From assembly GCF_052173515.1 (NCBI RefSeq), contig NZ_JBQMYL010000011.1, forward strand, positions 3,277 through 67,276: a DNA stretch of 64,000 nt, in the 5' to 3' direction. The notes beneath the pieces were generated by a model. The model saw only the letters and a program-made list of their open reading frames with translations, was not told the origin of the DNA and searched no databases. Of this stretch, positions 1 to 64,000 are shown in pieces. Position 1 is the first letter of the stretch; each line of letters opens with the position of its first letter. The position numbers were made by a program, and so were the translations under genes. This stretch comes from Porphyromonas endodontalis (GTDB lineage: Bacteria > Bacteroidota > Bacteroidia > Bacteroidales > Porphyromonadaceae).

Positions 1-115
1 CTTCCGGCATATATTGCTTTTCTGCCACGGAGGAGTGATCAATTGTGCTCGCACTCTTGTGGGCGAGACGAGTATTGTTGAGGCGTTTGCTTCCCTTCCC
101 GGATTTGCTTCCCAT
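1..115 (-). CDS. Possible 5' end of a gene running off the left edge (MGSKSGKGSKRLNNTRL...)
   Basis: ATG at 115 followed by 38 open codons to the window edge; divergent from the 305 gene; product not identifiable. Confidence 0.35.
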   Translation of the reverse strand, partial: MGSKSGKGSKRLNNTRLAHKSASTIDHSSVAEKQYMPE

Positions 116-268
116 ACTCTTATTGAGTATTGATTATAACCCTTGCTTCTCCTCGTCTTAGGGCGGGGAGGAGGTTTTCTATCCTTACTTTCTATTATTA
201 TGGGGGCGTAGAGCAACAATTGTCTACCCTATTTTGGGTAGAATTGCCTGCGCCTGCCAACTATTGCG

Positions 269-276
269 TATATTTG
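269..276 (+). promoter_or_regulatory. Bacteroidetes -7 promoter element TATATTTG
   Basis: Matches TAnnTTTG about 30 nt upstream of ATG 305. Confidence 0.55.
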
Positions 277-304
277 AAGCAGAATAACTAGAGAGTGAAT
301 CATT

Positions 305-1324
305 ATGAATAATAAGACCAATGTGCTCCTAGTAGGAGCTAGTACCGAGACCGGTCGTTATGTGCTGAGGCAATTATTGGCACGTAAAGATAATTTCAAT
401 ATTACCGTTTTTGATGTAAAAAAGAGTCGCTCACAGACGCTACTTGAGCCTCTACGTGACGAAATAAACGTTGTCTATGGCAATATCGCCCTACCGGCAG
501 ATACGGTAGAGGTAGTCAAAGGACAAGATTTCGTAATCCATTGCGGTTTCCTCTCTTCGCAAACGGCTTGCAAGAAATACGCCCTTGCTGAGGAGGTTAA
601 CGCCCTAGGAACTCGTTTCCTTATCGAGAATCTCGAGCATTATTCTCCCCAAGCCTATTTGGTGATGCTCTCCTCTATTGAAGTATATGGAGACCGCCTA
701 ACTGCTCCGATGCTCCGTACAGACGATTTCTTGGCTCCCTCCATTGGCAACTTCTCGGCACTTACACGCATACAAGCAGAGAAGTTTGTACAGGATAGCT
801 CGCTAGAGTGGACCATCTTCCGCCCCGGTATTGTGATGGGGATAGAGATGGAGGATATGGATGGCGAAATCTTCTTGATGCCTCTAGAGTCGCATCTTGA
901 GTTTGTACATGCCGATGACTTGGCTTTTGCCCTCGTAGAGAGCTATCAGCATCGATCCTCTCTCTGGAATAAGGTCTTCAATGTCGGCGGTGGTACTACG
1001 TGTCGTGCAGTCTACTCAGAGTTCCTTTCTCGTCTCTTCTCTACGATTGGTTGGGGCGAAATGGACTTCCCCGAGCGCACTTTTGCCACATACAATCGCT
1101 ATGGCGGTTATTTCTCCGATGGCGATACCTTGGAGGAAATCCTCCACTTCCGTAAATATTCGATCGATAATTATTTCTCGGAATTGGCTAATGCCAAGAC
1201 CCTGGCGGGTAAGTTGGCCACAAAGCTCTTTGGCGGTCTCCAGAAGAAGAACCTCCTAGCAAAGAGTGAGCCCTACAAGGCATTCCGCCAAAACGACTCT
1301 ACCAAGATGAAGTACTACTTCTAG
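305..1324 (+). CDS. NAD-dependent epimerase/dehydratase (extended SDR) family protein with degenerate motifs
   Basis: N-terminal Rossmann-like VLLVGASTETG, VN..GT, SS..VYG, WTIFRP, VHADDLA, VFNVGGG. Confidence 0.8.
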   Translation: MNNKTNVLLVGASTETGRYVLRQLLARKDNFNITVFDVKKSRSQTLLEPLRDEINVVYGNIALPADTVEVVKGQDFVIHCGFLSSQTACKKYALAEEVNALGTRFLIENLEHYSPQAYLVMLSSIEVYGDRLTAPMLRTDDFLAPSIGNFSALTRIQAEKFVQDSSLEWTIFRPGIVMGIEMEDMDGEIFLMPLESHLEFVHADDLAFALVESYQHRSSLWNKVFNVGGGTTCRAVYSEFLSRLFSTIGWGEMDFPERTFATYNRYGGYFSDGDTLEEILHFRKYSIDNYFSELANAKTLAGKLATKLFGGLQKKNLLAKSEPYKAFRQNDSTKMKYYF

Positions 1325-1379
1325 AGGGTAGAGGAGTCATTTCCCCCTTTTGATTATTCACCTTTTAAGTTCCGTATAT

Positions 1380-1967
1380 ATGGTAAAAAAAGTTCTCTTT
1401 AGTCTCTTTGTTGCTCTTTTCCCTGTACTCTCTTTGAGTGCTCAAACAGAGGGTTTCCCTCACTCCAAGGCACACGATCACAGCCACGATGCTAGGATCT
1501 TTGTGGGAGGAAGTCTAAACTACTGGTACAATACCGATACCAAAAGCAGTGCCTTTTCTCTCCGCCCGGAGGCAGGGTATTTGTTCAACGATACTTGGGG
1601 GGCTGGGGCTTTTCTTGCCTATGAGTTTGAGGAAGATAAGCACTCTGTAGGGGTAACTCCCTTTGTACGCTATTATTATTTGCACCGTCTTCCCTTCAAT
1701 CTCTACCTCGATGGTTGTTTTGGATGGAATATGACGCTTGCCAAGGATGCTGCCAAGAATACTAAAAAAGAGTATGGTTGGGAGGTAGGAGTGCGTCCAG
1801 GGGCTTGTATTGATCTTACAGAAGGTCTCTGCTTGTGCCTGCGTCTAGGTTTCGTAGGATACCGCGATAATTTTGTGATGGGAGAAGAACCCGAGATTGG
1901 TGCAAAGGGATTTGGTGTCCGTTTTGCTCCTGAGGAGCTTCAGATCGGGCTCGAATTGGAGTTCTGA
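1380..1967 (+). CDS. Small outer-membrane beta-barrel protein with His-rich N-terminus
   Basis: Signal peptide MVKKVLF...LSAQ (ATG 1380 preferred over TTG 1350), alternating aromatic strands (RPEAGY, PFVRYY), terminal Phe (LELEF). Confidence 0.75.
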   Translation: MVKKVLFSLFVALFPVLSLSAQTEGFPHSKAHDHSHDARIFVGGSLNYWYNTDTKSSAFSLRPEAGYLFNDTWGAGAFLAYEFEEDKHSVGVTPFVRYYYLHRLPFNLYLDGCFGWNMTLAKDAAKNTKKEYGWEVGVRPGACIDLTEGLCLCLRLGFVGYRDNFVMGEEPEIGAKGFGVRFAPEELQIGLELEF

Positions 1968-2019
1968 TCTCTCTCCGCTAGCGGGGTCGTTCTCTTCTAA
2001 GGAGAGAATCTATATAGAG

Positions 2020-2048
2020 AGGGGTAGATTTTTTCTACCCCTTTTTTT
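2020..2048 (+). terminator. Intrinsic terminator after the beta-barrel gene
   Basis: AGGGGTAGA-loop-TCTACCCCT followed by a T run. Confidence 0.75.
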
Positions 2049-2247
2049 AGAACCATACTACCTCTATTCCCACTTACTAAGGAGAGCTTTTGGGGAGAAT
2101 AGAACGCAAAGAATCGCCCTTGATATGCCAAGGGTAGAGAAGAAGAGGGCGGAATAGGGAAATGTAGATGTTCTCATTTTGTTACCATTGAGGAGCCAAG
2201 AGGTCACGACAATGTACGAAGATGAGAAAATTACCCATTAGGGCAAC

Positions 2248-2272
2248 AAAAAAGCCCTCAGTGTTGAGGGCT
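2248..2272 (-). terminator. Intrinsic terminator of the tRNA pair
   Basis: AGCCCTCA/TGAGGGCT stem followed by a T run on the minus strand. Confidence 0.7.
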
Positions 2273-2289
2273 AAAATTTGTTTGTCAGA

Positions 2290-2365
2290 TGGTGACCCCG
2301 GAGAGGCTCGAACTCTCGACCCACTGATTAAGAGTCAGTTGCTCTACCAACTGAGCTACGGAGTC
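2290..2365 (-). tRNA. tRNA-Lys (CTT), CCA encoded
   Basis: Reverse complement GACTCCGTAGCTCAGTTGGTAGAGCAACTGACTCTTAATCAGTGGGTCGAGAGTTCGAGCCTCTCCGGGGTCACCA folds as a cloverleaf. Confidence 0.97.
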
Positions 2366-2420
2366 ATGCACCTATACTTGGTGACTTCTTTTGGGAATCG
2401 CCTCTCCCGCTTCTCGATAG

Positions 2421-2494
2421 TGACCGATGCAGGATTCAAACCTGCAACCTTCTGATCCGTAGTCAGATGCTCTATTCAGTTGAGCTAATCGGCC
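2421..2494 (-). tRNA. tRNA-Arg (ACG), CCA not encoded
   Basis: Reverse complement GGCCGATTAGCTCAACTGAATAGAGCATCTGACTACGGATCAGAAGGTTGCAGGTTTGAATCCTGCATCGGTCA folds as a cloverleaf. Confidence 0.95.
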
Positions 2495-2525
2495 AGTCCT
2501 AATAGGCGTTATCGATTTCCGAATG

Positions 2526-2533
2526 CAAAGGTA
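2526..2533 (-). promoter_or_regulatory. -7 element TACCTTTG for the tRNA-Arg/tRNA-Lys operon
   Basis: Exact TAnnTTTG about 30 nt upstream of tRNA-Arg. Confidence 0.7.
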
Positions 2534-2787
2534 CTACTTAATTTCTAATGCGCAATACCTCTAGGGCTACTTTTTTACTCTCTTACTAGCTCCTAAGAGG
2601 CGAGTTTCTCCCTATATATTTGGTTCTTAGTTTTTTATGGCGAAAAAGAATTTTTACTCCTGCGTCAGAATTTTTTCGTTCTGATGCTGTTTGGGCGAGA
2701 AATAGAGGAGAAATGGGTTCTTGGGTACTTACAAATCCTAGGTGGGCTTGGGAGACTAGAAAGATAGGCCTCGTGGAGAAGGATTTT

Positions 2788-2925
2788 ATTCTAGGCCAGC
2801 AGCAAAAAATTTCTAGGCCTATAGCAATTTATTTTTAGGGTAGAATACTGGGAATTTTCAGGCAGAATAGGGAGGTATTTCTGGGTGGAATAGGGGAGTC
2901 GTTTTGGGTGGAAAAGAAAACCCCT
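2788..2925. repeat. Degenerate 22-23 bp periodic array
   Basis: TAGGCC at 2792 and 2814, TAGGG at 2836; YRGAA at 2841, 2863, 2886, 2909. Confidence 0.55.
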
Positions 2926-2982
2926 TTGAGGATCAATTAGATTCTCAGGAACTATTGCCTTTCTAAGGGGCAGAGAAAACAA

Positions 2983-3014
2983 AAAGAGACAATCCCGTAA
3001 GGAATTGCCTCTTT
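2983..3014 (-). terminator. Intrinsic terminator after the acyl-CoA ligase gene
   Basis: Minus strand GAGGCAATTCC-TTAC-GGGATTGTCTC followed by TTTTT. Confidence 0.75.
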
Positions 3015-3045
3015 CCATAGTATGATGTCCCTATTGGTTAAGGGC

Positions 3046-4755
3046 TCAATTAGTCTTCTCTTCGTAGAGGAATCGTTTGATGCTTCGCTTCGGAGTCTTG
3101 ACGAAGGGTTCTTCTTGGAGGACAAAGCGAGTAACCTTTTCGTAGGCAGCTACCTGATTGTTGAGTTGAGCTCGGAACTCCTCGATTCGTTGCCAGGCAG
3201 CTTCCGGGCTAAGTCCTTCGCGTTGTGCAACCTCCGGGTCGGGCACGATGAGGGCTATCAGCCTATCTGCTCTACGTACCACCAAACTTTCTGCAACGAG
3301 AGCGAAGCTGTTGATTTTTTCTTCTATCTCTTCGGGATAGATGTTCTGTCCATTGCTAGAGAGGATCATGGTCTTAGACCGCCCACGTATGAATAGGTTG
3401 TTATGCCGATCTAAGGTTCCTAGGTCTCCCGTATGCATCCAGCCATCGGAGGTGAAGAGTTGCGCATTGGCTTCCGGATTTTTGTAGTATCCTTGGCATA
3501 CATTCATACCTCGTACTTGTATTTCTCCGGGAGCGTTGAGAGGTGCCTCTTCTTCGCGAACGATACGTACTTCCATTGTGGTAAGAGGCTTCCCACAGCT
3601 CCCCGGCACCCAACGTTTGTGGTTTTCGTAGCTGATAAGAGGGCCGCATTCGGTCATACCGTACCCAACAGTTAGCGGGAATCGAATCTTTTTTAGGAAA
3701 GTACCCACCTGCTCCGATAGGGCCGCTCCTCCTACAATCACTTCGCGAAACTCGCCGCCTAGCGCGTGTTCTAGCTTGCGTCGGATGCTCTTGTACACAA
3801 TACTTTTGAGCCCGGGTATGTGGGTAAGAAACTTAATAAGAGGTTGCTCTAGCTTGGGAGCAATTGCCTGCTTGTAGATCTTCTCTAGGATGAGGGGAAC
3901 GGTAATGATGAGTTGTGGGCGCACCTTGGCAAAGGCGGCCATGATAACACGAGGAGAGGGGACTTTTCCCAAGATGGTCACGTGCGCCCCCATGGTGATG
4001 GGGGTTATCAAATTGAATGCACAGCTATAGGCGTGCGCTAGGGGGAGGAAGCAAAGTTCACGATGCCCCCGATACATGAGGTCGAGTCGGTGCGCGTAGA
4101 GGGCATTACCTGCAATATTTTGTCCGGTAAGGAGCACTCCCTTGCTTACACCCGTGGTACCGCTTGTGTAGTTAATGTACATTACCTCGCTATTCTCTCG
4201 CTGAGCAAAGCAGATGCTCTCGCGAGCAAAGCTGCCGCCCTCGGAGTAGAGTTTCCATCGATTGCGGTGGGCAATGGATTCTCTTAGGGCTTTTTCGTTC
4301 TCCTCTTTTTGCTTGGCAACGTGTACTATATCCAGCTCTTCTATCCCCATAAGTATCTCTATTTGGGGGCAACGATTAAGGTCTATAGAGGTGCGGAGCT
4401 TCTGATCTAGGAAAAGTATGCGAGAGTCGCTATGATCGATAATGCGTTCAGCATCCTGAGGGTTAAAATCCTGTAGGATGGGAACAATTACCGCACCATA
4501 GGTAATAGTGGCAATAAATATAATGCACCAGCGTGCCGAGTCCGCCCCCATGAGGGCTACCTTGTCTCCGGCTTTGAGATCTGCCGTGCGAAAGAGGGCA
4601 TGGAGGCGAGCAATCTCCTGTGCCGCGCTGCCATAAGTAAAGGTTTCGTTTGTATCGTAGTCGGTAAATGCCGGTAAGTCAAAACTCTCTTTGAAGGAGT
4701 CTTCGATTACCTTTAGTAGGTTCCTGTTAACGTCGTTATTCGTATATTTATTCAT
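3046..4755 (-). CDS. Long-chain fatty acid--CoA ligase (AMP-binding family)
   Basis: YTSGTTG..KG, GYGMTE, HTGDLG, GRSK motifs; ATG 4755 preferred because TACTTTTG lies at 4778-4785. Confidence 0.9.
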   Translation of the reverse strand: MNKYTNNDVNRNLLKVIEDSFKESFDLPAFTDYDTNETFTYGSAAQEIARLHALFRTADLKAGDKVALMGADSARWCIIFIATITYGAVIVPILQDFNPQDAERIIDHSDSRILFLDQKLRTSIDLNRCPQIEILMGIEELDIVHVAKQKEENEKALRESIAHRNRWKLYSEGGSFARESICFAQRENSEVMYINYTSGTTGVSKGVLLTGQNIAGNALYAHRLDLMYRGHRELCFLPLAHAYSCAFNLITPITMGAHVTILGKVPSPRVIMAAFAKVRPQLIITVPLILEKIYKQAIAPKLEQPLIKFLTHIPGLKSIVYKSIRRKLEHALGGEFREVIVGGAALSEQVGTFLKKIRFPLTVGYGMTECGPLISYENHKRWVPGSCGKPLTTMEVRIVREEEAPLNAPGEIQVRGMNVCQGYYKNPEANAQLFTSDGWMHTGDLGTLDRHNNLFIRGRSKTMILSSNGQNIYPEEIEEKINSFALVAESLVVRRADRLIALIVPDPEVAQREGLSPEAAWQRIEEFRAQLNNQVAAYEKVTRFVLQEEPFVKTPKRSIKRFLYEEKTN

Positions 4756-4871
4756 GCACAGTTGTTCTTTAGCTGTGCAAAAGTAGCTCTTATTGATGAA
4801 TTGTAAGTATAGATAGATACACAAATTGGCCTAAAATGTGTATTTATATGGAAGAATGGAGTGGAATATTG

Positions 4872-4879
4872 TACCTTTG
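4872..4879 (+). promoter_or_regulatory. -7 element TACCTTTG for rmuC
   Basis: Exact TAnnTTTG 30 nt upstream of ATG 4909. Confidence 0.65.
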
Positions 4880-4908
4880 GGGTTTGTAGAATGAGACCCT
4901 AAAGTAGT

Positions 4909-6252
4909 ATGATTTACTCCCTTATCGCGGCAATTGTTGTTGTCCTTTGTCTTGCCTTTTTACTCTTGAGAGAGCATCGTATTTCCCTATCTATCAGAGA
5001 TAAAGGAGAGCAGGATCAGGCCGAGATAGTAGAGGCGCGTACTATAATCTCGGTACAAAAAGAGGAGATCCGAAGAGTAACTGAGGAGCGTGAGCAAAGG
5101 CAAAGCTCCCTTGAGCAATTGAGGAGCGAAAAGGAGAACCTAGAGCACGAGAGCTATCGTTGGCAGGTAGAGTGTCAGCATCTGCAACGCGCTCTCGAAG
5201 AGGCGAAACAGAAGAATCAAGACCAAGCCAAAGAGCTTCAGTTGCAGTTCAAAGAGATTGCCACGCAGATTGTGGAAGAGCGTTCTAAAACCTTAGGAGT
5301 ACGCAACGAGGAGACGCTTCGCCCCTTGCGAGAGGATATAGAACGCCTCGGTAAGAGGGTAGAGGAGACCTATAGTGCTGAGTCGCGCGAGCGTATCTCA
5401 TTGCAAAGTACCATCCGAGATCTAATGCAGCAGAGTGGCACACTAAGTACCGAGACGAATGCCCTTATCAAAGCCCTCAAGGGGGATAGCAAAGTGCAGG
5501 GGGACTGGGGAGAGATGATCCTTGAGAACATTTTGCAGTCGAGTGGCCTGCGGCGTGGTGAGGAGTATACGGTGCAGGAGACCTTACGAGATGAGCAAGG
5601 GGATGTGTTACGTCCCGCGGGAGAGAGGAGTGCTTTGCGCCCCGATGTGATCGTGCGTTACCCTAATGGCGGGGCTATGGTAATCGATAGTAAGGTCAGT
5701 CTTACAGCTTATAGCAGATACGCTGCCACAGAAGATGATGAGGAGCGTAAGCGTTTTGCTCAAGAGCATCTCGATAGTGTGCGTAAGCATATTGCAGAGC
5801 TATCGGCCAAGCGTTATCCTGAGTTTGTAAAGGGGGCTCCCGACTTTGTTGTGCTATTTATACCTAACGAACCGGCTTATACCCTGGCTCTCATGCAAGA
5901 TCCCTCTCTCTGGGAATCGGCATACGCAAAGGGGGTTGTGCTCATCAATGGTACCAATTTGATCGCCGTACTGCGCATGGCGCAAGATATGTGGCAGCGA
6001 GATCGACAAATTAAAAATGTGGAAGAGATTGTACAGCGTGCCAGTGCCATGTACGACAAGTTTTGCACTTATGCAGCTACGCTTGTAGAGACGGAAGATA
6101 AGATGGTAAAGGCAACAGAGAGTCTGCGCAAGGCACGAGGGCAATTGAGCGAGGGGCGAGGAAACTTTATCCATCAGATGGAGCAATTACGCGAATTGGG
6201 CGTCAAGAATACCAAGAACATCCCGACTAGTATTTTGCCTCCCACGGAGTAA
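4909..6252 (+). CDS. rmuC: DNA recombination protein RmuC
   Basis: N-terminal TM anchor, coiled coil, QGDWGEMILE, RPDVIV, IDSKVSL, FVVLFIPNE. Confidence 0.92.
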   Translation: MIYSLIAAIVVVLCLAFLLLREHRISLSIRDKGEQDQAEIVEARTIISVQKEEIRRVTEEREQRQSSLEQLRSEKENLEHESYRWQVECQHLQRALEEAKQKNQDQAKELQLQFKEIATQIVEERSKTLGVRNEETLRPLREDIERLGKRVEETYSAESRERISLQSTIRDLMQQSGTLSTETNALIKALKGDSKVQGDWGEMILENILQSSGLRRGEEYTVQETLRDEQGDVLRPAGERSALRPDVIVRYPNGGAMVIDSKVSLTAYSRYAATEDDEERKRFAQEHLDSVRKHIAELSAKRYPEFVKGAPDFVVLFIPNEPAYTLALMQDPSLWESAYAKGVVLINGTNLIAVLRMAQDMWQRDRQIKNVEEIVQRASAMYDKFCTYAATLVETEDKMVKATESLRKARGQLSEGRGNFIHQMEQLRELGVKNTKNIPTSILPPTE

Positions 6253-6275
6253 TCTTTACTCTATCATAAGGTTTT

Positions 6276-6323
6276 GCCCCAAGATCCTATCCGTTGCGTG
6301 ATAGGCACTTGGGGCTTCCTTTT
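6276..6323. terminator. Hairpin between convergent rmuC and nitroreductase
   Basis: GCCCCAAG..CCTATC / GATAGG..CTTGGGGC followed by TTCCTTTT. Confidence 0.65.
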
Positions 6324-6387
6324 ATTGTGTCTGTTTAAGATCTTAGTTTCTGCCACCCATCATCGGAGGCATATCTCTGGATTCTCT

Positions 6388-7023
6388 TTACTCCTCTTCG
6401 TACATATTGTACGAGATGTTGCTCTCTTTCCATTTGTCATTCGGGGTTACATCGCCATCAGGATAACCTATAGCAATAGTATTAAGAGGAATTAAAAACT
6501 CCGGTAGCCCAAGAACCTCAGATACAGCGGCACAGCGTTCTTCTGAAGGGTAGGTGCCAGTCCACACGGCTCCTAGTCCCAGTCCGGTAGCTACTAGGAG
6601 AATATTCTCCGAGGCTGCAGAGCAGTCCTGAACCCAAAGCTCGCGTGCATTGCCGTCGAGGGCCTTAGTCATGTCGCCACAAACCACAATAGCTAGCGGA
6701 GCCTTAGCGACCATCTCAGCGTAAGGATTGACCTTGGAAAGTTTTTGCAGTAAACTCTTATCCGTAACAACGACAAAGTGCCAGGGTTGTTTGTTTTTGG
6801 CCGTTGGGGCTGCCATCCCTGCCCGGAGCAATTTTTCTATCTTTTCCTCTTCAACAGACTTATCTAGATAGGAGCGGACAGATGTTCGCTCGAGAATATT
6901 GTTGAGAACCACTTCCGAGGTGTCCTGTTGTTGCGCCTTCTCTCCCCCTGTTACTGCAAGCTTATAGCCGAGGAATACAAGTGCAATGGCGAGTGCTACA
7001 TTGAGAATCGTTGAAGTCTTCAT
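6388..7023 (-). CDS. Nitroreductase family protein with N-terminal membrane anchor or signal
   Basis: RTSVRSY, AAPTAKNKQPWHFVVV, ENILLVATGLGLGAVW, IAIGYP. Confidence 0.9.
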   Translation of the reverse strand: MKTSTILNVALAIALVFLGYKLAVTGGEKAQQQDTSEVVLNNILERTSVRSYLDKSVEEEKIEKLLRAGMAAPTAKNKQPWHFVVVTDKSLLQKLSKVNPYAEMVAKAPLAIVVCGDMTKALDGNARELWVQDCSAASENILLVATGLGLGAVWTGTYPSEERCAAVSEVLGLPEFLIPLNTIAIGYPDGDVTPNDKWKESNISYNMYEEE

Positions 7024-7028
7024 GTCCT

Positions 7029-8123
7029 TTATTTCTTGTTTTTAGAACTTGAATATTGACTGTACTTAAAGAGAGAACCTGTGGGACAAACAAAGCGGCA
7101 GTAGGGTTGTATAACTACTGTGGAAAGGGCCACGAATGCTACAGCAATGGCAATGACCACCCATGAGGCTGATTGGAAAACAAAGGCAGAGAAGGGCTCG
7201 TAATCGATCCAATCGAACCATACACCTGTCCACAAACATAGCATGAGTACAGCCCATAGGATCTGGCGAAAGATATCCAAGAGCTTGATCGCCTTTGGCT
7301 TCATTTTAATCTGATACTTTACGCATTTCCCTGCAAGCTCTTGCAATGAGCCGAGCGGACACACATGTGTACAGTAGTACGATTTCTTGCCAAAAAGGGG
7401 ATACACGAAGGCGGTAATAAGCATGATAACCGGTATGATTAGCGCTACTACATTCATCCCATTTGACATATAGCTGACCATTGATGTGTAGTTCAGAAAC
7501 GAGCCGCACCAGAAGCCTAGTACGACAACATTAAGGATTTGCTGAGCTATCCTATAGTGTTTATTCCTAACAAAAAGTGGTACAATGGCAGCTAAGAGCA
7601 CGACAATTAGTCCGGCTATAGCCTTAGCAGAAAGGTCGAAATCTGACCAGATTGATCCCTTTACGGGATTATTCGCCGCGTACTGAAGTCCTCGCTGTAC
7701 GTTCTCGATGATAGCCTCTGATGTGAATGTTGCACCGGATACTCCGTCTACTTCCAGTTGCTGTGCTTCTTCTATGGTCAGCCCATCCCATTCACTAAGA
7801 AGGATTGATGCCGACTCAAAGAACTTGGGAGTCTCTGAATTTGGGAGAGCCTTGACACTTTTAATTCTACCCTCTTGCAAAGTGATTTCCAAAGGTACGG
7901 TACCTGCATAGCCTATGATGTCTTTTCCCAGTTCCGTAGTATTTAATCGTATTGAACCATCTTCGAGGCGGGTCATCGTGTCCGTCTTAGTAGTCTCCTC
8001 CTGTTGCTGCTTGAGATCGTGTCCTAAGACCTTTCCGTCTCTACGAATACTTATTGTCATGACCAGCAGGAGAGATATTATCAAGTATAACAACTGCTGT
8101 AGTTTCCCCGAATAATTCTTCAT
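7029..8123 (-). CDS. FMN-binding domain plus NapH/NosR-like membrane protein with two CxxxCP motifs
   Basis: DGVSGAT flavinylation-type motif, multiple TM helices, YCTHVCPLG and YCRFVCPTG. Confidence 0.85.
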   Translation of the reverse strand: MKNYSGKLQQLLYLIISLLLVMTISIRRDGKVLGHDLKQQQEETTKTDTMTRLEDGSIRLNTTELGKDIIGYAGTVPLEITLQEGRIKSVKALPNSETPKFFESASILLSEWDGLTIEEAQQLEVDGVSGATFTSEAIIENVQRGLQYAANNPVKGSIWSDFDLSAKAIAGLIVVLLAAIVPLFVRNKHYRIAQQILNVVVLGFWCGSFLNYTSMVSYMSNGMNVVALIIPVIMLITAFVYPLFGKKSYYCTHVCPLGSLQELAGKCVKYQIKMKPKAIKLLDIFRQILWAVLMLCLWTGVWFDWIDYEPFSAFVFQSASWVVIAIAVAFVALSTVVIQPYCRFVCPTGSLFKYSQYSSSKNKK

Positions 8124-8181
8124 ATAGCCTTTACATTATTGTTTCTTTTTACATTAAGGAGTTTCTGTAGATCTATCTCTT

Positions 8182-9603
8182 TTATCCCTCAATAGAGGAG
8201 AACGTGAGTTGTAGATAACGGCGGGTATTGGGGGTGATGGCAAAAGCCTCCGTGCGCTGCATGGGTACCACCCAAAGAGGTTGCTCACCTGCTCGAAGTA
8301 GGGGAATAGAAGAAAAAAGTACCGGTACTACTCCCTTTTCATTCAGTATTTTATGGATAGTTTTCCGCCCTTTGAGCCCAAAGGGTTGTATTTTCTCCTC
8401 TGGATCTATTACGGAAATGGAGAGAGTAACCACGTCTTTAGTATCAGTGTGGTGTTGACTTAGAGCATCCCAATCCAGCACGATAGAGAGAGGGGAAGTG
8501 GGGATAGCTTCATTCTTCTCGTGGATGGAGTAGGAAAAAATGCCGTAGGAGGTGCTTATCTCTCCTTGGTTCGAGTCTATGCGAAGATATTCCACGGCTC
8601 CTTCGTTTTCTCTCAGAGGCTTAGAGATGAGGTGGAGTAACCCTTTGCGACATTCTAGCGTGTGGCTATTTGCCGTAATGCTAACGGGGTGGGAGGATGA
8701 GAGTTGTGCTGCAAATTGCTCAATAGCATCTGCAGAAAAACCTTTCCCTTTCGTAATATAATGGAGCAAGGTAGGGGCAACGCCCGAGCGGAGTAGGCTC
8801 TCTACTTTATAGGTTGATATAGCGGTATAAGAGATGGGAAAGGGCTGAGGTACACGTGCTTCTGTAAGTAGTGCTTCGATACCTTTTTGGTATATAGTCT
8901 CGGCATCTCGCAGGTGTGCCAGTGTACTTCTAGAGGTGGTAAGGAATTGGGGATTAAGTTCCTGGAAAAGCGGAATGATGCGATGACGGATGGCATTTCG
9001 CTTGATGGAGGTATCTTGATTGGTGCTGTCGTTGCAAAACGGTTGCCCCAATAGATGAAGAAAATCGTGAATCTCTTTGGGGTGCACATCAAGTAAAGGG
9101 CGGATAATCGAACCGCGTTTGGGCAGAATGCCACGGAGCCCGGTAAGCCCTGTTCCCCGAGAGAGATTTCCCAAAAGTGTCTCTACATTGTCTTGCAAGT
9201 GATGGGCTACTGCGATGGCTTCAATGCCCCGCTTGGAGGCTTCTTGCTCAAATGCTTGATAGCGGAGGTCACGAGCGGCCATCTCCACGGATAGCCCATG
9301 GGTCGTGGCATAGGCACGGGTATCAAAGTGATGAACCTCTAACTCAATCCCTAATTGAGCCGTAAGATTTCGGCAGAATAGCTCATCTCGAAGACTCTCT
9401 TCTCCTCTCAAATGGAAATTGCAATGTATGGCAATTGGGTGATACTCAGTAATCTGTAAGGCAAGTAGTAGTGCAACCGAATCAGCCCCTCCGCTTAGAG
9501 CTACGAGTACAGAAGCGTGTGGCTCCAAAAGTTGATAGCGACTGATGCTTTGTCGCATGGCCCGCATCAAGGGGTGGTGATAGACCTGAGGATTCGTCTT
9601 CAT
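8182..9603 (-). CDS. tilS: tRNA(Ile)-lysidine synthetase
   Basis: SGGADS PP-loop, AHHLQDNVET, RPLL, DSTN...RNAIRH. Confidence 0.93.
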   Translation of the reverse strand: MKTNPQVYHHPLMRAMRQSISRYQLLEPHASVLVALSGGADSVALLLALQITEYHPIAIHCNFHLRGEESLRDELFCRNLTAQLGIELEVHHFDTRAYATTHGLSVEMAARDLRYQAFEQEASKRGIEAIAVAHHLQDNVETLLGNLSRGTGLTGLRGILPKRGSIIRPLLDVHPKEIHDFLHLLGQPFCNDSTNQDTSIKRNAIRHRIIPLFQELNPQFLTTSRSTLAHLRDAETIYQKGIEALLTEARVPQPFPISYTAISTYKVESLLRSGVAPTLLHYITKGKGFSADAIEQFAAQLSSSHPVSITANSHTLECRKGLLHLISKPLRENEGAVEYLRIDSNQGEISTSYGIFSYSIHEKNEAIPTSPLSIVLDWDALSQHHTDTKDVVTLSISVIDPEEKIQPFGLKGRKTIHKILNEKGVVPVLFSSIPLLRAGEQPLWVVPMQRTEAFAITPNTRRYLQLTFSSIEG

Positions 9604-9692
9604 AAGGCGAATTTACAAAAATAGGGCATACCAAAAGTTGTTACTTCTGATACACCCTACATTTATATTAGGAGGAGATACTCAAAAGGTGT

Positions 9693-10514
9693 TTATTGCA
9701 TTTTGAGTAGATCTGGGTCGATAATGATACGTCCGCAATACTCGCAAATAATCTCTTTTTTGTGGAGTTTGATTTCGAGCTGACGCTGAGGGGGAATGCG
9801 ATTGAAGCATCCACCACAAGACTCACGGTCGATGGGTACAACGGCAAGTCCGTTGCGAGCCCCATTGCGAATGCGGTGGAAGAAAGCAAGTACACGGGGA
9901 TCTTGGATCTCTTTCTCCTGCTTAGCCGCTTCTTTGCGTAGCCTTTCTTCGTCTTCGTGTGTCTCTTGTATGATGCTGTCGAGCTCCGATTTCTTCGCCT
10001 TTAGGTCGCCTGCACGGAGTTCGAATTGTTCCTTGTATTTTGCAATATCAGCCTTGCGAGCTTGTAGCTCTTGGGTGTATTCGCGTATTTTCTTCTCGCT
10101 GAGGGTAATCTCTAACTCTTGGTATTCAATCTCTTTTGAGAGGTTGTCATACTCACGATTGTTGCGAACATTATCTATTTGAGCCTTGTATTTCTCGAGC
10201 AACTCTCGAGACTGAGCTATCTTGCTGCGTTCTGCAGTAACCGATTGTGATAGGGTTTTGGCAGAAGAAGCCGTATTGTCGAGACGTGTTTGCAACTGAG
10301 CAAGGTCGTTCTCTATGTTCTCAACTTCGAGAGGAAGTTCGCCACGAAGTATTTCAATTTCATCTATGCGCGATAGGGTTGCCTGCAGACGAGCCAAAGC
10401 GGTGAGACGCTTTGCTACACGTTCTTCTGCGGTTTCTGGTTGGGCAACCGAAGCGGCATCCTCTAGCTTTTTGGCGGTAGGTTCTTTTTTTGCTGGCGTT
10501 TCTTTCTTGGCCAT
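9693..10514 (-). CDS. Coiled-coil protein with C-terminal C4 zinc ribbon (DUF164-like)
   Basis: Long coiled coil, CGGC...CEYCGRI; lies downstream of the Nif3 gene as is usual. Confidence 0.85.
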   Translation of the reverse strand: MAKKETPAKKEPTAKKLEDAASVAQPETAEERVAKRLTALARLQATLSRIDEIEILRGELPLEVENIENDLAQLQTRLDNTASSAKTLSQSVTAERSKIAQSRELLEKYKAQIDNVRNNREYDNLSKEIEYQELEITLSEKKIREYTQELQARKADIAKYKEQFELRAGDLKAKKSELDSIIQETHEDEERLRKEAAKQEKEIQDPRVLAFFHRIRNGARNGLAVVPIDRESCGGCFNRIPPQRQLEIKLHKKEIICEYCGRIIIDPDLLKMQ

Positions 10515-10519
10515 ATTAC

Positions 10520-11617
10520 TTATAGGTGATTAACCGGATTATTGTCGTACAACGACTCTCGAAGCGCAAAGTTAGGGAATTTTGCCGAGATAATGTCGCT
10601 AAATAGCCTGCGAGCGATGGATTCACTCTCGTGATGTCCGATGGTGACAAAGAGGAGATGACCGGCTGCGTCTAGGTAGTCGTTGTATTTTCCCTCGCCC
10701 GTAAGGTAAACATCGGCATGCTGTGTGATGGCGTTGGATAGAAAACTCCCTCCGCTTCCTCCGCACAGAGCAACGCGAGAGATGGTTTTCCCTAGGGGGC
10801 GAGAATAGGCAACGTGCTCGACCTCAGACCACTGAGAGACTTTTTTGAGGAACTCCTCTTCGCTGATGGGCTGAGGTAGTTCGCCGATAACACCCGTGCC
10901 AATTTTGTCTTGTGGAGTTGCTAGGGAAATGAGCTCGTAGGCAGGTACTTCGTAAGGATGGGAAGCGTAAATCGCTTCTATTACTTTGTGAACGAGATGA
11001 GGCTCTACAAGGAGAGAAATTTGTGTTTCTGCCACCTCCTCCAGTTCTCCTAGAGAGCCAATTGCAGGGTTCGCTCCCTCCAATGGACGGAAATGCCCTC
11101 GCCCCTCTACCGAAAACGAACAACTATCGTAGCATCCTAATCTCCCTGCTCCTGCGGCGCACAAAGCCCTCTCCACTTCGGGAGCAGAGGCGGTGGGCAC
11201 CATAACCGATAGCTTGTAAAGATTGCAAGGCTGCGCTACAAGGGCGCGTGTCTGTTGCAGTTGCAGTCGCTCAGCAAGGTAGTGGTTAATCCCTTTAGCC
11301 GCATTATCCGCATTGGTATGAGCCGAATAGATGGCTACGTCATGCTTGATAGCGAGGGCAACGGTGCGCTCTTGGTAGGTCTTACTCCCGATGCGTTTGA
11401 GAGGACGGAAGAGTAGGGGATGATGGGTAATAAGTAGGTTACAGCCATTCTCTAGAGCCTCTTGTACGGTGGCTTCTGTTGCCTCTACGGCAAGCATAGT
11501 CCCGGTGCACTCAAGGTTCGGGTTGCCTACTTGCCAGCCGCTGTTGTCCCAAGTCTCCTGTAGAGACAAGGGGCAAACTTCTTCTAGGGCTGCAATTATA
11601 TCGAGATGGGTAGGCAT
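10520..11617 (-). CDS. Nif3-like dinuclear metal-centre protein (YqfO type, with PII-like insert)
   Basis: WDNSG, ITHHPL, HTNAD, HPYEVPAY, GHHESE. Confidence 0.9.
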   Translation of the reverse strand: MPTHLDIIAALEEVCPLSLQETWDNSGWQVGNPNLECTGTMLAVEATEATVQEALENGCNLLITHHPLLFRPLKRIGSKTYQERTVALAIKHDVAIYSAHTNADNAAKGINHYLAERLQLQQTRALVAQPCNLYKLSVMVPTASAPEVERALCAAGAGRLGCYDSCSFSVEGRGHFRPLEGANPAIGSLGELEEVAETQISLLVEPHLVHKVIEAIYASHPYEVPAYELISLATPQDKIGTGVIGELPQPISEEEFLKKVSQWSEVEHVAYSRPLGKTISRVALCGGSGGSFLSNAITQHADVYLTGEGKYNDYLDAAGHLLFVTIGHHESESIARRLFSDIISAKFPNFALRESLYDNNPVNHL

Positions 11618-11625
11618 CTAAAGAT

Positions 11626-13386
11626 TTACTGCTCTTTGGCCGGGCGGAGGATGAGGTTGAGTTCATCAAGTTGTACCTGATCGATTGCCGAGGGGGCATC
11701 AATCATTACATCACGGCCGGCGTTGTTTTTGGGGAATGCAATGCAGTCACGGATGGAGTCTAGACCTGCCATGATAGAAACCCAGCGGTCAAGCCCGAAT
11801 GCTACCCCTCCGTGGGGAGGTGCTCCGTACTTGAAGGCGTTCATCAAGAACCCGAATTGCTCCTCGGCCTTCTCCTTGGTAAACCCAAGAACCTCAAACA
11901 TCTTATGCTGCAATTGAGAGTCGTGGATACGGATGGATCCGCCGCCAACTTCTACACCATTGATCACCATGTCGTAGGCATTGGCGCGCACGGCTCCGGG
12001 ATCGGTGGAGAGGAGAGAAATGTCTTCCGGCTTGGGGGAGGTGAAGGGGTGGTGCATTGCGTAGAAGCGTTGCGTCTCTTCGTCCCACTCGAGTAGGGGG
12101 AAGTCCACAACCCACAGACACTCGAACTTGTTGGGGTCTTTGAGTCCGGCAAGGTCGGCGACGTGCAGACGGAGTGTCCCGAGCTGCTTGAGTACACTAT
12201 AGCGTTCCTCGCCGAGTAGTATGAGGACGAGGTCTCCGCTCTTTGCCTCTGCTGCTTGAGCTATTGCTTTGAGCGCATCAGCATCGAAGAATTTATCTAC
12301 GGAACTCTTGAACGAACCATCGGCATTGCACTTGATCCAGATGAGTCCCTTTGCTCCTACTTGAGGACGCTTTACATAGTCTGTAAGTGCGTCAATCTGC
12401 TTACGCGTATACTCGGCGGCTCCCTCTACGGCAATGGCTCCCACATAGGCAGCTTCGTCCATAAGACTCATGCCGTGCCCTTGGGCTAGAGTGGTAATCT
12501 CGCGGATAGGCATCCCGAAGCGGAGATCCGGTTTGTCACTCCCGTAGCTATTCATGGCTTCGTGCCAGCTCATTCTACGGAAAGGGGTAGCGGGAGTGAC
12601 TCCACGTATTTTGCTGAAAAGCTCTATGGCGAGACCCTCGAAGACCGTGAGGATATCCTCTTGGTCTACAAAGCTCATCTCGCAGTCTATCTGCGTAAAT
12701 TCGGGCTGACGATCGGCACGAAGGTCCTCATCACGGAAGCACTTCACGATCTGGAAGTAGCGATCCATCCCAGCCACCATCAAGAGCTGCTTAAAGGTTT
12801 GAGGAGACTGTGGTAGAGCGTAAAACTCGTTAGGATTCATACGCGAAGGCACTACAAAGTCGCGAGCCCCTTCGGGGGTAGACTTGATGAGCATGGGAGT
12901 CTCAATCTCCAAAAATCCCAAGCGATCTAGGTAATTGCGAGTAAGGAGAGCCATGCGATGGCGTAGCTCGATATTGCGCTTTACGGGGTCGCGACGGAGG
13001 TCGAGATAGCGATACTTCATGCGGAGGTCGTCTCCTCCGTCTGAGTTGTCTTCGATGGTAAAGGGAGGCACCTCCGAGGAATTGAGTACTCGGCAGCTTG
13101 TTACCTCTAGCTCAATATCCCCTGTTGCTATCTTGTCGTTTTTGGCAGACCGCTCACGCACCACGCCGGTGGCTTGTAGTACACATTCGCGCCCTACACC
13201 ATCAAGAGCCGATTGGAGCTCGGGGTGTGCAGAGTCGAATACAAGTTGGGTAATGCCATAGCGATCGCGAAGATCGAGGAACGCCATAGCCCCCATTTTA
13301 CGAAGTTTACTTACCCAACCTGCAAGAGTTACCTCACTACCTATGTGCTCTTTGCGGAGCTCTCCGCACGTATTTGTCCTGTACAT
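11626..13386 (-). CDS. aspS: Aspartate--tRNA ligase
   Basis: [43 protein letters not shown]. Confidence 0.98.
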
Positions 13387-13442
13387 TTTGTTCTTTTGTT
13401 AGCCTATAATCTCTCTATCCGGAGAGCTGTCATTTATAGCCA

Positions 13443-13450
13443 CAAAGGTA
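13443..13450 (-). promoter_or_regulatory. -7 element TACCTTTG for the aspS operon
   Basis: Exact TAnnTTTG upstream of aspS. Confidence 0.65.
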
Positions 13451-13599
13451 CTAATATTTGTATCTATATGGTTGTCACGAAAGACAAACCCCACTCCTAC
13501 AATCAGAAAGAATGCAGGGAGTGGGGCTCTTTATGAGTATGGGTGCAAGATCAAATTCCCCTTATGGAGAGTTTACACCCGGTAAAAAGGGCGAGTTTA

Positions 13600-13776
13600 T
13601 TACTCTGCGCCGGCCTTTCTATTGAGGAAGATATGGGCAAGAAACCCGATGATAACTAAGCCCAAGCCACCGCCCAATGTAACATTGCTCGTCTGATCTA
13701 AAAAGTGAGGTATAGCGATAACTAACACTCCGATGAGGAGGAGTATTGATCCGAGATACTTTAGGAGATTGTTCAT
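13600..13776 (-). CDS. 58-aa two-TM small membrane protein (not in ORF track)
   Basis: MNNLLKYLGSILLLIGVLVIAIPHFLDQTSNVTLGGGLGLVIIGFLAHIFLNRKAGAE, tandem TAA TAA stops, downstream hairpin at 13487-13531. Confidence 0.75.
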   Translation of the reverse strand: MNNLLKYLGSILLLIGVLVIAIPHFLDQTSNVTLGGGLGLVIIGFLAHIFLNRKAGAE

Positions 13777-13851
13777 ATAGCTCTGTACTATCTATTTTGT
13801 TCTGAGTGCAAATTAAGCGATTATTGCTGAATCGGAGAAATCTTTGCTTAG

Positions 13852-13900
13852 AAAAAGCAGCCCTATTGCCCTATTAGGTAGGGAAGATAGGCTGGTTTTC
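13852..13900 (-). terminator. Terminator after asnS
   Basis: CAGCCCTAT...ATAGGGCTG inverted repeat followed by a T run on the minus strand. Confidence 0.65.
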
Positions 13901-13912
13901 TCTTTGATTTCA

Positions 13913-15310
13913 TTAGAATTCGGCATTGTTTGGGGTGCGAGGGAAGGGGATAACATCGCGGATGTTGCTCATCCCCGTTACGAAGAGAAGGAGACGCTCG
14001 AAGCCTAACCCAAAGCCGGCATGAGGCACTGTGCCAAAGCGACGAGTATCTAGATACCACCAAATATCTTTCTCGGGAACTCCCATCTCTTGAGCGTGGG
14101 TACGAAGTTTGTCAAAGTCAGCTTCACGCTCACTACCGCCGATAATTTCTCCGATTAGTGGAAAGAGAACGTCCATGCCTCGTACCGTTTTGCCATCCTC
14201 GTTTTGCTTCATATAGAAGGCCTTAATCTCCTTCGGATAGTCGGTCATTATTACGGGTTTTTGGAAGTGCTGCTCCACAAGGTAGCGCTCATGTTCGCTG
14301 GCAAGGTCTACGCCCCAGTACACGGGGAATTCAAATTTATGCCCTTCGGCAATGGCCTTTTCGAGTATCTCAATCCCTTGCGTATAGGTGATGCGCTCGT
14401 AGCTATTGGCAAGGACGAAGCGAAGACGATCCATTAGTCCTTTATCGAAGTGCTCCGAGAGGAAAGCCAAATCGTCCGCACAATTATCAAGAGCCCACTG
14501 TACACAATGCTTGGTAAACTCCTCTGCAAGATCCATGTTGTCGTGCACGTCGAAGAACGCAATTTCGGGCTCAATCATCCAAAACTCAGCAAGGTGACGA
14601 GGCGTATTGGAGTTTTCTGCACGGAAAGTGGGACCAAAAGTATAAATCCCTCCAAGGGCAAGGGCTGCCAGCTCTCCCTCTAGTTGCCCTGAAACGGTAA
14701 GGGCGGTAGGTTTACCGAAGAAGTCTTTTTTGTAATCCACTTCGCCGGCTTTGTTAAGGGGTAACTTATCTAGGTTTAGAGTCGTTACGCGGAACATTTG
14801 TCCTGCTCCCTCCGCATCACTAGAGGTAATGATGGGGGTATGCACATAGTAGTATCCCTTCTTATGAAAGAAGTCGTGGATGGCAATTGCCATGTTGTGT
14901 CGGATACGTAATATGGCACCAAAGGTATTGGTACGGGGGCGTAGATAGGCAATATCGCGGAGGAACTCTAAAGAGTGTCCTTTCTTCTGCAGGGGATAGC
15001 TATTGGGGTCGCATGTGCCGAATATGGTAATCTCTTCAGCTTGTAACTCAATGCTTTGTCCTGCTCCCTGAGAGGCAACGAGGGTGCCTCGTACAGCCAG
15101 AGATGCCCCAGTCGTGATTTGTTGCATAACCTCGGGTGAGAAGCGAGCCAGATCTGCTACGATTTGTAGATTATGGATACAGCTACCATCATTGAGTGCA
15201 ATGAAGCTTACCGCTTTATTGCCACGGCGCGTACGCACCCAACCCATAACTGTGATTTCTTGATCTAATGTAGGCGAGGCAATAACCTCTTTAATCATCA
15301 ATCTTTTCAT
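13913..15310 (-). CDS. asnS: Asparagine--tRNA ligase
   Basis: [41 protein letters not shown]. Confidence 0.98.
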
Positions 15311-15338
15311 GTACCGATATTGTTATACTCTCTCTATT

Positions 15339-16718
15339 TTATTCGTAGAAGTCGTGACGGAGGTTGCGTACTTCGTCCTCAGTGAGGTAACGCCATCTGC
15401 CTCGTGGTAGATCTTTTTTTGTCAAGCCGGCAAAGTAAACGCGATCGAGTTTGTAAACGCGATAGCCAAGATGCTTGAATATACGACGCACGATGCGATT
15501 GCGACCCGAGTGGATCTCTATACCCACAATGGCGAGATTGTTTTCGTCTACATAGCTGATAGCATCTGCATGGATCTCCCCATCTTCGAGCTCTATGCCC
15601 GAAGCGATTTGTTGCATGTGCTCCACCGATACGGGTTTATCGAGCGTTACTTGATAGATTTTCTTCTTTTCGTACTTGGGGTGCATGAGCTTTGCTGCCA
15701 GGTCACCATCGTTGGTAAGGAGGAGAAGCCCTGTGGTATTCCTATCAAGACGACCAACCGGATAGATACGCTCGTTGCAGGCGTTACGTACCAAGTCTAT
15801 GGCTGTGAGTCGTTTTTCGGGGTCGCTACTGGTAGTTACGCAGTTGCGTGGTTTGTTGAGCAGTACGTATATCTTCTTTTCGATGGAAACGGGCTTCCCA
15901 TCTACCGAAATAAAGTCTTCTCGAGTGACGTGTTTCCCTAGTTGTGTGACGATTTCTCCATTTACAGAGACGTGCCCATCCACGATGAGTTGGTCGGCAA
16001 CACGGCGAGAGCATACGCCCGAACTGGCCAAAAACTTATTGAGACGTAGAGGAGTCTTAGGATCCACCGGCATCTCAGGATAAGAGATAACCTCCTCCGG
16101 TCTGCGTTGAATTTTCTTCTTTTTCTTTTTCTTGCCTTTGGGGGATTGACCTGCATGTTGTGCTTTTTCATCGAGAGGCTCAGCGTTGTGACGCTTCTTT
16201 TGTCGCTCAAAAGGATAGATGGGTCTATCGTCCTCTCTGCCTCCCTCTTGAGAAGAACGTCTGTCGCGGACGTGGTAGGTGGGTCGATGAGAAGAGGTGC
16301 GTACAGGCTCATCTTGCTCGAGCATTTGCATGGTGCGCCCTATCACTTCGTCTGCTTCGCGTGAAAGTTTGTCAAACATGCCTTCGAGAGATATATCCCA
16401 ATCTTCGTCATTGTTGCTCTCCTTTTGCTGTGCCACAGCACGGGAGGCATCGTTGTTTCTACTAATGATGGAAGCACTACCACGCTTGTCTTCGTCGGTA
16501 GAAACAAGGATACAACTTTTGCGGTCGGTGGTTTGGGAAATCCGGGTGCGGGTACGCTTGCGTCCTCCTGTATTTGTTTTAGTTGGGGTCTCGTTGTTTG
16601 AGACTTTTGATTCTGAAGCTGTGGCTTCTTGCTCTTTCTCAGGTGCTGCCTCTGCTGAGGACTTCTCTGAGTTTTGGAGTGCTTTTTCTTCAGATTCGAT
16701 GGAGTCTTTATTTTCCAT
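15339..16718 (-). CDS. RluB/RsuA-family pseudouridine synthase with long disordered N-terminus
   Basis: S4 domain RLNKFLA..GVCSRR, LNKP, GRLD..TTGLLLLTNDG, GRNRIVRR. Confidence 0.92.
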   Translation of the reverse strand: MENKDSIESEEKALQNSEKSSAEAAPEKEQEATASESKVSNNETPTKTNTGGRKRTRTRISQTTDRKSCILVSTDEDKRGSASIISRNNDASRAVAQQKESNNDEDWDISLEGMFDKLSREADEVIGRTMQMLEQDEPVRTSSHRPTYHVRDRRSSQEGGREDDRPIYPFERQKKRHNAEPLDEKAQHAGQSPKGKKKKKKKIQRRPEEVISYPEMPVDPKTPLRLNKFLASSGVCSRRVADQLIVDGHVSVNGEIVTQLGKHVTREDFISVDGKPVSIEKKIYVLLNKPRNCVTTSSDPEKRLTAIDLVRNACNERIYPVGRLDRNTTGLLLLTNDGDLAAKLMHPKYEKKKIYQVTLDKPVSVEHMQQIASGIELEDGEIHADAISYVDENNLAIVGIEIHSGRNRIVRRIFKHLGYRVYKLDRVYFAGLTKKDLPRGRWRYLTEDEVRNLRHDFYE

Positions 16719-16977
16719 TCGGATAATTCAGTGATCTACTTTTAGGTGAGTGTAGACTCTTTTTGTTTTGTACTAATAAAATATTTGTCTTGATCTCGTA
16801 CACCTCTCGTGTATGGAATCAAGATGATGAAAAGGCAAATACCGGATGGAATAGAATGGTATTTTGTTCCTCCTATCTTGCCCCTTGATCAAAAACTTTC
16901 CTTGATTCTTTGGCTATAACTTTGTCTGCTTTCAGTTTATTCCTTTCCTACAGACCCTCACAAAGGTAGTGATTTAT

Positions 16978-18318
16978 TTATATACCTACGTAAGTTTGGG
17001 GAGAAATGGCACGCATTTCTTCTTTGATGCTTGGGGCTACATCCAACGTGTCAATAAAGCGATGGATGCTCTCCTCCGTCATGGCTTCGCCCGTACGTGT
17101 GAGTTGCTTTAGCGTTTCGTAAGGGTTGGGGTATCCCTCTCTTCTTAGTATGGTTTGTAGGGCTTCTGCTACCACCTCGTAGTTGCTTTGCAAGTCGTGG
17201 GCGATGGCATCTTCGTTCAGAAGTATCTTTCCTAACCCCTTTTCGAGGCTCTTTAGTGCAATAAGAGTGTAGCCCAGGGGTAGCCCTTCGTTGCGGATAA
17301 CGGTAGAGTCCGTCAGGTCGCGTTGTAGGCGAGATATAGGGAGCTTCGATGCCAAGAATAGAGCTATCGAACTAGAGAGCATCAGATTGCCTTCTGCGTT
17401 TTCAAAGTCAATAGGATTTACCTTGTGAGGCATGGCAGAGGAGCCAACTTCGCCTGCTTTGATGCGCTGTTTGAAGTATCCCATGGAGATGTACATCCAT
17501 ACGTCTCGGGCAAGATCGACCAAAATGGTATTGATGCGTGCTATGCTTTCGAGCAGAGCTGCCAGATGGTCATAGTTTGATATTTGGGTTGTAATTTGCT
17601 CCCTTTCGAGCCCCAAAGAGGCTACGAAATGGTTGCCAAATTGCTTCCAATCAATTTCGGGATAGGCTACATGGTGTGCATTAAAGTTACCTGTTGCCCC
17701 ACCAAATTTAGCCCCAAAGGGTATTGCATGATAGAGCTTTAATTGCTCCTCTAGTCGGTACACATACACCCCGAACTCCTTGCCTAGGCGAGTGGGGGAG
17801 GCGGGTTGCCCATGCGTCCGAGCCAGCATGGGGATTTCTGCCCACTCATGGGTGTATTTGCGGAGAAGCTCCAATACTCGAGAGAGTGCCGGCTCAAAAA
17901 CCTCTTTGAGAGCCCCTCGGAGCATCATCGGGAAGGCTGTGTTGTTGATGTCTTGAGAGGTAAGTCCAAAGTGCACGAACTCCTTAGCCCACGATAGATT
18001 GAGGGCATCAAAAGCAGTCTTTATGTAGTACTCAACCGCCTTGACGTCATGATTGGTTACAGACTCAATCTCCTTTACCTTAGCAGCCTCCTCGGGAGTG
18101 AGCATGCGGTAGAGGTCGCGTAGCTGCTCCTTTGTGGCTGAGTCTATTTTGCTTTGCAGCTGAGGAAGCGTATCCGACAGGGCAAGAAAATATTCTATTT
18201 CAACCCAAATGCGGTAGCGAATTAGGGCATATTCGGAGAAAAAACTACGCAGGTCTTGCGTCTTAGATTGGTAGCGTCCGTCAAGGGGAGTAAGTGCCAG
18301 GAGACTATCGAGAGACAT
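16978..18318 (-). CDS. purB: Adenylosuccinate lyase
   Basis: PLDGRY, TNHDVKAVEY, RTHGQPA, GSSAMPHKVNPIDFEN. Confidence 0.97.
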   Translation of the reverse strand: MSLDSLLALTPLDGRYQSKTQDLRSFFSEYALIRYRIWVEIEYFLALSDTLPQLQSKIDSATKEQLRDLYRMLTPEEAAKVKEIESVTNHDVKAVEYYIKTAFDALNLSWAKEFVHFGLTSQDINNTAFPMMLRGALKEVFEPALSRVLELLRKYTHEWAEIPMLARTHGQPASPTRLGKEFGVYVYRLEEQLKLYHAIPFGAKFGGATGNFNAHHVAYPEIDWKQFGNHFVASLGLEREQITTQISNYDHLAALLESIARINTILVDLARDVWMYISMGYFKQRIKAGEVGSSAMPHKVNPIDFENAEGNLMLSSSIALFLASKLPISRLQRDLTDSTVIRNEGLPLGYTLIALKSLEKGLGKILLNEDAIAHDLQSNYEVVAEALQTILRREGYPNPYETLKQLTRTGEAMTEESIHRFIDTLDVAPSIKEEMRAISPQTYVGI

Positions 18319-18354
18319 AAACAAATTGATAATGATGAGGGATAGAAGATTTTT

Positions 18355-18834
18355 TTATCGGTATAGGAGGGCTACAGCCTGGGCGGCGATTCCCTCTTTT
18401 CGCCCTGTGTAGCCTAGATGTTCTGTAGTTGTTGCTTTTATAGAGATGCGTACCTCTTTACCCAAAATGGCAGCAATGCTCTCCTTCATAGCCTCTATAT
18501 AGGGAAGCATCTTGGGTGCCTGAGCTATGATTACGAGGTCTATGTTGCCAATGCTCCAGCCCTCGGAGGCTACGAGAGAGGCTACACGCTCTAACAAAAT
18601 ACGGCTGTCTATCCCCTTGTAACTATTGTCGCCAGGCGGGAAGTGGTAGCCTATATCGCCCAAGGCTGCTGCTCCTAGGAGAGCATCGCAGAGGGCATGA
18701 AGAGCCACATCCCCATCGGAATGCGCTTCCAATCCCATCTCGTAGGGGATTTCTACTCCGCAGATACGTAGGGGGTATCCTACTGCCAATCTATGTACAT
18801 CGAAGCCCGTGCCAACGGAGAAGGGACAACTCAT
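18355..18834 (-). CDS. ispF: 2-C-methyl-D-erythritol 2,4-cyclodiphosphate synthase
   Basis: GFDVH, HSDGDV..HALCDA, DIG..FP, KATTTE..G. Confidence 0.96.
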
Positions 18835-18869
18835 ATCACAATCGTGTTTAGGTTTGTTGGAGAGGTCTT

Positions 18870-20054
18870 TTAGCGAAGGAGGTTGCGAATCCCATCCATA
18901 TCAAAGGAGAGCGAGAAGCGCAACGTCTGATCCAGAGGGTTACTGGGGACTGCTGATATTAGGTAAGAGGCGTCGAGACTGAAGACACTCATCTTGAATC
19001 CGGCACCTGCTGTAAAGTACTGTAGATTCCCTTTATTGGGGTGTTGGTACTGATAACCGGCACGAAGGAAGAAGCGATTGTTGTAGCTATACTCGGCTCC
19101 GATCCCTAGGTTTATCTCTTGGAGTTCTTCCTTAAATCCCCCGGGTGCATCGCCAAACGACTTGAAGATACCGGCAATAGAGGAGGTTTTTTGGTACTCT
19201 TCTATCTTACGTGCATATTCATCCGGCTTGGTGGGGTCTTTGATAGGAGGCGTGGGAACCAACAGTTTGTTGGCCTCGATATTGAGAGAGAGGGCGTTGT
19301 AATCGTCGAAGGGGTAGAGAATACCCGTACCTACACGCAGGTTGGTAGGAATAAACATAGACTGATTGCCACCGTAAGATATCTTGGTACCGATATTGCT
19401 AATGTTGAAACCGAAAGTCCAGAGAGGCTCGGAGTCACCGGCCACGAAGTACTTAGTCAGATAGCCGGCAATGTCGGCAGCGAAGGCGTTGCCCGCACGA
19501 TTTTCTCCCGTACTACTTGCTGTGTTTTGATCGCTACGAATGTAACGGAGTACAACTCCCATAGAGTAATCGGAGGTTATCTGCAACGAGTAACCAAAGT
19601 CTAGAGCAAACTCGTTAGGGTGAGCCTCCCCTAGAGAACGTGCAAGGTCGTCGAAAGTACGAATGGTACCAAGCGAGAAGAAACGTAGAGAAGCACTCAG
19701 AGCTTGGTTGTTTTCGCTACCAATCTTGTAGTACCCGGTGAGTTCCATTAGTTTGATATCGTTTACCAACTTGGCAAGCCATGGGGTATAGGTAAAACTA
19801 ACTCCGGCTTTGCTCGATAGCAACGCGTACTTAGAGGGGTTGTAATACTGCGAATTAACATCGGGAGTAGAGCTTACACCAACATCGCCCATACCCGCAG
19901 CACGAGCTCCCGGGGATATGTGAAGCGAAGGCACCGAGGTGGTGACTGCGTTGAAGCGTTGCTCTTGTACATCATTTTGTGCCACGAGGGCAAGCGTAGA
20001 AATAATAACGGAGACTCCTATAACTAGGAGACGCTTTAGGATTGTACGATTCAT
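18870..20054 (-). CDS. porV: Type IX secretion system outer-membrane barrel PorV
   Basis: [40 protein letters not shown]; porU-porV-ispF synteny. Confidence 0.93.
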
Positions 20055-20124
20055 CTTAATTCTATACGTGTCAAGTTGTGTAACTTAGTTGGTGTACTCT
20101 TTTGTTCACAACTCTATTGTGCCG

Positions 20125-20132
20125 CAAAAGTA
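20125..20132 (-). promoter_or_regulatory. Internal -7 element TACTTTTG upstream of porV
   Basis: Exact TAnnTTTG in the porU-porV spacer. Confidence 0.55.
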
Positions 20133-20143
20133 CAATATTCTAT

Positions 20144-23100
20144 TCATTTGGTTGCCCCGGAGGAGCTCTCTTCTAGGAGTAATTTCCCCATCGTTGTAGC
20201 ACTTTTTCCATTGCTACCGGATAGGGTACACCTATATATATATAGTCCTCTTATGGGTGAGGTTTGATAGGTAGTAGTGGGAGTCCAAGGGATACGAATG
20301 CTCCCTTGTGAGGGAGATACAAGGCTAAATGATGGGCTCTTGGCCACGCATCGCCCTGTGAAGTCGAAGAGCTCAATGGTAAGAGACATCTCCTCCCCGG
20401 GAGTATTTGTAAATATCTCAAAGGTGATGGGAGTACCAAGTAAGGCCGGATTGGGGAAAGCTTGAGAGGCAGCAACTTGGGGAGCCAAATCTTTGTTTAC
20501 ACGGAACGAAATACTCTTGTCTGCCGCATTATTAAAGACGTCCCATACACGGAGGGTGGCGGTGTGATCTCCCTCGGGTAGCGTGGGAAGTAGGTACACG
20601 ACGGAGCCCTTGCCAGCCTCTAGTTGGTTGGCTCTATAGTAATCGTTGAGAGTAAAGGTGTAGGTAGGATTGTTGTCTATGGACAACGTAATACCATGCC
20701 CTAGGCCTCCTGCCGATAAATTGATACCGCTCATATCAAAAAGATCTGCCACGAATAGAGGAGTAGTGCCCACCACAATGGGAGCTCTGAGGGTGGAGTC
20801 ATTGAGATAAATCCTCTGTATCTCAGGAGGGGTTTTGTCCTCTTCAGATCCACTCCCTCCCATCTCTAGCTTGAGAGATTTATCCACACCCATGGCTTCA
20901 CGCTTAAGAGAAGATGAGTAGGCATAGAAGTTGATTTTCCCTTTTTTATCGGAATAGGAAATATCTTTGGGTACCACAAAAGAGGCTGAGAACTGCCCAT
21001 TTACAACCTCGGCATTACCGGCATAGATAATCCCGGGGTACTCTGAGAATTTGTATACACTCTCTTGATACTCCGGTATGTTTTCTTCTAGTGTAGAGGA
21101 GATCTGCTCAGCATCGAATACGGTAATGGCAATCGTACCATTGAAGTTCCCATCGATAGTTCCGCCCAAATCGTGTATAGCCCCTTCGAGCGAAACACGC
21201 TCAAGAGCATGTAGAGAAATACCTTTTTGAGGATCGGGTTGCTTTCCATTTATCTTGAGTAGGGCTACTTGATGCGTGGGCATCTTAAGGCGTAGGGCTG
21301 GGTCGCCTATCAACGAGAAGTTGAGTTTGTTAATCGTATCTGAGGTGTAGGCACTGTTCTTGGCATTGCGCAATACATCGCCCAATTGATGTAACCGCCC
21401 TCCCTTGTCTTGCGTGAAGAGTGTGCGCAAAAAATGTCTGTTTAGCTCTTGATTGGGGACATCGAATACCACACGAGTGGTGGTAAAGAGGGCAGAGGCT
21501 CCCCCTCTATCGTTGAGGAATGCCACCTCTCCTGCCGAGGTTGTACTATTGTCGTAGGGACAGAAATCACAAGTGGCTGTGATCCAGAGAGGGAGGCGCT
21601 TGTTGCTTAGCCGCTGTACGTCGGGGAGGGTCATTATCTGCTCGTCCGTCCAAGCCGTAGGGCTACCATGCCCTGTATAATTGACAAGAAGGAGCCCTTG
21701 GTCTATAGCATCTAGGAGCTTCCGTTTGGCTGTGGGTACGGTGGTAAGCCCATTAACGGTGCTCTTGGGAAAGGCATCGAGGTACACCTTGTTTACGATG
21801 AGCTCGGGTTGTATCTCCTCTAGTATCTCAGTAAGCTCATTGGCTTGCCTGGCATGCGAATAGCCATCTTGGTTGTCTGCAAGGAAGAGGGTACGCGTCT
21901 TCCATACCCCGGGATCTCCGTTTTCGGCGTAGCGAATGGTCTTGTCTACGGCAGCTTTAGCTTCGCCAAGAGTACGAATGGGGAACCTCCCAATCCCAAT
22001 AGATAGCTGTTTGCGGCCATTGGTCAGATGGTCTTCTCCATCGCGGAGGTAGCCAAAGTAGTCGTCCGTAGTATAGCTATAGATGTTGAGAGAATTGGAG
22101 CTCTGGTAAGTGAGTAGGAAGGGGGTGTTTTGTAGACCGACGCTCTCCCAATGCACGCTTACCTTGCGGTTGTCTGCTGCGCCATCACCAAAGAGAAGGA
22201 GCTGTTGTGCTGATTGCTTCTCTCCGGGGTGGGCTGCCATCCAACGGTCGTAAAAGTATTTTGCCATTAGGCGATAGGCTGTAGCGTCGGGAGTCCCTGC
22301 ATTGAATTCGTTAAATAGAGCCGTCTCTCCCACTACGAGTACTTGCATGCCATCTGCCGAGCGATGGTACTCGGCAAGTCGCTCCGCTTCGGAGAGAAAT
22401 GCCTCCGGAGAGAGTATGATAAGATCGGGCGTAGGGGCTGAGTGTATATCCTGGTTGGCAACCTCCCCTACGACGTTTGGGGTATAGGCATCTTGCCAAG
22501 AGCATGCCAAAAAGTTATAGGGTTGGCCCTCTCGGTCGAGTGCTTGTGTGGTAAAAGAGTGTGTACCTCCACTCTGAGTGGTCTGTACACGATAGGGGAG
22601 GGATCCTTCGGGAGAAGTTGCGAGTATGATACCATCTTGGGGCAGCCCCGAGACCTGATATAGGAGCGCATCGCTCCCCTCTTGTATTCTGCGAAAATCT
22701 GTTTGCTGCCCTGTAGTGTAGTGTAATCTTTGTTCAATAATAAACTCAAGAAAGTCTACATAGGCATTTTCTCCGGCAGGGCGATAGGAAGCGTCCAGTG
22801 CGAGATTTCTAGAACTGCTCGTTGCCGTCACATTGGGTCTAAAGTGGTAAATACCGGCAAGGAAGTCACGAGATGTATGATCTTCGCTTAAAGAAATAGG
22901 ATCTTTTACAAGCTCTTTACCATCAAGAGAGAGTGTAAAGAAGCCTTGGGTAGTGGGGCGAGCCATGTAGGCATAGTTTACTTTGAGGGCGTTGCCGGCT
23001 TGTTCGCCATGCCCGAGATTTACGAGGATTCGCTTGGGCTGCCCGCCCATGAGAGGCTCTCCAAAGAGCATTCGTCCCGATTGTTTAGGGGAGAATATGT

Positions 23101-23683
23101 CTCGCTCGTGTAGTACAAGGGCATCGTAGGTAGAGGTGAGAGCCGGAGCTGTTTGGGGGGCTGTCGGTTTGCGCTCCTCCATGGGTAGGGGGCCGGGCGT
23201 TGCGGCGTCGCTAAGAAGGTAATACCCAAGGCGTGTGTAGTGGTTGGTCACATGCCTATAGCACTTTTGAGCGGTATCGTAGTACCAGTGAGTCGTGCCC
23301 TCTCCATAGAAATAGATTGCATTGTTGTGCCTAAGGAGGGGCACTTGGGGGAGCCCTGCCACCGAAGAGGCTTTCTGCAAATCTTCGCTAAGTAACCTCC
23401 CTCCACGCCCATAGACGCCTACTGCTTCGGGATTACTAAAACCCATTTGGCGTAATTTGTCGTAGGAGAGCGTGTATAGTCCCGATTTGTCTACACTTAT
23501 CTTGACCCATCGACCTGTGGAAAGGGGGGAGCTTTCGTCTGCTCTATTTTGAGCAAAAACGTACCCTCCCATCCCTAAGAAGAGGAAGAAAAGGCTCCCG
23601 ATAATAAGAGCAAATCGGATCAGTTTATGGTGATAGTCTGTAGGAAATAGCACTACAGAGAGGAGACTATTGCGCTTCTTCAT
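20144..23683 (-). CDS. porU: Type IX secretion system sortase PorU (C25 peptidase fold)
   Basis: GRWVKI, LLLFGDG, TDDYFG, NYTGHG (His) and TATCDF (Cys), LIGDPAL, C-terminal CTD. Confidence 0.93.
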   Translation of the reverse strand: MKKRNSLLSVVLFPTDYHHKLIRFALIIGSLFFLFLGMGGYVFAQNRADESSPLSTGRWVKISVDKSGLYTLSYDKLRQMGFSNPEAVGVYGRGGRLLSEDLQKASSVAGLPQVPLLRHNNAIYFYGEGTTHWYYDTAQKCYRHVTNHYTRLGYYLLSDAATPGPLPMEERKPTAPQTAPALTSTYDALVLHERDIFSPKQSGRMLFGEPLMGGQPKRILVNLGHGEQAGNALKVNYAYMARPTTQGFFTLSLDGKELVKDPISLSEDHTSRDFLAGIYHFRPNVTATSSSRNLALDASYRPAGENAYVDFLEFIIEQRLHYTTGQQTDFRRIQEGSDALLYQVSGLPQDGIILATSPEGSLPYRVQTTQSGGTHSFTTQALDREGQPYNFLACSWQDAYTPNVVGEVANQDIHSAPTPDLIILSPEAFLSEAERLAEYHRSADGMQVLVVGETALFNEFNAGTPDATAYRLMAKYFYDRWMAAHPGEKQSAQQLLLFGDGAADNRKVSVHWESVGLQNTPFLLTYQSSNSLNIYSYTTDDYFGYLRDGEDHLTNGRKQLSIGIGRFPIRTLGEAKAAVDKTIRYAENGDPGVWKTRTLFLADNQDGYSHARQANELTEILEEIQPELIVNKVYLDAFPKSTVNGLTTVPTAKRKLLDAIDQGLLLVNYTGHGSPTAWTDEQIMTLPDVQRLSNKRLPLWITATCDFCPYDNSTTSAGEVAFLNDRGGASALFTTTRVVFDVPNQELNRHFLRTLFTQDKGGRLHQLGDVLRNAKNSAYTSDTINKLNFSLIGDPALRLKMPTHQVALLKINGKQPDPQKGISLHALERVSLEGAIHDLGGTIDGNFNGTIAITVFDAEQISSTLEENIPEYQESVYKFSEYPGIIYAGNAEVVNGQFSASFVVPKDISYSDKKGKINFYAYSSSLKREAMGVDKSLKLEMGGSGSEEDKTPPEIQRIYLNDSTLRAPIVVGTTPLFVADLFDMSGINLSAGGLGHGITLSIDNNPTYTFTLNDYYRANQLEAGKGSVVYLLPTLPEGDHTATLRVWDVFNNAADKSISFRVNKDLAPQVAASQAFPNPALLGTPITFEIFTNTPGEEMSLTIELFDFTGRCVAKSPSFSLVSPSQGSIRIPWTPTTTYQTSPIRGLYIYRCTLSGSNGKSATTMGKLLLEESSSGATK

Positions 23684-23766
23684 GCTTATATAACGGATAA
23701 GTAGGGCTCTCTAGTGTATGGGGAGAGGGGAGATTGTTGCAGGAGGATTTCTCTCTCTTACTAAAG

Positions 23767-23819
23767 AAAAAGACCTTGCCTCCTAGTGTACTGACTTCGG
23801 AGCAACTAGGGGGCAAGGG
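23767..23819 (-). terminator. Terminator after gpmA-lpdA
   Basis: CCTTGCCTCCTAG...CTAGGGGGCAAGG stem followed by a T run on the minus strand. Confidence 0.7.
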
Positions 23820-23880
23820 ATAGGAGCGTTAGGGGGATGCCTTACAAATAGTTCTTACAAACTTGGTTGCAAGCAGAGGC

Positions 23881-25239
23881 CTAGGCTACGGGGCTACTCT
23901 CTATAGTCTCTTTGATAATCTCCCCAACTGTTGGGTGGGGGAATACTACAGAGGCCAACTCGTGTGCTTTGATGCCTCTTTCGATGGCAACGGCTATCAC
24001 AACGATAAGTTCGCTGGCAGGATTGCCCAGCATGTGTGCCCCGAGTAGGGTATCGTCCTCACCGATAAGGATTTTGCACACCCCATTTGCCATCTCGTTC
24101 TCAGCAACGAATCGTCCGGCAAAAGCCATGGGCAACTGGTGCTTGCGATAGCTGATGCCCTCTTTTTTGAGTTGGTCTTCGGTCATACCTACGCCTGCAA
24201 CTTCGGGCTGTGTGTAGATAATGCCGGGGATGGCTCGGTAGCTCATTTGGGCATTTTTGCCAAGCATATTATCAACGGCCACCTCTGCTTCGCGCACAGC
24301 TGTATGGGCAAGGAGTGAGTAGCCCGTTACATCCCCTGCTGCATAGACGCCGGGGAGCGAAGTGCGCATCGTTGCATCTACTTTTACTCCTCGTCCCTCC
24401 ATCTCAAGACCGAGGGGAGAGAGCTTTTCAGTCACAGGGCGGCGACCCACGCTTAGTAGGATGCGTTCTGTTGGGATTACAAAACTATTGTCTTCAAACT
24501 CTACCGTTACGCCTTCGGGAGCTACGGAGGTGACTTTGTGTTGGAGGTAGAATTTTACGCCTAGCTTGGTGTATTCGGCACGTAGCAAGGCGCCCATTTC
24601 GCTATCCATACCGCCTAAGATCTCGGGGAGCATCTCGATAACATGTACCTCCACGCCCACACGATTGTAGAAAGCGGCAAACTCCATCCCGATAACGCCT
24701 CCGCCAATAATGGCAATACTTTTGGGGAGTTCTTTACTCTCTAGTGCTTCGCGGCTAGTCCAGTACTCCACAGTATCTAGGCCGGGGATAGGGGGGACGA
24801 AAGTCTCGCTACCCGAGGCGAGGAGGAGACGAGGAGCCGTATAGGTTTCTTCTCCTACCTTTACACTGTATTCTTCGGGTGTGGTTGGGGGTAATATCTC
24901 CCCTTCGCCGGTGACTACGGTTACCCCGGCGTTAGTCATTTTACCCTTAATGCCGGCAACCAGCTTGCGTACGACTTTGTTTTTGCGGGCATTTACTTTG
25001 TCCATCAAAAACTGGTCGGCCGAAGCCTCGATGCCGTACTTCTTGGCATCCTCAGTGAGGTGCCAAATCTTGGCGGAGTAGAGCAGCGTCTTGGTGGGTA
25101 TGCACCCCTCGTTCAGACAAACGCCTCCAAGGGCACGTTTTTCTATCAAGAGCGTGTTAAGTCCTCCACGGGTAGCACGCTCTGCAGCTGTGTATCCGGC
25201 AGGGCCTCCCCCTAGGATGATTAAGTCGTGTGTAAGCAT
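23881..25239 (-). CDS. lpdA: Dihydrolipoyl dehydrogenase
   Basis: GGGPAGY, GGVCLNEGCIPTK, GGGVIG, FPHPTVGE. Confidence 0.94.
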   Translation of the reverse strand: MLTHDLIILGGGPAGYTAAERATRGGLNTLLIEKRALGGVCLNEGCIPTKTLLYSAKIWHLTEDAKKYGIEASADQFLMDKVNARKNKVVRKLVAGIKGKMTNAGVTVVTGEGEILPPTTPEEYSVKVGEETYTAPRLLLASGSETFVPPIPGLDTVEYWTSREALESKELPKSIAIIGGGVIGMEFAAFYNRVGVEVHVIEMLPEILGGMDSEMGALLRAEYTKLGVKFYLQHKVTSVAPEGVTVEFEDNSFVIPTERILLSVGRRPVTEKLSPLGLEMEGRGVKVDATMRTSLPGVYAAGDVTGYSLLAHTAVREAEVAVDNMLGKNAQMSYRAIPGIIYTQPEVAGVGMTEDQLKKEGISYRKHQLPMAFAGRFVAENEMANGVCKILIGEDDTLLGAHMLGNPASELIVVIAVAIERGIKAHELASVVFPHPTVGEIIKETIESSPVA

Positions 25240-25243
25240 AGTC

Positions 25244-25990
25244 TTATTTCTTCTTCCCTTGGTTAGCAACGGCCTCTTGTAGAGCGCGGATTTCGTCGGG
25301 ATCTCCCAAGAAACGATCGCTTACGAGGTTCATATTGTCGTCAAACTCAAAGAGGTAGGGTACGGCTGTGGGGAGATTGAGAGCTGGAATATCTTCGTCG
25401 GATATTTTCTTTAGCACCTTGATAATCCCTCGGAGGCTATTACCATGAGCTGCAATGATAATCTCATTGTTCTTGGCAAGGTCGGGCAGGATCACATTTT
25501 CCCAAAACGGAGTGATGCGCTCTACGGTGTCTTTGAGCGACTCGGTAAGGGGCAACAGTTTGGGATCTACTGCGGCATAGCGAGGGTCGGCAAGAGGGGC
25601 GCGCTTGTCGTCTCGGTCAAGAGCCAAGGGGGGGACGTCGTAGCTTCTGCGCCAGATATGTACTTGCTCATCGCCATACTTTTCTGCCATTTCGGCTTTG
25701 TTCAGTCCCTGCAAGGCACCATAGTGCTTTTCGTTGAGGATCCAAGTCTTCTCTACGGGGATCCAATCCAAATCCATCTCGTCTAGGACCACATTTAGCG
25801 TTTTGATGGCACGTTTGAGGTATGAGGTATAGGCTTTGGCAAAGCGGAACCCTTCGGCACGTAGCAGTTGTCCGGCTTTATGAGCTTCTTCTACTCCCTT
25901 TTCGGAGAGGTCTACATTGGTCCATCCTGTAAAGCGATTTTCTTTGTTCCAAACACTCTCGCCATGGCGGAGCATAACTAGTCTTTTCAT
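25244..25990 (-). CDS. gpmA: 2,3-bisphosphoglycerate-dependent phosphoglycerate mutase
   Basis: [39 protein letters not shown] at 26027-26034. Confidence 0.97.
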
Positions 25991-26138
25991 ATCAAGTCTT
26001 GTTATAGACGTTATTACAATTCCCTACAAAGATAGGCTAAGTTGGTCAAAGATAGCCGTTTTTATGCCCTTATTGTCACTGTTTTTCCGACGTATGCAGA
26101 CGGACGATTAAGGGGGGCGATGTGTATAGCGCAGTGCG

Positions 26139-26297
26139 TGGTGCGGGCTCTTGCTCCGTGAGGGCGGTTGCATCTTCGTGAGGGGTGGATGAGATCTATT
26201 CGGCAGCCTCGGAATAGATGGGATGCAACACCGCCGACCTATAGGGGATATATTCCTACAGATCGGCGGCACTCAGTACCCCGGGCACATGGCACCA
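26139..26297 (-). other. GC-rich multi-stem structured intergenic element (candidate ncRNA or dispersed repeat)
   Basis: Nested inverted repeats GTTGCATC/GATGCAAC, ATCTATTC/GAATAGAT, a 15-bp hairpin at 26231-26269, and closing TGGTGC/GCACCA. Confidence 0.45.
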
Positions 26298-26311
26298 GGA
26301 GGATTCTGTTT

Positions 26312-27184
26312 CTATTCTTTTATCCTCTTTTCGCCATCTACAATGTAGATACCGGCGGGTAAATCCTTCCATTCACTCGAGAGACGGATGCCCTCAAGGT
26401 TGTAGATGTCGCGCTTCTTCTGCGGTATGTTGGCTTTCACCTCTCCGATGCTAGATGCTCCTTTACTGATGGTAACCCAGTCGGTTATGACCATATTGTC
26501 GGCACCGAAGAGGGTGTAGTAGCTAGAGCCTTTGATTTGGAATTCTTTCCAGTAGGCTCCCATAGGGGTGGTAATGGCGCAGCCGGTGAACTCGGGCTCC
26601 TTGTCCCACATATAGTCAATGCTGCCTACATACTTGTTTTCGCTGCTACCACCGCCCTTTACGCGCACGTTGCAGTGGTCAAACTTCCAGTAACCGGAGG
26701 AGAGTCCGGATTCCCCTCCACTAGCTTCGAGGGTGCAACCGGATACGGTGATCGTATTCCTGTTGAGAATGCCCAGACGGTTCTCTTTTTTACTGGCTGT
26801 TGTGGAACCATTTACTATGAGTTCTCCGCTACCTGTGAGAGTGCAAATGCCTCCATTGATCATCCCCACACTCCCCTCTGCAGAAATGGTGTTTTTGCCA
26901 ATGAGTTGAATCTTTAGGTTGTCAATACCATGTATAATGCCAACACCATTATCTCCCTCTGCCGTGGTGTGGATAGTCGCATTATCGAGGGTGAGGGTCC
27001 TGGTGGTGTTGTCGTACTTCGCAGTACCCGTTACGCCTTCGATTATGGAGAGGTTGTTGCAATTGTTGGAATTAACCTTTGTACCGGCAATCTGGAGGTC
27101 GTATTCGGTCTGTGCCAGTGCTGTACCTACTCCCAGCGTAGCCACTAGGGCAAGGAGGATTGTGCGTAATGTTTGTTTGTTCAT
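26312..27184 (-). CDS. Secreted protein with a probable T9SS C-terminal sorting-like domain
   Basis: Signal peptide MNKQTLR...ALAQ; beta-rich body; C-terminus IYNLEG...LPAGIYIVDGEK; TACATTTG at 27389-27396. Confidence 0.7.
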   Translation of the reverse strand: MNKQTLRTILLALVATLGVGTALAQTEYDLQIAGTKVNSNNCNNLSIIEGVTGTAKYDNTTRTLTLDNATIHTTAEGDNGVGIIHGIDNLKIQLIGKNTISAEGSVGMINGGICTLTGSGELIVNGSTTASKKENRLGILNRNTITVSGCTLEASGGESGLSSGYWKFDHCNVRVKGGGSSENKYVGSIDYMWDKEPEFTGCAITTPMGAYWKEFQIKGSSYYTLFGADNMVITDWVTISKGASSIGEVKANIPQKKRDIYNLEGIRLSSEWKDLPAGIYIVDGEKRIKE

Positions 27185-27525
27185 GACTCGTTTGTTCTTA
27201 GTTATAACAATAGGGTGAATGGTTTTATTTGCTTCTTTTCCCCTCAAAGCATAGGGTGAAGAAAGAAAATGCCTTTGCTTATTCCTCCGAGGAGGGGAGG
27301 GCAGTGCTGAGGCTTTCTGTATAGAACTTTCCCAATATTTTTATCCTATTCGGATTTGAGGGGTAATCATTGTTTTGTAATTCACCCACAAATGTAAATC
27401 TTTTTTCCAAGAGGTGAAAGTTGCACCATCAAGCATTCTACATAATGTAAAACCATGAAGATTTTACTGAGGAGAGAAAAACTTGTTTCCCCGATTGAGG
27501 AACCATCGTCCTTAACGTTACCGTC

Positions 27526-30042
27526 TTACCTAACGCCGGTCTGTGTATCAAGGTCGGTTGTTGAGAGGCTTTGATCTCGGGTTACTTTACGACTCTTTCC
27601 CGAATTAAAGTTGTACGAAACCTTAAGTCCGATGGAGCGAGACTGGATGTAATTAACCTGACGATGCTCAAAGTCGTCTCCCCACATCTTCGTCTCAAAG
27701 CGATGGTATTGTGAGAAGGGATGTTTTACCGTAAATGTTACGTCTAACTTATTATCCCAAAAACTCTTCTTCACGTAGAAGCTGTACGAATGGCTGTAGG
27801 AGTAGGTCGTACGCAGTTGTGGTGGATTGCCATTGTAATACCACGATGCCCCCAAGAACCATGCTTTGGAAAGTGAGATGTCTGCACTGACCATGAGTTT
27901 ATTTTCCCAGCTCCGTTGCTGTATCCCCTGAGGGGCATAATCAAACAGATGATACCCAAAATCTCCGTAAAACAAGAGGGAGAGGGGTGTGATAGGACGC
28001 CAATTCATCCAAACACTAACACTAGGCTTCCGGTGTATCCCCGCATTGGCATAGGTACTGCACAGGATGTCGGGATTTGCTTTATCCCGGTAGCTTATGG
28101 GCATAATTGCATTGTTCGTCTGGTTGTATGCTGCGCTCAGACTAAGGTAATAGTTATTGGAAAATAGAGTGTACGACAGATTCAAATTATGCTGACGCTC
28201 CGACTCCAAATCGGGATTGCCAAAAGAGAGATCGTAAGGACCGGATTGACTTTTATATGGATTCAGACTCCAAATAGAGGGGCGGATGGGATTCATCTTA
28301 TAGAAAAATGACAACTGTTGTCGATCTGTCAGATTGTAGGAGAGATTGAGTGTTGGTATCAGATGCAAGGCTTGCGTCTGAAAGTTTCGCTTCTCGTCTT
28401 GAGAAAAGGAGATCTTGTCGTACATAAATTCTCCTCGCAAGCCCAAGCTCATCCCGAAGTGACCCTTATTCCATGAATAGTTGGTGTAAGCTGATGCTAC
28501 ACTCTGTAACTGGTTCATTTCTCCCAACTGATAAAGAGGATTATCTATAGGTTGCCAATCTTTCTTTCCGTAGTCCCATGTATAGTACTCGGGATGGGAG
28601 CTACCTAAACGGATTATCTCTTTCGCCCCGATTTGTATGGCATGAGCACCTCCCCAACGGAACTGGTAATCACTTTGTAAGGCATGCTCATTCAAGCCAC
28701 CTCGGGAGAGTTCTTTCCGACGAGTTTCGTCGAAAGGAGACTTCTCCCAAGAGGTAAATCCATCATGATACTGCCGCTCAGTTATATCGTTATATCGCTG
28801 ATCGGGATTGTATGCGTAGCGATAACCAATGGAAAAACGAGGCGTTTTATCATCAGCGTAGAGTTTACGATAAATGAGATTCCCCTCAACAGAGCCTTCT
28901 AGTATGCTCGCCCTTCTGTTTAAGGTTGCATAACGGGGCGGTGCTCCAAGGGGAGAAAAGGTCTGCTGAGACACATCTTGGCTATTGATTGATGAGACAA
29001 TAAAATGCCCATCGGCGTAGAGCATGTTGAGACTATCGAGGGTATATTCTCCCATGATGCGCCCTGTATGGTATTGGAAAATCCCTTTATCATCGCTCCC
29101 TTTTTGTGAGGATTTCAGTTCGCTGAGGGTCTGTGTATCTTTAAATGTGCGTCTATAAATTTCTACAGGTTGATTGGTATGTCGGGTATAATTGTAGTCG
29201 TAAGCAAGAGCGACACTCAGTTTCTCCTTAGTAAGTGTGAGAGAGGTAGCTCCCTCTATCGTGGGTATTGTAGAACCTCCTAGCGAGAGGGAGCCACTAT
29301 AGCCATCAAGGCTTTTGTGGTTGGTAATGATGTTGAGGATTGCATCTCCTGCTGATGAATCGTAACGGGCATCTACTTGGGTAATTACCTCTACTCGTTT
29401 AATCGTATTGGCAGGGATACCTCGCAGCACCTCCGTGGGGCTCATTGAGGCAACACGAGAGGGCGTACCATTAATATAGACAGAAAAGTTAGACGAGCCT
29501 TTGATGCGAATGTTGCCTTCTCCGTCCACACTTACCAATGGAACGTTGCGGAGGGCAAATAGGAGGTTGTCGGTCTGTGCTAAGGCATCGTTTTTCATAT
29601 CATAGGTCAAGCCTACGGGCGAGAGTTGAATTAACTTCCGGCGAGCCACTACTGTAACCTCTCCGAGGAGTGCCTCATCGGGGGCTAGTCGGATGGTATC
29701 GAGTTGGCTCAGGGGGCTCTCAACTGCTCGTTCACATGATTGGGTTTTGTAACCCAAAGAGTGAATTGTGAATCGGCCAAGACCCTCCGAGGGTACCTGT
29801 AATATAAACGTCCCATCATCTAGTGTAATAGCTCCTCCGGAGTGCTGGGTGTTATCTTTAGGCTGATACTCCACAGTTGCGTAGGGTATAGGACTATTGG
29901 TGAGGCTATCTACAACTACCCCTGTCACCTTACATGACTTACTTTGTGCCCATGAGCCCCAGGGGACTAAACTGAGACATAAAATACATATCCAGGAAAA
30001 ACGAACCCTGTTTAGAACGTTAGTTGTAGATCTTTCGCACAT
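27526..30042 (-). CDS. TonB-dependent-receptor-like outer-membrane beta-barrel protein
   Basis: Signal peptide, GVVVDS...PIPYATV N-domain, plug (LRNVPLV, IKRVEVIT, ILNIIT), GNPDLESE, VSYNF near C-terminus. Confidence 0.85.
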   Translation of the reverse strand: MCERSTTNVLNRVRFSWICILCLSLVPWGSWAQSKSCKVTGVVVDSLTNSPIPYATVEYQPKDNTQHSGGAITLDDGTFILQVPSEGLGRFTIHSLGYKTQSCERAVESPLSQLDTIRLAPDEALLGEVTVVARRKLIQLSPVGLTYDMKNDALAQTDNLLFALRNVPLVSVDGEGNIRIKGSSNFSVYINGTPSRVASMSPTEVLRGIPANTIKRVEVITQVDARYDSSAGDAILNIITNHKSLDGYSGSLSLGGSTIPTIEGATSLTLTKEKLSVALAYDYNYTRHTNQPVEIYRRTFKDTQTLSELKSSQKGSDDKGIFQYHTGRIMGEYTLDSLNMLYADGHFIVSSINSQDVSQQTFSPLGAPPRYATLNRRASILEGSVEGNLIYRKLYADDKTPRFSIGYRYAYNPDQRYNDITERQYHDGFTSWEKSPFDETRRKELSRGGLNEHALQSDYQFRWGGAHAIQIGAKEIIRLGSSHPEYYTWDYGKKDWQPIDNPLYQLGEMNQLQSVASAYTNYSWNKGHFGMSLGLRGEFMYDKISFSQDEKRNFQTQALHLIPTLNLSYNLTDRQQLSFFYKMNPIRPSIWSLNPYKSQSGPYDLSFGNPDLESERQHNLNLSYTLFSNNYYLSLSAAYNQTNNAIMPISYRDKANPDILCSTYANAGIHRKPSVSVWMNWRPITPLSLLFYGDFGYHLFDYAPQGIQQRSWENKLMVSADISLSKAWFLGASWYYNGNPPQLRTTYSYSHSYSFYVKKSFWDNKLDVTFTVKHPFSQYHRFETKMWGDDFEHRQVNYIQSRSIGLKVSYNFNSGKSRKVTRDQSLSTTDLDTQTGVR

Positions 30043-30190
30043 ACTCTAGTCAAATGTCTTTCTTTTACTACGCAGTACATCCCGTACTGCTTTCTTTTGC
30101 AATGGTATAAAATAATATTTGATTGAGCAAATATTGTTATATTATTTCGCTCGCTTCTGAGAGAGTACATGCCTTTTATTTGTCCCAAAT

Positions 30191-30295
30191 TCAGGGTGGA
30201 AATGAAAAAAGTATTGCCCTACACTCGCGAGAATGTAGGGCAGAAAATTTTTGTTTCACAGCCTATTAGCCACTCCGATTCTGGGCAGAATCGTT
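30191..30295. repeat. Degenerate 22-bp-register element with TGCCCTACA/TGTAGGGCA hairpin
   Basis: Same motif spacing as 46871-46925. Confidence 0.5.
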
Positions 30296-30401
30296 TTCGT
30301 TTTTACCTGTCGGGTGTAGCGCTTTTAGGGGGGAGGGGAAAAAGGGAAAGGGTATTAGAGAGAAAGAGGGGAGAGGAGGCAGTAGAGCATTCCATCTCGT
30401 T

Positions 30402-31112
30402 TTATTGTATCTCAAAGAGTTGAGTCTCTAGGTGGAGGGCATCAATGCGGAGTAGTTTACCGGCGAGAGAAGTCCCCAACCCGAGGAGGGTCTTTATGGC
30501 CTCTAGAGCCATGGTGGAGCCGATAATGCCCGGCATGGCTCCGAGTACGGGTATAACCTCGGTATCGGCTTCGGTGTCAATCGTGCTGAATATATCGTGG
30601 TAGGCTCCGGCTCCCTGGTAGTGGAAAAGCGAGCATTGCCCTACAAAGTGCGAGACCGCCCCGTAGAGATAGGGGATACCCAGTTGCCGGGCTGTGCGAT
30701 CCATAAGCTCACGGGTATGGTTATTGTCGCATCCATCAATGATAATATGGTACCCTTCTGCAATGGATTGGGCATTCTCTTCGGTAAAATAGTAGGGATA
30801 GATCTCAACCGAACAGTCGCTATTGAGGGCTAAGAGGCGGTTACGGGCGCACTCAGCTTTGGGTAGGTTAAGGTCGGCCTCTGAGTACAAGATCTGCCGC
30901 TGTAGGTTGCTTAGGGTTACTACGTCCCCCTCCACAATACCGATATGCCCCACACCGGCGGCAGCCAAATAGTAGAGAATGGGAGCCCCCAGTCCGCCGG
31001 CTCCTACGACCAACGCGCGCCGAGAGGCAAGCCGAGCCTGCCCCTCGAGACCAATCTCGGGGAGCAAACTCTGCCGTGAATAGCGCACTTTGGGGTCGAG
31101 TACTACATCCAT
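30402..31112 (-). CDS. thiF: ThiF/MoeB/HesA-family adenylyltransferase
   Basis: RYSRQ, GAGGLG, SNLQRQ, DGCDN; last gene of the thi operon. Confidence 0.85.
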   Translation of the reverse strand: MDVVLDPKVRYSRQSLLPEIGLEGQARLASRRALVVGAGGLGAPILYYLAAAGVGHIGIVEGDVVTLSNLQRQILYSEADLNLPKAECARNRLLALNSDCSVEIYPYYFTEENAQSIAEGYHIIIDGCDNNHTRELMDRTARQLGIPYLYGAVSHFVGQCSLFHYQGAGAYHDIFSTIDTEADTEVIPVLGAMPGIIGSTMALEAIKTLLGLGTSLAGKLLRIDALHLETQLFEIQ

Positions 31113-32209
31113 TCGTCCCAGTCTTTCCATACGGGTTCGTATCCTTGAGCGCGGATGGCTGCTGCCATTTCGTCTACACTTCTGCCATCGTTAATCGCGA
31201 ATTGCTCTAGCTCCGTATGCGGAGTGGCATACCCCCCCGGCTCTGTACTAGAGGCGGCACTCATAGTGGTAGCCCCAATGTGCATAGCCATATCGCGGAA
31301 GGCGGAGCTCTCTCTGGTGGATAGAGATATGTCTACTTCGGGGTCGAATAGGCGGTACGCACAAATTAATTGAGCCATTTGGCGGTCGTTGATCGGGTCG
31401 GTAGGCATAAAGGAGCCTACGTGGGGGCGCAATCGGGGGAGCGAGATGGAGTACTTAGTACGCCAGTGGGTTCGCTCCAGATACTGCAGGTGAAGAGCCG
31501 TAAAGAAGGAGTCGGTACGCCAATTTTGCAAGCCCAGTAGGGCTCCAATACCAATCTTATGCACACCGGCTTCTCCGCAGCGATCCGGAGTCTCTAGGCG
31601 GTAGCGGAAGTTGGCTTTGAGTCCCTTGGGATGGAATTGTGGGTAGGCCGCCTCGTTGTACGTCTCTTGATAGACGCAGACATAGCTCATCCCCGCAGCT
31701 ACCAGGCGAGCATACTCCTCTGTGTGGAGGGGCTGTACCTCGAGAGATACCTGTGCAAAATGGGGGCGAACCGCCTTGATAACCTCTTCGTAGTAGTCCA
31801 CCCCGGTGAGTTTTGGTGCCTCTCCCGAGACGAGAAGAAGGTGCCTAAATCCCCAATCCTTTAGCACGGCGATCTCTTTCATAATATCGTCGATGCTCAG
31901 CTTTACTCTATTGATTTGGTTGTGGCAATTGAAGCCGCAATAGATACAATAGTTGGCACAATAGTTGGAGACGTATAGCGGTACGTACATCTGAATGGTA
32001 CGTCCAAAGCGGCGCAGGGTAAGCTCCTCGGCCTTGATGGCCATCTGCCGGAGATATGGCTCGGCAGCCGGGGAAATGAGTGCTTTGAAGTCCTCCAGAT
32101 TGCAACGATCTTTGCCTAATGCCCTCAGCACATCAGCCTCTGTTTTGGCAAAGATGGAGGCCTCTTCTTCGTCCCAATTATGTTTGATTAATTCGTCGTA
32201 GTAGGTCAT
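31103..32209 (-). CDS. thiH: 2-iminoacetate synthase (radical SAM)
   Basis: CANYCIYCGF, YQETY, SLPRLRP, STRE, QFAINDGRS. Confidence 0.96.
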   Translation of the reverse strand: MTYYDELIKHNWDEEEASIFAKTEADVLRALGKDRCNLEDFKALISPAAEPYLRQMAIKAEELTLRRFGRTIQMYVPLYVSNYCANYCIYCGFNCHNQINRVKLSIDDIMKEIAVLKDWGFRHLLLVSGEAPKLTGVDYYEEVIKAVRPHFAQVSLEVQPLHTEEYARLVAAGMSYVCVYQETYNEAAYPQFHPKGLKANFRYRLETPDRCGEAGVHKIGIGALLGLQNWRTDSFFTALHLQYLERTHWRTKYSISLPRLRPHVGSFMPTDPINDRQMAQLICAYRLFDPEVDISLSTRESSAFRDMAMHIGATTMSAASSTEPGGYATPHTELEQFAINDGRSVDEMAAAIRAQGYEPVWKDWDEWM

Positions 32210-32235
32210 TTTCTTCCTTTCAAAGATAGGGACTC

Positions 32236-33006
32236 TTATAGATTGAAGTAGCTATCGACGGGCGAAGTGGCCGAAGCACTGTGAGCCACTGCCGGCAACC
32301 CTGCTTCGTAAGCTCGCCTACCTGCCACTACGGCTTCGCGGAAGGCTTGTGCCATGGCAACGGGGTCTCCTGCTGCCGCAATAGCGGTATTGACAAGTAC
32401 CGCATCGGCTCCCATCTCCATGGCTTCTGCTGCGTGCGAAGGAGCTCCGATACCGGCATCCACTACCACCGGCACTCTGCTTTGCTCTATGATAATGCGT
32501 AGGAAGTCTCTCGTAAGAAGCCCTTTATTTGTACCGATAGGAGCCCCGAGAGGCATCACGGCGGCAGCCCCTGCGTCCTCCAGACGTTTGCACAAAATGG
32601 GGTCGGCTTGTATATAGGGCATTACAAAGAATCCCTCTTTGGCGAGTACCTCGGTGGCTTTGAGCGTCTCAAAAGGATCGGGGAGAAGATATTTTGGGTC
32701 GGGGTGGATCTCGACTTTTATGATGCGTGCGCCGAGAGCTTCGTAGGCTAGGCGTGCTGCAAATATAGCCTCATCGGCATTGTGCGTACCCGAGGTGTTG
32801 GGCATTAGATGCACTCCGGGGCGGCGAATTGCCTCTATCAGATCGTCGTGGTCGCTGTTGGTTTCCACACGCTTGAGGGCTACTGTTACAAGTTCGCTCC
32901 CCGAGGCTTCGATGGCGCGTTGCATGAGTTCGTTGGAGGCAAACTTGCCCGTTCCGAGAAATAAGCGAGACTGAAAGGTTTGCCCTGCAATGGTTAATTG
33001 TTCCAT
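32236..33006 (-). CDS. thiG: Thiazole synthase
   Basis: [38 protein letters not shown] 33006. Confidence 0.97.
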
Positions 33007-33022
33007 AGGTAAAGTACGAGAT

Positions 33023-34999
33023 TTAGAAATATTGATCGCTGAGTTGTACAAGTCGGGCACTCTCGGCTTGAGGATCTGTAGCGTGGTTGATAATGCCGGA
33101 GAGGGCAATGCCTTGTACCCCTACACCTGCTAAGGTGGAGAAGTCGCCAGCAGTAATCCCTCCAATGGCAATGAGGGGGATAGGTTGAGGTAGGGTGTGA
33201 TTAAAACGGACGAGGGCGGCCATGCCCTTTTCGCCAAGCAGCGGACTGAGGAGCTTCTTCGTTTGAGTGGTACGGAAGGGGCCTATCCCCACATAGTCCA
33301 CCCCTTGCAGAGAGCGTAGGGCTAGGTCTTCGATCCGATTGCAGGTGGCTCCTACTATCTTGTCCGTTCCCAAGATGCGGCGGACGTCGGCAGGGGGGAG
33401 GTCGTCGAGCCCCACGTGTACGCCATCGGCATCCGAGCGAAGAGCCGCCTCCACATCATCGTCTATAATCAAGATCGCCGAGGGATAAGGCTGCATCTCT
33501 TGGCGGATGGCTTGTGCGGCTATAACTCGTTCTTCGGTCGATGCCGTCTTCATACGAAGTTGTATCCAGCGTACGCCCCCTTGCAACGCGGCTCTGCATT
33601 GGTTGAGTATCTCCTCCAAATCGGGGCTATCGGTAATGAATTGCAACTTTCCTCTTCGCAGCTTCTCGGCCTTGAGTCTCTCTCCGGAGGGAGGGAGAAT
33701 TGCGAGACGCGTCTTGCCGGAGCGGCGCAAAGCATCTACGTACCATTGCCCTTTGCGGCAAGCTTCGGAGAGTGTTTCCCCTTGAGCCAGTGCCGTGGCG
33801 ATAGCCGCAGATAGGGCGCAACCGGTGCCGTGCTTATCGTGGGGAGTGCGTGGTACTCGGCTCGATTGGGCTTCGCGGTGGGGTTGATAGAGTACATCGC
33901 AAGAGCTATCTCTGTTGGCGGAATGCCCTCCCTTGAGTAGGATAGCTACATGGAACGTATCTGCCACTTGCTGCAACTTGTGCTCCCAATCGGCACCAAA
34001 GAGCCGTTCTGCCTCGGGTAGGTTGGGGGTAATTAAGGAGCAGCAAGAGAAGATTTTGTGGAGAAGATTGGGCGTCCAATCGGCGTGTAGGGGATCTCTC
34101 CCATAGCTGGGTTGCAAGATGGGGTCCCATACAATCTGCCGAACTCCTGCCTCTTGTAGCAGGGCGCCTATAGTGTACACATTTTGGAGCGAAGCCACAA
34201 GACCAATCTTGGCCGCATGGGGTTTGTGACGCTTGAGTAATTGCCGGAGTGCAGGGATAAAGTCCACACTTTGGCACGATACGAACTCAAATTCATCTTG
34301 AGTGGTAAGGCAGGTCGTAACCGATAGAGGGTAAGCCCCAAGGCGTTCTATGGTGCGAACATCGGCCGTAAGCCCTGCCCCCGAAGAGGGGTCGTGCCCG
34401 GCCAGAGTTAGTACCTCGGGGCGAGCGAATCGCAAAAAAGACTCTTCCATGGCATCCACTTGCTCGGCGAGGTAGCCCAGCGTAGCCCCTCCTGCAAATC
34501 CATAGGAGCGCACGAGGGGGTAGTTGTCCGGAGTGATTCCGCCCAAGGCAAGCACGGGGAAGGGGAGCTTAGGAAGTCTAGATCGGCATTCGTCCAAATC
34601 AATATTCGCGTGGTATCCGCCCTTGGAGATGCTATCGAAGACGGGGCTGAGCAAAGCCAAGTCGGGGCAGAAGGGGAGAGACTCTAGTTCGTCCAAACTA
34701 TGCGCCGACGCTGTAATGCGTTGGATTTGAGCTACCTCTTGCCAATGCTTCCACTCTTTTTGTCGGGAGCCCCTGAGATGAATCCCCCCAAGACCTGCCA
34801 CGGGTACCAAGTGAAAGTAGTCCGCCAAGATGACCTTACTGCGGTGGCGAGGCTCAATAGCTCGGATACAATCTTCGTACTGCTCCTGGGACGCATCGGG
34901 CAAGCGCAAGAGCAGCATAGACAAGCCTGCCCCTAGTAGTGCATTATAGTATTGCACTACCTTGGGAGTGGCATTGGGTGGGGTTATAGCCAGTAGCAT
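33023..34999 (-). CDS. Three-domain fusion: ThiE/TenI-like, HMP(-P) kinase ThiD, thiamine-phosphate synthase ThiE
   Basis: N-domain [22 protein letters not shown]; middle [26 protein letters not shown]-domain IQLRMK, GVHVG..D, GPFR.T.TK, AIGGI. Confidence 0.9.
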
Positions 35000-35012
35000 G
35001 GGCTGTGAAGGG

Positions 35013-36827
<1,815 letters not shown>

Positions 36828-36901
36828 TTATATGATTATGGGGGATAAATAGGAATGGAACTGAGGGTAGAGTCGCAGTCTTCGGCTCCTCTTCCGGCTT
36901 A

Positions 36902-37102
36902 TCATCCCCCCTTTACGGCACCTATAATAAGGACCTTATTACCCTCGTATAGGGGTGTATCCGGCCAAGCTACTCGTTTGATTATTGTCTGATCTATGGC
37001 CACGGCAACATGCCCCTCGGCATGCCCAAGTTGGGTCATAAGGTCGAAGAGGGTAGAGCCCTCTGGGGTATTGTGTGGATGTCCGTTGAGTATGATTTGC
37101 AT
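36902..37102 (-). CDS. thiS: Sulfur carrier protein ThiS
   Basis: 66 aa, MQIILNG..., C-terminal GG; first gene of the thi operon. Confidence 0.95.
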   Translation of the reverse strand: MQIILNGHPHNTPEGSTLFDLMTQLGHAEGHVAVAIDQTIIKRVAWPDTPLYEGNKVLIIGAVKGG

Positions 37103-37220
37103 AACTCTCTCCTTTCTTTATTACTTCTTTGCGTCATAGAAAACCCTAGAATGGGGGAGGAGGGATATGCCGAGCGAGGGGCTTGATGTGTGTGTAGCAC
37201 CCTCAGTGTGATGAAAGCTT

Positions 37221-37330
37221 CTTTGCCTACGCCGGCATTATCCGGATCAGGTTCAGGGTATCATCTCAGCCTTGCTCTCGTTTCTCTATCCCTATAAAGG
37301 GAGAGAGTAACTATCCAAAGCACCCCCAGA
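37221..37330 (-). ncRNA. TPP (THI-box) riboswitch
   Basis: Minus strand GGGGTGC...GCTGAGA..ATACCC.GAACCTGATCCGGATAATGCCGGCGTAGG upstream of thiS; promoter TATCTTTG at 37387-37394. Confidence 0.95.
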
Positions 37331-37570
37331 AGAGTTGTCTATATATAAAGGATACATTGCGCTCTCTGTATCCACATACACGCCCACAAAGATACGTATA
37401 AATATGGTATGGCAAGCGCGGTTTGTCGTCATTTTTAGCTCGGACGTCAGATGTTTTTGCGTTTATCTAGGCCTAAGTATAGATTATGCGTTTCCCCTCA
37501 TGGGGCTGTGTGTACGACCTCTTTTATCTCCGTCTTACTTGCTCTCCCCAGTAGAAATACAGAGAAAATA

Positions 37571-37619
37571 AAAAGAGAGAAGCCCTCTTTGCTAGTAGAG
37601 ATAGGCTTCTCTCCTCTTT
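37571..37619 (-). terminator. Terminator after the lipoprotein pair
   Basis: GAGAGAAGCC...GGCTTCTCTC stem followed by a T run on the minus strand. Confidence 0.65.
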
Positions 37620-37636
37620 AGAAAGTGTAGGCAAAA

Positions 37637-38347
37637 TTACTTGCTGTGAAGAGGAAATTTTATATCCACTTGCCTAGATATAGTATTGCCATTGGATAGC
37701 GTCATGGAGACAGTGAAAGTTATCGTCTTGTCCATCCATGCTGTAGGGGGTTCTTTTATGTACAATATCCACCAAGGATGAGACGCTAAAAGCCGATTCA
37801 GATCCATTGGATCTTTCATTTTTAGCATGGCTAAGAATTTAAAACTATCGTCATATCCACGTTTGATATAGCTCAGATTATCTAAGAATGATAGAGCTGC
37901 AACATCATTAAGGGAAGCCCCTTTCTCATGATCTTTGTCGTAGGCTGTATTACACGTTACCTTTATCTCTTTTGGGACACTTATGATACCTACGTGCCTA
38001 CTTATGATACGCCCGCCTTTTTGTGTGTGCTTAAAGTAGCATGTATCGCCTATAGAGGATAGAAAGTGTACAATTTTAGAGTTTTGCCTATCATAACTGT
38101 TGTATTCTACTCTACTGCCTTGCATTTCTATCTTGCAGATTTCTACAAACTTTTCCTCATGTAGCAAAGGGTGTATTGCTCTTCCTTTTGTATCAGAGTC
38201 TATAGCCTCTAGACGAAAATCATTGGGTTCTACAAACGCTGTGAGAAAGTGGGGGTAGTACTTGGGTTTCTCGAAACAGCCCGAAATCCCTATGAGAAAG
38301 AGGAGCAATACACTCCCCAATGCCAATGCGCTCTTGTATTTTTTCAT
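37637..38347 (-). CDS. Hypothetical lipoprotein, paralog of 38361-39083
   Basis: Lipobox ISGC; shares YPHFL.AFV.P, SIGDT, LND, KDP.DL.RLLAS blocks with its neighbour. Confidence 0.8.
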   Translation of the reverse strand: MKKYKSALALGSVLLLFLIGISGCFEKPKYYPHFLTAFVEPNDFRLEAIDSDTKGRAIHPLLHEEKFVEICKIEMQGSRVEYNSYDRQNSKIVHFLSSIGDTCYFKHTQKGGRIISRHVGIISVPKEIKVTCNTAYDKDHEKGASLNDVAALSFLDNLSYIKRGYDDSFKFLAMLKMKDPMDLNRLLASHPWWILYIKEPPTAWMDKTITFTVSMTLSNGNTISRQVDIKFPLHSK

Positions 38348-38360
38348 AACCAAAGTTTTT

Positions 38361-39083
38361 TTATTGCATAGGGGGTTGAGGCTGAATAGGGAACTTCACA
38401 TCAATGCTGTTGGTAACAGATTTGTCTCCCTTATCCGTGGGGAGTACCATGGTGACTGTAAAGCGGACAGTCTCGCCATTCCAGGCCTCGGGTACTTTGT
38501 CTATTATGAGCCACCACTTAGGGTCTGAGGCTAATAGGCGTTTGAGGTCTACCGGGTCTTTAAGACGGATATGTCCCCCATTCTCTCCGGATTTATAGCC
38601 ATTCTGTATATACTGTAGATAATCAAAGAAACGGAGGTATAGTACATCATTTAAGGGAGTACCGGCCTTTAGAGTCTCGCTGTAGTTGTGATCGCAAGTA
38701 ACCACCATATTCTTTGGTGTAGCCATTAGACCTGTAGCTCTTCTCGTTATCTGCTCATAAGGCCTTCTATCCGGGTAATGAGTGTCGCCTATAGAGACGA
38801 GAAAATTCATAATGGAAGAGTCTCTTCCATCATAGCTAAAGTGCTTAGGATATCGATTCTCTACATCAAATAGTTCTATGGTGCAGATATAAGTATTCTC
38901 GGTAGAGTCCCTTGGTATGTATTTCTCTAGTGTAAAAGCACTGGGCTTTACAAAGGCAGAGAGAAAGTGAGGATAGTGTAGTGTTGGGCCAAAAAGCCAT
39001 TCGCTTACACAGCTACTCAAGCTCATACTGATCCCCATAAAAAGAGTGGCGATAAGTACTCCTCTAGATGTAATCTTCTTCAT
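38361..39083 (-). CDS. Hypothetical lipoprotein, paralog of 37637-38347
   Basis: Lipobox LSSC; same shared blocks; TATCTTTG at 39199-39206. Confidence 0.8.
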   Translation of the reverse strand: MKKITSRGVLIATLFMGISMSLSSCVSEWLFGPTLHYPHFLSAFVKPSAFTLEKYIPRDSTENTYICTIELFDVENRYPKHFSYDGRDSSIMNFLVSIGDTHYPDRRPYEQITRRATGLMATPKNMVVTCDHNYSETLKAGTPLNDVLYLRFFDYLQYIQNGYKSGENGGHIRLKDPVDLKRLLASDPKWWLIIDKVPEAWNGETVRFTVTMVLPTDKGDKSVTNSIDVKFPIQPQPPMQ

Positions 39084-39389
39084 AAGTAATTCTTCTTAGT
39101 TCTACAATCCAATACTCGGACAAGTCTCTAGCGGAAGACGGAGATAGTTCGGTGTTGTGAGTGTGTTTCTTTTCAATTTTTATAACTATAACTAGGCACA
39201 AAGATATAATTCTTTTAGGATACAAACAAGTCCCTTTCGTACCCCCCCTTTGAGTAGAGCTGATTGCTGTAGAGAAAAAGGGGCTTAGGCAGTATCCATA
39301 GCCGAGAAGGCTCCTTTAATTAGTGCCTTCTTGAGAGTATATAGCTAAAATATTATGGATATTTGCACCACCTATATAGGAATAAATAG

Positions 39390-39397
39390 TATCTTTG
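39390..39397 (+). promoter_or_regulatory. -7 element TATCTTTG for the pnt operon
   Basis: Exact TAnnTTTG, with an upstream TTTG at 39362-39365. Confidence 0.6.
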
Positions 39398-39529
39398 CTC
39401 CTGCGCAGTATTGGGTACTTTACTTATTGACATTTCCTCGTTTTAGTGGGGATGTCGGTTGGGGGTAGGGCTCGATGGAAGCTGCGTTAGGAAAACGATC
39501 ACTAACTTCATTCTAAAAAACAAATAATC

Positions 39530-40690
39530 ATGATCATTGGTGTTCCCAGAGAGATTATGCACGATGAGGCTCGCGTAGCTGCCAGCCCCGAAGCCGTTGC
39601 CAAGTATGTAGCAGATGGTTTTACCGTGCTTTTTGAAAAAGCTGCCGGCGAAGGTGCTTTCTATCACGACGAAGAGTACAAAAAGGCAGGAGCCGAGCTT
39701 ATTGATGGTCCTAAGGAGATTTACGACCGTAGCGACATCATTATTAAGGTAAAAGAGCCTCTTTTCAATGAGCAAATGGGGGTTCATGAGATTGATATGA
39801 TGCACAAGGGGCAGTATATCATCACCTTTATTCACCCGGCCTCTCCGGTAAACCATGACATGGTACGCAAGATGGCTGCTCAGGGCGTTATTGGCTTAAC
39901 TCTTGATGGCGTGCCTCGTATCTCTCGTGCACAAAATCTCGATGCTCTTACCTCAATGAGTACCTGTGCCGGTTATAAGGGTATCCTTATGGCAGCCAAC
40001 GACCTCGCCAGCTTCATGCCTCAGATGTTCACCGCAGTGGGTAAGATCGACCCCATGAAAGTGATGGTAATTGGGGTAGGGGTAGCCGGTCTTCAGGCTC
40101 TTGCTACGGCTAAGCGTTTGGGAGCTGTTCTTTATGCTGCCGATATCCGTCCTGCTGCTGCAGAGCAAGCTACCAGCCTTGGTGCTAAGCTTGTGGATAC
40201 GGGTGTTGCCCCAGAGCTTGCTATTGCCGAGGGAGGGTACGCTAAGCACCTCCCCGAGGATGTCCTAGTTAAGGAGCGTGAGCTCTTGAAGTCTACCATC
40301 CAAGATATGGATATCGTTTTCTGTAGTGCTCTCGTTCCCGGTAAGATTGCTCCGGTAATCATTACAGAGGAGATGGTGAAGGGGATGAAGCCCGGCTCCG
40401 TTATCGTAGACATCTCTATCGACCAGGGTGGTAACTGCGAAATTACTCCTGCCGGTCGTCGCGAAGTAAAGCATGGTGTAGTACTTGAGGGTATTAAGAA
40501 CATCCCCGGTATGCTCCCCAAGAGCTCTACATGGATGTTCTCTCAGAACATGTACAACCTAGTGAAGTACCTCGTGAAGGATGGCAAGATGAACCTCGAT
40601 ATGAGCGACGAAATCTGCCAAAAGATCCTTGTTACTCGCGATGGTGAAATTGTACATGAGGGTACACGCGAAGCAATGGGGATGAAGTAA
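39530..40690 (+). CDS. pntA: Transhydrogenase subunit alpha part 1 (soluble dI, NAD(H)-binding)
   Basis: GVPRE...EARVA, PRISRAQNLDAL, GVGVAGLQA, DIRP, GGYAK mobile loop, DQGGNCE. Confidence 0.95.
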   Translation: MIIGVPREIMHDEARVAASPEAVAKYVADGFTVLFEKAAGEGAFYHDEEYKKAGAELIDGPKEIYDRSDIIIKVKEPLFNEQMGVHEIDMMHKGQYIITFIHPASPVNHDMVRKMAAQGVIGLTLDGVPRISRAQNLDALTSMSTCAGYKGILMAANDLASFMPQMFTAVGKIDPMKVMVIGVGVAGLQALATAKRLGAVLYAADIRPAAAEQATSLGAKLVDTGVAPELAIAEGGYAKHLPEDVLVKERELLKSTIQDMDIVFCSALVPGKIAPVIITEEMVKGMKPGSVIVDISIDQGGNCEITPAGRREVKHGVVLEGIKNIPGMLPKSSTWMFSQNMYNLVKYLVKDGKMNLDMSDEICQKILVTRDGEIVHEGTREAMGMK

Positions 40691-40833
40691 TTGAGATCTC
40701 CCCGAAAGAAATAATTGGGCATTGCCCCTACAGAGGGGAAGGTTTATTACAAGGATAAGCCTTCCCCTTATTTGCATTCGCTACTCCGATTGGTAACTAT
40801 TCTCTATCTACACATTAGACTCAATCACATATT

Positions 40834-41130
40834 ATGAATCCTCTTATTTTGGTACTGATCTTCGTGGCGGCCACGATTATCGGGTACTTTCTTATCAAAA
40901 ATGTCCCGAGCCTTTTGCATACGCCCCTCATGTCGGGGATGAATGCCCTCTCGGGAGTTACGATTATTGGGGCACTGGCTGCTGCAGGTCTTGCTCTGCT
41001 CGTGCATGATCCGCTATGGGGGCAGGTGCTAGGGGCTTTGGCCATTATCCTTGCAACGATTAACGTAGTAGGTGGTTTTGGTGTGACCCACCGCATGCTA
41101 CGTATGTTCCAACAGAAAAAGAAGAAATAA
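40834..41130 (+). CDS. pntA: Transhydrogenase subunit alpha part 2 (membrane)
   Basis: VPSLLHTPLMSGMNALSG, INVVGGFGVTHRML. Confidence 0.95.
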   Translation: MNPLILVLIFVAATIIGYFLIKNVPSLLHTPLMSGMNALSGVTIIGALAAAGLALLVHDPLWGQVLGALAIILATINVVGGFGVTHRMLRMFQQKKKK

Positions 41131-41133
41131 ACT

Positions 41134-44100
41134 ATGGACCAGACGCTTATATACGTAATTAGTGCCCTTCTTTCACTGCTTGTGATGGTGGGCATTGCCC
41201 TTATGAGTAAGGTGCGTTATGCCTCTTTGGGTAATTCTCTTAGTGCTCTGGCCATCCTTGCCGGTATTGTTTTTACTCTACTTACAAAGGAAAATAATGG
41301 TACTCCTATCATTACGGCTTGGACTCTCTATCCCTCTCTCGCTATTGGGGCTTTGATTGGTGGGCTATTTGCCACGCGCGTAAAAATGATACAGATGCCC
41401 CAGTTGGTTGCTTTGCTCAACGGACTAGGGGGAGGAGCATCTGCGCTTGTGGGGATTCTCTCCGTAGCAGGCATTGGCGAACGCCTGGCAGCCACTGCAT
41501 TTAGCAATTTTACCGGCTATCTTGCTATTGGCATAGGGCTTATTACCCTCGTTGGTAGCCTTGTTGCTGCCGGAAAATTGCATCGCCTTCTTCCACAAAA
41601 GCCGCAGGTTTGGGCTTTCCATTCGATGGCGACTGTACTCTCGCTTGTGGTAATGGCGATACTGATTCTTATTGGTACTTTTTCTCAATACGAGGGAATG
41701 CCTGTATTCTGGTTAATTGCCGGAGTGGCTATCTTCTCCTCTCTATTTGGACTTTATTTCTCCATTCGCGTAGGAGGGGCCGACATGCCTATCACCATCT
41801 CGCTACTCAACTCCTTGAGTGGGGTAGCCGGGGCTATTGCCGGTATGGCTATTGGGGACGTCCTGCTCGTTGCGGTGGGTGGTATTGTAGGGGCATCAGG
41901 TTTGTTGCTGACACAGATTATGTGCCGAGCTATGAATCGTAGCCTTCTCTCTATCCTCCTGGGTACAAAGAAAAAGGTGGCTACGCCTGCACCTTCATCT
42001 GTGGCAACGGCTTCATCGGCTGCTGCTCCCAAAGTAGAAGTAAAGAAAACCCCCAGTGAGGTACTCTCCACAGCCAAGCGAGTAATCATCGTACCGGGCT
42101 ATGGTATGGCACTGGCTCAGGCTCAACACGAGGTAAAGCAACTTGCCGATGCTCTTCGCAAAGGGGGTGCAGAGGTTCGCTTTGCCATCCATCCCGTGGC
42201 AGGTCGTATGCCGGGTCATATGAACGTACTCCTTGCCGAGGCCAATGTTCCCTACGACGATCTCTTTGAGATGGAGGCTATCAACGACGACTTTGCCAAG
42301 GTAGATGCCGCTATCGTAATCGGGGCTAACGACGTACTGAACCCTGCTGCTCGCAATGCAGAGGGTACGCCCATCTACGGCATGCCTGTACTGAATGTAG
42401 ACCAAGCTCCCTACGTGGTTATCTGCAACTACGACCTCAAACCGGGTTATGCCGGCGTGGAGAATCCGCTTTACACGAGAGAAGAGGGCGTGGCACTCCT
42501 TACAGGGGATGCTAAAGAAACCGTCTCGGCTCTTCTTACTGATTACCAAAAAGCGTTGGCAGGTAATGGCGCAGTAGCTCCTAAAGCCGAAGCTAACGAT
42601 AAGCCTACGGCAGGGGCTATCCTCTCCACAGCCAAGCGCGTAATTATCGTACCCGGCTATGGTATGGCACTGGCTCAGGCTCAACACGAGGTAAAGCAAC
42701 TTGCCGATGCTCTTCGCAAAGGGGGTGCAGAGGTTCGCTTTGCCATCCATCCCGTGGCAGGTCGTATGCCGGGTCATATGAACGTACTCCTTGCCGAGGC
42801 CAATGTTCCCTACGACGATCTCTTTGAGATGGAGGCTATCAACGACGACTTTGCCAAGGTAGATGCCGCTATCGTAATCGGGGCTAACGACGTACTGAAC
42901 CCTGCTGCTCGCAATGCAGAGGGTACGCCCATCTACGGCATGCCTGTACTGAATGTAGACCAAGCTCCCTACGTGGTTATCTGCAACTACGACCTCAAAC
43001 CGGGTTATGCCGGCGTGGAGAATCCGCTTTACACGAGAGAAGAGGGCGTGGCACTCCTTACGGGAGATGCTAAAGAAACCGTCTCAGCTCTTCTTACTGA
43101 TTACCAAAAAGCATTGGCAGGTAATGGCGCAGCAGCTCCTAAAACCGAAGCTAATGATAAGCCCACGGTAGGGGCTATCCTCTCCACAGCCAAGCGAGTA
43201 ATCATCGTACCCGGCTATGGTATGGCACTGGCTCAAGCCCAGCATGAGGTAAAGCAGCTTGCTGATAAACTTCGTTCGAAGGGGGCAGAGGTCCGTTTTG
43301 CCATCCATCCTGTAGCAGGCCGTATGCCGGGGCATATGAACGTACTCCTTGCCGAGGCGAATGTACCCTATGAAGATCTCTTTGAGATGGAGGCTATCAA
43401 CGACGACTTTGCCAAAGTGGATGCCGCTATCGTAATCGGAGCTAACGACGTATTGAATCCCGCAGCTCGCAATGCTGAGGGTACACCTATCTACGGCATG
43501 CCAGTGCTGAATGTAGACCAAGCTCCCTACGTAGTTATCTGCAATTACGACCTCAAACCGGGTTATGCCGGCGTAGAGAATCCGCTTTACACGAGAGAAG
43601 AGGGCGTAGCTCTCCTTACGGGGGATGCCAAAGAGAGTCTTGCTCGTCTCATGGAAGAGATGGATCAGACCATTGCTCCCGAGGCGGAGGGGGCAAAGGA
43701 ATCTTCCCCCGGTACCTCATCCTATACCCAGTGGATGAAGGAGGCACGTAAGGTAATTATTGTACCCGGTTATGGTATGGCACTCGCTCAAGCCCAGCAC
43801 GAAGTGAAGCAACTCGCCGATAAACTTGCAAAGCAGGGGGCAGAGGTTCGCTTTGCCATCCATCCTGTGGCAGGTCGTATGCCGGGTCATATGAACGTGC
43901 TTCTTGCCGAGGCAAATGTACCCTACGACGACCTTTTTGAGATGGAGGCCATCAACAATGATTTCGCTTCTACCGATTTGGTGATTGTGATTGGGGCTAA
44001 CGATGTTTTGAATCCTGCTGCTCGTAACGCCGAAGGCACGCCCATTTACGGCATGCCGGTGCTGAATGTGGATCAAGCGCCTCATGTGATTATCTGCAAC

Positions 44101-44217
44101 TACGACCTCAAACCGGGGTATGCCGGGGTGGAAAATCCCCTCTATACACGTGAGGAGGGAGTAGCTCTGCTTACGGGAGACGCCAAAGAGTCTCTCCAAA
44201 AGCTTCTTGCTCTCTAG
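41134..44217 (+). CDS. pntB: Transhydrogenase subunit beta with four tandem dIII domains
   Basis: MPQLVALLN, GGADMP, LNSLSG, AMNRS in the membrane part; four copies of VPGYGMA..AQ, HPVAGRMPGHMNVLLAEA, GAND, GYAGV.NPL, GDAK. Confidence 0.95.
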   Translation: MDQTLIYVISALLSLLVMVGIALMSKVRYASLGNSLSALAILAGIVFTLLTKENNGTPIITAWTLYPSLAIGALIGGLFATRVKMIQMPQLVALLNGLGGGASALVGILSVAGIGERLAATAFSNFTGYLAIGIGLITLVGSLVAAGKLHRLLPQKPQVWAFHSMATVLSLVVMAILILIGTFSQYEGMPVFWLIAGVAIFSSLFGLYFSIRVGGADMPITISLLNSLSGVAGAIAGMAIGDVLLVAVGGIVGASGLLLTQIMCRAMNRSLLSILLGTKKKVATPAPSSVATASSAAAPKVEVKKTPSEVLSTAKRVIIVPGYGMALAQAQHEVKQLADALRKGGAEVRFAIHPVAGRMPGHMNVLLAEANVPYDDLFEMEAINDDFAKVDAAIVIGANDVLNPAARNAEGTPIYGMPVLNVDQAPYVVICNYDLKPGYAGVENPLYTREEGVALLTGDAKETVSALLTDYQKALAGNGAVAPKAEANDKPTAGAILSTAKRVIIVPGYGMALAQAQHEVKQLADALRKGGAEVRFAIHPVAGRMPGHMNVLLAEANVPYDDLFEMEAINDDFAKVDAAIVIGANDVLNPAARNAEGTPIYGMPVLNVDQAPYVVICNYDLKPGYAGVENPLYTREEGVALLTGDAKETVSALLTDYQKALAGNGAAAPKTEANDKPTVGAILSTAKRVIIVPGYGMALAQAQHEVKQLADKLRSKGAEVRFAIHPVAGRMPGHMNVLLAEANVPYEDLFEMEAINDDFAKVDAAIVIGANDVLNPAARNAEGTPIYGMPVLNVDQAPYVVICNYDLKPGYAGVENPLYTREEGVALLTGDAKESLARLMEEMDQTIAPEAEGAKESSPGTSSYTQWMKEARKVIIVPGYGMALAQAQHEVKQLADKLAKQGAEVRFAIHPVAGRMPGHMNVLLAEANVPYDDLFEMEAINNDFASTDLVIVIGANDVLNPAARNAEGTPIYGMPVLNVDQAPHVIICNYDLKPGYAGVENPLYTREEGVALLTGDAKESLQKLLAL
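42064..44200 (+). repeat. Intragenic tandem repeat, four units of 555-558 bp
   Basis: CTCTCCACAGCCAAGCG at 42064, 42622, 43180; GYGM codons at 42097, 42655, 43213, 43768. Confidence 0.97.
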
Positions 44218-44242
44218 GAGAGACTTTCCCTAAAATCTTTCC

Positions 44243-44279
44243 ATCCCCACTAGATTCTTCTAGTGGGGATTTTTCTTTT
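44243..44279 (+). terminator. Intrinsic terminator of the pnt operon
   Basis: ATCCCCACTAGA-TTCT-TCTAGTGGGGAT followed by TTTTCTTTT. Confidence 0.85.
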
Positions 44280-44495
44280 CCCTCTCTCCCTACAAAAAGT
44301 GAGCACCTCGCGAGAAGATGATGTTTCGCGCGAGGTGCTCTATATAAAACAGATTCAAATTAGTTGTCTTTAGAGGGAAATGGGTTGGGGCTTCCTAACG
44401 TGCTCCCGCATTTCTGGAAGCCCCGAGTTTAATAGAAGAATATGAAAAGGAAAATGTTGTTTTAGTCTCTCTTATTATGAGGTAGAGGTGTGATC

Positions 44496-45020
44496 TTACC
44501 GATTGCGAAGGGGACCCTTGCGAGAGGATTGCTCCGGAGATTGTACCGCTTCCTCTATTTGTTTACGAGTGAATTTGCCGATGAACGAAATGGCTACGTA
44601 CTCCTCCGGCGAGTCGACCAGGAGGTAGAGATCGTGTATTTCGTTGCCCTTTTTCCTACCCACAAGGTGCATGGTTCTTTGGTCCTCTTTTACAAAAAAG
44701 AGTTGCTCGTAGGTGGGTGAGTCCATCTTGATCATAGGGGTGAAGATGGAGCGCATGAGCTGGATGTTCTTACGGTCTGCTGCCGAGAAGATGTATACGG
44801 AGTTCACCGCTTGTATCAATCCGTGTAGGGAGGCTGAGTGTCCGTTACCTCCCGAAAAACGTAGGGAAGACTCCGAAAGCATAGAGGAGGATAGGTAAAC
44901 TACCGTGATGCCGTCTGTAGACATTAGACGCTCCAGTGTAGTGTTGTTTTGCGCCTGCACAGGGCGGAAGGTAAGAGGTAGCAGTGCAAATAGGGCGGTG
45001 ACGATGGGTAGGAGTTTCAT
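44496..45020 (-). CDS. DUF4252-like exported protein
   Basis: Signal peptide; DGITVVYLSSSML...LYLLV...YVAISFIGKF pattern; ECF cassette context. Confidence 0.65.
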   Translation of the reverse strand: MKLLPIVTALFALLPLTFRPVQAQNNTTLERLMSTDGITVVYLSSSMLSESSLRFSGGNGHSASLHGLIQAVNSVYIFSAADRKNIQLMRSIFTPMIKMDSPTYEQLFFVKEDQRTMHLVGRKKGNEIHDLYLLVDSPEEYVAISFIGKFTRKQIEEAVQSPEQSSRKGPLRNR

Positions 45021-45046
45021 ATCGTAGAAGGGTATATCTAGAGAGA

Positions 45047-45622
45047 CTAATAGGCGATATCAAAGGGGGTGGCAAAGGGAGTGGAGGAGCTCATTGGCTC
45101 TAATTGTTGGTAAGAGGCATCTAAGAAGTTAGATACTTCTTCTAGGGTAGAGTGGGCTTTGGTATAATGTTCGTTGCCGGCTGAGAGGCAATCGTCGAGT
45201 AACCCAAAGGCGCGTGCCATCTCACGATCCACTTCCTCTTGATCTATGGGGCGAGTGTTACGCCAAGAGCCGTTGGGCTCGGTGGTGGGTTGCCAGATAG
45301 AGGTGCCGATAGCGATAAGGAGAGCCAAGGCAGCAGCGGCAGCCCAAATATGTTTTGGGATAATGCGCCAACGCTTCTGTACCTTCACTTCTTGAGTTGC
45401 TTGCTCCTTCTGCCCCTGCAAAGAGAGCTGGGCGGCCGCCATCATCATATGCTCCATGGCGATTAAGTCCGGGCGATAGGGGCTGTCTTCGGGCTCTTCG
45501 AGCAGAGAGATATAGAGGGACACTTCCTCTTCGGGAGAGGTTGAGCCATCGTAGTACTTCCGGAGTAGCTCCTCAAGGTGGCGTGGAGTAGTCATTCTTT
45601 TTATCGCTCTAGGGGTGATCAA
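45047..45622 (-). CDS. Putative single-pass anti-sigma factor
   Basis: LLRKYYDGSTSPEEE N-domain, WAAAAALALLI TM helix; directly downstream of the ECF sigma gene (alternative ATG 45595). Confidence 0.65.
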   Translation of the reverse strand: MITPRAIKRMTTPRHLEELLRKYYDGSTSPEEEVSLYISLLEEPEDSPYRPDLIAMEHMMMAAAQLSLQGQKEQATQEVKVQKRWRIIPKHIWAAAAALALLIAIGTSIWQPTTEPNGSWRNTRPIDQEEVDREMARAFGLLDDCLSAGNEHYTKAHSTLEEVSNFLDASYQQLEPMSSSTPFATPFDIAY

Positions 45623-46128
45623 TCTTTTTCAAATAGGGCTCGCACTTCTTTGCGAAGGCGAGATAGGGTGCTTCGTACTGTTGTCTCTTGTAGGCCGAGT
45701 CGCTCTGCTGTCTCTTGGTTGGATAGCATCTCGTAGTGCCTTAGTGAGAATATACTTTTTTGGGGTTCGCGTAGTTGCTCTACCCAATGTGCAAGGCGTT
45801 CTTCTCCGCTCTTTGCCACAAGTGTGCTATGGGGGTCGGCACTATTGTCTATCTGTAGAGCTAGAGCTGTCTCTGCCTCTTTGCCACTCGTGCGCAGCCT
45901 CTCGCCGGCACTCTTGAGGTGGTCTAGGCATCGGTTGCGTGCAATACGTACGGCATAGGCTTGTGGCGATTGCACGTTGTCTAGCTCATCTCTCTGCTCC
46001 CATAGGCGGAGGTAAACATCTTGTGTGATATCGTTGGCTACCTCTTGGTCTGTAAGTAGGGCCACGCACACCATAAATATCACCTGCCTGAGGGGGAGGT
46101 AAGTTTGGTTGAATGTAGCCTTATTCAT
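45619..46128 (-). CDS. ECF (sigma-70 group 4) RNA polymerase sigma factor
   Basis: DITQDVYLRLW, RIARNRCLD, region 4 LSNQETAERLG...TVRSTLSR. Confidence 0.92.
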   Translation of the reverse strand: MNKATFNQTYLPLRQVIFMVCVALLTDQEVANDITQDVYLRLWEQRDELDNVQSPQAYAVRIARNRCLDHLKSAGERLRTSGKEAETALALQIDNSADPHSTLVAKSGEERLAHWVEQLREPQKSIFSLRHYEMLSNQETAERLGLQETTVRSTLSRLRKEVRALFEKD

Positions 46129-46163
46129 ACAGATAGAGAGTAGAAGGGATGGTGCCTATCGGG

Positions 46164-46730
46164 CTATTTATTCTCCGTTTGAGCAGGGGCTAAGTGAATA
46201 GAACTATTAAGTCTAAAGTGACCTAGTAGGCGGATCACTTGTTGCCGCTTCTCGTTTGTGTACAGGATATACATACCCGTAAAGGTAGGAGCCTGGGGAT
46301 TGTGTATGCCAAAGATACGTACTTTGTCACTACCCTCGCTGGCAAGAGTGATCAATTCACAATCCTCAAACTGGAGGGGAGAGAAAAGAGATGCGACAAC
46401 CTTCTGTTCTTCTTGGGTGAGTGCTAGCGAACGAGGTATAGAGAGTATGAAAAGACTTTGCTCTTCCGCTTCTTTGAGAGTAAGAGGTAAAGTACCGCTA
46501 TCACTCTTGAAACTTGATGTTGCCAAAGCATCTAGGAAGTCCCCATCTATCACAGGGGTAGTGCCACTAAACAACTGAGCCAAGGCTTCAGCTCCAAAAT
46601 AGCTACACTCCACTCCCTCTATGCGAGCACATTGCTCGAATAGATTCGCAATAGAAGTAGTGGTAGACTGAGCCATTGCACTTAGGCAACCGGCAAACCC
46701 CAAGAGGGAAACCAGAAGGTGTCGAATCAT
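46164..46730 (-). CDS. Exported hypothetical protein, possibly a divergent DUF4252
   Basis: Signal peptide ...SAMAQ; EGVECSYF and EGSDKVRIF resemble the 44496 protein layout. Confidence 0.55.
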   Translation of the reverse strand: MIRHLLVSLLGFAGCLSAMAQSTTTSIANLFEQCARIEGVECSYFGAEALAQLFSGTTPVIDGDFLDALATSSFKSDSGTLPLTLKEAEEQSLFILSIPRSLALTQEEQKVVASLFSPLQFEDCELITLASEGSDKVRIFGIHNPQAPTFTGMYILYTNEKRQQVIRLLGHFRLNSSIHLAPAQTENK

Positions 46731-46870
46731 CTTTTATTTCTTTGTCATGTGAGTCCTTTGAGAGAGGGGGCACTACGCGTTGCGCTTTTTCGTTCCTCCT
46801 TCTTCTCTGTTTGGGCTCTCGCTTAGAGCCCCCTATTCATAAGACGAACTGAGATCGGATTTGTTGCATC

Positions 46871-46995
46871 TGAGGGTGAAATATTTTTCGCTCTTGCCCT
46901 GGATTTGAAAATTTCTAGGGCAGAATTTTCCAAAAAATCAGCTAGAATGGGAGTCTTTTTCCAGGTGAAAAAAGAAAAACTTTTGGGCGAAGGAT
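46871..46995. repeat. Degenerate 22-bp periodic array
   Basis: GAA cores at 46923, 46945, 46967, 46989; TGCCCT/AGGGCA hairpin. Confidence 0.55.
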
Positions 46996-47224
46996 CCTCC
47001 CCCTGTTCGTTTCTGGCCGGAATCCCCTGCTTCCTGCTTTGTGTTAAGAATGCTCTTGTTCCTGGAATCTGCATACACCATTAGGTACTGCCATATGAAT
47101 TTGATTTGTTATTTTTGTGTTAGAGTTATTTGTGAGGATATTCTTCCTAATTTATCAAAAGAATAGGAGGGGGAGAATAGCTCTTCATATTGTTACAGGA
47201 AATCCTCTCGTTTGTGGAATGATT

Positions 47225-47872
47225 ATGCATACAAAGAAAGTATTTGTTCTAATTTGTTGTTCAGTATGTTTGGCTTTGCTCTTATCTTGCAAAGAGAATA
47301 GGAATGAACCAACTGTAAAGGAGGAACCGACACTCGAGGAGATCCATGCAAAGGGAGCAAAAACTCTTAATGAGATTTTGCTAGAGCATGAAGCGAGCAT
47401 TCGGGGAGGTGGTACCTTGGTAGAGAATCCCCAATCAGGGTGTTCTTTACGTGGTTATGGTCCCGTAAAAGAAGAAACATACTATGGTTTCACAAGGGAT
47501 GTTCACCTCGGAAGGAAGCCCCAGTTGTGTTATCTCAATGTAGAGCTATGCCATGGATATTATTTGGTTGATGTCCATTCCGTCGTTCTAGAAGTAAGGG
47601 CAAAGCCTTTTACTGAATACGAACAAGTAGACTCTCCAAGATGTGGTTACATTCCTACTTCTCATATAGATCCTTCCCAGATTATGCCCAATAGGTTTAA
47701 TAATCCAAGTAGAGGCTATTTTAATGATGGTTATAAGGCTGGAGGACTTCAGTACTTTAGGACTTACTACATTAGGGTTGCTTATAGTCTGAGTGGAATG
47801 CAGATTAATCATACTCTTCCTGATTTTCCTAAGAACTTCGAATGGAATATTGTCTATCGCGAAGCAGAATAG
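47225..47872 (+). CDS. Hypothetical lipoprotein (AT-rich, accessory)
   Basis: MHTKKVF...LLLSC lipobox followed by KENRNE; own terminator at 47905-47942. Confidence 0.75.
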   Translation: MHTKKVFVLICCSVCLALLLSCKENRNEPTVKEEPTLEEIHAKGAKTLNEILLEHEASIRGGGTLVENPQSGCSLRGYGPVKEETYYGFTRDVHLGRKPQLCYLNVELCHGYYLVDVHSVVLEVRAKPFTEYEQVDSPRCGYIPTSHIDPSQIMPNRFNNPSRGYFNDGYKAGGLQYFRTYYIRVAYSLSGMQINHTLPDFPKNFEWNIVYREAE

Positions 47873-48157
47873 GGGGCTGTAAATAAGATAGCAGAATATA
47901 AGAGAAGGGAGTATTGAAAGAGGATTTTCATACTCCCTTTTTATTATAGAGAACAAAAAACATTGTTGTCCCCTGTCTGTAATCTCTTCAGAATGTATTC
48001 TCCTCAGAGGGGAAGATAACTTAAAAAATACAGTTCTCTCTCTTTGCATATGTGTAAATTCTTAGGAGGTTATTTGCTTTGCTATTCCTGAACTTACACG
48101 GATAGGATGTGGTGATGCTGTACCTTTGTGTCTTGAATTAGAGAGAGAAGGCTTCGT

Positions 48158-48487
48158 ATGCGTATTATTCGTAATTCATATATCCCTTTTCGAGGATTTA
48201 CCGCCATGAATCTTTTTGGGATACTCTTTGTACGTCGGGAGGCTGCGGAACTTACGCCGGAAACTCTCAATCACGAAAAAATCCATTCTGCCCAGATGCG
48301 AGAGATGCTTTACATCCCTTTCTATATCTGGTATTTACTGGAGTGGATCCTAAGACTCTTCCTCCCGCGCAATGCCTATCGCAATATCTCTTTTGAGCGA
48401 GAGGCATATAAATACCAAAACGACCTCTCCTACCTAAGTAGAAGAGGTCGCTTTACGTGGATTCGTTTCTTGTTTAGAGCCGGTTAG
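48158..48487 (+). CDS. Small hypothetical protein with HExxH motif
   Basis: HEKIH...FEREAY with a hydrophobic segment; TACCTTTG at 48121-48128. Confidence 0.75.
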   Translation: MRIIRNSYIPFRGFTAMNLFGILFVRREAAELTPETLNHEKIHSAQMREMLYIPFYIWYLLEWILRLFLPRNAYRNISFEREAYKYQNDLSYLSRRGRFTWIRFLFRAG

Positions 48488-50010
48488 CGGTCTTCGAAGC
48501 TTTTGAATACCTCCGGGAGGTTGTCAATAATGTCGGAGGCAATGAGGGCTGTTTCGCTAGACCTAGCCGCAAAGAGGTCGCCCGCTTCCCCATGGAAATA
48601 GTTGGCGAGTACTGCTGCCGTAGAGGGGTCGTACCCTTGAGCCAGTAGGGCTAGGATAATCCCTGTGAGCACATCGCCACTCCCTGCTGTTGCCATACCC
48701 GGGTTGCCCTTACTATTGAAGTAGATACTCCCAGCAGGGGTACACGTGGTGGAATAGGCTCCTTTTAAGATGATATTTAGTCCGTGTGTACGAGCAAAGT
48801 AGGTAGCCTGCTCAAGGCGTTCTTCGTCCGTATCCCAATGGGTCGTGAGTCGGTCGAATTCCCCTGCATGAGGGGTGAGAATGCTACCTTTGGGCACTAG
48901 ATCGAGTAACGACTTGTGGCGTGCAATTAAGTTGAGAGCGTCGGCATCTATCACAAAAGTCTTGTCGCTTGCATTGGAGAATAGGTCAATAAGCATTTCT
49001 GCCGTCTCCTCCTCTTGTCCCAGCCCGGGGCCTATGGCAATCACATCGTACTGTCGTAGGTTGTCTACCATTGTCGTGATGTTGCTATTCACGTCAAGGT
49101 CGAGCATGGCCTCGGGTACAGCTGCCTGCAATGCCGTCTCTCCACGGTAAGGAATATGGCAGGTGAGCTTGCCGATACCACTCCTGAGAGCTGCTTTGCT
49201 GGCAAGTATCGCTGCGCCCATTTTGCCTTGAGAGCCTGCAATGAGTAGTCCATGACCAAATTGCCCCTTGTGTGCGAAGCGATCGCGACGGCGGAATATC
49301 GTAGCTAGCGTATTCTCCTCAATCAGATAGTGGCGCGTAGGTAGGTTGTCTTTGCCACTACTGCTCAGCCCAAGTTGTATGACACCGGGCTGCCCAATGA
49401 AGGGGGCATTTTCTGCAAAGAAGAAACAACGCTTAGGGTACTCCAGGGTATAGGTATAGGTAGCTTTGATGATGGCATCACGGTCTACCATAAGATTCTC
49501 GCTGGGATACAAGCCCGAGGGAAGGTCTATGGATACAACCTCACACTGCGATTGATTGATGTATTGTATGATGCTTCTATAGGCTCCCTCCGGGGTGCGA
49601 TTGAGTCCTGTACCGAAGAGTCCATCAATAACAATATGCTTGGGGGTTAATACGGGGAACTCAATTTTGCCACTAATCACCTCTTGTAGTTTGATATTGG
49701 GGTGATTGGCAACGCGATTTCTCATAGTCTCACATGCGGAGGAAAGGGACTGCTTCCCCTGGATCAAAAAGACCGAGACTGCATAGTTGTTACTCGCAAG
49801 CTCAAGAGAGAGAGCTAGGGCATCGGCTCCATTATCACCATTCCCGGCAATGCAAACAATGGGGCGTCCACAATTCTTATAAACATGCAAAAACTCTTCG
49901 GCGAGCTTGGTTGCTGCATTTTCTATAAGAGTGAGGAGGGGTAACCCCTCGTGCTGTATGGTGTGCGTATAGAGGGCGTTAATTTCTTCGCCGGAGAATA
50001 TCTTTATCAT
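48484..50010 (-). CDS. nnr: Bifunctional NAD(P)H-hydrate epimerase/dehydratase
   Basis: GNGDNGAD, DGLFGTG, IDLPSG, HKG.FG, DADALN, TPH.GEF, ATAGSGDVL. Confidence 0.93.
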   Translation of the reverse strand: MIKIFSGEEINALYTHTIQHEGLPLLTLIENAATKLAEEFLHVYKNCGRPIVCIAGNGDNGADALALSLELASNNYAVSVFLIQGKQSLSSACETMRNRVANHPNIKLQEVISGKIEFPVLTPKHIVIDGLFGTGLNRTPEGAYRSIIQYINQSQCEVVSIDLPSGLYPSENLMVDRDAIIKATYTYTLEYPKRCFFFAENAPFIGQPGVIQLGLSSSGKDNLPTRHYLIEENTLATIFRRRDRFAHKGQFGHGLLIAGSQGKMGAAILASKAALRSGIGKLTCHIPYRGETALQAAVPEAMLDLDVNSNITTMVDNLRQYDVIAIGPGLGQEEETAEMLIDLFSNASDKTFVIDADALNLIARHKSLLDLVPKGSILTPHAGEFDRLTTHWDTDEERLEQATYFARTHGLNIILKGAYSTTCTPAGSIYFNSKGNPGMATAGSGDVLTGIILALLAQGYDPSTAAVLANYFHGEAGDLFAARSSETALIASDIIDNLPEVFKSFEDR

Positions 50011-50049
50011 ATAACTGTACCAAAGGCTAGAGAGGAGAGGGCTTAGGCT

Positions 50050-50841
50050 TTAGTCCATACTCCCCCGCACAATACCTCGCTCCGAAGAGCGGATAAAATT
50101 GAGTATCAAGTCACGCTCAGGAGAAGATGGGATCTCTTGTTCGATGGTGGCAATGGCTTCTGTATTGTTAAGTCCGCGTTGGTAGAGGGTACGATATACG
50201 TCGTTAATGAGAAAAATTTGCTCATTGGTGAATCCTCTACGCCGCAGTCCTACGATATTGATGCCGCAGTACACGATCGGGTCGCGACCAATTAGGGTGT
50301 AGGGAGGAATGTCTTTGGTAACACGACTCCCCCCCTGTATCATTGCATGTTGCGAGATGCGACCAAACTGATGCACAAGTACACTTCCGCTTAGTATAGC
50401 ATAGTCGTCAATCTCTACTTCTCCTGCTATTTGGGAGGCATTCCCTATAATGATATGATTTTGTAGTACACAGTCGTGGGCAATGTGGCTGTATGCCATG
50501 ATGAGACAATGGTCTCCTATTTTGGTATAACCACGGGAGGCTGTCCCCCGATTGACTGTAGCATACTCGCGGATGGTCGTGTAGTCCCCTATATAGGCAA
50601 GGGTCTCCTCTCCTTGGAATTTTAGGTCTTGGGGAACCCCTGCTATCACAGCTCCCGGATGGATCTCGCAGTGTGCCCCTATACGAGCACCACTGCGTAT
50701 GATGGCATGGCTGTGGATATGAGTTCCCTCTCCTATCTCTACATTTTCTTCTATTATGGCAAAGGCGTCTATTTGTACCCTGTCGGCTAGCTTAGCCTCG
50801 GGGGCAACAAGGGCTGTGGGGTGTATGGTGGTTGTGTTCAT
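50050..50841 (-). CDS. lpxA: UDP-N-acetylglucosamine acyltransferase
   Basis: IHPTA, PQDLKF, HIAHDC, VHQF, GLRRRGF. Confidence 0.96.
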   Translation of the reverse strand: MNTTTIHPTALVAPEAKLADRVQIDAFAIIEENVEIGEGTHIHSHAIIRSGARIGAHCEIHPGAVIAGVPQDLKFQGEETLAYIGDYTTIREYATVNRGTASRGYTKIGDHCLIMAYSHIAHDCVLQNHIIIGNASQIAGEVEIDDYAILSGSVLVHQFGRISQHAMIQGGSRVTKDIPPYTLIGRDPIVYCGINIVGLRRRGFTNEQIFLINDVYRTLYQRGLNNTEAIATIEQEIPSSPERDLILNFIRSSERGIVRGSMD

Positions 50842-50857
50842 TTTATAGGGAAAAAAG

Positions 50858-52237
50858 TTAGTTGTTCTTTACAATCTGTGCCATAAACTCAGCCTCGCAT
50901 ACGAGTTTTTCTCCTACATAAGCAAGACCGCGCATATTGGCAATCCCTCGTATTATCTCACTCATCATGCGCAGACGGAATACTAGGGTATCGCCGGGAA
51001 CAACCTTCTGGCGGAATTTTACATTGTTGATTTTTAGGAAGTAAGTAGAGAAGTCGCTTCCCTCTTCCATAGCACTAAGAACGAGCAATCCTCCCGTCTG
51101 TGCCATTGCTTCTACAATGAGTACTCCGGGCATTACGGGTTCGTTGGGGAAATGTCCAACGAAGAAAGGTTCATTACCCGATACGCTCTTTACTCCTACG
51201 ATGTTATCTTGCCCGATCTCGATAATTTTATCTACAAGGAGGAAGGGATAGCGGTGAGGAAGCAATTCTTTGATGCGATTTATATCAAGTATGGGCTCCT
51301 TATCGGGATCATATACCGGGGCTTGGGCTTCGATCTGTTTGATCTCTTTGCGCAGGAGGCGTGCCATCTTATTGTTGATGCCATGCCCGGGGCTGTAGGC
51401 CAAAACGTGCCCACGGATGAATTTCCCTACGAGAGCAAGGTCGCCTATGATGTCGAGGAGTTTGTGCCGAGCCGGCTCTCCGGATAGGGCCTCATTGGGG
51501 TTGAGGAATCCTATTGTAGTGGGTATTTCGGTCCCCTGAGGTAGCACTTTTCCTAGTTCTTCTCTCTCCTCTTTGCTTAGCTCTCTGTCGTTGATAACGA
51601 GAGCATTCGATAGCTGTCCACCTTGTATCAGACCCTTCTGGATGAGGGGAAGAAGCTCGCGAACAAAGACAAAACTACGAGCCGGAGCAATCTCCGAAGC
51701 ATAGTCTGTATGGCTGTCGTATGAGGCGAATTGATTGCCCAAAAGAGGCGAAGGGTATGAGATATGTGTATCGATACCGAATTCGTCATCGGGCAGGAGG
51801 ATAATACGAGCACCCGTATCAGGGTCACTTACTTCCATCCTTTTTTTGATGATGTAGTACTCGCGTTCGGCCTTCTGTTCGGCAAGACCTACTCGCTGTA
51901 TTGCCTCTACAATAGGCTGAGAATTACCCGTGAGGATTGGGCACTCAGGGGCATTAACTTCTATGATACAATTGTCTACTCCGAGGGCATACAGTGCGCT
52001 GAGGGTGTGTTCGATAGTGCTTACTGAGAGCTCTCCCTTCTTGAGTACAGTACTGCGATCGGTAGAGCAAACTAGCTCTGCCAGTGCCGGAATAAGAGGA
52101 GCATTCTCTACATCTGTACGCCTAATTTGGTATCCTGTGTTGATAGGAGCAGGCTGTAGGGTCATTGTAATGTGGAGACCTGTGTGGAGCCCTATCCCTT
52201 CGAAGTGGAGGGCTTCATTTAGTGTTTGCTGTTGCAT
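50858..52237 (-). CDS. lpxC: Bifunctional LpxC/FabZ
   Basis: [43 protein letters not shown]. Confidence 0.96.
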
Positions 52238-53271
52238 GGGGTAGAGGATAATTTGTTGATTTTATCTTCGAGCTCTTCGAGTCTTCTGAGTAGTTGTGGT
52301 AATTTGGGCACTACAGTGTAGGCTCTCATTGCGGTGGAGAGATCCATGGCCGGGGAGCCAAGGAGTTTACGTCCATCCGCAACATTGCCAAGGATACCGG
52401 TCTGGCCGCCCATATCAACATGGTTGCCTACGGAAACATGACCGGCGATGCCAATCTGTCCACCTGTGCGACACCAGGACCCGATATGGGAAGAACCTGC
52501 CATGCCGCCTTGGGCTGCCATTACCGTGTGCTCGCCTACGGAGCAGTTGTGTGCCACCTGTACCAAGTTGTCGAGTTTGGCACCTTTACCGATGATTGTA
52601 CTGCCCATTACGGCGCGATCTATACACGTATTGGCACCGATCTCTACGTCATCGGCAAGGACTACGTTGCCTAATTGGGGGATTTTCTTGTACCCTTCTT
52701 CGGAGGGCGCAAAGCCGAATCCATCAGCCCCGATTACGACTCCGGCATGGAGAGTGCAGCGTGCTCCTATCTCGCATCCCGGGTAGATAGTAACATGGGG
52801 ATAAAGGGTACTCCCCTCGCCAATCTTGCATCCCTTACCGATGTATGTATATGGGTAAATGGAGCAGCCTTCGCCCAAGGTTACTCCCTCGGCAATGTAG
52901 GCAAAAGGAGCAATGTAGCAGTGCTTGGGGAGCTTTACGGAGGGGTGGATAAAGGCTTCACTAGCTACGCCCTCGTAGCGTGGAGCTATCTCTTCTGTTG
53001 CCAATTGCATCAATTGAGCTAGAGCGGCATAGGGATCGGCAACGCGTATTAAGTTGGTAGTGACGGGAGCTGAGGGGCTAAAGTGATCAGAAACGAGAGT
53101 GGCCGTTGCTCGGGTTGTGTAGATATGGGGTTCGTATTTGGGGTTGGCAAGAAAGGTGAGTTGCCCCTCAATGGCCTCTTCTATACGTCCAAATGAGGAT
53201 ACTATAGCTTGGGGATCTCCCTCAATAGTACCTCCCAGCAATGTGGCAATACTCTGTAGTGTAAACTGCAT
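52219..53271 (-). CDS. lpxD: UDP-3-O-acylglucosamine N-acyltransferase
   Basis: [33 protein letters not shown]. Confidence 0.96.
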
Positions 53272-53299
53272 AACTCTATTTCCCTCTTAAGACTAGGGA

Positions 53300-54130
53300 T
53301 TATATGATTCCTTGTTTGATTAGAGCCGTCTCCATTTTGCGGCGCAGGTTCTCTGCCTCGTTGGCTGCGGCAGATGCAAAATGCTCAGAACTATCGGCAT
53401 AGAGAATCCCTCGGGAAGAATTTACGAGGAGACCACACTCCTGGGTCATACCATGCTCTATGAGTTGGTCAAAATCCCCACCTTGTGCGCCGATGCCCGG
53501 CACTAAAAGAAAATGATTAGGAACAATGTTGCGCACGCGCTGCAGGTACTCGGCTTGGGTTGCCCCCACTACGTACATCATATGCTCGTCGTCACTCCAT
53601 TGGCTGCTGGTCTTGAGTACTTGCTCAAAGAAGAAGTCTCCCTCTTCGTTTTTGGTCAGTTGGAAGTCGCTAGCCCCCTGATTGGAGGTAAGAGCAAGTA
53701 GTACAACCCACTTATCCTTGTACTCCAAAAAAGGTTTTACGCTATCCTGTCCCATATAGGGAGCCACGGTAAGTGCATCGGCTTTTAGGTACTCATAGGA
53801 AGAGCGAGCGTAGTGCATCCCAGTGTTGCCTATGTCTCCTCGCTTACCGTCTATGATGATAAATTGATCGGGGTACTGCTCACGTATGTAAGCGACCGTA
53901 TGCTCCAATACCTGTACTCCAAAGGCTCCCATGGATTCGTAAAATGCTACGTTGGGCTTGTATGCTACACAAGAGCCCGCGGTGGCATCAATGATGGCAC
54001 GATTGAAGGTGAGCATGGGATTTTCCGTACGCATGAGGTGCTCGGGTATCTTTCGGAGGTCTGTATCGAGTCCTACACAAAGGAAGGAGCGTTTCCGCTT
54101 TATGTTTTCTATGAGTTCTTGTCTAGTCAT
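53300..54130 (-). CDS. pyrF: Orotidine-5'-phosphate decarboxylase
   Basis: [36 protein letters not shown]. Confidence 0.96.
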
Positions 54131-54174
54131 TGCAACTATGTATTACATGCCTTTTGAATAATAGGAGTCGGGGA

Positions 54175-55263
54175 TTAGCTAAGGGCAGCTTCCTGCAATC
54201 GTTCGCTATTTTCTGCCACAGAGAGGGCATCGATAATGGGCTTTAGGTCACCATCGAGCACGGCTTGTAGGTTGTACAGAGTGAGCCCGATTCGGTGGTC
54301 GGTTAGCCTACCTTGTGGATAGTTATAGGTTCGTATTTTAGCACTTCTATCGCCGGTTGATACCATCGTTTTACGGCGAGAGGCAACCTCATCGAGGTAC
54401 TTCTGATGCTCCAGATTGTAGATGCGGCTACGCAGTTCCGTGAGGGCTTTTGCTTTGTTTTTGAGCTGCGAACGCTCGTCTTGGCTCTGCACGGTGATCC
54501 CGGTAGGTACGTGTACGATACGCACCGCCGAGTAGGTCGTATTTACGGATTGCCCCCCTGCACCGCTGGAGCAAAAGGTGTCGATACGTAGATCGCTCTC
54601 CTTTATTTCTACATCAAACTCGTCGGCTTCCGGGAATACGGCAACCGTGGCAGCCGAAGTATGGATGCGCCCCTGAGCCTCGGTCTCCGGCACACGTTGC
54701 ACACGATGTACACCGGACTCGTACTTGAGGGTGCCATAGGCATTGTCTCCCGTTACGGAGAAAACGATCTCTTTGTATCCCCCGAGAGTGCCCTCGGTAT
54801 AGCTACTCACCTCTACACGCCAGCCGAGCCCCTCTACAAAGCGAGTGTACATCTTAAAGAGGTCACGGGCGAATAGAGCGGCTTCGTCTCCCCCCGTACC
54901 TGCACGGATTTCCATGATGGCATTCTTCCCATCTTCGGGGTCATCGGGTAGGAGCAATAGGGCAATTTTTTCTTGCAATTGAGGGCATTGCTCGTCGGCA
55001 AAGGCGATCTCCTCTTTGGCAAGAGCCTTCATCTCCTCATCATCTGTCCCATTGAGTAGCTCCATCGCTTCTTGGCGATTGAGCTTGAGGCGATTGTATT
55101 CATCGTGGGCTTGGTGCAACTCCTCCAGGCGGCGATACTCTTTACTGAGGCGTACAAAGCGCTTATCGTCCGCTATTACAGAGGGATCTGTGATGAGCAA
55201 AGCAACCTCTTCGAATCGAGATTCGAGGTTCTGGAGGTGTTGTAATAGTTTCTCTTCGTTCAT
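54175..55263 (-). CDS. prfA: Peptide chain release factor 1
   Basis: GTGGDEA, RVPETE (PxT), GAGGQ, IRTYNYPQ. Confidence 0.96.
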   Translation of the reverse strand: MNEEKLLQHLQNLESRFEEVALLITDPSVIADDKRFVRLSKEYRRLEELHQAHDEYNRLKLNRQEAMELLNGTDDEEMKALAKEEIAFADEQCPQLQEKIALLLLPDDPEDGKNAIMEIRAGTGGDEAALFARDLFKMYTRFVEGLGWRVEVSSYTEGTLGGYKEIVFSVTGDNAYGTLKYESGVHRVQRVPETEAQGRIHTSAATVAVFPEADEFDVEIKESDLRIDTFCSSGAGGQSVNTTYSAVRIVHVPTGITVQSQDERSQLKNKAKALTELRSRIYNLEHQKYLDEVASRRKTMVSTGDRSAKIRTYNYPQGRLTDHRIGLTLYNLQAVLDGDLKPIIDALSVAENSERLQEAALS

Positions 55264-56430
55264 TTAGTAGCGTAGAGTGCCATAGGGCGATTGTATGGTG
55301 AGACTATTCGTTGCTGCGTCTTCTACATGCCCTATTACTTGGGCTTCGATACCGAAACTCTGACTGATGGCGATAACATCACTGGCCACCTCCTGAGGTA
55401 AGTAAAACTCTAGGCGATGCCCCATGTTGAATACTTTATAGAGCTCTTCTCCCGAGGCGCCGCTCTCTTCTGCAATGATGCGGAAGAGTGGGGGTACGGG
55501 CAAAAGATTGTCTTTTACGACATGCTTCCCTCGAACAAAGTGGAGTACCTTGGTCTGTGCTCCCCCGGTGCAATGTACCATACCATGTATTTGGGGGCGA
55601 AGCTCTCGGAGCACCGCAGCCACTACGGGGGCATAAGTGCGTGTGGGGGAGAGTATCAATTGCCCCATATTAAGAGGTGTACCTTCCACAGGTTCTAAGA
55701 GAGAACGAGACCCACTGTAGACAAGGTCTTGAGGGATGGCGGCATCGAAACTTTCGGGGAATCGCTCTGCAAGGTATTTCCCTAAGACGTCGTGCCGAGC
55801 GGAGGTAAGCCCATTGCTCCCCATTCCGCCGTTGTATTGGTGCTCATAGGAGGCTTGGCCATAGGAGGCAAGCCCTACTATTACGTCTCCACCGGCAATG
55901 CGTGCATTGTCTATCACATCACTACGGCGCATTCGGCAGGTTACGGTACTATCCACTATAATGGTACGCACGAGGTCGCCTACATCTGCTGTTTCTCCTC
56001 CTGTGGAGTAGATGCCTACGCCTAGCTGGCGGAGGTTCTCTAGTAGCTCTTCTGTACCATTGATGATTTCTGCAATCACTTCTCCCGGGATGAGAGACTT
56101 GTTGCGCCCAATGGTGGAGGAGAGCAAGATGTTGTCGGTTGCTCCTACGCAGAGGAGGTCGTCGAGGTTCATTACGAGAGCGTCTTGGGCTATCCCTTTC
56201 CAAACGGAGAGGTCGCCGGTTTCACGCCAATAGATGTAAGCAAGGGAAGACTTTGTACCGGCTCCATCGGCATGCATTAGGTTGCAATAGTCGGGGTCCC
56301 CACCCAAGAGGTCGGGGATGATCTTACAAAATGCCTGAGGGTATAGCCCCTTGTCTACATTTTTGATTGCATTGTGTACGTCTTCTTTACTAGCAGAGAC
56401 GCCACGCTGCATATATCGTTCGTTGCTCAT
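55264..56430 (-). CDS. purM: AIR synthase (Bacteroidetes type)
   Basis: RGVSASKEDVH, HADGAGTK, GGETADV, SNGLTSARH, FNMGHR. Confidence 0.9.
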   Translation of the reverse strand: MSNERYMQRGVSASKEDVHNAIKNVDKGLYPQAFCKIIPDLLGGDPDYCNLMHADGAGTKSSLAYIYWRETGDLSVWKGIAQDALVMNLDDLLCVGATDNILLSSTIGRNKSLIPGEVIAEIINGTEELLENLRQLGVGIYSTGGETADVGDLVRTIIVDSTVTCRMRRSDVIDNARIAGGDVIVGLASYGQASYEHQYNGGMGSNGLTSARHDVLGKYLAERFPESFDAAIPQDLVYSGSRSLLEPVEGTPLNMGQLILSPTRTYAPVVAAVLRELRPQIHGMVHCTGGAQTKVLHFVRGKHVVKDNLLPVPPLFRIIAEESGASGEELYKVFNMGHRLEFYLPQEVASDVIAISQSFGIEAQVIGHVEDAATNSLTIQSPYGTLRY

Positions 56431-56446
56431 AGTGCTGATTGTCGTT

Positions 56447-57400
56447 TTACCAAAGCCGGAGTACATCTCCCTCTAGAGGTACGTAACTCTCTATGTCTAA
56501 ACCATTGATTTTGTAGAGATACTCCACGCGAATGCCGTAGAGTTGTGAGATGCTGTGCATAGACTCTCCCACGCTCACTACATGATCTTGGGTGCTATCT
56601 CCATGTTTGTTTTTGCGTTGTAGATATATCACATCTCCCTTTTTGAGGGGGAAGTCTACGGGAGCATCGTTGAAGGTTGCCAGCTTCTCTTCGTCGATAT
56701 TTACATCGCGAGCTATTGTTGCAAAGGAGTCTCCCTCTTCTGCCAATACGTACTCGAGACCATAGCAATTGTATTGGGTTCGCTTTTTGGGGGGCTTGGA
56801 AGTAGTTTGCTTTTCTCGCTTCTTCTCTAGTGTGGAAGAGGGCGATGATGCTTTCCCTTTCATCCACGAGGGGGAGGCTTCTCGGTCGAGTTCGTACAAA
56901 CTATAAAGCTCTACAAGAGCAATGAGTTTATTGGCATATCCTTTGTCTGTGGCGTATCCACATCTTTGCAATCCCTTGGCCCATCCTTGATAATCGTCCA
57001 GTGAGAGCTGGAATAAAGACTTGTAGCGAGGTTGTTGCAAGAAGTAGGAGTGATCGGTATAGGAGTCTAAGGGAGAATCGTAACTGCGGAAGCATTCTCC
57101 CTTTTCATCGTCGTCTTTATAGGCTCTATTGCCTTGCCAAGTTTTGTGACACTTGATCCCAAAGTGATTGTTGTGTACACTTGCCAGCGTGCTTGCACCT
57201 GCATTCGACTCGAGCAGTCCCTGTGCGATTGTGATACTTGCAGGTATCTTGTGCCGCTTCATCTGGTGTATGGCTTCGTTGGCATACTTGCGGATATAGG
57301 TTTGATAGGCGGCATTCATGCGCTGTCCATACAGGAGTGGTAAGGAAGTGAGGGAGAATAGTAGCACTATGATCCCGCGTAATAACTGGTTTGCTCGCAT
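56447..57400 (-). CDS. Glucosaminidase (GH73) domain protein with LysM domains
   Basis: AQGLLES, NNHFGIK, GYATD; two LysM-like C-terminal repeats; TACCTTTG at 57425-57432. Confidence 0.9.
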   Translation of the reverse strand: MRANQLLRGIIVLLFSLTSLPLLYGQRMNAAYQTYIRKYANEAIHQMKRHKIPASITIAQGLLESNAGASTLASVHNNHFGIKCHKTWQGNRAYKDDDEKGECFRSYDSPLDSYTDHSYFLQQPRYKSLFQLSLDDYQGWAKGLQRCGYATDKGYANKLIALVELYSLYELDREASPSWMKGKASSPSSTLEKKREKQTTSKPPKKRTQYNCYGLEYVLAEEGDSFATIARDVNIDEEKLATFNDAPVDFPLKKGDVIYLQRKNKHGDSTQDHVVSVGESMHSISQLYGIRVEYLYKINGLDIESYVPLEGDVLRLW

Positions 57401-57518
57401 TGCCTGTTTCGTATCTTATCTCCACAAAGGTACAATTTTGCCGCGGATTTGCCATCGTCGGCTTTTGCGGCTACCTATCCGTGATAGAGGGGCTTTCTAT
57501 TAAAGAAGAGCAGAGGGG

Positions 57519-58499
57519 CTATGAGAAGAATGGCAGACTCCAAACAACAAGGAGGCTGAGGATGAGTACAATGAACCAGAAAGAGCGTACCTTACGCTCG
57601 TGGGCTGGGAAGGCAAGAACCATGACCATAGAGGCCGGGATGAGGCTCAGGAGCGAAAGCCCAACGAGGTGCTGTGAATAAAAAATCCCCAGAGGAAGCA
57701 TGAGGGCTGGGCGCATCTGTGCTGCCATAAGTTGGCGTACTCGCACTTTCTTTTCACCCAAGCGTATTACGCCAAATAATGTAGCGATAGCGTAGAGAGA
57801 GGTACTAACTGCTACGGCTATGAGTAGGGGAGGAGGTAACATATTCCCCTCTTGCCAGATGGGGCGAGGGGTGACTATCTCTTGTAGTGCCTGCTGTAGA
57901 TGGGGAAGACGCTCGCTGTACAATACAATAGGGGTAGCAATAATAAAGATGCTAATAAGTCCCAAGAAAAATCCGATACTGCTACGCAAAGAGAGGGCAC
58001 GGAGGTCAATGGCTGTAAAAAGAATGAGAGGAAGTAAGGCTATAAATGGGGGGTAAAGTAAAACCCCCAAGCCCATAAATACCCCGGCTGTCGTGAGGTC
58101 TAGAGGATGATCGGGGTGGCGATAACTATTGTAGAGGTTGAAGATAATCCCGAGGTAGGGCAATAGGGAGAGAAGAGCCGTGCTAGAGCTCCAAGCGGAG
58201 GGGTAGAGTAGAAAAAGAAGAGTCGCCAGCAAGGTACACCAGCGACGGTCTACTTCGTTATAAAGAACAAAGGTATTGGCGAGAAATCGTACGAGGAGAC
58301 AAGCTAGGATGATGAGTAGTCCTGCTCCTACAGAGAGGATCCACCCGGGTACTTCTAAGGGCGTCTCCATCATCCAAAAGGAGAGCTGTGAGGAAGTGAA
58401 AAGGGGTGTGATAGCTACCACTGCCCCTAGGATTAGGAGAAAGGAGAGTGGCAAAGCTCCTCGCATTTTGCCGGGGGAGGGGGAGGTATTGTATTGCAT
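57519..58499 (-). CDS. Polytopic membrane protein of unknown function (DUF6427-like)
   Basis: Many hydrophobic helices; lies downstream of purD. Confidence 0.6.
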   Translation of the reverse strand: MQYNTSPSPGKMRGALPLSFLLILGAVVAITPLFTSSQLSFWMMETPLEVPGWILSVGAGLLIILACLLVRFLANTFVLYNEVDRRWCTLLATLLFLLYPSAWSSSTALLSLLPYLGIIFNLYNSYRHPDHPLDLTTAGVFMGLGVLLYPPFIALLPLILFTAIDLRALSLRSSIGFFLGLISIFIIATPIVLYSERLPHLQQALQEIVTPRPIWQEGNMLPPPLLIAVAVSTSLYAIATLFGVIRLGEKKVRVRQLMAAQMRPALMLPLGIFYSQHLVGLSLLSLIPASMVMVLAFPAHERKVRSFWFIVLILSLLVVWSLPFFS

Positions 58500-58657
58500 C
58501 TAAAGAGGGGAGAGATGGCAATCTGAAGTATAAGCCGAGAGAGAAAGAGGTGTAGAGGGTAGGGAAGTATCTGACTAGAAGTATTCTAACAATATATAGA
58601 AAAGTCCCTACCCCCACATTTTTATTAGAGAGGGGATAGGGACGCTTTATACCTTAG

Positions 58658-60028
58658 TTAGAGAAGATCTTGCCCAATATCGTGGCGATAATTCTTCCCT
58701 TCGAAGAGTACCTGCTGGGCTATGGTATAGCACCGTTTGAGGGCAGCTTCGGAGGTAGCTCCGTAAGAGCTTACAGAGAGTACTCGCCCTCCATCGGTTA
58801 CAATCTTGCCATCGAGTTTACGCGTGCCGGCATGGAAGAGGCAAGTGTCGTGGGGAGGATCGGGGAGTGTGATCTCGTACCCCTTTTTGTAGCTTCCCGG
58901 GTAACCACGGGAGACGAGCATTACACTAGCGGCAGGGCGAGGGTCTTCGCTCAATGTGTATTCGTCGAGTGTGCCACTAGCTATAGCCTTGAGGAGAAGA
59001 GCCACATCGCTAGAGATGCGGAGCATAACAGTCTCCGTCTCGGGGTCTCCTAGGCGGCAATTGTACTCAATAACATAGGGATCGCCTTTCACATTCATCA
59101 GCCCGAGGAAGATAAATCCACGGTACTCTATATGTTCATCTCGCAACCCTTGTAGGGTTGGTTCTATGATACGTTGGCGTACCTTTTCCATAAAAGCCTC
59201 GTCGGCAAAAGGTACGGGGCTAACAGATCCCATCCCTCCCGTATTGGGTCCCATGTCGCCATCGCCGATACGTTTGTAGTCTTTAGCTGCGGGGAGTACC
59301 TTGTAATTGACCCCATCGGTTGCCACAAATATGGAGCATTCAATGCCTTGTAGGAACTCTTCAATGACTATTTTTTGTCCCTTACTCCCCCAAATGCCTT
59401 CGGCAAGGTCGTCGAAGCCTTCGGCAGCCTCCTCTAGTGTGGGAACAATAAGCACCCCTTTACCGGCTGCCAAACCATCGGCTTTGAGCACAAAGGGAGG
59501 ATGCAGGGTTTGCAGATAAGCTACGGCTTCACTCTTTTCGTTGGCTGCAAAGGTGCGGTAACTTGCCGTCGGGATACCATAGCGTTGCATAAAGGCTTTG
59601 CTAAAGTCTTTGCTCCCCTCCAGCTGTGCACCTTGGGCATTGGGCCCTACGACCATGAGTTGAGGGAAGTCTTCTTTGCGCTCGGCAAAATAGTCGGCAA
59701 TGCCCTGTACAAGGGGCTCTTCGGGGCCGGAAACCAAGAGGTTGACCCCATGACTTGCAATAAAGTCTGCGATTGCGTCAAAGTCTTTGCCCGAGAGCTC
59801 GGGTACATTGATGCCGTAGATTTCACTCCCTCCATTACCCGGGGCAATGTAGAGTTGCTCTACCTCGGGAGAGGTGGCAATGCGCCATGCCATGGCAGAC
59901 TCGCGCCCCCCGGAGCCTAGAAGCAGTACGATGAGGCGTTCGCTAGCTCGTTTTTCTTGCATGATCGAATCTAATTGGAGGAGGTCTTTTTGCTCCTCAT
60001 CTTGTGCGATATAGTATATCTTGCTCAT
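58658..60028 (-). CDS. purD: Phosphoribosylamine--glycine ligase
   Basis: [43 protein letters not shown] overlap with ptpA. Confidence 0.97.
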
Positions 60029-62241
60029 AGGTGATCTTGGAAGTATCTTGTTATTGTTTGGTTTAGATGTACGCGATCTTTACCCAGTACGTTGTGTTCG
60101 TGCCCCGGGTAATACATGCAATCGGGGTATGTACGCTGGTTAATACATGCTTGTACAAAGGCTTGTGCGTGCTGCCAAAGTACCACATTGTCTACGGTAC
60201 CATGGATGAGAAGGAGGCGTCCCTTGAGGTCGCCGGCACGGAGTGTGAGGTTGTTTTGTTGGTACCCTTCGGGGTTTTCTTGCGGAGTATCGTTGTAGCG
60301 TTCGCCGTACATTACTTCGTAACGGCTCCAGTCCATTACGGGGCCTCCTGCTACACCTACTTTGAAAACGTCGCTGTGGGTGAGCATCAGGTTGGTAGTC
60401 ATAAAGCCTCCAAAGCTCCATCCGTAGACACCCATACGCTCAGTATCTACCCAAGGTCGCTTTTGTAGGAATTCTACTCCGCGCATTTGGTCGTCCATTT
60501 CGGCCGTCCCTACTTGGCGGTGAATCACCTGCTCAAAGTCGCGCCCACGGCGAGCACTCCCTCTATTGTCGAGGGTGAAGACAACGTACCCCTGCTGTGC
60601 CATATACACATCCCAACCGCCGGCTCCGGCTAACCAGTCTTTGGTCACAAGTTGAGCGTGCGGACCGCCATAAACGTAAATGATGGTCGGGTACTTTTTG
60701 TTCGGGTCGAAGTTAATCGGTTTGAGGAGGCGATAGTGCAGTGTCGTCTTGCCATCACGTGCCGTTAGGGTACCCAGTGTAATCTCGGGCATGATGGCAT
60801 TTTTTGTGGGATCTTCCGCCTTGAGTAGTTGCTTTTCTTCTTTCCCCTTAGTACTAACGATGCGGCTGATGCGAGGTGTCGTAGGGGACGAATAGGTGTC
60901 TATAAACGCTGTTTTAGAAGCGTTGAGGCTTGTATGGTGCACTCCCTCTATGGGGGTTAGGTCCACAAAATTTTTGCCATTAATGCCTATGCTGTAGAGG
61001 CGAGTCTCTAGAGGCGAAGCCGCTGTTGCCTCAAAAAAGATGGTCTTGCCGTCTTGAGAGAAGCCCTTGAATTCTGTCACCTCCCACTCTCCTCGGGTAA
61101 TTTGTTGTAGAGAGTTTGCTTTACGGGTAGAGCCAAGATAGAAGTGGTTGTAGCCATCTTTGCGAGAGAGCCAGAGGTAACGCCCATCGTTGGCAGGCAA
61201 GAAAATCATGGGAGATTGCGGCTCAATGTATTTGGGGTCATTCTCCACAAACAGCGTGGCAAGCCTAGCTCCCGATTGGGCATCGTAGCGATTGACTTCG
61301 TTGTGGTTCTGCCCCCGATTCACTTCGGCAATGTAGAGCGAACGATTGTCGGGATCCCAAGCAATGTTGGTAAGGTAGTGCTCGGGGTCGCCTCCCGTTT
61401 GCATATAGACCGTTTGCCCCGTAGTGCGATCGAATACTCCCAGGGTAACGTGGTGCGAAGGCTCGCCCGCCATGGGATAGCGTACAGGCACCTCTTTTGC
61501 CTTGTGTGGGGTGATGTCTACCAAAGGATAGGGAGCTACCATGGATTGATCCATGCGGTAGAAGGCAACTTTGCTGCCATTGGGGCTCCAGAAGATCCCC
61601 TTCTCGATACCAAACTCACGCTGATGAACAGACTCCCCATAGACGATTGTATCCCCTTCGTTTTGGGCGATAACGAGGCGTTGTGTGCGCTTGTCGCTCC
61701 CTGCCTCCTCTAGTTGCTGCATGTAAAGAGTGCCATCGCTGCTTCTTGCGATAAGCCACTTGGCATCGGGCGATAGCTCTACAAGCTCATCGGCAGTATC
61801 CCCTTGGCTCTGGAGCGAAAGGCTGCGAAGAAGCTTTTTCTGAGAAAGATCGATAATATAGATGGCACGCCATGTTTGCACCGCAAGGAGAGATGGCTCT
61901 CCCTCAATGGGGTAGTAATGGGGTAGTTGCCCATGATACATGTGTAGGAGATCCTCTCCTGTGATTAGGTTTTGTATCTCACTAACAGTAAGTAATACCT
62001 TGGGACTTTGCTCTTTGGCATTGCTTTCCATCAGTTTATCCCCCTCTAGATAGGTACAACGGTCTCCTATCCATTGCAAGCGAGGGATATATTTGGGGTA
62101 GTAGTTGCTGATGAACTTTTGCCCTCCCGGGGTTACCTCCTCCAGGCTATAGAGCCCTTGGGCATCTTGTGCATAGCCGTAGATTGCACTCCCGGTAAGC
62201 AGGGTGGCGAGAAATAGGGTATGCAGAGTTCTGTTTCTCAT
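60025..62241 (-). CDS. ptpA: S9B prolyl tripeptidyl/dipeptidyl peptidase
   Basis: [21 protein letters not shown] (Ser), GTVD (Asp), HEHNV (His), signal peptide. Confidence 0.85.
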
Positions 62242-62267
62242 ATACTTGTATATTTCGTTTGGTTTCA

Positions 62268-63881
62268 CTACTGATTACTATCGTCGAAGACTTGGATGCG
62301 AGATTTGCGTGAGGGGCGATCTTCATCCCCTCGTCTGCCGAATCTGTCTTTGGGTCCTCTAGATCCGTGTTGCCCTTTCCCTCCAAATCGGGGGCGACGT
62401 GTCTTTTCTTCTGTCGCGGGAGAGGTGTTTTTGAATGTCTTTTCCCTCTCGGGGCCTTTCTCCCTCGGGGTGCGCTCCTGCTTGCGTTCGCGGTAGGGAC
62501 GAGAGGATGCATACGTGCGTGTTTTCCCCTCGGCTAGGTCGCGTTTGAAATCGTCACGCTTGCCCTCAAATGGCTCCCTCTCGGGGCGTTTCTCCCTCGG
62601 GGTGCGCTCCTGCTTGCGTTCGCGGTAGGGACGAGAGGATGCATACGTGCGTGTTTTCCCCTCGGCTAGGTCGCGTTTGAAATCGTCGCGCTTGCCCTCG
62701 AATAGTTCGTAGCTCCTTAGTTCGCACTCGAGGTCGCCATTGAGCAAATCGAGGCGAGAGGAGTGACGCAGGCCAATAGCGTTGAATAGCTTATTCTTGG
62801 GGGCTATAATCCAAACTTTAGAGCCGGCATATTTGTGCTTGAGTTCACTGCCGATCATGCTATAGAGCGCCTCCAAATCGAACCGAGTGAGCCGCTCTCC
62901 ATAGGGAGGGTTGAGTACCATCAGTACGGGAGCCTCGGGGGCATTGCGGCGTTGCATGGCCATATGCTCTACAGTAATGTCGTGCCCTAATCCCATATGC
63001 TGCACGTTGGCATTCGTTACCGTATAGGCATCGTTGGCTATATCGCTGGCGTAGATATGGTGCTCAAAGGGAGTCTCGAAGTTGGGGTCTTCTTGTACTT
63101 CTCGCCAGAGGTCGGCATCGAAGTCCGCCCACTCTTCGAAGGCGTATTTGGTGCGCCATGCGCCTGCTGCCACACCTCGAGCAATCAGAGCTGCTTCGAT
63201 GGCAAAGGTGCCCGAACCACACATCGGGTCTATAAGGTCGCACTGCCCCTTCCATCCGGCTTTGAGTAGGATACCGGCAGCGAGTACTTCGCTGAGAGGA
63301 GCCGGGGTCTGTTTTACTTTGTATCCACGTTTGTGGAGGCTATCTCCCGAACTATCCAAAGAGAGGGTAACATGCTTTTGTGCAATGTGAATATTAAAGC
63401 GAACGTCGGGAGTATCCATGCGTACCGAGGGGCGTTTCCCATCGGGAGTATTGGCCACAAAGTAGTCCGCAATGGCATCTTTTACTCGATAGCTCACGTA
63501 GCGACTATTGCTGAACCTATCGGAGAAAACTACGGGGTCTATGAGGAATGTTTGGTCGCATCGGAGGTACCGGTCCCACTCGAATTGGCGGAGGGTCTCG
63601 TAGAGGTCTTCGATGCTTTCGCAGTTGAATTCGTAGATGGGTTTGAGGATGCGTAGGGCCGTACGCAAACGATAATTGGTAAGGTATAGCATACGTTTAT
63701 CGCCTCTAAAACGCACCATACGGCGCCCTATTTCTATGTCGTAAGCCCCGAGGGCTTCTAGTTCATCGGCTAGCACGTCCTCCAATCCGTACAGGGTCTT
63801 TGCCACGTAGGAGGAGAGGTGATGTTGGGTAGCATGTGCATCCCTTTGTTGCTTGGGGGTGGATGTTGTTTTGTTTCCCAT
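62268..63881 (-). CDS. THUMP-domain RlmL-like RNA methyltransferase
   Basis: SLHKRGY, APLSEVLAA, DPMCGSGT, NPPYGER; TACTTTTG at 63907-63914. Confidence 0.9.
   Translation of the reverse strand: MGNKTTSTPKQQRDAHATQHHLSSYVAKTLYGLEDVLADELEALGAYDIEIGRRMVRFRGDKRMLYLTNYRLRTALRILKPIYEFNCESIEDLYETLRQFEWDRYLRCDQTFLIDPVVFSDRFSNSRYVSYRVKDAIADYFVANTPDGKRPSVRMDTPDVRFNIHIAQKHVTLSLDSSGDSLHKRGYKVKQTPAPLSEVLAAGILLKAGWKGQCDLIDPMCGSGTFAIEAALIARGVAAGAWRTKYAFEEWADFDADLWREVQEDPNFETPFEHHIYASDIANDAYTVTNANVQHMGLGHDITVEHMAMQRRNAPEAPVLMVLNPPYGERLTRFDLEALYSMIGSELKHKYAGSKVWIIAPKNKLFNAIGLRHSSRLDLLNGDLECELRSYELFEGKRDDFKRDLAEGKTRTYASSRPYRERKQERTPREKRPEREPFEGKRDDFKRDLAEGKTRTYASSRPYRERKQERTPREKGPEREKTFKNTSPATEEKTRRPRFGGKGQHGSRGPKDRFGRRGDEDRPSRKSRIQVFDDSNQ
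62443..62703. repeat. 132-bp in-frame tandem duplication in the methyltransferase tail
   Basis: 62443-62571 and 62575-62703 are near-identical. Confidence 0.95.
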
Positions 63882-64000
63882 ATAGTCGCTTAATCTCTCT
63901 TTCCTACAAAAGTACGCAAATCCCCTATACCTCTGTATAGTCTCTAGCTGTTTTCCTCAGTGTGTTCTACCAGAGAATTACGACAATAGGAATCAGTATC

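What the first reader, a model, noticed from the sequence alone, without database searches (positions are those of the whole stretch)
41134..44217. Transhydrogenase beta subunit with four tethered dIII domains: a multi-swinging-arm architecture
Seen: PntB is 1027 aa. An intact membrane domain (GGADMP, LNS.SG, AMNRS) is followed by a long flexible hinge (KKKVATPAPSSVATASSAAAPK) and four complete dIII domains joined by Ala/Pro/Lys/Glu-rich linkers. Established: characterised PntB proteins (E. coli, Thermus) have a single dIII, which flips between docking on dI for hydride transfer and docking on the proton channel. Inference: four dIIIs on linkers resembling those between lipoyl domains in pyruvate dehydrogenase E2 could act as multiple swinging nucleotide carriers. 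They might engage several soluble dI subunits (dI is a separate gene here), buffer cofactor, or partly uncouple hydride transfer from ion translocation.
Basis: partly seen in the sequence, partly recalled or inferred. Interest (0 to 1): 0.85.

Follow-up and report, generated by a model that had tools for sequence, protein, structure and literature searches.

The report
Anaerobe transhydrogenase resembling ion-coupled alanine dehydrogenase
The four repeated nucleotide-carrying heads are real but optional; the bigger surprise is that this whole group of anaerobe 'transhydrogenases' has lost the NADP-recognition motif and kept an alanine dehydrogenase active site, so it may use the membrane ion gradient to drive alanine breakdown instead of making NADPH.

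Summary
Confirmed: PntB (41134-44217, 1027 aa) has an intact membrane domain and four dIII copies. The same form recurs in many independent assemblies. Four is not special, though: this clade has 1-5 copies, mostly one, and the species itself has 2, 3 or 4.

The separate dI gene keeps both the transhydrogenase hydride-transfer loop and the alanine dehydrogenase catalytic set. K75, H102 and D298 are each present in 82/82 N-type operons and 13/13 alanine dehydrogenases, but in 0, 1 and 3 of 67 K-R-type operons. In five sulfate-reducer loci the operon adjoins a Tpa-like aminotransferase; neighbouring xsc or sarD genes in three of them mark taurine clusters, where alanine dehydrogenase normally sits. 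The channel residues are kept.

Best reading (about 50%, inferred, no biochemistry): an ion-gradient-coupled alanine:NAD+ oxidoreductase on a transhydrogenase chassis. The extra dIIIs would be a dispensable queue of NAD carriers. Ten searches of the open-access library found no description; key subscription papers were not available.

The parts
39530..40690 (+). pntA1 (dI, 386 aa): NAD(H)-binding subunit with the transhydrogenase R130/Q135/D138 loop and D205-x-R207, plus the alanine dehydrogenase catalytic set R15, K75 (KVKEP), H102, D298 (DQGG) and N324
39752..39754 (+). codon of K75 (AlaDH Lys75 equivalent, pyruvate binding)
   Evidence: aligned to solved AlaDH 8hyh, 1pjb, 2eez; 82/82 N-type, 0/67 K-R-type
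39833..39835 (+). codon of H102 (AlaDH His96 equivalent)
   Evidence: 82/82 versus 1/67
40421..40423 (+). codon of D298 (AlaDH Asp270 equivalent)
   Evidence: 82/82 versus 3/67; aligns with E in R. rubrum dI
40733..40769 (+). 16-pair hairpin between pntA1 and pntA2, a possible partial terminator or stabiliser that would give excess dI (inferred)
   Evidence: z -3.39, 1 of 200 shuffles as stable
40834..41130 (+). pntA2 (98 aa, PNTB_4TM) with the channel histidine H29 in H-T-P-L-M-S
41134..41967 (+). PntB membrane domain dII (residues 1-278): N96, S142, D217, N226, S229 and R269 kept
41968..42060 (+). Ala/Pro/Lys-rich dII-dIII hinge, of ordinary length
42061..42618 (+). dIII copy 1 (type A) plus linker; N432-Y433-D434 at 42427-42435 in place of K-R-S
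42619..43176 (+). dIII copy 2 (type A, recent duplicate of copy 1) plus linker; N-Y-D at 42985-42993
43177..43731 (+). dIII copy 3 (type B) plus linker; N-Y-D at 43543-43551
43732..44217 (+). dIII copy 4 (type C, terminal) and stop codon; N-Y-D at 44098-44106
44243..44270 (+). intrinsic-terminator-like hairpin closing the operon

Best explanation
The three genes encode an ion-gradient-coupled alanine (or closely related amino acid):NAD+ oxidoreductase built on the transhydrogenase chassis. Step 1 (inferred): dI oxidises alanine to pyruvate and ammonium at its retained alanine dehydrogenase site, reducing its own bound NAD+. Step 2 (inferred from the kept R130/Q135/D138 loop): a face-up dIII docks on dI and takes the hydride onto NAD+, not NADP+, because N-x-D replaces the phosphate-binding K-R-S. 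Step 3 (by analogy with canonical enzymes): dIII flips onto the dII channel, where inward H+ flow drives release of NADH and binding of NAD+. Net: alanine + NAD+ + H+out gives pyruvate + NH4+ + NADH + H+in, so the gradient pays part of an uphill deamination; run backwards, alanine formation would pump ions. The extra dIII copies are a dispensable, repeatedly expanding and contracting queue of occluded NAD(H) carriers that raises local dIII concentration or reaches surplus dI dimers. Shown: architecture, motifs, their co-variation, gene neighbourhoods. Inferred: all chemistry, and slow exchange of dI-bound NAD(H) with the pool, which tight coupling needs.
For: (1) dIII: K-R-S replaced by N-Y-D in all four copies. 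In alignment A1, 62/62 N-type dIIIs have N-[FYL]-D (59 of them picked by that motif) and 44/44 controls K-R-[SG]. KRS lies in loop E, and loops D and E define NADP over NAD specificity (PMC9529548, passages). (2) dI stays NAD-type: D205 and R207 in 82/82. With NAD on both sides plain transhydrogenation would be futile, so another hydride source is needed. (3) K75, H102 and D298 are each in 82/82 N-type dI and 13/13 AlaDH, but in 0, 1 and 3 of 67 K-R-type dI; R15 81/81. These residues bind pyruvate and are needed for AlaDH activity (PMC10401832, PMC4691113, passages). Only 9 of 103 AlaDH-specific columns are shared with the N-type group, yet they include all three (rough p 5e-4). (4) Motif-blind sample: 28 of 28 N-type operons have all three residues, 48 of 48 K-R-type have at most one; 86 of 87 single-chain K-R-type enzymes have none. 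(5) Neighbours: xsc-aminotransferase-pnt in L068; pnt-aminotransferase, then xsc, in L084; pntB-aminotransferase-sarD in L105, matching ald-tpa-sarD of Bilophila, where Ald regenerates pyruvate and SarD uses NADH (PMC6386719, PMC6453916, passages). Lrp/AsnC, aminotransferase or amino-acid permease within 1 kb upstream of dI in 16 of 50 and 1 of 27 N-type loci versus 0 of 64 K-R-type. (6) No AlaDH above cut-off in 61 genomes of the genus or in 24 of 32 other N-type genomes; this genome has NfnAB-like genes as another NADPH source. (7) Channel residues kept. (8) Direction fits: inward H+ drives reduction and release at dIII (PMC5742237, section text).
Against: No biochemistry at all. N-type and K-R-type dI are sister groups with AlaDH as outgroup (support only 84/92 and 88/89), so the AlaDH residues are probably ancestral and the co-variation is one evolutionary event, not many. 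The loop next to the site is transhydrogenase-like, not AlaDH-like (21 columns shared with K-R-type only). Canonical dI binds NAD(H) loosely (Kd 50-500 uM, PMC5742237); free exchange would short-circuit coupling. 8 of 32 N-type genomes and the genome of L068 also have a stand-alone AlaDH. The neighbour test used queries drawn from N-type neighbours (circular), and the motif-blind N-type set gave only 1 of 27. No Tpa-specific model was hit; Tpa is inferred from context. The window's own neighbours are uninformative. One operon (L333) has N-R-S with the full AlaDH set.
Confidence: 0.5

Rival explanations
1. An ordinary NADH-to-NADP+ proton-coupled transhydrogenase. N-x-D binds NADP in another way, and the AlaDH residues are ancestral relics or a non-catalytic alanine/pyruvate sensing site that regulates the enzyme.
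For: All databases name it so. Fold, hydride-transfer loop and channel residues are canonical. NADP-type glutamate dehydrogenase lies downstream in L083 and L093. N-R-S occurs in L333.
Against: Both basic residues are lost and an Asp sits at the phosphate site in 62/62; the Lys two residues later is not conserved (DLSP, DLNP, DLQP variants). Three catalytic residues stay invariant across 47-80% identity. The operon takes the place of ald in taurine clusters.
Confidence: 0.2
2. dI is a working but uncoupled alanine dehydrogenase that exchanges NAD(H) freely, while dI-dIII-dII cycle NAD(H) against NAD(H) as a redox-gated proton leak ('slip'), for example for pH or ion-gradient control.
For: NAD-type motifs on both sides; loose NAD binding in canonical dI; a hairpin that may give excess soluble dI (z of -3 or lower in 7 of 16 multi-copy and 6 of 36 single-copy loci). 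NAD(H) binding to dIII causing slip is recalled from Jackson-lab work; those papers were not held.
Against: A standing leak is costly for fermenters and sulfate reducers. No N-type dI was seen apart from its membrane genes in the loci examined, though these were found through dIII.
Confidence: 0.2
3. One reading: the multi-arm array itself is the functional novelty, giving cofactor buffering or partial uncoupling in an otherwise normal enzyme.
For: Copies are under purifying selection and expansions recur: 75 of 81 copies are closest to a copy in their own protein. Multi-copy forms are nearly confined to the N-type clade (13 of 26 complete N-type versus 0 of 49 K-R-type ORFs; 15 of 18 multi-copy representatives).
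Against: Single-copy forms dominate (39 of 56) and 2, 3 and 4 copies occur within one species. A dI dimer binds only one dIII tightly (PMC5742237), so eight dIIIs per dimer cannot all be engaged.
Confidence: 0.1

Closest known systems
Three-subunit proton-translocating NAD(P)+ transhydrogenase PntAA/PntAB/PntB (Thermus thermophilus 4O9U/4J16; Rhodospirillum rubrum)
   Same: Gene layout alpha1-alpha2-beta, dIII fold (Z 25.9, rmsd 1.5 A over 158 residues), hydride-transfer loop, NAD-type dI, channel residues.
   Different: N-x-D instead of K-R-S in dIII; AlaDH catalytic K75/H102/D298 in dI; 1-5 dIII copies; variable hinge length (98-162 versus 100-107); all named carriers belong to anaerobic groups.
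NAD-dependent L-alanine dehydrogenase (AlaDH; 2VHW, 1PJB, 2EEZ, 8HYH)
   Same: R15, K75-E76, H96, D270-Q, N300 equivalents and NAD-type Asp; position beside Tpa-like aminotransferases and Lrp/AsnC regulators.
   Different: Scores 184.6 bits on TIGR00518 versus a cut-off of 391.85; branches with PntA (100/100); has the transhydrogenase loop; co-encoded with a membrane channel and dIII.
Multi-lipoyl-domain E2 of pyruvate dehydrogenase (analogy only, recalled)
   Same: Tandem carrier domains on Ala/Pro-rich linkers with variable, dispensable copy number.
   Different: No homology; the cargo is a non-covalent dinucleotide; not tested here.
Sirtuins, ETF alpha and ThDP-enzyme middle domains (DHS-like NAD/FAD fold)
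   Same: Next-best folds to dIII (Z 9-11.4); they bind dinucleotides without a 2'-phosphate (recalled); this genome's ETF alpha has I-N-K-D at the apparently matching strand end (by eye).
   Different: Profile comparison did not align these positions significantly, so the equivalence is a lead only.

Membership tests
Proton-translocating NAD(P)+ transhydrogenase (PntAB) | dI, dII and dIII domains in one operon or polypeptide | tested here: met
Proton-translocating NAD(P)+ transhydrogenase (PntAB) | NAD(H)-type dI: GxGxxG plus acidic residue and Arg after the second strand | tested here: met
   D205 and R207 in 82/82
Proton-translocating NAD(P)+ transhydrogenase (PntAB) | Hydride-transfer R-Q-D loop in dI | tested here: met
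   R130, Q135, D138 in 82/82
Proton-translocating NAD(P)+ transhydrogenase (PntAB) | K-R-S motif of dIII loop E for NADP(H) | tested here: not met
   N-Y-D in all four copies; motif role from PMC9529548 passages
Proton-translocating NAD(P)+ transhydrogenase (PntAB) | Channel residues (alpha2 His, beta His/Asn, Asn222, Thr214/Ser, Asp-Arg salt bridge) | tested here: met
   alpha2 H29; beta N96, N226, S229, D217, R269; roles of His42, Thr214 and Asp-Arg from PMC5742237; His91 from PMC9529548; Asn222 numbering recalled
Proton-translocating NAD(P)+ transhydrogenase (PntAB) | One dIII per beta chain | tested here: not met
   four here; 49 of 49 complete K-R-type ORFs have one
Proton-translocating NAD(P)+ transhydrogenase (PntAB) | NADH + NADP+ to NAD+ + NADPH coupled to H+ flow | not testable with these tools
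   needs enzyme assays
L-alanine dehydrogenase | Catalytic and substrate residues Arg15, Lys75, His96, Asp270 | tested here: met
   roles from PMC10401832 and PMC4691113 passages
L-alanine dehydrogenase | Whole-protein score above the TIGR00518 cut-off and placement in the AlaDH clade | tested here: not met
   184.6 versus 391.85 bits; branches with PntA
L-alanine dehydrogenase | NAD-dependent alanine/pyruvate turnover; hexamer | not testable with these tools
   needs assays; the hexamer is recalled

The most novel reading that the evidence does not exclude
A widespread anaerobe lineage, sister to all sampled canonical transhydrogenases, is an ion-gradient-coupled alanine dehydrogenase: a soluble amino-acid dehydrogenase whose NAD(H) is loaded and unloaded through a proton-gated flipping domain. 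It would be a new kind of reverse-electron-transport or energy-conserving enzyme, and a living model of the step by which transhydrogenase arose from alanine dehydrogenase.
Probability: 0.5. Interest if true: 0.95.

Novelty: new variant of a known kind. Interest (0 to 1): 0.85.

Why it matters
Oxidative deamination of alanine by NAD+ is uphill (about +25 kJ/mol, recalled) and is a bottleneck for amino-acid fermenters, syntrophs and taurine users. A version driven by the ion gradient (one H+ at 150-180 mV gives 14-17 kJ/mol) would be a new bioenergetic module. It would also mean that 'NAD(P) transhydrogenase' is mis-annotated in oral and gut Porphyromonas, Prevotella, Treponema, clostridia and sulfate reducers, which changes their NADPH and nitrogen budgets in metabolic models. 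It would explain why transhydrogenase dI has an alanine dehydrogenase fold. Even if the chemistry is wrong, natural NAD-type dIIIs and 1-5-copy arrays are ready tools to test the dIII flipping mechanism and the 'slip' question.

Tried and rejected
Assembly artefact: rejected. Run search returned only partial holders kept as contigs (best share 0.36) and gave no usable evidence. 'Long hinge' as a special feature of this protein: rejected. Profile alignment of dIII with this genome's ETF alpha and sirtuin to prove the N-x-D equivalence: not significant. Single-sequence fold: poor (pLDDT 51), redone with an alignment. Search for informative dI fusions among 108 longer proteins: none helped; two carry the AlaDH set (P0429 with a radical-SAM domain, P0430), not followed. 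Plasmid search: best hits 41-43% identity, named canonical alpha subunits; not used. Atlas look-up: only generic transhydrogenase names. Strict mutual exclusion with stand-alone AlaDH: rejected (8 of 32). Hairpin after dI as a marker of multi-copy forms: weak (7 of 16 versus 6 of 36). The dI-dIII complex prediction was never run because the queue was full, so docking is untested. The careful mixture-model tree did not finish (quick tree; N-type monophyly 58); a smaller LG+G4 tree did. Literature: searches gave no paper on N-x-D or multi-dIII PntB or on an AlaDH site in PntA; two BBA papers asked for by recalled DOI were not held. No supplements were read.
Full report
Observation. The ORF at 41134-44217 encodes 1027 aa: a membrane domain followed by four dIII units at 558, 558 and 555 nt spacing, each matched by Pfam PNTB and NCBIfam PRK09444. 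Over 157-aa cores, copies 1 and 2 differ by six synonymous codons; copies 1 and 4 by 62 synonymous and 18 non-synonymous codons. It is the only PntB match in the genome. It follows pntA1 (39530-40690) and pntA2 (40834-41130) and ends at a terminator-like hairpin. A model of one copy built on 106 sequences has pLDDT 93.8 and matches Thermus dIII at Z 25.9, rmsd 1.5 A.

The array is real but fluid. Of the best 120 relatives, 3 have two dIII, 103 three, 9 four and 5 five. The species, P. endodontalis by the names on 92-97% identical proteins, usually has A-B-C (841 aa); the window has A-A-B-C, as do P0004, P0006 and P0007; other four-copy and two-copy forms exist. The 1027-aa cluster has 290 members with contigs up to 1.2 Mb, and Bacteroides coprosuis has five copies on a 2.99-Mb contig. 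Across 27 multi-copy proteins, 75 of 81 copies are closest to a copy of their own protein (two same-species loci left out), so expansion or homogenisation recurs. The hinge is of ordinary length here (107 versus 100-107 aa). A read-level check of this assembly remains open.

First surprise: the NADP motif is gone. Against solved R. rubrum dIII, K-R-S aligns with N-Y-D in the window. KRS lies in loop E, and loops D and E define NADP over NAD specificity (PMC9529548, passages). Of 56 complete PntBs there, 39 have one dIII, 9 two, 7 three and 1 four. Controls: 206 of 206 other Bacteroidota genomes with a match had one dIII (27 of the 29 read were K-R-S, 2 unread); in the order, 3 of 84 had several, all N-type. 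In motif-blind samples of three other phyla, 13 of 26 complete N-type ORFs were multi-copy and 0 of 49 K-R-type. Among 150 representatives, 15 of 18 multi-copy proteins were N-type; the three K-R-type ones are two fragments and one protein with a degenerate second copy. So the array is a secondary trait of an N-x-D clade. dI keeps the NAD-type D205 and R207 (82/82). NAD on both sides would make plain transhydrogenation futile.

Second surprise: dI keeps the alanine dehydrogenase site. KVKEP and the T-x-x-H motif align with solved AlaDHs, where ovine NNT differs. Pooled over 82 N-type dI, 67 K-R-type dI and 13 AlaDHs above cut-off: K75 82, 0, 13; H102 82, 1, 13; D298 82, 3, 13; R15 81/81, 65/66, 13; the transhydrogenase R130/Q135/D138 loop 82, 67 and largely absent from AlaDH (at least one N-type genome is counted twice, L086 = L329). 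Arg15 and Lys75 bind pyruvate, His96 and Asp270 are catalytic, and alanine substitution abolishes activity (PMC10401832 and PMC4691113, passages). Only 9 of 103 AlaDH-specific columns are shared with the N-type group, but all three catalytic ones are among them (rough p 5e-4). In the motif-blind set (76 of 80 loci gave both domains; L295, L307, L318 and L338 dropped), 28 of 28 N-type operons had all three residues and 48 of 48 K-R-type had at most one. The 28 include L333, which has N-R-S, and L309, which is broken. Of 87 single-chain K-R-type enzymes, 86 had none. With AlaDH as outgroup, N-type and K-R-type dI are sisters (84/92 and 88/89, unstarred; 36 rows; the larger quick tree left N-type monophyly at 58). 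The residues are therefore probably ancestral and this is one event, but they stay invariant across 47-80% identity.

Neighbourhood. A class III aminotransferase of one subfamily adjoins the operon in L038, L068, L084, L105 and L371. L068 reads xsc-aminotransferase-pntA1-pntA2-pntB, L084 pntB-aminotransferase with xsc beyond, and L105 (Mailhella) pntB-aminotransferase-sarD-TRAP transporter (xsc and sarD above curated cut-offs). In Bilophila the cluster is ald-tpa-sarD, Ald regenerates pyruvate for Tpa, and SarD uses NADH (PMC6386719 and PMC6453916, passages). Tpa identity here is inferred from context. The genomes of L038, L084, L105 and L371 show no AlaDH above cut-off but are partly incomplete; that of L068 has one. 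An Lrp/AsnC regulator, aminotransferase or amino-acid permease lies within 1 kb upstream of dI in 16 of 50 pattern-found and 1 of 27 motif-blind N-type loci, against 0 of 64 K-R-type and 2 of 14 AlaDH loci (queries came from N-type neighbours, so this leans in favour). No AlaDH passes the cut-off in 61 genomes of the genus; 8 of 32 other N-type genomes have one. The window's genome has NfnAB-like genes, RnfC and NqrA, so it has another route to NADPH and sources of an ion gradient. The window's own flanking genes say nothing on function.

Mechanism. Channel residues are kept: alpha2 H29, beta N96, N226, S229, D217 and R269 (roles from PMC5742237, section 3 parts 1-2). In canonical enzymes inward H+ drives hydride from dI-bound NADH to the dIII nucleotide, and dIII flips between dI and the channel (same paper). 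I infer that here alanine reduces dI-bound NAD+, dIII carries the hydride away on NAD+, and proton flow releases NADH. Alanine oxidation costs about +25 kJ/mol (recalled potentials); one H+ at 150-180 mV returns 14-17 kJ/mol, in the direction these organisms need. That substrate and dIII use the same face of the dI cofactor is recalled, not checked. The weak point is coupling: canonical dI binds NAD(H) loosely, and free exchange would give an uncoupled AlaDH plus a proton leak. The substrate may be another amino or 2-oxo acid. As for the four arms, a dI dimer binds one dIII tightly and a second poorly, and isolated dIII holds its nucleotide very tightly, so extra copies can only queue or reach surplus dI; a 16-pair hairpin after the dI gene (z -3.39) could supply that surplus. 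Since single-copy forms dominate, the arms tune rate at most.

Membership and novelty. It fails the K-R-S test for NADP-specific PntAB and the score and clade tests for AlaDH, while meeting most structural features of the first and the catalytic set of the second. Ten searches (listings only unless cited above) found nothing on N-x-D, repeated dIII or an AlaDH site in PntA. The P. gingivalis operon appears only as up-regulated in biofilm under its standard name (PMC5378342, passages). I recall Jackson-lab work on NAD(H) binding to dIII and 'slip'; those papers were not held and may mention this group. No supplements were read. Five earlier notes of this scan report multi-dIII PntB in other genomes; the lines shown treat it as an NADH/NADPH enzyme and are not independent support.

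Verdict. Observation confirmed; interpretation partly supported. On what is shown, this is a new variant of a known kind. If the inferred chemistry holds (about 50%), it is a new class of energy-coupled dehydrogenase. Interest 0.85.

Noticed in passing
window 32236-36791 (-): Thiamine cluster by eye: ThiC-like 592 aa, a 658-aa ORF that looks like a ThiE-ThiD-ThiE fusion, and ThiG-like 290 aa (names recalled, not scanned).
   Followed up: no
window 37637-39083 (-): Two tandem paralogous lipoprotein-like ORFs (238 and 240 aa) with no Pfam hit at 1e-6, divergent from the pnt operon.
   Followed up: partly
window 44496-46730 (-): ECF sigma factor, putative anti-sigma and a DUF4252 protein, plus a similar-looking 188-aa ORF not scanned.
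   Followed up: partly
window 48484-52237 (-): By eye: a two-domain NAD(P)H-hydrate repair enzyme (508 aa), LpxA and an LpxC-FabZ fusion (names recalled).
   Followed up: no
P0153-P0239: Many single-dIII N-type PntBs (Prevotella-like, Paludibacteraceae) carry a conserved coiled-coil-like segment inside a 66-120 aa hinge, which could bundle dIIIs of neighbouring chains.
   Followed up: no
L333, L334: Deep-branching Bacillota operons with N-R-S or N-R-D in dIII and the full AlaDH set in dI: possible intermediates in cofactor specificity; both genomes also have a stand-alone AlaDH.
   Followed up: partly
P0254: A K-R-S-type PntB with a second, degenerate dIII; P0257 is an N-type case with a degenerate second copy.
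   Followed up: no
L055, L078, P0262: alpha2-beta fusions within the N-type clade.
   Followed up: no
L286-L290: A widespread 405-410 aa AlaDH-like family in Bacteroidia that lacks the Lys75 and His96 equivalents but keeps the Asp270 equivalent.
   Followed up: no
L307 (G807:C30): The Mobiluncus genome with an N-type operon also holds a second, divergent PntA-like frame (535 aa) lacking the AlaDH residues; no dIII in the fetched stretch.
   Followed up: partly
L230:1354-2376 (-): ETF alpha of this genome has I-N-K-D at the strand end that seems to match dIII N-Y-D, hinting that N-x-D is the ancestral non-phosphate state of this fold; not significant by profile alignment.
   Followed up: partly
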